From positions 1,440,001 to 1,472,000 of the forward strand of contig LT962688.1 in the NCBI GenBank assembly GCA_900234795.1: DNA of 32,000 bases, written 5' to 3'. Shown here piece after piece: positions 1 to 32,000 of this stretch. A program made the translations under genes and the position numbers. The notes beneath the pieces were generated by a model. It worked only from the letters and a program-made list of their open reading frames with translations. It did no database searches and was not told where the DNA came from. Numbering within the stretch: position 1 is the first letter of the stretch; the number at the start of each line of letters is the position of its first letter. The stretch is from Methylorubrum extorquens (GTDB lineage: Bacteria > Pseudomonadota > Alphaproteobacteria > Rhizobiales > Beijerinckiaceae).

Positions 1-366
1 GCGCCGATCCTGCAGGTTCGTGACGTCGAGGCCGGCGCGACCTGCGGCTACAACGCCCGCTGGCAGGCCCCTGCCCCGCGCCGGCTGGCCACGCTCTCGC
101 TCGGCTACGCCGACGGCTATCCCCGCTCCGCCAGCAACAGCGGCCACGCGCTGGTCGGCGGCGTGCTCTGCCCGATCGTCGGCCTGATTTCCATGGACCT
201 CATCATCCTCGATGTCACCGACGCAACCCAGGCCCGGCGCGGCGGCACCGCCACGCTGATCGGCGACAGCCTCGACATCGACACGGTGGGGCAAGCCGCC
301 GGCACCATCGGCTACGAGATCCTGACGAGCCTGGGTTCCCGTTATGTTCGCAACTATGTAGAGTGA
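1..366 (+). CDS. alr: alanine racemase, C-terminal part (5' end lies upstream of the window)
   Basis: Frame 1 is open from base 1 to the TGA at 364-366. The translation ...LSLGYADGYPRSASNSGHALVGGVLCPIVGLISMDLIILDVTD...GTIGYEILTSLGSRYVRNYVE carries the conserved C-terminal domain motifs of PLP alanine racemases (GYADGY, SMD, GTIxYEhL). Confidence 0.85.
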   Translation, partial: APILQVRDVEAGATCGYNARWQAPAPRRLATLSLGYADGYPRSASNSGHALVGGVLCPIVGLISMDLIILDVTDATQARRGGTATLIGDSLDIDTVGQAAGTIGYEILTSLGSRYVRNYVE

Positions 367-374
367 CCGATCTT

Positions 375-511
375 TCCCACCCATTCCCCTCATCCTGAGG
401 CGGCGGCGCGAAACGGCGCCCTCGAAGGAGGGCTCCAGGGATCGCGTGGCCGGCTGGAGCCCTCTTTCGAGGCGGCTTCGCAGCATCTCAAGATGAGGGG
501 GCTGGGTGGGA
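375..511. repeat. ~137-bp nested imperfect palindrome (REP/MITE-like intergenic element)
   Basis: Outer arms 375-400 (TCCCACCCATTCCCCTCATCCTGAGG) and 486-511 (reverse complement TCCCACCCAGCCCCCTCATCTTGAGA) match 22/26. Inner arms near 418-438 and 454-473 (CTCGAAGGAGGGCTCCAG vs CTGGAGCCCTCTTTCGAG) also pair. The element fills most of the alr-radA spacer. Confidence 0.75.
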
Positions 512-546
512 GGTTCGACAGATCCCTGCCCTGAGCCGTCTCCCCC

Positions 547-1977
547 ATGGCAAAAATCCAACAGACCTTCGTCTGCCAGTCCTGCGGTGCGGTCTACAAC
601 CGCTGGCGCGGGCGCTGCGAGGCCTGCAACGGCTGGAACACGATCCAGGAGGAGGTCGCCTCCGCCGGCCCGCAATCGGGCCCGGCCGCGACCCGACCCT
701 CGCGGGCGCGGGGCCGCGTCTTCCCCCTCGAAGGCCTGACCGGCGAGGCCAAGGAGGCCCCGCGCACGCCCTCGGGCATCAACGAACTCGACCGGGTGAC
801 CGGCGGCGGCTTCGTGCGCGGCTCGGTGATCCTGCTCGGCGGCGATCCCGGAATCGGCAAGTCGACCCTGCTGATGCAGGCCTCCGCCGCCATGGCCAAG
901 AGCGGCGAGCGCGTCGCCTACATCTCCGGCGAGGAGGCGGTGGGGCAGGTGCGCCTGCGCGCCGAGCGCCTCGGGCTGGCCAAACACCCGGTGGAGCTGG
1001 CGGCGCAAACGAATGTCGAGGACATCGTCGAGACGCTGTCGCAGGGCCACCCGCCGGCGCTGACCATCATCGACTCGATCCAGACCATGTGGACCGAGAC
1101 GGTGGAATCGGCGCCGGGCACCGTCACCCAGGTGCGCTCATCGGCCCAGGCCCTGATCCGCTTTGCCAAGACCACGGGCACGGCCGTCATCCTCGTCGGC
1201 CACGTCACCAAGGACGGGCAGATCGCGGGCCCCCGCGTGGTCGAGCACATGGTCGATGCGGTCGCCTCGTTCGAGGGCGACCAGGGCCACCATTTCCGCA
1301 TCCTGCGGGCGGTCAAAAACCGCTTCGGACCGACCGACGAGATTGGCGTGTTCGAGATGACCGATGCCGGCCTGTCCGAAGTCCCGAACCCCTCCGCCCT
1401 GTTCCTGGCCGGGCGCGACCACGCCGCGCCGGGCACCGCGGTCTTTGCCGGGATGGAGGGCACGCGCCCGCTGCTGGTCGAGATCCAGGCGCTCGTCGCC
1501 CCCTCCTCGCTCGGCATGCCGCGCCGCGCCGTGGTCGGCTGGGACCCCAACCGCCTGTCGATGGTGCTCGCCGTGCTGGAGGCCCATGGCGGCATCCGGC
1601 TCGGCGGCCACGACGTCTACCTCAACGTCGCCGGGGGCCTGCGCATCACCGAGCCTGCCGCGGATCTCGCGGTCGCCGCCGCCCTCGTCTCGTCGCTCTC
1701 GGGGGCGGCGCTTCCCTCCGACTCGGTCTATTTCGGCGAACTCGGCCTGTCGGGGGCGGTGCGGCCGGTCTCGCAGGCGCCGGCCCGGCTGAAGGAGGCG
1801 TTGAAGCTCGGCTTCGGCAAGGCGATCACCCCGCAAGGGCGCGGCGAGGCCGGGGACCGGGCCCTGCCGACGGATGCGCTGCGCCACATCGCCGACCTCG
1901 TCGCCGGCATCGCCTCGGGCGCACCGCGAAAGGGCGGGGGCCGCCCGCGAGCGGTGCGGTTCGAGGAGGAGATGTAG
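547..1977 (+). CDS. radA: DNA repair protein RadA/Sms
   Basis: 476-aa ORF with an N-terminal C4 zinc finger (CQSCGAVYNRWRGRCEACNGWNT), Walker A GDPGIGKST, the RadA-specific KNRFG motif and a Lon-protease-like C-terminal domain. Confidence 0.97.
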   Translation: MAKIQQTFVCQSCGAVYNRWRGRCEACNGWNTIQEEVASAGPQSGPAATRPSRARGRVFPLEGLTGEAKEAPRTPSGINELDRVTGGGFVRGSVILLGGDPGIGKSTLLMQASAAMAKSGERVAYISGEEAVGQVRLRAERLGLAKHPVELAAQTNVEDIVETLSQGHPPALTIIDSIQTMWTETVESAPGTVTQVRSSAQALIRFAKTTGTAVILVGHVTKDGQIAGPRVVEHMVDAVASFEGDQGHHFRILRAVKNRFGPTDEIGVFEMTDAGLSEVPNPSALFLAGRDHAAPGTAVFAGMEGTRPLLVEIQALVAPSSLGMPRRAVVGWDPNRLSMVLAVLEAHGGIRLGGHDVYLNVAGGLRITEPAADLAVAAALVSSLSGAALPSDSVYFGELGLSGAVRPVSQAPARLKEALKLGFGKAITPQGRGEAGDRALPTDALRHIADLVAGIASGAPRKGGGRPRAVRFEEEM

Positions 1978-2004
1978 CGCGGCCCTGACCGGTCAGAGGC
2001 CGCC

Positions 2005-2626
2005 CTACTCGGACGCGGGCCGTGCGGCGAGATGCGGCCGCAGGATCGTCAGCATCCGCTCGGCCGAGGTGCCGGGCGGGAAGAACCCGAGATAGGCGCC
2101 CGAGCGATCCATCAGGTAGGTGAAGGCGGAATGCTCGATGGCCCGCCCGCCGTCGGAGCGCAGGCTCGTCTCGTGAAAGACCTTGTAGGCGTCGGCGGCC
2201 TGGCGGACCGCCGCCTCGCTGCCGGTCAAGCCGACCAGGCGCGGATGGAAGTTCGGCAGGTACTCCGTCAGCAGCGCGGCGGTGTCGTGCTCAGGGTCGA
2301 GCGTGATGAAGATCGGCTGGACGGCATCGCCGGCCTCGCCGAGCAGCGTGAGGGGCCCGCCCGATCTCCATCAGGTCCGTGGGGCAGACATCCGGGCAGG
2401 CGGTGTAGCCGAAATAGATAAGGAGGAGACGGTCGCGAAAATCGGCCTCCGTCCGGGGCCGCCCCGCCTGATCGATCAGCGCGATCGGGCCGCCGACCGG
2501 CTCGCGGTTCCACATCAGCACGTCCATCAGCTCGGCGGCCGAGCGGCGGGGCGGCGTCTCGCCGCGCGCAGGGTCCAAGGCCGCGAGCAGGCAGAGCAGA
2601 CCGGCCGCGAATGTCCGGCTACGCAC
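2005..2626 (-). pseudogene. SCO1/SenC-family copper chaperone, interrupted by one frameshift (possibly a sequencing error)
   Basis: ORFs 2291-2626 and 2005-2229 (minus) are the two halves of one thioredoxin-fold SCO protein. The first has a signal peptide and the CxxxC motif YFGYTACPDVCPTDL; the second ends ...HSAFTYLMDRSGAYLGFFPPG. Removing one base at the G4 run 2352-2355 restores ...DLMEIGRALTLLGEAGDAVQPIFITLDPEHD.... The GTG start at 2626 overlaps the stop (2619-2621) of the upstream MBL gene. Confidence 0.8.
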
Positions 2627-3738
2627 TGAAGACGAGCCGGCTGCCGGTGGTCGGGACGATGACGTTCTCCGGCATCTGCGCCTGCGCCTCGAGGGCGAAG
2701 TTCAGGCCGCTGCAATGCATCGGCACGACGACGTCGGGCTGAAGTTTTTTGATCTCGGCCACGACCTGGGTCAGGTACTCCTTCGGCGCCGGTCCGAGAT
2801 GGAAGCCGCCGACGATGGCGTGGACGCGTTCGATGCCGGAGACCTCCTGCGCCTGGCGCACGGAGTTGACGATGCCGACATGGCCGCAGGACGAGATCAC
2901 CACGAGGCCCTTGCCCTTCACGTTGAAGCAGGTGGCGTGCTCGTGGACGTGCTCGTCGGGGATGATCTTTCCCCTGGAGTTCGGCGGGCGAATAGTGGGT
3001 GGCATCGCAGCCCAGCCCGTCGGTGATGCCGCGCTCGACGAAGGTGTTGGGCAGGATGCGCTCGATGGAGGCGCGCTTGATCTGCCCCGTGGTGAAGGCG
3101 TGGCCGGCGACCACGGTGGGCGTCTCGCAGAGCACGGTCGAGATTTTCTGCGCCGTCAGTTCGCGCCGGTCGAGCTGGCCGAAATCGGTGAACTGGCCGG
3201 GGACGCCGCTCGGGCTGTGGCGGTGGCAGAAATTGTCCTCGCCGCCGGCATAGAGCTTCAGGTCGGGCGCGAGCGCGCTCCTGTACTTGTCGAGGAACCC
3301 GGTCAGGCCGCCGTAATGGTCGTGGTGGCCGTGGCTGACGATCAGCGCATCGATCTTGGTGGGATCGACCTTCAGGATCTCGATATTGTTGAGCAGGGCC
3401 TCGGGGCTGTAGCCGAAATCGAGCAGGATCGTGCGCGCCTCCTCCGCCCGCCAGGATTCGGCGAAGAGCGACAGGCCCCACTGATTGTGCAGCACCTTGC
3501 GGTAATCGGCGCCGCGCCCGTTGCCCGGCGGCTGATGCAGCACGCCCTGCACGGTCGCGGGCTTCAGGAACTGGTCGTGGGCCGAGTCGATCAGGACGCG
3601 CAGGGACAACCGGTCGACCGTCGGCACCGCGATCGGCGCGGCATTCGCGATCTCGATACAGGAGAACCCGGCGGCGGCACCGGCCGCGAAGAGTGCGGAG
3701 CCCCGCAGGAAGCCGCGCCTATCGATCGTACCGGCCAT
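2619..3738 (-). pseudogene. Tat-exported MBL-fold metallo-hydrolase, interrupted by one frameshift (possibly a sequencing error)
   Basis: Twin-arginine signal (IDRRGFLRGSALFAAGAAA) and metallo-beta-lactamase HxHxDH motif (SHGHHDHYGG). ORF 2527-3738 leaves the conserved frame at TTTCCCC (2968-2974). The conserved C-terminus (IIPDEHVHEHATCFNVKGKGLVVISSCGHVGIVN...PMHCSG) continues in ORF 2619-3005. A one-base correction gives about 372 aa. Confidence 0.8.
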
Positions 3739-3792
3739 AAACTCACCCCGTCCGGATCTTGAATACTTCGGTTATAGCCAAGATTGCTTGGA

Positions 3793-3829
3793 AGATGTTT
3801 TCCTCTTTCGAAGCGATCACAAAACATCT
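3793..3829. promoter_or_regulatory. 9-bp perfect inverted repeat, candidate operator in the MBL/cvpA divergent spacer
   Basis: AGATGTTTT (3793-3801) and AAAACATCT (3821-3829) are separated by 19 nt. They lie in the AT-richest part of the spacer, 55-90 nt upstream of the MBL start codon. This is sequence symmetry only. Confidence 0.25.
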
Positions 3830-4005
3830 TTCGCGCGCCATCGTCGCGGCGAGGGATTTCGCTCTCACCAAGCCACCTTCCTCGGCGGATCGAATCTGCG
3901 GCCGGGACGGCCGATACCGGGAAGAAACCCCGCGCCCTGCCGGCACGGGAATGCGGAAGGCCGCGCGTGCGGCTCGGCGACGCTCGCACGGAGCGCCGGC
4001 CCGAA

Positions 4006-4034
4006 GGTGACGGCCGAGGTTCGCCGGGGTATAT
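4006..4034 (+). promoter_or_regulatory. candidate sigma70-type promoter for cvpA
   Basis: GGTGAC (4006-4011) - 17 nt - GTATAT (4029-4034). This resembles the alphaproteobacterial CTTGAC-N17-CTATAT consensus and lies about 90 nt upstream of the cvpA ATG. Motif match only. Confidence 0.25.
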
Positions 4035-4125
4035 GGTTAAGGACCACAGCGGATGCGCGGCCCGGGGGAGCCGTCGTCGTCCGGGCAAGGCTGCCTCGTT
4101 CCGCCCCAGCGAACCATATCCTGCG

Positions 4126-4719
4126 ATGCCGTTTTCCGTCCTCGACCTCGTGGTGCTCGGCATCGTGCTCGTCTCGGCGCTGCTCGCCGCCGTGCGCGGC
4201 GTGACCCGCGAGGTGCTCGCGATCATTGCCTGGGTGGCCGCCGCCGCGGTGGCGTGGTCGCTCCACCCGCTGCTCCTGCCCACCGTCAAGCAGCACATCT
4301 CCAGCGATACGGTGGCGCTGGTCGCCTCCATCGCCTCGATCTTCCTCGCCACCCTGATCGTGGTCTCGCTGGTGACGGTGAAGATCTCCGACCTCGTGCT
4401 CGATTCGCGCATCGGCGCCGTCGATCGCTCGCTCGGCTTCCTGTTCGGGGCGGGCCGCGGCTTCCTGATCTGCGTGATCGGCTGGGTGTTCCTGGCCTGG
4501 CTCGTCCAAGGCAAGGTTCCGGATTGGGCGGCGCAGGCCAAGAGCCGGTCGCTGCTCGAAAGCTCGGGCGAGGCGCTGGTGGCACAGTTACCCGACAATC
4601 CCGAGGGCTTCCTCAAGCAGTTCCGTAAGCCGAAGGGCGACGGGCCGGAGGAGCCGCCGCCGGAGACCGATCTCCCCGCCCAGCGCCGCAGCGAGGCCGG
4701 GCCCGAGCCGAAGCGCTGA
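4126..4719 (+). CDS. cvpA: CvpA-family (colicin V production) membrane protein
   Basis: ATG at 4126 inside ORF 3784-4719, giving 197 aa. Several hydrophobic helices (VLDLVVLGIVLVSALLAAV, LAIIAWVAAAAVAW, VALVASIASIFLATLIVVSLV, FLFGAGRGFLICVIGWVFLAWL) are followed by a hydrophilic tail. Classic cvpA-purF synteny. Confidence 0.85.
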   Translation: MPFSVLDLVVLGIVLVSALLAAVRGVTREVLAIIAWVAAAAVAWSLHPLLLPTVKQHISSDTVALVASIASIFLATLIVVSLVTVKISDLVLDSRIGAVDRSLGFLFGAGRGFLICVIGWVFLAWLVQGKVPDWAAQAKSRSLLESSGEALVAQLPDNPEGFLKQFRKPKGDGPEEPPPETDLPAQRRSEAGPEPKR

Positions 4720-4920
4720 GGAGAACCGCGCCTCAAATCCGAAATCTGCGTTGCACCTGCAATCCGGGCCGTTTCCGAAGCCGCTTGAGCGGCTTCGCGG
4801 CGCGAAGAGCGCCGCGCGCAGCAGGCTTTTCGGGGTGTAACCCCGGAAAGCGTCGAGCGGAGCGAAAGCCCAAGGAACCGATACAGTCCGCGGAGGCGGG
4901 CGCCGGCGACTGAGGCCAGC

Positions 4921-4958
4921 AAAAAAACCAAGGCAATCGCTTGCAGGCGATTGCCTTG
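4921..4958 (-). terminator. Rho-independent terminator, functional on the minus strand
   Basis: Perfect 12-bp stem (4929-4940 CAAGGCAATCGC / 4947-4958 GCGATTGCCTTG) with a 6-nt loop. On the minus strand it is followed after one G by seven U (A7 run 4921-4927). There is no T-run on the plus-strand side. Confidence 0.7.
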
Positions 4959-5060
4959 CGCCAGCAATGCAGCCGCATTGCGCGCGATATGTTGGAATCG
5001 GTCTTGGTTGCGACGCGATCCGCGCCTAGGTAACGGTTTCACGACGGTCCTGGCGTAACC
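4921..5060 (-). ncRNA. candidate small RNA in the cvpA-purF spacer (5' end unknown)
   Basis: The orphan minus-strand terminator has no minus-strand CDS upstream, because purF is on the plus strand. A second perfect hairpin (4964-4970 GCAATGC / 4975-4981 GCATTGC, loop AGCC) lies immediately 5' of the terminator on the minus strand. No convincing promoter was found, so the extent is a guess. Confidence 0.3.
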
Positions 5061-5162
5061 CCTCGCGGCCGAGGTCGCGGGCGGCACGCGTCTCCGGCCG
5101 TTTCCCGCCGTGCCGGATGCGAGGCCCGCGAGATCCGCGCGCCTCCAGGATTCGAGATCGAC

Positions 5163-6638
5163 ATGTCTGTTGTCAGCGCGAGCGCCGATGTCCGCAACCT
5201 GGACATCGACGGGGATACGCTTCGCGAGGAATGCGGCGTCTTCGGCATCTACGGGCACGACGACGCCTCGGCCATCACGGCGCTCGGCCTGCACGCCTTG
5301 CAGCATCGTGGCCAGGAGGCAGCCGGCATCGTCTCCTACGACGACGGCGTGTTCCACTCGGAGCGCCGCCAGGGCCTCGTCGGGGATTCCTTCTCCGACC
5401 GCGCCACGATCGAGCGGCTGGCCGGCCGCTCGGCCATCGGCCACGTGCGCTACTCGACCACCGGCGGCACGATTCTTCGCAACGTCCAGCCGCTCTTCGC
5501 CGAACTCGCGGGCGGCGGGCTGGCGGTGGCGCATAACGGCAACCTCACCAACGCGCTGTCGATCCGCCGCGACCTCGTGCGCGACGGCGCCATCACGCAA
5601 TCGACCTCGGACACCGAGGTGATCCTCCATCTGGCCGCCCGCTCGCGCAAACCGCGCATCGTCGAGCGCTTCATCGACGCGCTGCAGCAGATCCAGGGCG
5701 CCTACGCCATCGTCGCGCTGACCAACAAGAAGCTCATCGGCGCCCGCGACCCGCTCGGTATCCGCCCGCTGGTGCTCGGCGAACTCGACGGCCGCTACAT
5801 CCTCGCCTCCGAATCCTGCGCGCTCGACATCATCGGCGCCCGCTTCATCCGCGACGTCGAGAACGGCGAGGTGGTGGTGATCTCGGAAGAGGGCGTCGAG
5901 TCGATCCGCTTTGCCGAGAAGCAGCCGATGCGCCCCTGCATCTTCGAGTACATCTACTTCGCCCGCCCCGACTCGGTGGTGAACGGCAAGAGCGTCTACG
6001 GCGTGCGCAAGGCCATCGGCCAGGAACTCGCCCGCGAGGCGGCGCCGGAGGCCGACGTGGTGATCCCGGTGCCGGATTCCGGCGTACCGGCGGCCCTCGG
6101 CTTCGCACAGGAGGCCGGCCTGCCCTTCGAGATGGGCATCATCCGCAACCACTATGTCGGGCGCACCTTCATCCAGCCGACCCAGACCGTGCGCGAACTC
6201 GGCGTGCGGATGAAGCACTCGGCCAACCGCGCCGCGGTCGAGGGCAAGCGCATCGTGCTCGTCGACGACAGCCTCGTGCGCGGCACCACTTCGGTGAAGA
6301 TCGTGCGGATGATGCGCGATGCCGGCGCCCGCGAGGTGCATTTCCGCATCGCCTCGCCGCCGATCACGTATCCTGACTTCTACGGCATCGACACGCCCGA
6401 GCGCGAGAAGCTCTTGGCCGCCACCCACGACCTCGAGGGGATGCGCCAATATATCGGCGCCGATTCGCTGGCCTTCCTGTCGATCCCCGGCCTCTACCGG
6501 GCGATGGGCGAAGAGGCGCGCAACGCCGACTGCCCGCAATACACCGACCATTGCTTCACCGGCGACTACCCGACCGGCCTGACCGATCTGGCGATCGCCG
6601 GGCCCAAGCGCTTCGCCATGCTGGCCGAGGCGGACTGA
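5163..6638 (+). CDS. purF: amidophosphoribosyltransferase
   Basis: 491 aa. Ntn-amidotransferase nucleophile Cys in EECGVFGIYGH after a short propeptide, PRTase motif RIVLVDDSLVRGTTS and C-terminal Fe-S cysteines (CPQYTDHCFTGDYP). Confidence 0.97.
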   Translation: MSVVSASADVRNLDIDGDTLREECGVFGIYGHDDASAITALGLHALQHRGQEAAGIVSYDDGVFHSERRQGLVGDSFSDRATIERLAGRSAIGHVRYSTTGGTILRNVQPLFAELAGGGLAVAHNGNLTNALSIRRDLVRDGAITQSTSDTEVILHLAARSRKPRIVERFIDALQQIQGAYAIVALTNKKLIGARDPLGIRPLVLGELDGRYILASESCALDIIGARFIRDVENGEVVVISEEGVESIRFAEKQPMRPCIFEYIYFARPDSVVNGKSVYGVRKAIGQELAREAAPEADVVIPVPDSGVPAALGFAQEAGLPFEMGIIRNHYVGRTFIQPTQTVRELGVRMKHSANRAAVEGKRIVLVDDSLVRGTTSVKIVRMMRDAGAREVHFRIASPPITYPDFYGIDTPEREKLLAATHDLEGMRQYIGADSLAFLSIPGLYRAMGEEARNADCPQYTDHCFTGDYPTGLTDLAIAGPKRFAMLAEAD

Positions 6639-6643
6639 AGTCG

Positions 6644-7387
6644 ATGGCCGACAAGATCCTCGACGGTCGGGTGGCCGTCGTCACCGGCGCCTCGCGCGGC
6701 ATCGGCCGCGCCGCCGCGCTGGCTCTGGCGGGAGCCGGCGCCCACGTCGTCGCGGTCGCCCGCACGCAGGGCGGCCTGGAGGAACTCGACGACGCGATCC
6801 GCTCCGCCGGCGGCCACGCGACGCTGGTACCCCTCGATCTGACCGATTACGACGCCATCGACCGCCTGGGTGCGGCGCTCAACGAGCGCTGGGGCCGGCT
6901 CGACATCGTGGTCGGCAATGCCGGCATCCTCGGCAACCTGATGCCGGTCAGCCACGTCACGCCGAAGGTGTGGGATCAGGTGATGGCGATCAACGTCACC
7001 GCCAACTGGCGTCTGATCCGCTCGTTCGACCCGCTGCTCCAGCGCTCGGATGCGGGACGCGCGATCTTCGTCTCCTCGGGCGCGGCCGCGAAATGCCGGG
7101 CCTATTGGGGGCCCTACTCCGTCTCGAAGGCGGCGTTGGAGGCGATGGTGCGCACTTACGCCGCCGAGAACGAGAGCACGCGGGTGCGCGCGATGCTGCT
7201 CAACCCCGGCCCGTTGCGCACGAGCATGCGCTCGGCGGCGATGCCGGGCGAGGATCCGGCGACGCTCAAGACCCCGGAGGAGCTGGCGCCGCATTTCGTG
7301 CGCCTCGCCTCCCCCGCATGGAACGAGACGGGCAAACTCTACGATTTCCCCACCGACCGGGTTCTCGCCTTCTCCGCCCCCCAGTAA
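6644..7387 (+). CDS. short-chain dehydrogenase/reductase (SDR) family oxidoreductase
   Basis: ATG at 6644, 5 nt after the purF stop; 247 aa. Rossmann motif TGASRGIG, VGNAG, and catalytic YxxxK (YSVSK). Confidence 0.9.
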   Translation: MADKILDGRVAVVTGASRGIGRAAALALAGAGAHVVAVARTQGGLEELDDAIRSAGGHATLVPLDLTDYDAIDRLGAALNERWGRLDIVVGNAGILGNLMPVSHVTPKVWDQVMAINVTANWRLIRSFDPLLQRSDAGRAIFVSSGAAAKCRAYWGPYSVSKAALEAMVRTYAAENESTRVRAMLLNPGPLRTSMRSAAMPGEDPATLKTPEELAPHFVRLASPAWNETGKLYDFPTDRVLAFSAPQ

Positions 7388-7459
7388 CGGGGTCCGGGGC
7401 CAAGGCCCCGGCGGGTTTACGGGCAGAGCCCGCTTTCTTTGTTTTCCAGGTTTCGCGCC

Positions 7460-7867
7460 ATGATCGACGTCCGCTGCATCTGCGCCATCGGCCAGCGGGG
7501 CCAACTCGGCCTCAACGGGCACCTTCCCTGGGAGGGCAACACCGATCCGCTCTTCGTCGAGGACGTGACGCGCTTCTTTGCGCTCACCATGGGCCACGTG
7601 CTGATCGCCGGCCCCAAGACCGTGGCCTCCGTGCCCGAATTCGCGTTCAAGGACCGCACCATCGACGTGATCCGCTCGCACGAGGATCCGGAGGCGGTGC
7701 TGAAGCGCTATCCCGGCCGCCGCATCTTCGTCGGCGGCGGCATCGCGGTCTGGAACGTCTACGCGAAATACATCCAGCACTGGGACGTCACCCGCCTCCC
7801 CTACGACGGCGAGGCCGACCGCTGGTTCGACCCGGCCTGGCTCGTCGGCGGGCCGCTGCGGAGCTGA
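7460..7867 (+). CDS. short divergent dihydrofolate reductase-family protein
   Basis: ATG at 7460 (the track start 7439 is TTG); 135 aa. DHFR-like signatures: [14 protein letters not shown] and [12 protein letters not shown]. Confidence 0.7.
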
Positions 7868-7997
7868 TTCCTATTTTGCACCCACGCGGCAGGCACCGCC
7901 TGCATCCCCGCTGCCGCATGGCGGTTCAAGCCGGCATTCGCTAAGGAGGCTCGGCCGACGCCGTGAGCGGCGACGGGCGAGCGCAGGGTATGATCGG

Positions 7998-8777
7998 ATG
8001 AGCGGAACGGACATCGGAGCCGGCGACAGCGAAGCCACCGCCGATTTCGGCTACGAGCGCGTGCGGCTTTCCGAGAAGCAGGCCAAGGTGGACGACGTGT
8101 TCCGCTCGGTCGCGCGCCGCTACGACCTGATGAACGACCTGATGTCGGGCGGGCTGCACCGGGTCTGGAAGTCGCACCTGATCTCGATGCTGCGCCCGTC
8201 GCGCACTCGGCCCTACCAGCATCTCGATGTCGCGGGCGGCACCGGCGACATCGCCTTCCGCACCCTCGAAGCGGGCGGCCCCGAGACCCACGTCACCGTG
8301 CTCGACATCAACGAGGCGATGCTGCGGGTCGGCGCCGAGCGGGCGGGCCACACCTACGACGGCCGCATCGATTTCGTCACCGGCAATGCCGAGACGCTGC
8401 CCCTGCCCTCGAACCATTTCGACAGCTACACCATCGCCTTCGGCATCCGGAACGTGCCGCGCATCGACGTGGCCCTGCGCGAGGCGCACCGGGTGCTCAA
8501 GCCCGGCGGGCGCTTCCTGTGCCTGGAATTCTCGCGGGTCGACCTGCCGGTGCTGGAGAAGATCTACGACGCCTACTCCTTCCACGTGATCCCGCGCATC
8601 GGCGAGCGGGTGGCGGGCGACCGGGAATCCTACCAGTACCTCGTCGAGTCGATCCGCAAGTTCCCCTTCCCGGACAGCTTCGCCCGGATGATCGAGACGG
8701 CGGGTTTCAGCCATGTCAGCCATCGCCGGCTCTCGGGCGGCATCGTCGCGATCCATTCCGGCTGGAAGATTTCTTGA
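7998..8777 (+). CDS. ubiE: ubiquinone/menaquinone biosynthesis C-methyltransferase UbiE
   Basis: 259 aa. Has the UbiE-specific block [17 protein letters not shown] and the SAM-binding motif [11 protein letters not shown]. Confidence 0.95.
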
Positions 8778-8842
8778 GTCCTTTTCGATTTCGATCGCTG
8801 ACGGGCACCTCGGCAGGGCCGGGCCCCGCGGCGCAGGGCACG

Positions 8843-8949
8843 CCTAGAGCATCGTCCCGGATATCGGATCCGGGACGATGCTCTAGGCCCCTGTTTCTGC
8901 ATCGTCTTTTTCCGAAAGCCGGAGGCCACCTTTCGGGACGATGCTCTAG
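8843..8949. repeat. pair of palindromic intergenic elements sharing a GGGACGATGCTCTAG core
   Basis: A perfect 20-bp stem (8843-8862 CCTAGAGCATCGTCCCGGAT / 8868-8887) with a 5-nt loop. A second hairpin lies at 8899-8944 (GCATCGTC..CCGAAAG / CTTTCGG GACGATGC). The 15-mer GGGACGATGCTCTAG occurs at 8873-8887 and 8935-8949, and inverted at 8845-8859. Confidence 0.8.
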
Positions 8950-9000
8950 CGTCGGTGATCCGGTGCGATCCCTCTTCGAGCAAATGCCTTTCAGGGTTCG

Positions 9001-10566
9001 ATGATGCTCGGCGCCGTCTTCCACCTTGCCCGTGGCGCCCATGTCGGCTTCGTGCTCGCCCGTGAGGGCGGGCTGGCGCTGATCGATGCGGCGCAATTGC
9101 CGCCGCATCTGCGGCTCGCGCTGAAGCTCGGCCGCTCGCTGGAGCGGCGCGGCATCGCGGAGGCCCCCGGCGCGAGCCCGCTGGAACGGGCGCTGACCCG
9201 GCTCGGCCCCTCCTACGTCAAGTTCGGCCAGTTCCTCGCAACCCGCCCCGACATCGTCGGCATGGCCGCCGCGCGCGATCTGGAGCGGCTTCAGGACCGG
9301 GTTCCGCCCTTCCCGCAGGGGGTGGCGTTGCGCGTGGTCGAGCAGGAACTCGGCAAGCCGGTCCCGGCGCTGTTCACCGCCTTCAGCGAGCCGGTGGCCG
9401 CGGCCTCCATCGCTCAGGTCCACAAGGCGACGGTGCTCGACGCCGACGGCACGCAGCGCACGCTCGCGGTCAAGGTGATGCGGCCCGGCGTGCGCGAGCG
9501 GTTCGCGCGCGACATCCAGGCGATGCGGTTCATGGCCCGCATCGTCAACGCGCTCCTGCCCGATGCCGAGCGGCTGCGTCCGCGGGAGGTGGTCGAGATC
9601 CTGGCCCGCTCCGTCACCATGGAGATGGACCTTCGCCTCGAGGCGGCGGCGATGTCGGAACTCGCGCAGAACACCGCGGGCGACGCGGATTTCCGCACGC
9701 CGCGCCCCGAATGGGCCCTGACCTCGCGGGACGTGCTGACGAGCGAGTGGATCGACGGCGTGCGCCTCAACGACCGCCCCGGCATCGTCGCGGCGGGCCA
9801 CGACCCGAAGGCGCTCGGCCGCACGGTGATCCAGTCCTTTCTGCGCCAGGCGATCCGCGACGGATTCTTCCACGCCGACATGCATCCGGGGAACCTGTTC
9901 GTCGATCCGCAGGGGCGGCTCGTCGCGGTGGATTTCGGCATCATGGGCCGGCTCGGCCATGCCGAGCGGCGCTTCCTCGCCGAGATCCTGCTCGGCTTCA
10001 TCACCCGCGATTATCGCCGCGTCGCCCAGGTGCATTTCGAGGCGGGCTACGTGCCGCGCCACCATTCGGTGGACGATTTCGCGCAGGCCATCCGGGCGAT
10101 CGGCGAGCCGATCCACCAGCGCCGGGCCGACGAGATCTCGATGGCCAAGGTGCTCACGCTCTTGTTCGACGTGACCGCCCTGTTCGACATGAGCACCCGC
10201 ACCGAGCTGGTGATGCTGCAGAAGACTATGGTGGTGGTGGAGGGCGTCGCCCGCTCGCTCGATCCGCAGCTCGACATGTGGACCGGCGCCGAACCGGTCG
10301 TGCGCTCCTGGATCACCCGCCATCTCGGCCCCGTCGGCCGGATCGAGGGCGGCGCCCGCGCGGCGCTGACCCTCGCCGAGGTCGTCTCCGACATCCCCGA
10401 CATCGCCCAGCGCATCCGCCGCATCATGATCCGCCTCGACGAGGAGGGCTCGCGCGACGTTCAGGTGATAGAACGGATCGCCCGGCTGGAACGGCGACGC
10501 GCGATCTGGTCGACCCTGGCCCTGTGGGGGATCGCGGTGGGGGCACTGGTGCTGGCCTTCCGGTGA
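9001..10566 (+). CDS. ubiB: UbiB (ABC1 atypical kinase family) ubiquinone biosynthesis protein
   Basis: 521 aa. Motifs KFGQFLATRPDIVG, AAASIAQVHKA, HADMHPGNLFV and VDFGIMG, plus a C-terminal hydrophobic helix. ubiE-ubiB synteny. Confidence 0.95.
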   Translation: MMLGAVFHLARGAHVGFVLAREGGLALIDAAQLPPHLRLALKLGRSLERRGIAEAPGASPLERALTRLGPSYVKFGQFLATRPDIVGMAAARDLERLQDRVPPFPQGVALRVVEQELGKPVPALFTAFSEPVAAASIAQVHKATVLDADGTQRTLAVKVMRPGVRERFARDIQAMRFMARIVNALLPDAERLRPREVVEILARSVTMEMDLRLEAAAMSELAQNTAGDADFRTPRPEWALTSRDVLTSEWIDGVRLNDRPGIVAAGHDPKALGRTVIQSFLRQAIRDGFFHADMHPGNLFVDPQGRLVAVDFGIMGRLGHAERRFLAEILLGFITRDYRRVAQVHFEAGYVPRHHSVDDFAQAIRAIGEPIHQRRADEISMAKVLTLLFDVTALFDMSTRTELVMLQKTMVVVEGVARSLDPQLDMWTGAEPVVRSWITRHLGPVGRIEGGARAALTLAEVVSDIPDIAQRIRRIMIRLDEEGSRDVQVIERIARLERRRAIWSTLALWGIAVGALVLAFR

Positions 10567-10617
10567 GAGATCTTCTCGCACCTTGACGCGCGCCCTACGA
10601 TTCCCCGTTCTGCCCTC

Positions 10618-11907
10618 ATGTCTTCTCCGTCCCCAAAACCCCTCGCCGGCCGCCGCATCCTCCTGATCGTCGGCGGCGGCATCGCCGCCTACAAGGCGCT
10701 CGACCTGATCCGGCGCCTGCGCGAGCGCGGGGCGCAGGTGCGTCCGCTGCTGACCGACTCGGCCCAAGAGTTCGTCACGCCGCTGGCCGCCGCCGCGCTG
10801 GCCGGGGAGCGGACCCATACCGACCTGTTCGACCGGGAGAGCGAGGCCGATATCGGCCATATCAAGCTCGCCCGGGACGCCGACGCCATCGTGGTGGCGC
10901 CGGCCACCGCCAACCTGATGGCGCGGATGGCGACCGGCCACGCGCCGGACCTCGCCTCGACGGTGCTGCTCGCCACCACCCTGCCGATCCTGATCGCCCC
11001 GGCCATGAACGTGCGGATGTGGCTGCACCGGGCCACGCAGCGGAACCTCGCGACCCTGCAGGCCGACGGCGTCGCGGTGATCGGGCCCAATGAGGGCGCG
11101 ATGGCCGAGGCTGAGTTCGGCCCCGGGCGGCTGGCCGAGCCGCACGAGATCGCCGACGCGCTCGAAGCCCTGCTGGCGCAGCGGTCGGGGGGGGCCAAGG
11201 CCTGGGATTCCTGGCCGGCCGCGAAACGCCAAAAAAACCGATGGTGGGGCGGCACGTGCTCGTCACCTCGGGCCCGACCCACGAGCCGATCGATCCGGTG
11301 CGCTACCTCGCCAACCGCTCCTCGGGGCGGCAAGGCCACGCGGTCGCCGCCGCCGCGGCCGAGGCGGGCGCCCGCGTCACCCTGGTCTCGGGGCCGGTGG
11401 CGATCCCCGATCCGGCGGGCGTTACCGTGGTGCGGGTCGAGAGCGCCCGCGAGATGCTCGCCGCGGTCGAGGCGGCCCTGCCCGCCGATCTCGCGATCTT
11501 CGCCGCCGCGGTCGGCGACTGGCGGCCGGCCGAGACCCGGGCGGGCAAGATCAAGAAGGACGGCAGCACGCCCGCCCCCCTGCAGCTCGTCGAGAATCCG
11601 GACATCCTCGCCACCATCGCCGGCCGGAGCGCGGGGCGCCCGCCCCCTCGTCGTAGGCTTTGCCGCCGAGACCGACGACGTGATCGTGAACGCGCAGAAG
11701 AAGATCGCGCGGAAGGGCTGCGACTGGATCGTGGCCAACGACGTCTCGGCGGAGGGCGGGGTCATGGGCGGCACCGAGAACACCGTCCACCTCGTCGCCC
11801 GCGACGGCGGCAGCAGTGTCGAGACTTGGCCGAAGCTCGGCAAGGAGGAGGTCGCACGGCGGCTGGTTGCGCGGTTTGCGGAATTGCTCGCGGCAAAGTC
11901 CGCCTGA
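10618..11907 (+). pseudogene. coaBC: bifunctional phosphopantothenoylcysteine decarboxylase / phosphopantothenate-cysteine ligase (CoaBC), carrying two compensating frameshifts (probably sequencing errors)
   Basis: The CoaC flavoprotein N-terminus (RILLIVGGGIAAYKALDLIRRL, APATANLMARMATG) and the extreme C-terminus (LVVGFAAETDDVIVNAQKKIARKGCDWIVANDVS) are in the frame of 10618. The conserved CoaB core (GRHVLVTSGPTHEPIDPVRYLANRSSGRQGHAVA...) is in the frame of ORF 11241-11948. The switch points lie at a G8 run (11187-11194) or A7 run (11231-11237), and at a C5 run (11643-11647). Confidence 0.9.
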
Positions 11908-12106
11908 ACATCTCCGGCCCCTCGGAGCGTATTCGCGGTTCGGCATGAGCCTCTGCGGCCGTTGCGCGGCAATCATACCGCGACCGTCCGGCGAGCGGAA
12001 ATGTTCCCGCGCAAAAGACCTTTAAGTTTTCTTCTGCTCAGCTTGCCCTCTTCGGCCCCGTGCCCAGATCTTCCTCCACGTCATTCACAGCGACAGGAGC
12101 GATATC

Positions 12107-12556
12107 ATGGCCAAGGCCGACCGGCACAGCATGGGCCCCGGCGCGCAGGGCAAGGGCGACGGCAGCGGCGCCATGACCGATCTGCCCGAGGGCATCCTCG
12201 GCGAGAACGAGGTGCTGAGCAACCGCGACAAGTCCCGGCACACCGACCAGCGCGGCCTCGACAGCCGCCACGTCCAGACCGAGCAGTACCACGACCATGT
12301 CGGCGCCCGCCAAGACGGAGGCCGCACCGGCGAGGAAGAGGCCAAATTCGAGCGGCCCGGCCGGGCCGATGACGAACACCTCGGGCGACGCCAGCAGCCT
12401 GCGCGCAAAGCAGCGGGGCTGAGCCCCTGCATCGAGGGGAGGGCGGGGGCAGCGCGCGCCCGGCCCTCCCTCCCCCGGCCGGCGGCCGCGGCTCAGATCG
12501 AGCGCAGGAACAGGGCGGTCGCGGCGGCGCGGCGGATGAAGGCGTTGCGTGCGTAG
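12107..12556 (+). CDS. small hydrophilic hypothetical protein (3' end uncertain; possible frameshift near 12300, alternative stop at 12420-12422)
   Basis: Good SD (AGGAG 7 nt before ATG 12107) and strong GC3 bias for about the first 65 codons (MAKADRHSMGPGAQGKGDGSGAMTDLPEGILGENEVLSNRDKSRHTD...). After about 12300 a different forward frame (position mod 3 = 0, versus mod 3 = 2 for the start at 12107) has the better GC3 (..APAKTEAAPARKRPNSSGPAGPMTNTSGDASSLRAKQRG*). It stops at 12420-12422, just before a GC-rich hairpin. As drawn, the track ORF overlaps the convergent gene by 64 nt. Confidence 0.45.
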   Translation: MAKADRHSMGPGAQGKGDGSGAMTDLPEGILGENEVLSNRDKSRHTDQRGLDSRHVQTEQYHDHVGARQDGGRTGEEEAKFERPGRADDEHLGRRQQPARKAAGLSPCIEGRAGAARARPSLPRPAAAAQIERRNRAVAAARRMKALRA

Positions 12557-13497
12557 ATCCAGGTCGGACCGCTCTGGATCACGTTGCGGCTCAAGGCCCG
12601 CTTGAAATCGAAGACGCCGCGGTTCCCGGCCGGATCGACACCGCCGAAATCGAAGCGGCGGGCGCCCTCCTGCCGGGCGCGCTCGATGATCCGCCAGACG
12701 GCGAGGGTGGCGGCACCGGTCGATCGTGCCCGCTCGTCCGAGGCCGTGAAGAAATCGGTCCACACGGCCCGCGCGGTGTGGACGATGCGCACCAGGATCG
12801 GCTCTCCGCCCTGGCGGATTTCGAGGAAGAGCAGGTGCGGATCGGACGCCGCAAGGTCGCGATAGGCGGCCGTGTCGAGGCCGCTCGAGAAGCCCTTGCG
12901 CTGCTGGAGGGCGGCATACATCCGCACGAAGGTGTCGAAGGCCCGCAGCCGCTCGTCCCGGTCCGTGAGGAAGACGGCGGTGAGATCGGGCTGTCCCGTC
13001 GCCTTGTTGACCTCGCGCCGCCAGCGCCGGTCGGCCGCGGCCAGGATCGCGTCCGTGTCCGGTGTCAGGTCGAGTTCGATCGTGTGATCCATCGCCGTCA
13101 CGACGGGCACGAAGCCGTGCGACAGCAGGGCGGTGACCCCCTCTGGATCCTGAGGCCGGTAGCTCTTCACCGCGAGCAGGTCCGCCGGGCGCAGGGCGAG
13201 ATGGTCGATGAAGGCGGCGAGCACCGCTTCCGCCCGGAACTGCCCGCGGGCGGTGAGGACCGCCCCCCCCTGCACGAGGATCCGACGCACGGGGCCGGTG
13301 CAGCGCTCCTGGTACTGGATGTAGGCGAGATCCGCGCCGTTGTCGTTCAGCGCGACCTGCCGGACGGTCCAGCCGAGCCGGCTCTTGTACTGGCCCCAGC
13401 TCCGGGACGCGTAGAGGTTGGCGGCCGGCTGCTGCCAGAGGATTTCATCCCAATCCTCGGCCCCCGAACGGTCGATGACCGCGACCTGAGCTGTCAT
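12493..13497 (-). CDS. FemAB-like / GNAT-fold acyl(aminoacyl)transferase family protein
   Basis: 334 aa starting at ATG 13497. The two-lobed GNAT-like layout resembles FemAB / lipid II:glycine glycyltransferase-type proteins (LYASRSWGQYKSRLGW...; C-terminal ...GARRFDFGGVDPAGNRGVFDFKRAL). The family call is by recalled pattern, not a search. Confidence 0.7.
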   Translation of the reverse strand: MTAQVAVIDRSGAEDWDEILWQQPAANLYASRSWGQYKSRLGWTVRQVALNDNGADLAYIQYQERCTGPVRRILVQGGAVLTARGQFRAEAVLAAFIDHLALRPADLLAVKSYRPQDPEGVTALLSHGFVPVVTAMDHTIELDLTPDTDAILAAADRRWRREVNKATGQPDLTAVFLTDRDERLRAFDTFVRMYAALQQRKGFSSGLDTAAYRDLAASDPHLLFLEIRQGGEPILVRIVHTARAVWTDFFTASDERARSTGAATLAVWRIIERARQEGARRFDFGGVDPAGNRGVFDFKRALSRNVIQSGPTWIYARNAFIRRAAATALFLRSI

Positions 13498-13836
13498 GAA
13501 CCGCCCTCTCCTGTCCGCTCGCTCTCTCCGCCAGCCGGACGACGTCTCTCGAGCGCGTGCCCGACGTCTCGATCAGGCTTGCGCGATCAGGCTTGGCGGT
13601 ATCGTGCTCCGATGCGCAACGCCATCGCAAGCGAATGTATCCGCTCGCCGGAGCCCCTTGCGTAGTCTGCGCCGGCCGCGACAGGCGCATGACGCTGCGG
13701 CCAGGAAACCGGTTGATGAAACGGGTTCAGGAAACGGCTTGCGGCCGGAGGAGACGGGCGGCTTGATGCGGAGCGCGGGTGAGATCGCGCCATCGCTGCA
13801 AGTGGCTGTGAAGACGCCGCGCCGGGGAGGATCGTC

Positions 13837-14874
13837 ATGGCGGATGAGAGCGAATCGGCGGGCGCGCGGGCGGAACGGCTGGCGCGGTTCCAGCCGGCCT
13901 CGGGGATGCTGACACCACGCTTCTCGGGCCTTGCGAGCTTCATGCGGCTGCCGGTGCTCGATCCCGCCGAGGCGATGGGAGAAGGGGTCGGCGAAGGGGC
14001 TGGCGAAGGGACTGGACTGGTCGAGATCGGCCTGATCGGCATCCCCTTCGACGGCACCACCACCAACCGCCCCGGCGCCCGGCTCGGGCCGCGGGCCGTG
14101 CGCGAGGCCTCCACCGGCACGCGGGCGCTCAACCACGCCACGGGGGTGGCGCCCTACGCCCTGGCGGCCTGCGCCGATCTCGGCGACGTGCCGGTCAACC
14201 CGGTGGACGCCGCCGAGACCGCACGGCGGATCGAGGCGTTCTACCGGCCGCTCGCCGAGGCCGGGATCGTGCCGCTAACGGTCGGCGGCGACCATTTCAT
14301 CACCTATCCGGTGCTGCGGGCGCTCGGGGCCGCCCAGCCGCTCGGGCTGATCCATATCGACGCTCACAGCGACACCGACGACTCCCAGTATGGCGGGGCG
14401 CGGCTCACCCACGGCACGCCGTTCCGGCGCGCGGTCGAGGACGGGGTGCTCGACCCGCGGCGCTGCATCCAGATCGGCATCCGCGGCAGCATGGATGCGG
14501 CCGACGAGCGCGACTGGGCCCTGGCGCAGGGCATGCGCATCCTCACGATGGAGGAGGTCTGCGCCCGCGGCCTGCCGGAGGTGGCCGCGGAAGCCCGCGC
14601 CGTGACCGGCGACGGCCCGACCTATCTCAGCTTCGACATCGATGCCCTCGATCCCGCCTTCGCCCCCGGCACTGGCACGCCGGAGATCGGCGGCTTCACC
14701 ACCCGCGAGGCGCTGCACTTGCTGCGGGCCCTGCGCGGCCTCGATCTCGTCGGGGCGGATGTGGTGGAGGTCGCCCCTCCGCTCGATTCCGCCGGCATCA
14801 CGGCTTTGGCGGGCGCCGGCATCGCCTTCGAGATCCTGTGCCTGCTGGCCGAGCGGGTCGCCGCACGGCACTGA
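13837..14874 (+). CDS. agmatinase / ureohydrolase (arginase) family protein
   Basis: 345 aa with SD GGAGG 7 nt upstream. Mn-binding arginase-family motifs are present: GIPFDGTTTNRPGARLGPRAVR, GGDHFITYP, IHIDAHSDT and SFDIDALDPAFAPGTGTPEIGG. Substrate (agmatine versus guanidino acids) cannot be told from sequence alone. Confidence 0.9.
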   Translation: MADESESAGARAERLARFQPASGMLTPRFSGLASFMRLPVLDPAEAMGEGVGEGAGEGTGLVEIGLIGIPFDGTTTNRPGARLGPRAVREASTGTRALNHATGVAPYALAACADLGDVPVNPVDAAETARRIEAFYRPLAEAGIVPLTVGGDHFITYPVLRALGAAQPLGLIHIDAHSDTDDSQYGGARLTHGTPFRRAVEDGVLDPRRCIQIGIRGSMDAADERDWALAQGMRILTMEEVCARGLPEVAAEARAVTGDGPTYLSFDIDALDPAFAPGTGTPEIGGFTTREALHLLRALRGLDLVGADVVEVAPPLDSAGITALAGAGIAFEILCLLAERVAARH

Positions 14875-14943
14875 CCGGCTCGAAAGACGGGACCCGCGAA
14901 AAGGAGAGCCCTGGTTTGGAGGGATGCCGTTCGGAATCCCGGA

Positions 14944-16101
14944 TCAGCTCCGCACGGACGGTCCGCCCGCGGCGTCGCCGGCGCGGAAGATGATCGGGCG
15001 GTAGACCCTGAGCAGGTCGGGATCGAGCTGGCCGGCCTGGGCCTGCATGATCGCGGCGGCCTCGGCGGCGGGCAGCGGCGGCCGGTAGACCCGGCGCTCG
15101 GTCAGGGCCGAGTGGACGTCGCAGATCGCCACGAGCCGCACGAGATCGCTGGTCCGCGCGCCCTTCAGGCCCTCGGGATAGCCAGACCCGTCGAGGCGCT
15201 CGTGGTGATAGCGCACCACGTCGAGGATCTCGGGCTCGAAGGCGGCCTCCTGGGCCAGCAGGTCGGCGCCGAGCGCGGCATGGGTGCGCATCACCGTCAT
15301 CTCGTCGGGCGTGAGGGGGCCCGGCTTGTTGAGGATGGCATGGGGGATCAGCGCCTTGCCGACATCGTGCAGCAGCGCGGCCTTGGCGAGCCGCTGCCGG
15401 TCGCCCCGGGAGAAGCCGAGTTCGGCGGCGAAGGCGGCCGCGAAGCCCGCGACGCTCAAGGAGTGCTGGTAGACCTGGATGTCGTGGCGCCAGACGAGGT
15501 CGAGCCAGGTGCGGATGCCGACCTCGGAGACCGTGTCGAGCACGATCCGCGTGCCTTCCTCGGCCTCCTCGGGGCTCGGGGGCCGGCCGGTGGCCGCCTT
15601 GTCGAACAGGCGGGTGACGAGGGTGGTGGCCCGCTCCACCCGCAGTTCGGGGCTTACGCCGCCCGGTTTCCGCGCCTTGTCGGATGAGCCTCCCCTCGCC
15701 TTTCCCTCCGCGACGAGGCGGATGAGCGTCGGGACGATGCCGGCGGACTGGCGCGGATCGATCACCGTCGGCGTGCCGAGCAGACGCACGGCCGCCGTGT
15801 CTTGGACGGCATTGCCGCGGGCGAGATAGAGACAGGGCAGCCCGCTCTCGCGAATGCGCTCGGCGAGCCACATGATCCAGGCACTTCCCCGATCGGCCGC
15901 GAGATCGGTGGCGAGATCGACGACGAAGGCGATCGGCCGGTCGGCGGGCAGGGCCGCGCCGGGCTCGACGACCCGGCAGGGCAGGACCAGGGCGATGCCG
16001 CGGGCAAGGCGCTCCGCCCGCTCGCGGCGGTCCGAGACGAGGACGACGACGTCCTCGCGTTGCACTCCCTGACGCTCGTGTCGGTCCCGAGGTTCCTGCA
16101 T
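14944..16101 (-). CDS. HD-GYP domain c-di-GMP phosphodiesterase with a receiver-like N-terminal domain
   Basis: 385 aa starting at ATG 16101. Contains HDVGKALIP...HHERLDGSGYPEGLKG (HD and GYP motifs). The N-terminal ~120 aa have a CheY-like alternating pattern (VVVLVSD..., IAFVVDLA...). Confidence 0.9.
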   Translation of the reverse strand: MQEPRDRHERQGVQREDVVVLVSDRRERAERLARGIALVLPCRVVEPGAALPADRPIAFVVDLATDLAADRGSAWIMWLAERIRESGLPCLYLARGNAVQDTAAVRLLGTPTVIDPRQSAGIVPTLIRLVAEGKARGGSSDKARKPGGVSPELRVERATTLVTRLFDKAATGRPPSPEEAEEGTRIVLDTVSEVGIRTWLDLVWRHDIQVYQHSLSVAGFAAAFAAELGFSRGDRQRLAKAALLHDVGKALIPHAILNKPGPLTPDEMTVMRTHAALGADLLAQEAAFEPEILDVVRYHHERLDGSGYPEGLKGARTSDLVRLVAICDVHSALTERRVYRPPLPAAEAAAIMQAQAGQLDPDLLRVYRPIIFRAGDAAGGPSVRS

Positions 16102-16515
16102 CGGTCATCCGTGGCCGCGAGGCCAGTGGCGGACTCGAAGCGTATCTTGGCCGCTTACATCAAAAGCGTTGAGAAATGCTTCGCACCATCTTGATGGTAC
16201 AACCCTGACGTATTCGCACGGTGCCATGCTTCGCCACCGGGGCGATGCCGCCGAGCCTCCGTTCACTCCGCAGCGATTTCGATGGCGGGTCAGGGAATCA
16301 CGCTTGCAGGACGCGTGCCGAGCCCGAGCACAAGGGTCGTCAGGCCCGCGCCATGGGCGCGTTACTTAAGGTTGCTCGGGTTCTCGGCGTGATCACCGGC
16401 CCCGGTCACGGGCCCGTTGTCGTTCCGGAGGCGGCGTGGCGGGTGCTTCGTGAGAGACGCCTCGGCCGCGCGAATTCGGCACCCTGATGCCCCCATTCGT
16501 CACCCGGAGCCCGGA

Positions 16516-19500
16516 TCACTCGGCGGCCACCCCTCCGCGGCCGAGACCGGCGGCGTTGGCGGGCGGACCCGGACGATACGCGTCGTCTTCTTCCTCCGGC
16601 TCGTCCGCCCCGCCGACGAAGCGGCCGAACAGGCGCACGAACAGCCGCGACAGGTCGTCGACGAGCAGGAAGATCGCCGGCACGAAGACGAGCGATAGGC
16701 CCGTCGAGACGATGAGCCCGCCGATCACCGCCACCGCCATCGGTGCGCGGAACTCGCCGCCGATCCCGAGCGCGAGGGCCGACGGCACCATGCCGGCGGC
16801 CATGGCGATGGTGGTCATCACGATGGGGCGCGCCCGCTTGCGCCCGGCATCGACGATGGCGGTGACGCGATCGACGCCGCGCGCCATCTCCTCGATGGCG
16901 AAATCGACCAGCATGATCGCGTTCTTCGTCACCACGCCCATCAGCATCAGGATGCCGATTACCACCGGCATCGAGATCGGCATGTGGAAGACGAGCAGCC
17001 CCAGTATCGCCCCGCCGATGGAGAGCGGCAGCGAGAACAGGATCGTGAGCGGCTGGAGGAAGTTGCCGAACAGCAGCACGAGGACGCCGAACACCATCAT
17101 CAGCCCGGCGCCCATGGCCAGCGCGAAGCCTTCGAACACCTCGCCCATCACCTCGGCGTCGCCGGTCTGGCGGATGGTGACGCCCTCGGGCAGGTTCGTG
17201 GCGGCGGGCAGGGCCATCACCTGCTCGATGATCGAGCCGAGCGCGTCCGAGCCCTGGAGATCGCCCTCGACGGCGACGCGCACGGTGCGGTCGTAGCGGT
17301 CGATGGCGGTGGGGCCGCGCCCCAGCGTCAGGTCGGCCACGGTGGCGAGCGGCACCGCGGCGCCGGCCTTCACCGGCACCTTCAGGCTGGCGATCTCGGG
17401 CAATTGTCCGCGCAGCCGCTCGGGCAGCATCACCCGGATCGGGACCTGCCGGTCCTTGGCGTTGAACTTGGCGAGGTTGGCGGCGATGTCGCCGATGGTG
17501 CCCACCCGCACCGTCTCGGCGATGACGTCGGTCGAGACGCCGAGATCGGCGGCGACCCCCGCTTTCGGGGTGATGCGGATCTCGGTGCGGTCCAGCGGCG
17601 CGGTCGAGATCACGTTGACGAGGTGGGGGACGCCCGCGGCCTCGCGCTGGAGACGGGCGGCCACATCCGCGACCACGGCCTTGTCGGGGCCCGAGACGAT
17701 CAGCGCGAATTCCCGCTGCCCGCCCTCCTGCAGCGACCAGAAGCGGATGTCGGGGACCTGCCGCAGGACGCTCGAGATCTTGAGATCGACCTGCTTCTGG
17801 GTCAGGGCGCGGTCGCTCTTCGGGGTGAGGTTCACGGTGAGGCTCGCCAGCCGCACCTCCTTCTTGCCGGGCAGCTGGCGCCCGCCATCAACGAAGACGG
17901 AGCGGACCTCGGGCATCTGGCGGAGGGTCTCGACGAGGCCGTCGGAGAGGCGCTGCGTGTCGTCGAGCCGGGCGCCGGGGGGCAACTCGACCACGAACAT
18001 CGTGCGCGCCGCGTCCTCCGCCGGAATGAAGCCCGCGGGCAGCAGCCGGGTCGAGGCGATCGAGCCGGCAAAGCAGGCGAGGCCGAGGATCAGCGTCAGG
18101 TACTTGTGCCGCACCGACCACGCGACGAGGCGGGTATAGGCCCGCATCACCAGACCCTCGCGCTCGTGGTCCGGACCGTGGTCTCGCAGGAAGTAGGCGG
18201 CGAGCAGCGGCGTGATGAGGCGCGCGACGAGCAGCGACACGAACACGGCCGCCGCGATGGTGAGCCCGAACTGCTTGAAGTACTGGCCGGCGATGCCGGG
18301 CATGAAGGAGACGGGGGCGAAGATCGCGATGATGGTCGCGGTGATGGCGATGACCGCGAGCCCGATCTCGTCGGCGGCTTCGAGCGCCGCGCGGTAGGCG
18401 GATTTGCCCATCCGCATGTGGCGGACGATGTTCTCGATCTCGACAATGGCGTCATCGACGAGGATGCCGGTCACCAGCGTGATCGCGAGCAGGCTGACCG
18501 CGTTGAGCGAGAAGCCGAGGGCACTCATCACCCAGAAGGTCGGCAGCACCGAGAGCGGCAGCGCCACCGCCGCAATCAGGGTGGCGCGCCAATCCCGCAG
18601 GAACAGGAACACCACGATCACGGCGAGGGCGGCGCCCTCCAGCAGGCCCATCATCGCCGAGTGGTAGTTGCCGATGGTGTTGACGACGCTGGTGTCGATC
18701 AGGTCGAAGCGCACGCCCGGATTCTCGGCGTGCAGATCCTCGATGCGCTTGGCCACGGCGACCGCGACCTCAGCGTCGCTCGCCCCCATCGCCCGGGAGA
18801 TGGCAAATCCCACCACCGGCTCGCCGTTGAAGCGGGCGAAGGTGCGCGGCTCTTCGGCCGCGTCCATCAGGCTCGCCAACTCGTCGAGGCGGACCTTGCG
18901 CCCGCCCGGCACGACGATGGAGGTGGCCCCCAGCGTCTCCAGGCTCGCCGAGGCGCCGAGCGTGCGGATTGACTGCTCGCCGCCCGCGAGTTCGCCGCGC
19001 CCGCCGGCCATGTCGGCGGAGGTGAGGCGCAATTGCCGGTTCACGTCCGCCGCGGTGATGCCGAGCGCGAGCAGGCGGTCGGGCTTGAGGGTCACGCGGA
19101 TCTCGCGGGCCACGCCGCCGAGGCGCTCGACGCCGCCCACCCCCTTCACGCCCTGGAGCTGGCGCGCCACCACGTCGTCGACGAACCACGACAGGTCTTC
19201 GGGCGTCATCGCCGGAGCGGACGCGCCGTAGATCATGATCGGCAAGCCGGCGATCTCGACGCGGCTGATGATCGGCTCGTCGATGGTGCGCGGCAGGTTG
19301 ATGCGGATCTTCGAGATCGCGTCCTTCACGTCGTTGACGGCGCGGTCCTGGTTCACCTCCAGGCGGAACTCGATCGTGGTGATCGAGGCGCCCTCCGAGA
19401 TGGTCGAGAGGATGTGCTTGACCCCCTTCACCCCGGCCACCGAATCCTCGACCCATTTCGTGACCTGGGTCTGCAACTCGGACGGGGCGGCGCCCGATTG

Positions 19501-19656
19501 CGTGACCGTCACCGAGACGATCGGGATGTCGATATTGGGAAACCGGGTGATCGGCAGGGCGCGGAAGCTGACGAGGCCGAGCACCATCAGCACGAGGAAC
19601 AGGACGAGGGAAGGGATCGGCTTGCGGATCGCCCAGGCCGAGACGTTGAGGCGCAT
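16516..19656 (-). CDS. RND-family efflux transporter permease (AcrB/HAE1-like)
   Basis: ATG at 19656 inside ORF 16516-19911, giving 1046 aa. N-terminus MRLNVSAWAIRKPIPSLVLFLVLMVLGLVSFRALPITRFPNIDIP is typical of AcrB-type pumps, with 12-TM architecture and two large periplasmic loops. Confidence 0.95.
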   Translation of the reverse strand: MRLNVSAWAIRKPIPSLVLFLVLMVLGLVSFRALPITRFPNIDIPIVSVTVTQSGAAPSELQTQVTKWVEDSVAGVKGVKHILSTISEGASITTIEFRLEVNQDRAVNDVKDAISKIRINLPRTIDEPIISRVEIAGLPIMIYGASAPAMTPEDLSWFVDDVVARQLQGVKGVGGVERLGGVAREIRVTLKPDRLLALGITAADVNRQLRLTSADMAGGRGELAGGEQSIRTLGASASLETLGATSIVVPGGRKVRLDELASLMDAAEEPRTFARFNGEPVVGFAISRAMGASDAEVAVAVAKRIEDLHAENPGVRFDLIDTSVVNTIGNYHSAMMGLLEGAALAVIVVFLFLRDWRATLIAAVALPLSVLPTFWVMSALGFSLNAVSLLAITLVTGILVDDAIVEIENIVRHMRMGKSAYRAALEAADEIGLAVIAITATIIAIFAPVSFMPGIAGQYFKQFGLTIAAAVFVSLLVARLITPLLAAYFLRDHGPDHEREGLVMRAYTRLVAWSVRHKYLTLILGLACFAGSIASTRLLPAGFIPAEDAARTMFVVELPPGARLDDTQRLSDGLVETLRQMPEVRSVFVDGGRQLPGKKEVRLASLTVNLTPKSDRALTQKQVDLKISSVLRQVPDIRFWSLQEGGQREFALIVSGPDKAVVADVAARLQREAAGVPHLVNVISTAPLDRTEIRITPKAGVAADLGVSTDVIAETVRVGTIGDIAANLAKFNAKDRQVPIRVMLPERLRGQLPEIASLKVPVKAGAAVPLATVADLTLGRGPTAIDRYDRTVRVAVEGDLQGSDALGSIIEQVMALPAATNLPEGVTIRQTGDAEVMGEVFEGFALAMGAGLMMVFGVLVLLFGNFLQPLTILFSLPLSIGGAILGLLVFHMPISMPVVIGILMLMGVVTKNAIMLVDFAIEEMARGVDRVTAIVDAGRKRARPIVMTTIAMAAGMVPSALALGIGGEFRAPMAVAVIGGLIVSTGLSLVFVPAIFLLVDDLSRLFVRLFGRFVGGADEPEEEDDAYRPGPPANAAGLGRGGVAAE

Positions 19657-19666
19657 GCGATGATCC

Positions 19667-20890
19667 TCAGCGGGCCGCGGCCGCCCGGGCCGTCGGCGGG
19701 ACGGGCCGCACCCGGTCGCCGTCGCGCAGGAACGAGCCGGCGCGGGCGACCACCGCCTCCCCCGCCGCGATGCCGGAGCGCAGTTCGGTGAAGCCTTCGG
19801 CCGAGAGGCCGGTCTCGACCCCGCGGGCGGAGACGCGGCCGTCGGCAACCGCGAGAACGCTCGCCGAGCCGTCGGCGGCGTAGAGCACGGCGGCGAGCGG
19901 CACCGCCACACCCTCGCGCCGGGCGACCTCGACCCGGCCGCGGGCGAAGGCGCCGATATGCAGCGCCGGGTCGGCGTCCAGGCGGATGCGGACCCGACCG
20001 AGGCGCGTCGCCCGATCGACCTCGGGATAGACCCGGCGCACGGCGCCTTGCGTCACGCGCCCGTCCTCCCATTCGAGCCGCGCCGGGGCGTCGGCTCGGA
20101 GCCGCGGCAGGGCGGATTCCGGCACCTCGCCCTCCAGCTCGATCTCGCCGCGGGCGATCAGGCGGAACAGCGGCTCGCCGACCGCGCTCGCGGTGGCGCC
20201 GACCCGGGCCGTGCGGCGGCTGACGATCCCGGCCTCCGGCGCGCGGATCTCGGTGCGGGCCCGGCGCAGGCCGATCTCGCGCCCCTGCGCCCGCGCCGCG
20301 GCCAGATCCGCCTCGGCCAGCGCCAGCCCGGCCCGGGCCGCCTCGAGCCGGCCGTCGGCACCCTGCGCCGCCGAGACCCGCTGTTCCAGGGTGACGGCGG
20401 TGGCGTTGCCGGTCCGCACCAGCGCCTGCGCCCGCTCCAGGGCTTGGCGCGCCTCGGTCTGGGCCGCCTGCACCTGAACGATCTGGCTCTTCGCCTGGAG
20501 GATGGCGGCCTCCGCCTTCGCGGTGGCCGCGAGGTTGGCGGCCTCCTGTGTCTCGATCATCTCCAGCGAGAGCCGCGCCAGCACCGCACCGCGCTCGACC
20601 CGGTCGCCCTCCTCGACGAGCAGCGCGACGATGCGCAGGCCCTCGACCTCGGGGGCGACGAGGATCTCGTCGCGGGGGACCAGCGTCCCGGTCACGACCG
20701 CCCGCTCGACGATCTCCCGGCGCTCGGCCGGGACCACGCTCACCGCGGGCAGGAGCGTAGCGGGATCGGGCACCCCGGCCGCGGGCGGCGCCTCGGCGGC
20801 GCGGGCCGGCGGGGTCGCGACGAGGAGGGCGGCGAGGCACGCCGCAGCGGGACGGAAGAGCAAACGGGCCGGCATCGCGAATCGCCTCAT
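19667..20890 (-). CDS. efflux RND periplasmic adaptor (membrane fusion protein, HlyD family)
   Basis: Start at ATG 20890 (alternative 20875). Signal peptide MRRFAMPARLLFRPAAACLAALLVATPPARA, a coiled-coil hairpin (EAAILQAKSQIVQVQAAQTEARQALERAQAL...) and beta-barrel domains. The stop lies 10 nt before the RND start, so this is an operon. Confidence 0.9.
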   Translation of the reverse strand: MRRFAMPARLLFRPAAACLAALLVATPPARAAEAPPAAGVPDPATLLPAVSVVPAERREIVERAVVTGTLVPRDEILVAPEVEGLRIVALLVEEGDRVERGAVLARLSLEMIETQEAANLAATAKAEAAILQAKSQIVQVQAAQTEARQALERAQALVRTGNATAVTLEQRVSAAQGADGRLEAARAGLALAEADLAAARAQGREIGLRRARTEIRAPEAGIVSRRTARVGATASAVGEPLFRLIARGEIELEGEVPESALPRLRADAPARLEWEDGRVTQGAVRRVYPEVDRATRLGRVRIRLDADPALHIGAFARGRVEVARREGVAVPLAAVLYAADGSASVLAVADGRVSARGVETGLSAEGFTELRSGIAAGEAVVARAGSFLRDGDRVRPVPPTARAAAAR

Positions 20891-21157
20891 GGGGCGCGCC
20901 GATGCGCCGCAGCCTGCTTTCCGCGGCGCAACCGGCGATTTCGTGGCGAATGGGGTAGCAAACCCATCCCCGGTCGAAGCCTGTGCGCGTTGCCGCAGGC
21001 GAATGAGACCGGCGGCCAGTCCCCGAGGTCCGTCGGTCCCGAGACGCGGCGGACGCCTCCTCGCTTCGCTCAAGGTTTCGCCGGAGCGTTCGTGTGCAAC
21101 CGGGACAGCTGCGCCGGGTTACCCCGTCAAGAGATTCACGACGACGGACGGTTCACG

Positions 21158-21340
21158 ATGAGCATCTTCCAGATCCGGCAGAAGACGAGCGGCGCGATCC
21201 TTTGGACCGGCAGTGCCGAGGACGAGCGCACCGCCCTCGACGCCATGGCCCGCGAGGCCGGCCATGCCGATTCCTCCGCCCTCCCCGACAGCGTGCGGGC
21301 GGCGGGCTTCGAAGCGGCGAGACTCGACCTGATCTCCTGA
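21158..21340 (+). CDS. small hypothetical protein (60 aa)
   Basis: This is the terminal part of track ORF 19958-21340. From ATG 21158 the GC3 bias is high (MSIFQIRQKTSGAILWTGSAEDERTALDAMAREAGHADSSALPDSVRAAGFEAARLDLIS). An intrinsic-terminator-like hairpin follows 35 nt after the stop. The SD is weak. Confidence 0.45.
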   Translation: MSIFQIRQKTSGAILWTGSAEDERTALDAMAREAGHADSSALPDSVRAAGFEAARLDLIS

Positions 21341-21374
21341 AATCCGTCCGGCATCTCCGACATCATCCGCGACC

Positions 21375-21408
21375 AGGGGCGTCCGCCATGCGGGCGCCCC
21401 TTTCGATT
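21375..21408 (+). terminator. probable Rho-independent terminator
   Basis: AGGGGCGTCCGC / GCGGGCGCCCCT stem (one mismatch) with loop CAT, followed by TTCGATT. Confidence 0.5.
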
Positions 21409-21491
21409 CGGACGTCGCACACGCGGAAACCATCTCAGAGTGCCTCACAAAACTCCCGATCGCGGCACAGCGGGCGTTTTGTGAGAGACAC

Positions 21492-22718
21492 TCAGGCGCA
21501 GCAGCCACCTTGCGCGGACACTTGCGTCGCCGCCCCCGGCCCGGATCGATCCGGAACCCGCTCCGCGACCGGCTCCAGGCGGCGGGCCTGGAGGCGGTCG
21601 CGGCCATGGGCCTTGGCCTCGTAGAGCGCCGTGTCGGCGAGCGCCATCAGGGTGTCGAGCCCGGCCGGGCCGCCGCTGAACAGGGCGGCGCCGAGGCTGA
21701 CCGTGGCGCCGGTGGGCAGGCCCCGGCCGCTCTCGCGGGCCATGCGGTCACGGATCGCCGCGCCGAGCACGGATGCCGCCGCCTCGTCGAGGCCGGGCAC
21801 CAAGATCACGAACTCGTCCCCGCCGAGCCGTGCCAGGATCGCGTGGCGCGGCAGGCAGGCCTCCAGCACGCCGGTGAGCGCCACGAGGATGCGGTCGCCG
21901 ACGGCATGGCCGAAGCTGTCGTTGACTGTCTTGAACCGGTCCACGTCGAGCAGCAGCAGGGCGCCGGACTGGCGCCCGGCGGCCATGTCCCGCAACGCCT
22001 CGGCGGCGCGGATCTCGAAGGCGCGGCGGTTGAAGGCGCCGGTGAGGGGATCGCGCTCGGCGAGCGCCGTCATCGCCTCCTCCCGGCGGCGGCGCACCGC
22101 GGCGGCCATCAGCAGCGCGAGCAGCATCTCGACGAGAATGCCCTCGAACAGCGAGACCTGGATCAGCACGCCCTTGAAGCCGACGAGGCTGACGAAGGCG
22201 CCGGGCACGGGCACGAGCAGCGCCTTGACGGCGTAGAAGGTGCCGTGGGCGAGGAAGACGGCGCCGAGCGCGTCGGAGGCGGCGGTGCGCTCCGGGAAGG
22301 GCGTGCCGGCCCGCGACAGCAGGAGATGGGCGGCCCGCAGGGCGGCAAGGGCGACGAGGCCGGAATTGGTCATCGCGAAGGCCGGGGTCGGGTCGATCCC
22401 CGCCGGCAGGAGCAGGAGCCCGGCCCAGGCCAGCAGCAGGCCCCACCAGAGCGGTGCGATCCGGCGCCCGGTGAAGCGGGCCGTGCCGAAGAGGAACAGG
22501 AGGTGGGCGACGACGAGCAGGCCGTTGGCGAACCAGACCCCGACGAGGAAGGAGGCGGCGCGGACCGGCGAGAGCGAGCAGCCGAGGACGATCGTGGCGA
22601 AGCCCGCGCTCCACAGCAGCAGCGCGGGGTTGCGCAGGATCCGCCACTCGACGGCCAGGAAGCCCGCAGCGGCGGCGGCCGCGGCAAGGCTCATGACCAG
22701 CATGGTGACCACATCCAT
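21492..22718 (-). CDS. membrane-anchored diguanylate cyclase (GGDEF domain)
   Basis: ATG at 22718 (the track start 22766 is TTG). The first ~200 aa contain multiple TM helices. The C-terminal GGDEF domain reads DPLTGAFNRRAFE, LLLLDVDRFKTVNDSFGHAVGD, ARLGGDEFVIL. The residues five positions upstream of GGDEF read RHAI rather than RxxD, so there is no canonical I-site. Confidence 0.9.
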   Translation of the reverse strand: MDVVTMLVMSLAAAAAAAGFLAVEWRILRNPALLLWSAGFATIVLGCSLSPVRAASFLVGVWFANGLLVVAHLLFLFGTARFTGRRIAPLWWGLLLAWAGLLLLPAGIDPTPAFAMTNSGLVALAALRAAHLLLSRAGTPFPERTAASDALGAVFLAHGTFYAVKALLVPVPGAFVSLVGFKGVLIQVSLFEGILVEMLLALLMAAAVRRRREEAMTALAERDPLTGAFNRRAFEIRAAEALRDMAAGRQSGALLLLDVDRFKTVNDSFGHAVGDRILVALTGVLEACLPRHAILARLGGDEFVILVPGLDEAAASVLGAAIRDRMARESGRGLPTGATVSLGAALFSGGPAGLDTLMALADTALYEAKAHGRDRLQARRLEPVAERVPDRSGPGAATQVSAQGGCCA

Positions 22719-22898
22719 GGCTATCTCGAACCCGCGCAACGGTGAGGTGACGCGCTTCGATAGCAACAGCCGTTGAACAAAGCGTTCCCCGGCTTGACGT
22801 TTCGGCCCATCGCCCCAGCCACACCCTTCCGGACGACGCTAGGCTGTTGTTTTCACGCCGTCTTTTACCGAGAGCCGGATGTCCGCTTTCGGGGCCGG

Positions 22899-23237
22899 TC
22901 AGTTCGCGTGGCTGACCCGCATGCGGTAGGCCCCGTCGGCGCTGCGCTCGAACACCTCACTGATGCCGGCATGGCGCAGGGCCTCGCCGGAGGTGTCGGG
23001 CACGAGGTTCTGCTCGGAGACGTAAGCGACGTACTCGCTGTCCGCGTTCTCGGCGAGCAGGTGGTAGAAGGGCTGGTCCTTGCGCGGCCGGACGTCCTCC
23101 GGAATCGCGAGCCACCATTCCTCGGTGTTGGCGAATTCCGGGTCCACGTCGAACACGACGCCCCGGAACGGGTAGATCCGATGCCGGACCACCGCCCCGA
23201 GGCCGAATTTGGCGGTTCTCATGCTGGTCTGGGTCAT
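22899..23237 (-). CDS. hspQ: heat-shock protein HspQ / YccV-like hemimethylated-DNA-binding domain protein
   Basis: This is the last 112 codons of track ORF 22899-23939, starting at ATG 23237: [35 protein letters not shown]...[23 protein letters not shown]. The pattern is typical of the HspQ family. Confidence 0.85.
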
Positions 23238-23296
23238 GACCGATAGATAGGCCTCGCGGCCCTTCCGTTCCAACGCAAGGCCACCATTCGCGACGA

Positions 23297-24348
23297 TCAG
23301 GGCAGATTGTAGACCTTGGCGAGATCCGGATCCTTCTCGGCCACGAGCCGGGCGAGATCGACGATGACCTTGGCCTGCTTCCAGGTGGCGTCGTCCTGCA
23401 TCTTGCCGTCGATCATCACCGCGCCGGTGCCGTCGGGCATCGCCTCGACGATGCGGGAGGCGAAGTTCACCTCGGCCGGGTCGGGGGGCGAACACGGTCT
23501 TGGCCAGGGCGACTTGGCTCGGATGCAGGGTCCAGGCGCCGGCGCAGCCCATCAGGAAGGCGTTGCGGAACTGCACCTCGCAGGCGGCCGAGTCGGAGAA
23601 GTCGCCGAACGGGCCGTAGAACGCCTTGATGCCGTTGGCCATGCAGGCATCGACCATCTTGGCGATGGTGTAGTGCCACAGATCCTGCTGGGCGGACGCC
23701 CGCTCGGCATCGCCCTTGGGATCGGACAGGACGCGGTAATCCGGGTGGCCGCCGCCAACGCGGGTGGTCTTCATGCCGCGGGAGGCCGCGAGATCGGCGG
23801 GTCCGAGGCTCATGCCGTGCATGCGCGGCGAGGCGGAGGCGATGGCGTCGACGTTGGCCACGCCTTCCGCGGTCTCGAGGATGGCGTGAACGAGGATCGG
23901 CTTCGTCACGCCGTGGCGCGCCTCGAGCTGGGCCAGCAACTGGTCGATGTAGTGGATGTCCCAGGGGGCCCTCGACCTTCGGCACCATCACCACGTCGAG
24001 CTTCGCGCCGACCTCGGCGACGATGGTGAACAGGTCGTCGAGGATCCAGGGCGAGTTCAGGGCATTGATGCGCGTCCACAGGCCGGTGCCGGAGGCCGCG
24101 AAATCGGTGGCGCGGGCCATCTCGACGAAGCCCTTGCGCGCCGCCTCCTTCTGGTCGGCGGGGACCGCGTCCTCCAGGTTGCCGAGCACCACATCGACCG
24201 TCTTGGCGAGTTCGGGCACGCGGGCGCGGACCTTCTCGTTGTGCGGCGGCACGAAGTGGATCATCCGCTCGAGCTTGATCGGCAGTTCGCGGAACGGCTC
24301 GGGCGCACCCGCGGCGAGGGGCTGGAAGAAGCGGCGCGGCAGTTTCAT
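23297..24348 (-). pseudogene. mcl: HpcH/HpaI-family malyl-CoA / beta-methylmalyl-CoA lyase-like protein (~349 aa), carrying two frameshifts (probably sequencing errors)
   Basis: Three frame segments join into one protein. They read [23 protein letters not shown]...[10 protein letters not shown] | [34 protein letters not shown]...[14 protein letters not shown] | [61 protein letters not shown]. The junctions lie at G5 (23964-23968) and G6 (23483-23488) runs. Removing one base at each gives 1050 nt. From memory, the joined sequence closely resembles the ~348-aa Chloroflexus-type Mcl. Confidence 0.85.
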
Positions 24349-24854
24349 CGGCTCTCGGTCTCCGGCTGCGCGAAGGGCCGTGGCGTCGGCCCCCCGCTTA
24401 TGCCCTTGGCGTTAGAGCACGGCGCCCCCCGGCGTAAAGCCGACCTTGGTCCTGCCCTCGGCCGTGTGATCGGCCCAAGAGACAGGCGATGAGACGCGCG
24501 ATCCCCGATCCGGCGGATCGTGCGCCCGCGCACGGCACGAACCCGCTCCCGCATACGGACCCGCATCACCCATTGGCGATCCACCCGTGGAATATCCGAA
24601 AGCGAAGATTGCGTGGTGAGCCAAATCATCCGACACTTCCCAAGATTTCAGAAGTCTTCATCAAGGTCTTTCTCGTTTTCGCCGCTTCCGCCGGGATGCC
24701 AGGACAGGCGGCAAGGGTGCGCGCGGGACGAGTGAAACGGCAAAGCTTGCCCGGCGCAGCATTCGGCGCCGGGCAGTCGGGACGGAACGGACCGCCCCGA
24801 CCCGTGTTTTCCGGCCGAGGCGGGCTGTCGAACATCGTCGGGAGACGTACGTCG

Positions 24855-26150
24855 ATGCCAAAACTGTTCAACGAACCGATCATGCGGACTTTTCCGTCCG
24901 GCCCACGCGGGGGCGGGGCCTTGGCCGGCGTGCTGCTCGCGCTCGCGCTGTCCCAGGGGGCGATGGCCGGACCGGCGAAGAAGCCCGCCGACGCGCGGCC
25001 GGACTACACCGCCGCCCAGGCCGCGACCGCGCAGCCCGAGGGCCTGCCGGCCTCGGTGCGGATCGCGGGCGACGACACGCGTGCGTTCCAGGCCCTGATC
25101 GACGGGGCGCCTCGCGCCGCCGATCCCTGGCTGGTGCTCTCCGGCGGCGGCGAGAACGGCGCGTTTGCCGCCGGCCTGCTAGCGGGCTGGTCGGAGCGCG
25201 GCGACCGCCCCGAGTTCGGCGTCGTCACCGGCGTCTCGACCGGCGCGCTGATCGCCCCCTTCGCCTTTGCGGCGCCGACGCTCGGCGAGCGGGCCGACGC
25301 GGCGCTTCGCGAGAACTACACCGAGATTTCGGCCGCCGACGTGTTCGAGTTCGGCGGCACGCCGGATTCGCTGACCGACACGTGGCCGCTCAAGGAGCGG
25401 ATCGGGCGCGCGGTGACGCCGGCCCTGCTCAAGGCGGTGGCGGCCGAGCACGCCAAGGGCCGCCGTCTGCTGATCGCCACGACGCAGGTGGACAGCGAGC
25501 GGCCGGTGGTGTGGGACATGGGCGCGATCGCCCAGCGCAATGCCGAGACCGGTGATCCGCGGGCGCTGGCCCTGTTCCGCTCGATCGTGCTCGCCTCGAC
25601 GGCGGTGCCTGGCGTCTTCCCGCCGGTGGCCATCCCCGCCGAAGTGAAAGACGGAGCCAAAGCCAAGCCCTTCGCGGAGCTGCACGACGACGGCGGGGCG
25701 ATGGCCCCGTTCTACCTCGCGCCGGCCGCCGCCCTGGAGGGGGAGACGCGGCTGCGCCTGCCGACGAACCGGGTCTATCTCGTCGTCAACAACCGGCTCG
25801 AGCCGGAATTCCAGATGGCCTCGCGCACCACGCTCTCGGTGCTCGGCCGCACCATGTCGGCGGCGATCAAGGCACAGACCCGCGCGGTGCTCGCGCTCAC
25901 CAAGGGCTATGCCGCGCGCACCGGCCTGGATCTTCGGATCGCCCTCATCGACGGGCGCTTCGCCAAGACCTCGGAGAAGCCGTTCGACCAGCCCTACATG
26001 AAGGCGCTGTTCGCCCACGGCGAGGCCCTGGCCCGCGACGGCAGCGCTTTCGCTCAGGCCCATCCGCCCGCAACAGCCAAGGGGCCGGACCTTGGCCCCG
26101 ACCGGCGCGCGGTGACGGAATCGACCGGCTCCGTCGCAGCCTCGCGCTGA
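24855..26150 (+). CDS. secreted patatin-like phospholipase
   Basis: ATG at 24855 (SD GGAG about 10 nt upstream; alternative ATG 24885). Signal peptide ...GGGALAGVLLALALSQGAMAG. Patatin motifs are present: LSGGGENGAFAAG (oxyanion GGGxxG), GVSTGA (GxSxG nucleophile) and HDDGGAM (DGG catalytic Asp). Confidence 0.85.
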   Translation: MPKLFNEPIMRTFPSGPRGGGALAGVLLALALSQGAMAGPAKKPADARPDYTAAQAATAQPEGLPASVRIAGDDTRAFQALIDGAPRAADPWLVLSGGGENGAFAAGLLAGWSERGDRPEFGVVTGVSTGALIAPFAFAAPTLGERADAALRENYTEISAADVFEFGGTPDSLTDTWPLKERIGRAVTPALLKAVAAEHAKGRRLLIATTQVDSERPVVWDMGAIAQRNAETGDPRALALFRSIVLASTAVPGVFPPVAIPAEVKDGAKAKPFAELHDDGGAMAPFYLAPAAALEGETRLRLPTNRVYLVVNNRLEPEFQMASRTTLSVLGRTMSAAIKAQTRAVLALTKGYAARTGLDLRIALIDGRFAKTSEKPFDQPYMKALFAHGEALARDGSAFAQAHPPATAKGPDLGPDRRAVTESTGSVAASR

Positions 26151-26219
26151 GACGGCGCGGATCGGCGGCGCTCCTTCGGACGGGACGGTCGCGCCCGCGG
26201 ACGGCATCGGACAGGGTTC

Positions 26220-26256
26220 AGAGGCGGCTCCGCGCGGGCCGCCTCTTCGTGTTTTT
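26220..26256 (+). terminator. Rho-independent terminator of the patatin-like gene
   Basis: Stem AGAGGCGGC (26220-26228) / GCCGCCTCT (26238-26246) with a GC-rich loop, followed by TCGTGTTTTT (26247-26256). Confidence 0.65.
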
Positions 26257-26282
26257 AGGACGCGCCGCTGATCCCGCTTCCC

Positions 26283-26816
26283 CTATGCCTCTTCCGCATC
26301 GGCCGGGGCGTAGACGGCCTCGCCCAGGCGCTTCAGCGGGCCGCCGGGGCCGGAGCGCTTCCAGAGCCGGGTGTTGAGCGCCGCCACCGGATCCTGCCCC
26401 GGCAGGGAAAAACCCTGCTCGCTGATCCGTGCCAGAATCTCGCTCGCATGCATCGGGCGGCCCGCCTCCTCCAGGACGGCGAGCACCGCCTCGATCAACG
26501 CCCGGCCGTAGCGACGGGCGAGCACCGTCTCCGACAGGCTGACCTCCCCCTCGGCCGGCACGGCAAAGGCCGGCACCGGAGGTCTCTGGGGCGCTACGGC
26601 GGCCGGCGCTCGAGCCGGTTGCGGCGTGGGTTCCGGAACGGGGATGGGGGCGTCCGCTCGTGCGTCCGGCGAGGGCTGAGCGGGAGCGGCCGGGCCGCCG
26701 AGGCGTCGGCCGAGATCGAGGTAGAGGAGGAGATCGGCGATCTGCCGCTCGATCGCGTCGCGCTGCCGACGCAAAGCCTCCAGCCGCGCCAGAGCCTCGG
26801 CTTCCGACAGGACCAT
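26283..26816 (-). CDS. coiled-coil protein with a C-terminal HARE-HTH-like winged-helix domain (hypothetical)
   Basis: 177 aa with SD AAGGA 8 nt before ATG 26816 and high GC3. The N-terminal amphipathic helix (SEAEALARLEALRRQRDAIERQIADLLLYL) is followed by a Pro/Ala-rich linker. The C-terminal block LIEAVLAVLEEAGRPMHASEILARISEQGFSLPGQDPVAALNTRLWKRS...LKRLGEAVYA fits the HARE-HTH pattern as I recall it. Confidence 0.6.
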   Translation of the reverse strand: MVLSEAEALARLEALRRQRDAIERQIADLLLYLDLGRRLGGPAAPAQPSPDARADAPIPVPEPTPQPARAPAAVAPQRPPVPAFAVPAEGEVSLSETVLARRYGRALIEAVLAVLEEAGRPMHASEILARISEQGFSLPGQDPVAALNTRLWKRSGPGGPLKRLGEAVYAPADAEEA

Positions 26817-26822
26817 GCTGGC

Positions 26823-26941
26823 ATTCCTTACCGTTCATTCCCAAAGAGGGGAATTTCTCGGAATGGACAATGCCATGGAATAGATGGGAAGGCGAGTTCT
26901 TTTTATTCCATCCAGTGTGTTCTCTGATCGGAATATGGAAT
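26823..26941. promoter_or_regulatory. GGAAT/ATTCC motif cluster upstream of the HTH gene
   Basis: GGAAT starts at 26850, 26860, 26877, 26930 and 26937. ATTCC starts at 26823, 26837 and 26905. An inverted pair is formed by ATGGAATA (26875-26882) and TATTCCAT (26904-26911). The stretch is locally AT-rich and contains no credible ORF. Confidence 0.35.
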
Positions 26942-27210
26942 GGAAGGCACACGGTGAACCAGCGCGATGGACGCCTGTTTGAGCGCGGCTTACGGGCCGC
27001 CACCCCGCGTGCCGAGGCGCCGAGCCACAACGCGCGACCTCGAAGCGGGCCGGAACAGCTCTCCAAGGGAAGAAGCGTCGCGGCGTGCTTCGAGGCGGCT
27101 GTCGCACCACGTCGGCAAGAAAGGCTTTCAGGGTATCGGAACAGGCGGATCATACGGCCCCGAAGAGGGAATGAACCGTTCCCCGGCTGGGGAAGAAGTC
27201 TTCCTTCGTC

Positions 27211-27295
27211 GGAATATTGGAATATTCCGTGCTACCTAAACGACGGGGATAGGCGCACGGAATATTCCGAAACCCGAAATCCCGAAAAAATCCCG
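27211..27295. repeat. two copies of the perfect palindrome GGAATATTCC, an extra half-site, and CCGAAA-type direct repeats
   Basis: GGAATATTCC occurs at 27219-27228 and 27259-27268 (40-nt pitch), with a half-site GGAATATT at 27211-27218. CCGAAA / CCCGAAA / CCCGAAAAAA follow at 27267-27290. All lie immediately downstream of the repA stop codon. Confidence 0.6.
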
Positions 27296-28393
27296 TTAGG
27301 CGCGGGCCGCAGCGGTCGCCGCGCGCGCGGTGCGGGCGGCTTTGGGCGGCACCAGCAGGCTGCCGGGATCGGCCGGGTGGAGCAGCATGCCGCCCTCGTC
27401 GAGGTCGATCCGCAGCCGCGGGAACACCTCGAGCAGGCCGGCGAGATCCGCCTTGAAGGCCTGGCGGAAGCTGCGCAGGCTGGCGTTCTCGGCGCCGAAC
27501 TGGCGGTGCAGGTTGTCCCAGGTCAGCCGCAGGGGGCGCTGCAGGGCGCGCAGGCGGTAGCCGGTCCAGAACAGGAGGTCGAGCTTGCGCGCCGAGCCGG
27601 AGAAGGCCCGCGCGGCGCGGATATCGACCGGCAGGGCATGCCGGATCAGGCTGTCGTAGAAATCCTGATGGAACGAGACGGTGCGCTGCCAGACGAGGCC
27701 GTCATCGCCGCGCCGCCACAATTCGAGCTGGCGGAAGGGCGGCACGTTGAGGGTCGAGGCCTGCCCCTCCCCGTCCCACAGGCCGAGCTGCATCGAGCAG
27801 GCGGCGAGCCGGTTGAGCTGTTCCTTGAAGGCGCCGATGGTGCCGCGCTCGCCGCCGGTGACGGCGAACCCCATGGCCTTCATGAAGCCTGAGAGGCTGT
27901 CGGCGACCTCAATGGTCGGGCTACGCTGGCGCACCGCCTCGGTGCAGAGGTGCAGCAGCACGAGCCGGGCCTTGGGGCCGTAGGGCAGGCCCTGCAGCTC
28001 CATCTCGCCGGTGATCGGGTTCTTGAGGCGCCCCGCCGAGAGGCTGAGCGAGTTGCGGCCGTATTCGCGCACGAAGTCGCGGGCGTCGCCGGGATCGCGG
28101 TAGGGCAGGCCGCAGAGCGCCAGCACCGAGTGCAGGTGCTGGAGGTTTTCCGGGCCGGTGGGCTCGCTCTCGATCACCTCGCGCACGGCGTCGCGGCGGC
28201 GGCGGTCGCGGCCCATGGCCTCGCGGGCCTCGGCCTGCGCCCCCTCCTGGGCCCGGGCGGCGTCACGCTCGCGCTGGCGGAACAGCAGGTGCTCGACGAT
28301 CGGCGCGAACAGGAACCCGCCCCGCGCCGCCTCCAGCTCCGCCTGCAGATCCGGGTCGCGGATCGCGGCGATCTTGGCCTCAAGCCCCGACAT
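27296..28393 (-). CDS. repA: plasmid/ICE-type replication initiator protein RepA
   Basis: 365 aa. The central block LQGLPYGPKARLVLLHLCTEAVRQRSPTIEVADSLSGFMKAMGFAVTGGERG matches the recalled conserved core (PYGxxxRLxLxxxxTEAVRxxS...SLxxFMxxxG) of 'replication initiator protein A' family proteins. Iterons lie directly upstream. Confidence 0.85.
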   Translation of the reverse strand: MSGLEAKIAAIRDPDLQAELEAARGGFLFAPIVEHLLFRQRERDAARAQEGAQAEAREAMGRDRRRRDAVREVIESEPTGPENLQHLHSVLALCGLPYRDPGDARDFVREYGRNSLSLSAGRLKNPITGEMELQGLPYGPKARLVLLHLCTEAVRQRSPTIEVADSLSGFMKAMGFAVTGGERGTIGAFKEQLNRLAACSMQLGLWDGEGQASTLNVPPFRQLELWRRGDDGLVWQRTVSFHQDFYDSLIRHALPVDIRAARAFSGSARKLDLLFWTGYRLRALQRPLRLTWDNLHRQFGAENASLRSFRQAFKADLAGLLEVFPRLRIDLDEGGMLLHPADPGSLLVPPKAARTARAATAAARA

Positions 28394-28620
28394 CGCCTGC
28401 CCTCAAGGCCTCCCGCTGCGTGTCACGTCGTGTTCGCCTTCATCCAAGCCTCGGGCTCCGGACGGAATCGTCGGAGGACCCTCAGGGCCGCAACCGATCT
28501 GTCACGATTCGGCTCCGCGGAGTCCCGTGGCCTTTCGGAGTTTTCCCGGGAATCCACGCTTGGACGGCCGAGTCCTGCACAGGCGCGTCTTCCGCGATCG
28601 GAGGAGGGGCGGATTCCGGT

Positions 28621-28860
28621 CACGCAGAGTTCCATACGCCCGCCGGCCGGCCCGAATCCGCCTGCGCAGAGTTCAATACGCCCCCTGCATGTCCCCTCGC
28701 TCCGGACTTGTCCCCGCTCTTCCCCGGCCAAACCGGTTTTGCACGCTGAATCCGGTACGGGCCCACGCAGAATCCGATGCAACAGGCCCCGTCGGTTGCG
28801 CAGAATCCGATGCGGGGCTGCGCAGAGTTCGATGCGGTTCCGCGCAGAGTTCCATGCGCG
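28621..28860. repeat. iteron array (7 copies of a 17-nt unit), candidate oriV
   Basis: The unit is CGCAGA(G/A)T(T/C)CNAT(A/G)CG. Copies start at 28623, 28665, 28744 (degenerate), 28766, 28799, 28821 and 28843, with spacings of 42, 79, 22, 33, 22 and 22 nt. Track ORF 28423-28872 reads through them, giving the RIELCA repeats. An AT-rich tract follows at about 28990-29035. Confidence 0.8.
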
Positions 28861-29158
28861 AAGGGGTCTCAAGCCACGGGAGGATCACGGCTTTTCCGCC
28901 TCCCCTATAACCTGCTGAACTGACTCCCTGAGAATCCCTAACAGATAGCTTTCCTAGGGAGGGTGGAGCTGCGTTCGCCAAACCGAACGAGGGCTTTTTC
29001 TCTTCTTTTCAAAAGGAATACACGGAATTTTGCACAGGCTGTACCCCTTCTCTCCCCGATCGAGAGCCCGCGAAGCGGCGCTGCGCGGCAGCGGCGGACG
29101 GTCTATGAGCGGTGGCTTGGCTGAGGCCGGGCTTCCGGCGGGATGGGGCGAAAGAGCG

Positions 29159-29989
29159 ATGGACGAGGCGCCGATCGACAGGCTGCTGGGGCTGATGGCG
29201 CGGTTGCGCGATCCGGAACGGGGCTGCGCCTGGGACGTGCAGCAGAGCTATGCCGGCATCGTCCCCTACACGATCGAGGAGGCCTACGAAGTCGCCGACG
29301 CGGTCGAGCGCGGCGACCGGGCCGACCTGCGCGACGAACTCGGCGACCTCCTGCTCCAGGTCGTGTTCCAGGCGCGGATCGCCGAGGAGGAGGGCGCCTT
29401 CCGCTTCGCTGACGTCGCCGAGGCGATCTGCGCCAAGCTGATCCGGCGTCACCCGCACGTCTTCGACGCGTCCGGAGACTTCCTGCCGCCCGAGCGGCGC
29501 CCGACCGACCCGGCGGCGATCAAGGCGGCCTGGGAGACGATCAAGGCGCAGGAGCGCGCGGAGAAGGCGGCGGCGGGCAAAACGGAAGCGGCGGGACCGC
29601 TGGCCGGGGTCTCGCGCGCCCTTCCCGCCCTTGCCCGGGCCGACCGGATCTCGAAGCGGGCGGCCGGCGTCGGCTTCGACTGGCCGGACGCGGCCCAGGT
29701 GCTGGCCAAGGTGCGCGAGGAGACCGACGAGGTCGAGGAGAGCCTGGAGAAGGGCGAGCCGGAGGCGGTGTTCGAGGAGATCGGCGACCTGCTGTTCTCG
29801 GTCGCCAACCTCGCCCGTCACGCGGGCGTCGATCCGGAGGAGGCCCTGCGGCGCGGCACCCTCAAGTTCGAGCGCCGCTTCACCGCCATGGCCGCCCGGC
29901 TCGCCGCCGAGGGCCACACCCTGGAGGACACCGCCCTCCCCGCCATGGAAGCCGCCTGGCAGGCCGTGAAGCGCGACGAGAAGACATGA
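29159..29989 (+). CDS. mazG: nucleoside triphosphate pyrophosphohydrolase MazG
   Basis: Tandem MazG domains: the first reads IDRLLGLMARLRDPERGCAWDVQQSYAGIVPYTIEEAYEVADAV...ELGDLLLQVVF...RRHPHVF, and the second EETDEVEESL...EIGDLLFSVANLARHAG. The start is either ATG 29159 or ATG 29105; the track start 29030 is TTG. Confidence 0.92.
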   Translation: MDEAPIDRLLGLMARLRDPERGCAWDVQQSYAGIVPYTIEEAYEVADAVERGDRADLRDELGDLLLQVVFQARIAEEEGAFRFADVAEAICAKLIRRHPHVFDASGDFLPPERRPTDPAAIKAAWETIKAQERAEKAAAGKTEAAGPLAGVSRALPALARADRISKRAAGVGFDWPDAAQVLAKVREETDEVEESLEKGEPEAVFEEIGDLLFSVANLARHAGVDPEEALRRGTLKFERRFTAMAARLAAEGHTLEDTALPAMEAAWQAVKRDEKT

Positions 29990-30002
29990 GGTTCGGGGAT
30001 CG

Positions 30003-30108
30003 CAAAGGGCCTGAGGCCCTTTGGCGGGTTGTCAGGGCAGTGCCCTGACAACGGCGAAGCCGTTTCGCAGGGCTCCGCCCTGCACCCGCGAAAGGACTTG
30101 TCCTTTCG
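30003..30108. repeat. cluster of four GC-rich hairpins downstream of mazG (REP-like and/or terminators)
   Basis: CAAAGGGCC-TGA-GGCCCTTTG (30003-30023), GTTGTCAGGGCA/TGCCCTGACAAC (30028-30052), GCAGGG-CTCCG-CCCTGC (30067-30083) and CGAAAGGAC-TT-GTCCTTTCG (30089-30108). None has a U-tract. Confidence 0.55.
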
Positions 30109-30126
30109 AAACCTTCGATGAGGGGC

Positions 30127-30294
30127 TCAGCCCTTCGTCCGCGGGTCGCCCTTCTTCGCGGGCTTCGAATCCGGCGCCTTCGGCTTCAGGCGCTCCACGA
30201 TCTGCTCCAGGGCGCGCTCGACCGCCGCCTGCTCCGGCGGTGCGGCGCCGTCTTGCGGGCGGTTCGTCCGGTTCGAATCGCGGCTCTTCGGCAT
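30127..30294 (-). CDS. small basic hypothetical protein (55 aa)
   Basis: ATG at 30294 inside track ORF 30127-30318: MPKSRDSNRTNRPQDGAAPPEQAAVERALEQIVERLKPKAPDSKPAKKGDPRTKG. GC3 is very high, but there is no clear SD. Confidence 0.45.
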   Translation of the reverse strand: MPKSRDSNRTNRPQDGAAPPEQAAVERALEQIVERLKPKAPDSKPAKKGDPRTKG

Positions 30295-30406
30295 GACCGC
30301 GAGCGTAGACAGGGTCACGAGCCGAAGACCACCGGTTGAGCCCGCTCGGATACGCTTTCGGTGCCGTTTTCCTCAGCGAAAAGCCTTTTGCTCCGCCGGG
30401 TTAATC

Positions 30407-30829
30407 TTAACGAGGTGCTCCAGTATCGCCCGTTCTTCGTGCCGCGAACGGCCAGTCGATGGCGTGGACGGCGTAGAGGGCCCACCACACCATCACCGGC
30501 TGAAGCGCGAGGCGGGGGCCGTGATACCACCACGTGTCGAGGATCGGCGGCACGGCGATGCCCTCGACCGCCTGCTTGATGTTGGCCGGGAACACGCAGA
30601 CCGCGTAGAGCGCCAGCATGATCCCGGCGGCCCGCCGCAGCCGCGGCACGAACAGCGCCAGCGCACCCGCGATCTCGCACAGGCCTGTGCCGATCACCAC
30701 GAGGCGGGGCGCGGGCACCCAACCCGGCATGATCGGCAGGAAGCGCTCGGTCGCCATGAGATGGACGATGCCGATGAAGCCGTAGAGGCCGGCCAGGGCG
30801 GTGCGCAGCCAGCGGCGGTCGTCGCGCAT
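30407..30829 (-). CDS. DoxX-like family membrane protein
   Basis: 140 aa with four hydrophobic helices (ALAGLYGFIGIVHL, VVIGTGLCEIAGALALFV, AAGIMLALYAVCVFPANI, LQPVMVWWALYAV). The pattern is typical of small DoxX-like proteins. The ATG at 30829 lies 6 nt after the stop of the upstream small ORF. Confidence 0.7.
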   Translation of the reverse strand: MRDDRRWLRTALAGLYGFIGIVHLMATERFLPIMPGWVPAPRLVVIGTGLCEIAGALALFVPRLRRAAGIMLALYAVCVFPANIKQAVEGIAVPPILDTWWYHGPRLALQPVMVWWALYAVHAIDWPFAARRTGDTGAPR

Positions 30830-30835
30830 CTCGGA

Positions 30836-31021
30836 TTAGGCGGAGCGATCGTCCTCGGAGCCTGTCTTGCTTTCGCCGGAGGGGGAGTTGCCGCGCGCGG
30901 CCTCTTCGGCCTCGGTGCCGGCCCGCTCCATCGGTCCCGGTTGCGACTTCAGCTTGCCCGTCGCCGGGTCCTTGGGCGAGACCGCGGCCCCGCTGCTCTG
31001 GTCGCGCTGTTCGTCCGCCAT
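30836..31021 (-). CDS. small acidic hydrophilic hypothetical protein (61 aa)
   Basis: ATG at 31021 with SD GAGG about 9 nt upstream: MADEQRDQSSGAAVSPKDPATGKLKSQPGPMERAGTEAEEAARGNSPSGESKTGSEDDRSA. GC3 is high, and the gene is apparently co-transcribed with the DoxX-like gene. Confidence 0.55.
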   Translation of the reverse strand: MADEQRDQSSGAAVSPKDPATGKLKSQPGPMERAGTEAEEAARGNSPSGESKTGSEDDRSA

Positions 31022-31117
31022 GCTCAGCCTCGTCATTCGCGTGGAATCGTGACGGGGCAACGTGCGGCGCGCGGGGCGGTTCGCGTCCCGCCCTCCCCGC
31101 TCCTCCCCCGCCCGGCC

Positions 31118-32000
31118 CTACACCGCGATGCCGTGCAGATCGTAGGCGTCGGCCCGCTCGATCTTCACGGTGACGATGTCGCCGGGCCGTACGGGACGGC
31201 GCGACGTGACGTGGACGCTGCCGTCGATCTCCGGCGCGTCGGCCTTGGAGCGGCCCCGCGCGCCGGTCGGGCCCGCCTCGTCGATGATGACAGACAGGCG
31301 CTTGCCCACCTTCGCCCGTTGCAAGCGCAGCGAGACGTGGCTCTGCGCCTCCATGAAGCGGCGCTTGCGCTCGGCCTTCACCTCCGGCGGCACCAGCAGG
31401 CCGAGGTCGTTGGCGGTGGCGCCGCGGACCGGCTCGTATTCGAAGCAGCCGACACGCTCGAGCCGCGCCTCGCGAATCCAGTCGAGCAGTTCCTCGAACT
31501 CGGCATCGGTCTCGCCGGGGAAGCCGACGATGAAGGTCGAGCGGATGGCGAGATCCGGGCAGATCTCGCGCCAGCGCCGGATGCGGTCCAGCTGCTTCTC
31601 CTGGTTGCCCGGCCGGCGCATGCGCTTGAGCACCGAGGGGCTGGCGTGCTGGAGCGGCATGTCGAGATAGGGAAGGATCTTGCCCTCGGCCATCAGCGGA
31701 ATGACCTCGTCGACATGCGGGTAGGGGTAGACGTAGTGCAGCCGCACCCACGCCCCGAGCTCGCCGAGTTCCTTGGCCAGATCGTAGAACCGGGCGCGCA
31801 CCTCCCGGTCCTGCCACGGGCTCGTGGCGTAGCGGGTGTCGATGCCGTAGGCGGAGGTGTCCTGCGAGACGACCAGCAATTCCTTCACGCCGGCTTTGAC
31901 GAGCTTTTCCGCCTCGCGCAGCACGTCGCCCGCCGGGCGGCTGACGAGATCGCCGCGCAAGCTCGGGATGATGCAGAAGGTGCAGCGGTTGTTGCAGCCC
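31118..32000 (-). CDS. rimO: ribosomal protein S12 methylthiotransferase RimO (N-terminus outside the window)
   Basis: The frame stays open to base 32000. The radical-SAM CxxxCxxC motif ([16 protein letters not shown]) sits at the window edge. It is followed by ...VSQDTSAYG... and a C-terminal TRAM domain ([31 protein letters not shown]). Confidence 0.92.

Follow-up and report, generated by a model that had tools for sequence, protein, structure and literature searches.

A complete plasmid-type replication module, with an initiator gene, phased iterons and an AT-rich tract, lies among ordinary genes of the Methylorubrum extorquens chromosome, and its sequence supports descent from a plasmid. 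Its most likely role is that of an auxiliary origin, in which a domesticated and still complete RepA/iteron initiation complex would be gated by CcrM methylation. To the scenario as a whole, where a RepA_C/iteron replicon was captured anciently, became fixed in the chromosome of Methylorubrum and Methylobacterium, was kept by selection and probably works as a gated auxiliary origin, we give somewhat less than even chances. Bacterial chromosomes are textbook single-origin replicons, and the plasmid-type origins known in chromosomes belong to accessory islands (SGI1) or to sporadic Vibrio fusions. The present case is a whole cassette, intact under housekeeping-level constraint throughout a genus complex, with cell-cycle methylation sites in specific iterons.

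The setting is that of a chromosome. In the window, that is, the whole 32-kb stretch of DNA that was analysed, the neighbours are radA, ubiE, ubiB, coaBC and genes for an arginase, AcrB and a GGDEF protein, together with hspQ, an mcl-like gene, a patatin gene, mazG and rimO, which bears out the view of an earlier note on this DNA that the flanks are housekeeping genes. That note had also seen no integrase, par, tra or transposase gene, rightly so: a Pfam scan of the ORFs of the 32-kb window returned none of these, nor an excisionase, a relaxase or a T4SS, and neither ParA/ParB nor any tRNA gene was found in the window. The GC content of the cassette is native, with no anomaly.

The 365-aa minus-strand ORF that had been proposed as the initiator gene is real, and the peptide quoted from it is found within. 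Its product matches the Pfam family RepA_C (PF04796) at 65.6 bits (cutoff 26; E 8.9e-18), with residues 137-293 aligned to positions 2-180 of the 181 of the profile. This is the kind of replication-initiator match that had been expected of a Pfam scan; the RepA-type protein proposed in the earlier note stands as a replication initiator, but its family is the related RepA_C, not 'RPA/replication initiator protein A'. The protein consists of a helical N-terminal region (approximately residues 1-76) and, after it, a pair of winged-helix-like domains. Searched against the PDB with Foldseek, its AF2 model (pLDDT 79, pTM 0.65) has domains 2-3 of RctB as its best match (E 1.3e-5, prob 1.0, TM 0.42-0.53) and also retrieves RepE54 (prob 0.96, target-normalised TM 0.51); a search of the PDB by sequence found no relative. 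The predicted fold is the tandem winged helix of iteron-binding initiators.

Upstream of repA, seven iterons follow one another in a single orientation (Table 1). They stand where the earlier note had placed them, although the repeat unit as written there has 16 nt, not 17. At no more than one mismatch, CGCAGARTYCNATRCG occurs six times, always on the plus strand and always within 28623-28858, when 0.02 copies are expected from shuffles and six were reached in none of 100. The spacing of iterons 5 to 1 had been correctly given as 22-33-22-22, all multiples of 11; the repA-proximal iterons 7 and 6 are 42 apart and 79 from the main array. Number, spacing and orientation are conserved across loci, the 22-22-33-22 run being kept in 21 of 22 (one Microvirga included), and even iteron 5 retains its variant form, in register, at all related loci. 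The rest of the window and the retrieved flanks have no further copies, save a few isolated matches to the core. An iteron-type theta origin is recognised by at least three phased direct repeats of about 17-22 bp beside a rep gene, and this is the arrangement found.

Table 1. Elements of the cassette and of its downstream neighbourhood, by position in the window; sequences of minus-strand DnaA-box-like elements are in repA sense.
Feature	Position	Strand	Remarks
HARE-HTH gene	26283..26816	minus	177 aa, Pfam PF05066 at C-terminus
repA/HARE-HTH spacer	26817..27295		8 GGAATA/TATTCC motifs
repA	27296..28393	minus	365-aa ATG ORF, RepA_C-family initiator
Cluster of 12 GANTC sites	28465..28936		covers promoter region, iterons and conserved block
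Promoter-proximal conserved block	28505..28526		GATTC at 28506 and GAGTC at 28520, 14 bp apart
Twin DnaA-box-like element (candidate)	28542..28558	minus	CGTGGATTC..CCGGGAAAA
Iteron 7, repA-proximal	28623..28638	+	CGCAGAGTTCCATACG, without GANTC
Iteron 6	28665..28680	+	CGCAGAGTTCAATACG, without GANTC
DnaA-box-like 9-mer, gap between iterons 5 and 6	28708..28716	minus	CGGGGACAA
Iteron 5, degenerate variant	28744..28759	+	CGCTGAATCCGGTACG, with GANTC
Iteron 4	28766..28781	+	CGCAGAATCCGATGCA, with GANTC
Iteron 3	28799..28814	+	CGCAGAATCCGATGCG, with GANTC
Iteron 2	28821..28836	+	CGCAGAGTTCGATGCG, without GANTC
Iteron 1, distal	28843..28858	+	CGCAGAGTTCCATGCG, without GANTC
Most conserved non-coding block	28904..28956		CCTATAACCTGCTGAACTGACTCCCTGAGAATCCCTAACAGATAGCTTTCCTA, two GANTC sites
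Palindrome CGTTCG-N6-CGAACG	28972..28989		paired changes (GTCC/GGAC) in some species
AT-rich tract (putative DNA-unwinding element)	28990..29036		two GGAAT motifs

The same region is crowded with GANTC, the CcrM site. Twelve of these sites fall within 470 bp, against 2.5 expected by composition and about 0.8 per 500 bp elsewhere in the window (roughly 12-fold), and all 22 loci have 7-12 of them in the 800 bp upstream of repA, against a background of 1-2. Within the iterons they keep to fixed places, in slot 5 (21/21 loci), slot 4 (20/21) and slot 3 (19/21), where the N base varies and GA.TC is retained. Closer to the gene, a pair of sites 14 bp apart, some 58-195 nt upstream of the repA ATG, recurs in each of 20 Methylobacterium/Methylorubrum loci, and in a nine-species alignment GACTCC and CGAATCG (repA sense) are invariant columns of the promoter-proximal block. 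In this block the repA promoter/operator may have a portion that responds to methylation. Around 28513-28527, GGACTCCGCGGAGCC resembles inverted half-iterons in Methylorubrum and may be an operator of the pPS10/F/pSC101 type, in which such half-iterons overlie the rep promoter; genus-wide only these two motifs are invariant, and the candidate operator is not conserved as such in the nine-species alignment. The GANTC enrichment is absent in low-GC relatives. Judged by its pattern of sites, the cassette has the methylation sites built into an origin that count among the marks of a secondary chromosome or chromid; the origins and promoters of repABC replicons are rich in GANTC too (PMC6090056).

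Beyond the iterons comes the AT-rich tract, which is, as had been stated, the AT maximum of the window: 28995-29034 is its most AT-rich 40-mer, with 70% AT against 30% overall. The tract by the iterons is AT-rich in all orthologous loci, extremely so in low-GC relatives. At its end lies a DnaA-box-like 9-mer (TTTTGCACA, 29028-29036), whose position is occupied in every Methylobacterium/Methylorubrum locus; several species of Methylobacterium have a closer match there (8 of 9). The 9-mer between iterons 5 and 6 also has a conserved position; the window copy is three mismatches away from TGTGGATAA, many relatives have TGGGGACAA in its place, and M. organophilum has TGTGGAAAA. The twin element is partially conserved in the alignment, its position being taken by TCTGGATAA in Microvirga and, among low-GC relatives, by TGTGGATTT/TATGGATAA; it may be a pair of DnaA boxes, of which the window has weak matches. 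In the 800 bp upstream of repA, 9-mers within two mismatches of TGTGGATAA number 2.5 against a background of 0.47 (about 5-fold), in a single orientation and at conserved positions, the window's own copies being weak, with 2-3 mismatches. The non-coding blocks upstream of repA hold many invariant alignment columns. The most conserved of them, still recognisable in Microvirga, resembles the TATAACYTGC/GANTC segment that adjoins plasmid iterons (CATATAACTTGCT in plasmid L046), and RNA structure in it found no support. The nearby palindrome scored as terminator-like, yet its T-run is not conserved.

Where such a module comes from is suggested by its relatives. As many as 1076 plasmid records encode relatives of RepA, the best of which are annotated RepA proteins of Hyphomicrobiales plasmids of 16-30 kb; plasmid Rep proteins are 44-64% identical to it over nearly their full length, and those at 60-64% are encoded in parA-RHH-repA operons beside MobA/TraG. 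Their oriVs contain 16-18-nt iterons with a common CGCAGA core (for example ACGCAGAGTCGCCTACGC and ACGCAGACTTGG). Xanthobacter dioxanivorans unnamed4 (NZ_CP063366.1), Neorhizobium pNCHU2750e (CP030833.1) and the metagenomic plasmids L046 and L049 have in common with the chromosomal cassette the initiator family and this iteron core. In L046, the one examined closely, iterons phased 22-33-22-22 are followed by a GANTC-bearing AT-rich tract with TATAACYTGC, as in the cassette. The canonical rep / iteron / AT-rich layout that had been proposed is therefore borne out by family, fold, cognate iterons and the oriVs of plasmid relatives. There are differences too. The variable halves of the iterons are TTCCATACG in the chromosome and TCGCCTACG in plasmids; upstream, the plasmids have either parA and a gene for a small RHH protein or else parAB, and they have mobilisation genes, whereas the cassette has no par genes; in the plasmids repA precedes an oriV of the same strand, whereas the chromosomal repA is inverted relative to its oriV; and L046 has GANTC in all six iterons, the cassette regularly in slots 3-5 only. 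Unlike the plasmids, the cassette has a GANTC-bearing promoter region for repA, a link to the HARE-HTH gene and a fixed locus. M. indicum offers both types: two draft genomes have the core-type orthologue, and a complete one has a plasmid-type parA-parB-repA paralogue.

That locus, on main-chromosome contigs of 5.2-6.5 Mb, is the same wherever the upstream flank was recovered in Methylorubrum/Methylobacterium (18/18 loci), with repA between mazG and the HARE-HTH gene; the latter follows in 17, and the contig of the 18th stops short. The comparison with relatives that had been called for finds the block syntenic and conserved, as one half of a refuting condition set in the earlier note had described it, with no presence/absence polymorphism among the sampled species of these genera with flanks recovered. 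A solo cassette also exists in Microvirga, in two species without shared flanking synteny; in Microvirga guangxiensis there are tRNA genes on both sides, and no mobility genes were found beside the Microvirga copies. Depending on the lineage, the upstream neighbour is mazG, SpoU, a tRNA or ChaC. RepA identity is 91-99% in Methylorubrum, 73-82% in Methylobacterium and 68-70% in Microvirga. Since Microvirga groups near plasmid clades, the NJ tree is compatible with one capture as with two. The repA ORF is intact at all loci, with a dN/dS of 0.02-0.31 overall and 0.02-0.17 within Methylorubrum, where rimO has 0.00-0.20, the HARE-HTH gene 0.23-0.43 and the patatin gene 0.15-0.32: the pace of repA is as slow as that of rimO or hspQ and below that of the adjoining genes. 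Of the integrated or stranded module that the earlier note had imagined, the plasmid-type replicon stands; a recent or accessory insertion is not supported, given the fixed locus, native GC and lack of mobility genes.

The order of parts, from a DnaA-box-like site through the AT-rich tract, the GANTC block, five phased iterons, two further iterons and the promoter region to repA, lends itself to a simple scheme. RepA monomers would load onto the seven iterons of like orientation and, together with host DnaA on the boxes to either side, open the AT-rich tract. Methylation by CcrM would allow RepA to be made, to be loaded, or both, during a single portion of the cell cycle. The gating sites would be those of the central iterons 3-5 and the invariant pair of the promoter, which would become hemimethylated as the fork passes. 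The locus would then act as a tightly gated auxiliary or conditional chromosomal origin. DNA binding by RepA, gating and firing are all inferred here from sequence, and the ability to fire is made more plausible, not less, by the conservation of cis elements that are specific to origins. Bacteria usually pay a price for a second origin that is active all the time. There are, besides, features that go against an auxiliary origin: the cassette comes without par genes, DnaA-like boxes in the window are weak, no inverted half-iteron operator is conserved and the low-GC relatives do without GANTC enrichment. The cumulative GC skew of the window has no inflection at the locus, but M. extorquens chromosomes are reported to lack GC skew altogether (PMC2680597), which leaves that test powerless either way.

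The main rival, possible although we rather doubt it, is a regulatory role without firing. RepA and its iterons, of plasmid descent and under selection, would make up an autoregulated, methylation-sensitive transcription factor, a titration sink or a cell-cycle sensor, whose targets could be repA itself, the divergent neighbour, the HARE-HTH gene or genes elsewhere. Iteron Rep proteins are well-known autorepressors, which could be co-opted as regulators. Purifying selection and fixation show that there is a function, not which; the iterons sit in the divergent promoter region between repA and mazG, two invariant GANTC sites lie in the presumed repA promoter, to be compared with methylation-controlled promoters of Alphaproteobacteria (PMC6090056), and the want of par genes and of a skew signal at the locus fits as well. 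To be sure, autoregulation needs neither five plus two iterons nor an AT-rich tract and DnaA-like boxes in plasmid-like order, the absence of extra iterons in the window and flanks, bar those few core matches, is unfavourable, and control of mazG is not the conserved role because the upstream neighbour varies. Exclusion of plasmids is improbable. Here the chromosomal RepA and iterons would handcuff or titrate incoming plasmids of the same family, a common one in Methylobacterium, and so block their establishment, a role suited to the circulation of related replicons in the same hosts (the M. indicum paralogue, the parA-RHH-repA plasmids), to the iteron core CGCAGAG / ACTC.GCG that these have in common with the cassette and to the precedent of SGI1, whose replication leads to incompatibility with, and loss of, helper IncC plasmids (PMC7433901). 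Yet an arms race predicts diversifying selection, when RepA and iterons are under strong purifying selection; the variable halves of the iterons differ, M. indicum has both the orthologue and the paralogue, a PADLOC search gave no match, and a conserved AT-rich tract with DnaA-like boxes would be needless.

Much further down the scale, and very improbable, is a primary or co-primary origin, on which the chromosomes of Methylobacteriaceae would depend for normal replication. It is true that the oriC of M. extorquens was placed at dnaA by convention only, for want of visible GC skew (PMC2680597), and that conservation of the cassette reaches the level of a core gene. But the genomic context of the cassette differs between lineages, dnaA is present in these genomes (PMC2680597) and the window bears no resemblance to the conserved alphaproteobacterial origin neighbourhood. 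We give hardly any credence to a recently integrated mini-replicon or stranded ICE/plasmid module, an accessory island amid housekeeping genes. The replicon type is plasmid-like, integrated RepA_C elements exist (SGI1), and both the tRNA genes of M. guangxiensis and the unshared Microvirga flanks would suit it; in Methylorubrum and Methylobacterium, a fixed locus, native GC and housekeeping-like dN/dS largely refute it, as do the missing integrase, relaxase, T4SS and transposase and a RepA identity that drops with taxonomic distance. Just as little credence goes to an inert relic, a dead plasmid remnant in slow decay: for all its want of par genes and its weak DnaA-like boxes, the intact ORF with its low dN/dS, the iteron number, phasing, orientation and GANTC pattern conserved across genera and the many invariant non-coding columns contradict it.

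A gated auxiliary origin would have partial counterparts. Among the multi-origin chromosomes of archaea, Sulfolobus oriC3/WhiP is a captured extrachromosomal replicon, with its initiator gene beside the origin, that was kept as an added chromosomal origin; it belongs to another domain of life and to other initiator families, and there origin activity has been demonstrated. SGI1, with its RepA_C protein, 17-bp iterons, putative DnaA box and AT-rich regions, requires rep and oriV for its replication (PMC7433901) and resembles the cassette in these parts and in its chromosomal residence. By contrast, it is a mobilisable accessory island with integrase and att sites, which replicates only once excised, triggered by a helper IncC plasmid, whereas the cassette lacks functions for excision and mobility and belongs to the core genome. 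RctB of Vibrio cholerae, the best structural match to RepA through its domains 2-3, has iterons that hold methylation sites, and Chr2 replication needs Dam methylation (PMC2865523); in natural strains with a single chromosome, the same molecule bears both ori1 and ori2 (PMC6284228). RctB is, however, much larger than RepA and is controlled through 39-mers, crtS and a dedicated parAB2; its methylase is Dam (GATC) and not CcrM (GANTC), and fused Vibrio chromosomes are sporadic isolates, where the cassette is the conserved state of a whole genus. The repABC replicons, plasmids or chromids in the same bacterial order as the cassette hosts, have GANTC-rich origins and promoters, for which a link with the CcrM/CtrA cell cycle is assumed (PMC6090056), but their initiator RepC is unrelated to RepA, their origin lies inside repC, and their control relies on counter-transcribed RNA and RepAB, without an iteron array. 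Nor does the cassette have the dedicated par genes and separate replicon of a secondary chromosome or chromid.

In Methylobacterium and Methylorubrum the cassette ends with GGAATA repeats and the HARE-HTH gene, which is found downstream of repA in nearly all loci and also in low-GC relatives; the named orthologues are all from these two genera. The protein has a coiled-coil-like N-terminal region and a C-terminal HARE-HTH domain. Several GGAATA/TATTCC motifs of the spacer form CGGAATATTCCG palindromes, and their enrichment, present in nearly all Methylobacterium/Methylorubrum loci, is absent in Microvirga. A bolder and unlikely proposition would have these genera, possibly with Microvirga, use a second, plasmid-type origin, fired by RepA, licensed by CcrM once per cycle and regulated by the HARE-HTH protein, a lineage-specific regulator that would act via the GGAAT sites of the AT tract and the spacer. 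If true, these bacteria would have a bi-origin chromosome that is both natural and conserved, and this might relate to the reported lack of GC skew in M. extorquens. Should the cassette fire, a genetically tractable model would offer a natural, conserved two-origin chromosome; should it not, an initiator and an entire origin would have been recruited to a different function connected with the cell cycle. The cassette might also disturb, or be exploited for, Methylobacterium vectors. Finally, the RepA of the window is identical to proteins that databases list, on contigs of 5.6-5.7 Mb, as 'Plasmid replication protein RepA [Methylorubrum extorquens]', and such a label on a chromosomal gene can mislead plasmid-detection pipelines.

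On sequence evidence, the cassette formed by repA and the oriV-like region upstream of it is a plasmid-derived initiator gene with its cognate plasmid-like oriV, fixed in the chromosome and kept under strong purifying selection. The 365-aa ORF holds the core peptide from which the earlier note had assigned it to the RepA/RPA family. An initiator it is, matching Pfam RepA_C (PF04796) with 65.6 bits where the cutoff is 26, RPA being a close name and not the exact one. Scans against NCBIfam, PHROGs and PADLOC returned no match for this protein or for the HARE-HTH protein encoded downstream. By sequence alone RepA had no relative in the PDB, and matches came only from a fold search with an AlphaFold model (32 homologues as input, pLDDT 79). 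The best were RctB domains 2-3 (Vibrio cholerae, E 1e-5) and RepE54 (plasmid F), and with both the predicted structure shares the twin winged-helix fold of initiators that bind iterons. A tblastn search of 72,556 plasmids matched RepA to 1076 records, all below 60% identity, with annotated RepA genes of small plasmids (16-30 kb) of Xanthobacter, Mesorhizobium and Neorhizobium at the top. On plasmid contigs from metagenomes, relatives that are 60-64% identical belong to parA-RHH-repA operons that adjoin MobA and TraG. Database entries named 'Plasmid replication protein RepA [Methylorubrum extorquens]', from contigs of 5.6-5.7 Mb, match the protein of the window residue for residue.

The repeat reported upstream of repA is real, but its unit is 16 nt long and not 17. 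Six copies have at most one mismatch, where shuffled sequence would give 0.02 by chance. The window's version of the seventh copy (28744) is degenerate, yet its slot is kept in register in every related genome, so that we count it as a true variant iteron. The 22-33-22-22 spacing stands as described, and so does the AT-rich tract. Read in the sense of repA, the consensus is CGYATYG[G/A]ANTCTGCG and the 22-22-33-22 run is found in 21 of 22 loci, Microvirga sesbaniae among them; two further iterons follow some 57-81 nt downstream of this run, 31-42 nt apart, and a single orientation prevails throughout. Plasmid-type relatives have iteron arrays of their own, located downstream of repA. In one of these, the metagenomic plasmid L046, the iterons are followed by a GANTC-bearing AT-rich tract that includes CATATAACTTGCT. 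The plus strand of the window has the same order, from iterons (CGCAGAG.., spaced ..22-33-22-22) through CCTATAACCTGCT with its GANTC sites to the AT-rich tract, and the chromosomal non-coding region is therefore close enough to be the counterpart of a plasmid oriV. Set against the plasmid oriVs, the chief rearrangement concerns repA, which is turned around with respect to oriV.

Features of the cassette and its surroundings, with the iterons of two plasmid relatives (window coordinates)
Feature	Position	Strand	Remarks
HARE-HTH gene	26283-26816	minus	177 aa; coiled-coil and C-terminal HARE-HTH domain
Spacer between repA and HARE-HTH gene	26817-27295		479 bp; 8 of the 10 GGAATA/TATTCC motifs in the window
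repA	27296-28393	minus	365 aa
Promoter-proximal conserved block	28505-28558
Iterons	28623-28858	plus	Extent of the six copies with at most one mismatch
53-bp conserved block	28904-28956		Recognisable in Microvirga too
Palindrome CGTTCG-N6-CGAACG	28972-28989		Paired GTCC/GGAC changes in some species
AT-rich tract	28995-29034		Most AT-rich 40-mer of the window (70% AT vs 30% overall); conserved in the nine-species alignment
DnaA-like 9-mer, outer edge of AT tract	29028-29036		TTTTGCACA in the window; 8/9 matches in several Methylobacterium species
DnaA-like 9-mer, gap between iterons 5 and 6
DnaA-like 9-mer, ~100 nt upstream of repA			TCTGGATAA in Microvirga
Xanthobacter plasmid iterons			Ten copies of ACGCAGACTTGGTGGCGC
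L046 plasmid iterons			Six copies of ACGCAGAGTCGCCTACGC; spacing 65-22-33-22-22

The same region is crowded with GANTC, the methylation site of CcrM. Twelve sites lie between 28465 and 28932, where local composition predicts 2.5, and elsewhere in the window the density is about 0.8 per 500 bp. Upstream of repA, each of the 22 loci compared holds 7-12 per 800 bp against a background of 1-2. Whether an iteron carries the site is set by its position 10 (G or A) alone. Along the phased run, numbered from the distal end, GANTC occupies slots 1 and 2 in 5 and 7 of 21 loci respectively, and slots 3, 4 and 5 in 19, 20 and 21 of them; what changes is the N base (T, G or C), GA.TC staying constant. The presumed repA promoter has two more sites, at a distance of 14 bp from each other, that never vary. 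Conservation extends to the number, phase and orientation of the iterons, to the AT tract and to the pattern of methylation sites. In repABC replicons, GANTC-rich origins and promoters are thought to link them to the CcrM/CtrA cycle (PMC6090056), and in Vibrio the replication of Chr2 needs Dam methylation (PMC2865523). GANTC is not enriched in low-GC relatives (metagenomic loci with a related repA), and for this reason the wiring appears specific to Methylobacteriaceae.

An alignment of nine species delimits further conserved blocks upstream of repA. DnaA-box-like 9-mers (at most two mismatches to TGTGGATAA) are 5-fold enriched there (2.5 vs 0.47 per 800 bp), in one orientation and at conserved positions, and the low-GC relatives display clear DnaA-like boxes between iterons and repA. 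Since the window's own copies are weak, we grade DnaA boxes at the cassette as probable, not proven. The region has no strict DnaA box (at most one mismatch) and no CtrA site (TTAA-N7-TTAA), no IHF consensus was seen by eye in the conserved block, and a sigma-70 promoter scan, uninformative in a high-GC genome, returned no match. A small RNA or attenuator running from the conserved TATAAC element to the hairpin at 28972-28989 was also considered and rejected: over 13 species RNAalifold supports no more than a 4-bp stem, the 45 nt that are highly conserved form no structure, and the T-run is not kept. Rfam has no match in the window.

Several of the GGAATA/TATTCC motifs in the spacer that separates repA from the HARE-HTH gene are arranged as CGGAATATTCCG palindromes (the repeats are also written GGAATATTCC). 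Another motif is found at 29015, and two GGAAT motifs lie inside the AT-rich tract. Motif enrichment (mostly 2-8 per 800 bp, vs about 0-0.2 elsewhere) and the HARE-HTH gene go together in nearly all Methylobacterium and Methylorubrum loci, and both Microvirga loci are without either. In the low-GC relatives, too, the gene comes immediately after repA; out of 265 hits for the HARE-HTH protein, the orthologues that are named all come from Methylobacterium or Methylorubrum. The motifs are probably binding sites of some regulator, and we suspect that the HARE-HTH protein may be the one that binds them; a role for it at the origin would be speculation.

The housekeeping flanks that had made this replication module conspicuous are borne out by Pfam (radA, ubiE, ubiB, coaBC, arginase, AcrB pump, GGDEF, hspQ, mcl-like, patatin, mazG, rimO), and scans of ORFs across the window likewise revealed no integrase, partition, transfer or transposase domain; tRNA genes are absent from the window. 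What does not survive is a reading of the module as a recent or stranded insertion. In a survey of one genome per species, yielding 23 loci, the order mazG (divergent)-repA holds in 18 of 18 Methylorubrum and Methylobacterium loci with an upstream flank, and the HARE-HTH gene follows repA in 17 of these, the contig of the 18th ending too early. RepA identity drops with taxonomic distance (91-99% in Methylorubrum, 73-82% in Methylobacterium, 68-70% in Microvirga) and the GC content is native. Within Methylorubrum, dN/dS of repA (0.02-0.17, Nei-Gojobori) is comparable to that of rimO (0.00-0.20) and hspQ (0.05-0.16), and well below that of the HARE-HTH gene (0.23-0.43), patatin (0.15-0.32) and the GGDEF gene (0.23-0.47), the mazG values, computed in a wrong frame, being left out of this comparison; repA is therefore a core gene under housekeeping-level constraint. 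Taken together, these features make a recent mobile insertion barely conceivable, and beside such constraint an inert relic is just as hard to credit. To be sure, neighbours differ in some lineages, with SpoU in M. persicinum, tRNA genes and NDUFS4 in Microvirga guangxiensis, and ChaC and an aldo-keto reductase in M. sesbaniae. The latter two species have only the ~2-kb cassette in common, with no flanking synteny, so that the conserved unit is oriV plus repA, independent of its surroundings, and there are hints that in Microvirga the cassette was relocated or independently captured. In a crude NJ tree the Methylobacterium/Methylorubrum proteins group with two low-GC metagenomic relatives that carry the HARE-HTH partner, and those of Microvirga are nearer to plasmid clades, a topology compatible with one capture or two. 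The M. guangxiensis cassette is bracketed by two tRNA-Arg genes (L020 5182-5258 and 7345-7421; ACG and TCT anticodons).

As for function, a tightly gated auxiliary or conditional origin is the single most likely one, a choice we make tentatively, firing itself being what we infer from the layout. RepA bound to the seven iterons could, with DnaA, open the AT tract, and CcrM, by methylating iterons 3-5 and the promoter sites, would confine the synthesis or loading of RepA to one defined stage of the cell cycle. The main rival, only somewhat less likely in our opinion, is a domesticated regulator or cell-cycle sensor that does not fire; a protein that purely regulated itself or acted as a transcription factor would have no need of a full plasmid-like origin architecture. 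Plasmid exclusion is improbable, and a primary origin very improbable. The cumulative GC skew of the window has no inflection at the locus, a result without power since M. extorquens reportedly lacks any usable skew, its origin being set at dnaA by convention (PMC2680597). On essentiality, the supplement of PMC10689784 lists nothing for repA. Coordinates of the locus on four long contigs (0.32 of 5.61 Mb, 1.33 of 5.88, 2.76 of 5.45 and 3.31 of 5.21) are not comparable, because the start points of the records are arbitrary.

Archaeal chromosomes with captured origins are an analogous case in another domain of life. By protein and by origin type, the cassette falls within a known replicon family, RepA_C/iteron, and its gene is already annotated RepA in public records. 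SGI1 combines a protein of the same RepA_C family with 17-bp iterons, a putative DnaA box and AT-rich regions, rep and oriV both being needed for replication (PMC7433901); unlike the present cassette, it is mobile and replicates only after excision. Fused-chromosome Vibrio strains have two origins per molecule, but are sporadic (PMC6284228). In the open-access literature we found no prior description of a conserved core chromosomal RepA/iteron cassette across a genus complex, of a slot-specific GANTC pattern of iterons, or of a linked HARE-HTH/GGAATA system.

Some neighbouring observations deserve mention. The 6.55-Mb chromosome of M. indicum (AP024145.1) has, at ~3.95 Mb (L028 7545-13220), a 63% RepA paralogue in a parA-parB(RepB)-repA operon, followed by ~2 kb of non-coding DNA that contains iterons of its own (CGTAGGCAACTCGGCG, pointing both ways) together with a block rich in GANTC, and adjoined by genes that bear Y-family polymerase (IMS) and DnaE2-type domains. 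It has the look of a plasmid or chromid replicon that became integrated, separate from the core cassette. In Methylobacterium sp. HMF5984, a ParA (235 aa) and RHH (105 aa) pair lies ~8 kb downstream of the chromosomal repA (L026 18913-19921); it is of the type that precedes repA on related plasmids, and the window has none. The mcl-like gene of the window (~23270-24348, minus strand) is split over three frames by two single-base insertions in C homopolymer runs, at ~23968 and ~23487, relative to L001, L002 and L008, the frame being uninterrupted in L008 (361 aa). These are either homopolymer assembly errors or the mark of a pseudogene, and they warn of possible further indel errors in the window sequence. 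Finally, the patatin-like phospholipase gene that adjoins the HARE-HTH gene (24489-26150, plus strand) weakly matches PADLOC models of phospholipase effectors (E 1e-8) and is syntenic in Methylorubrum only.
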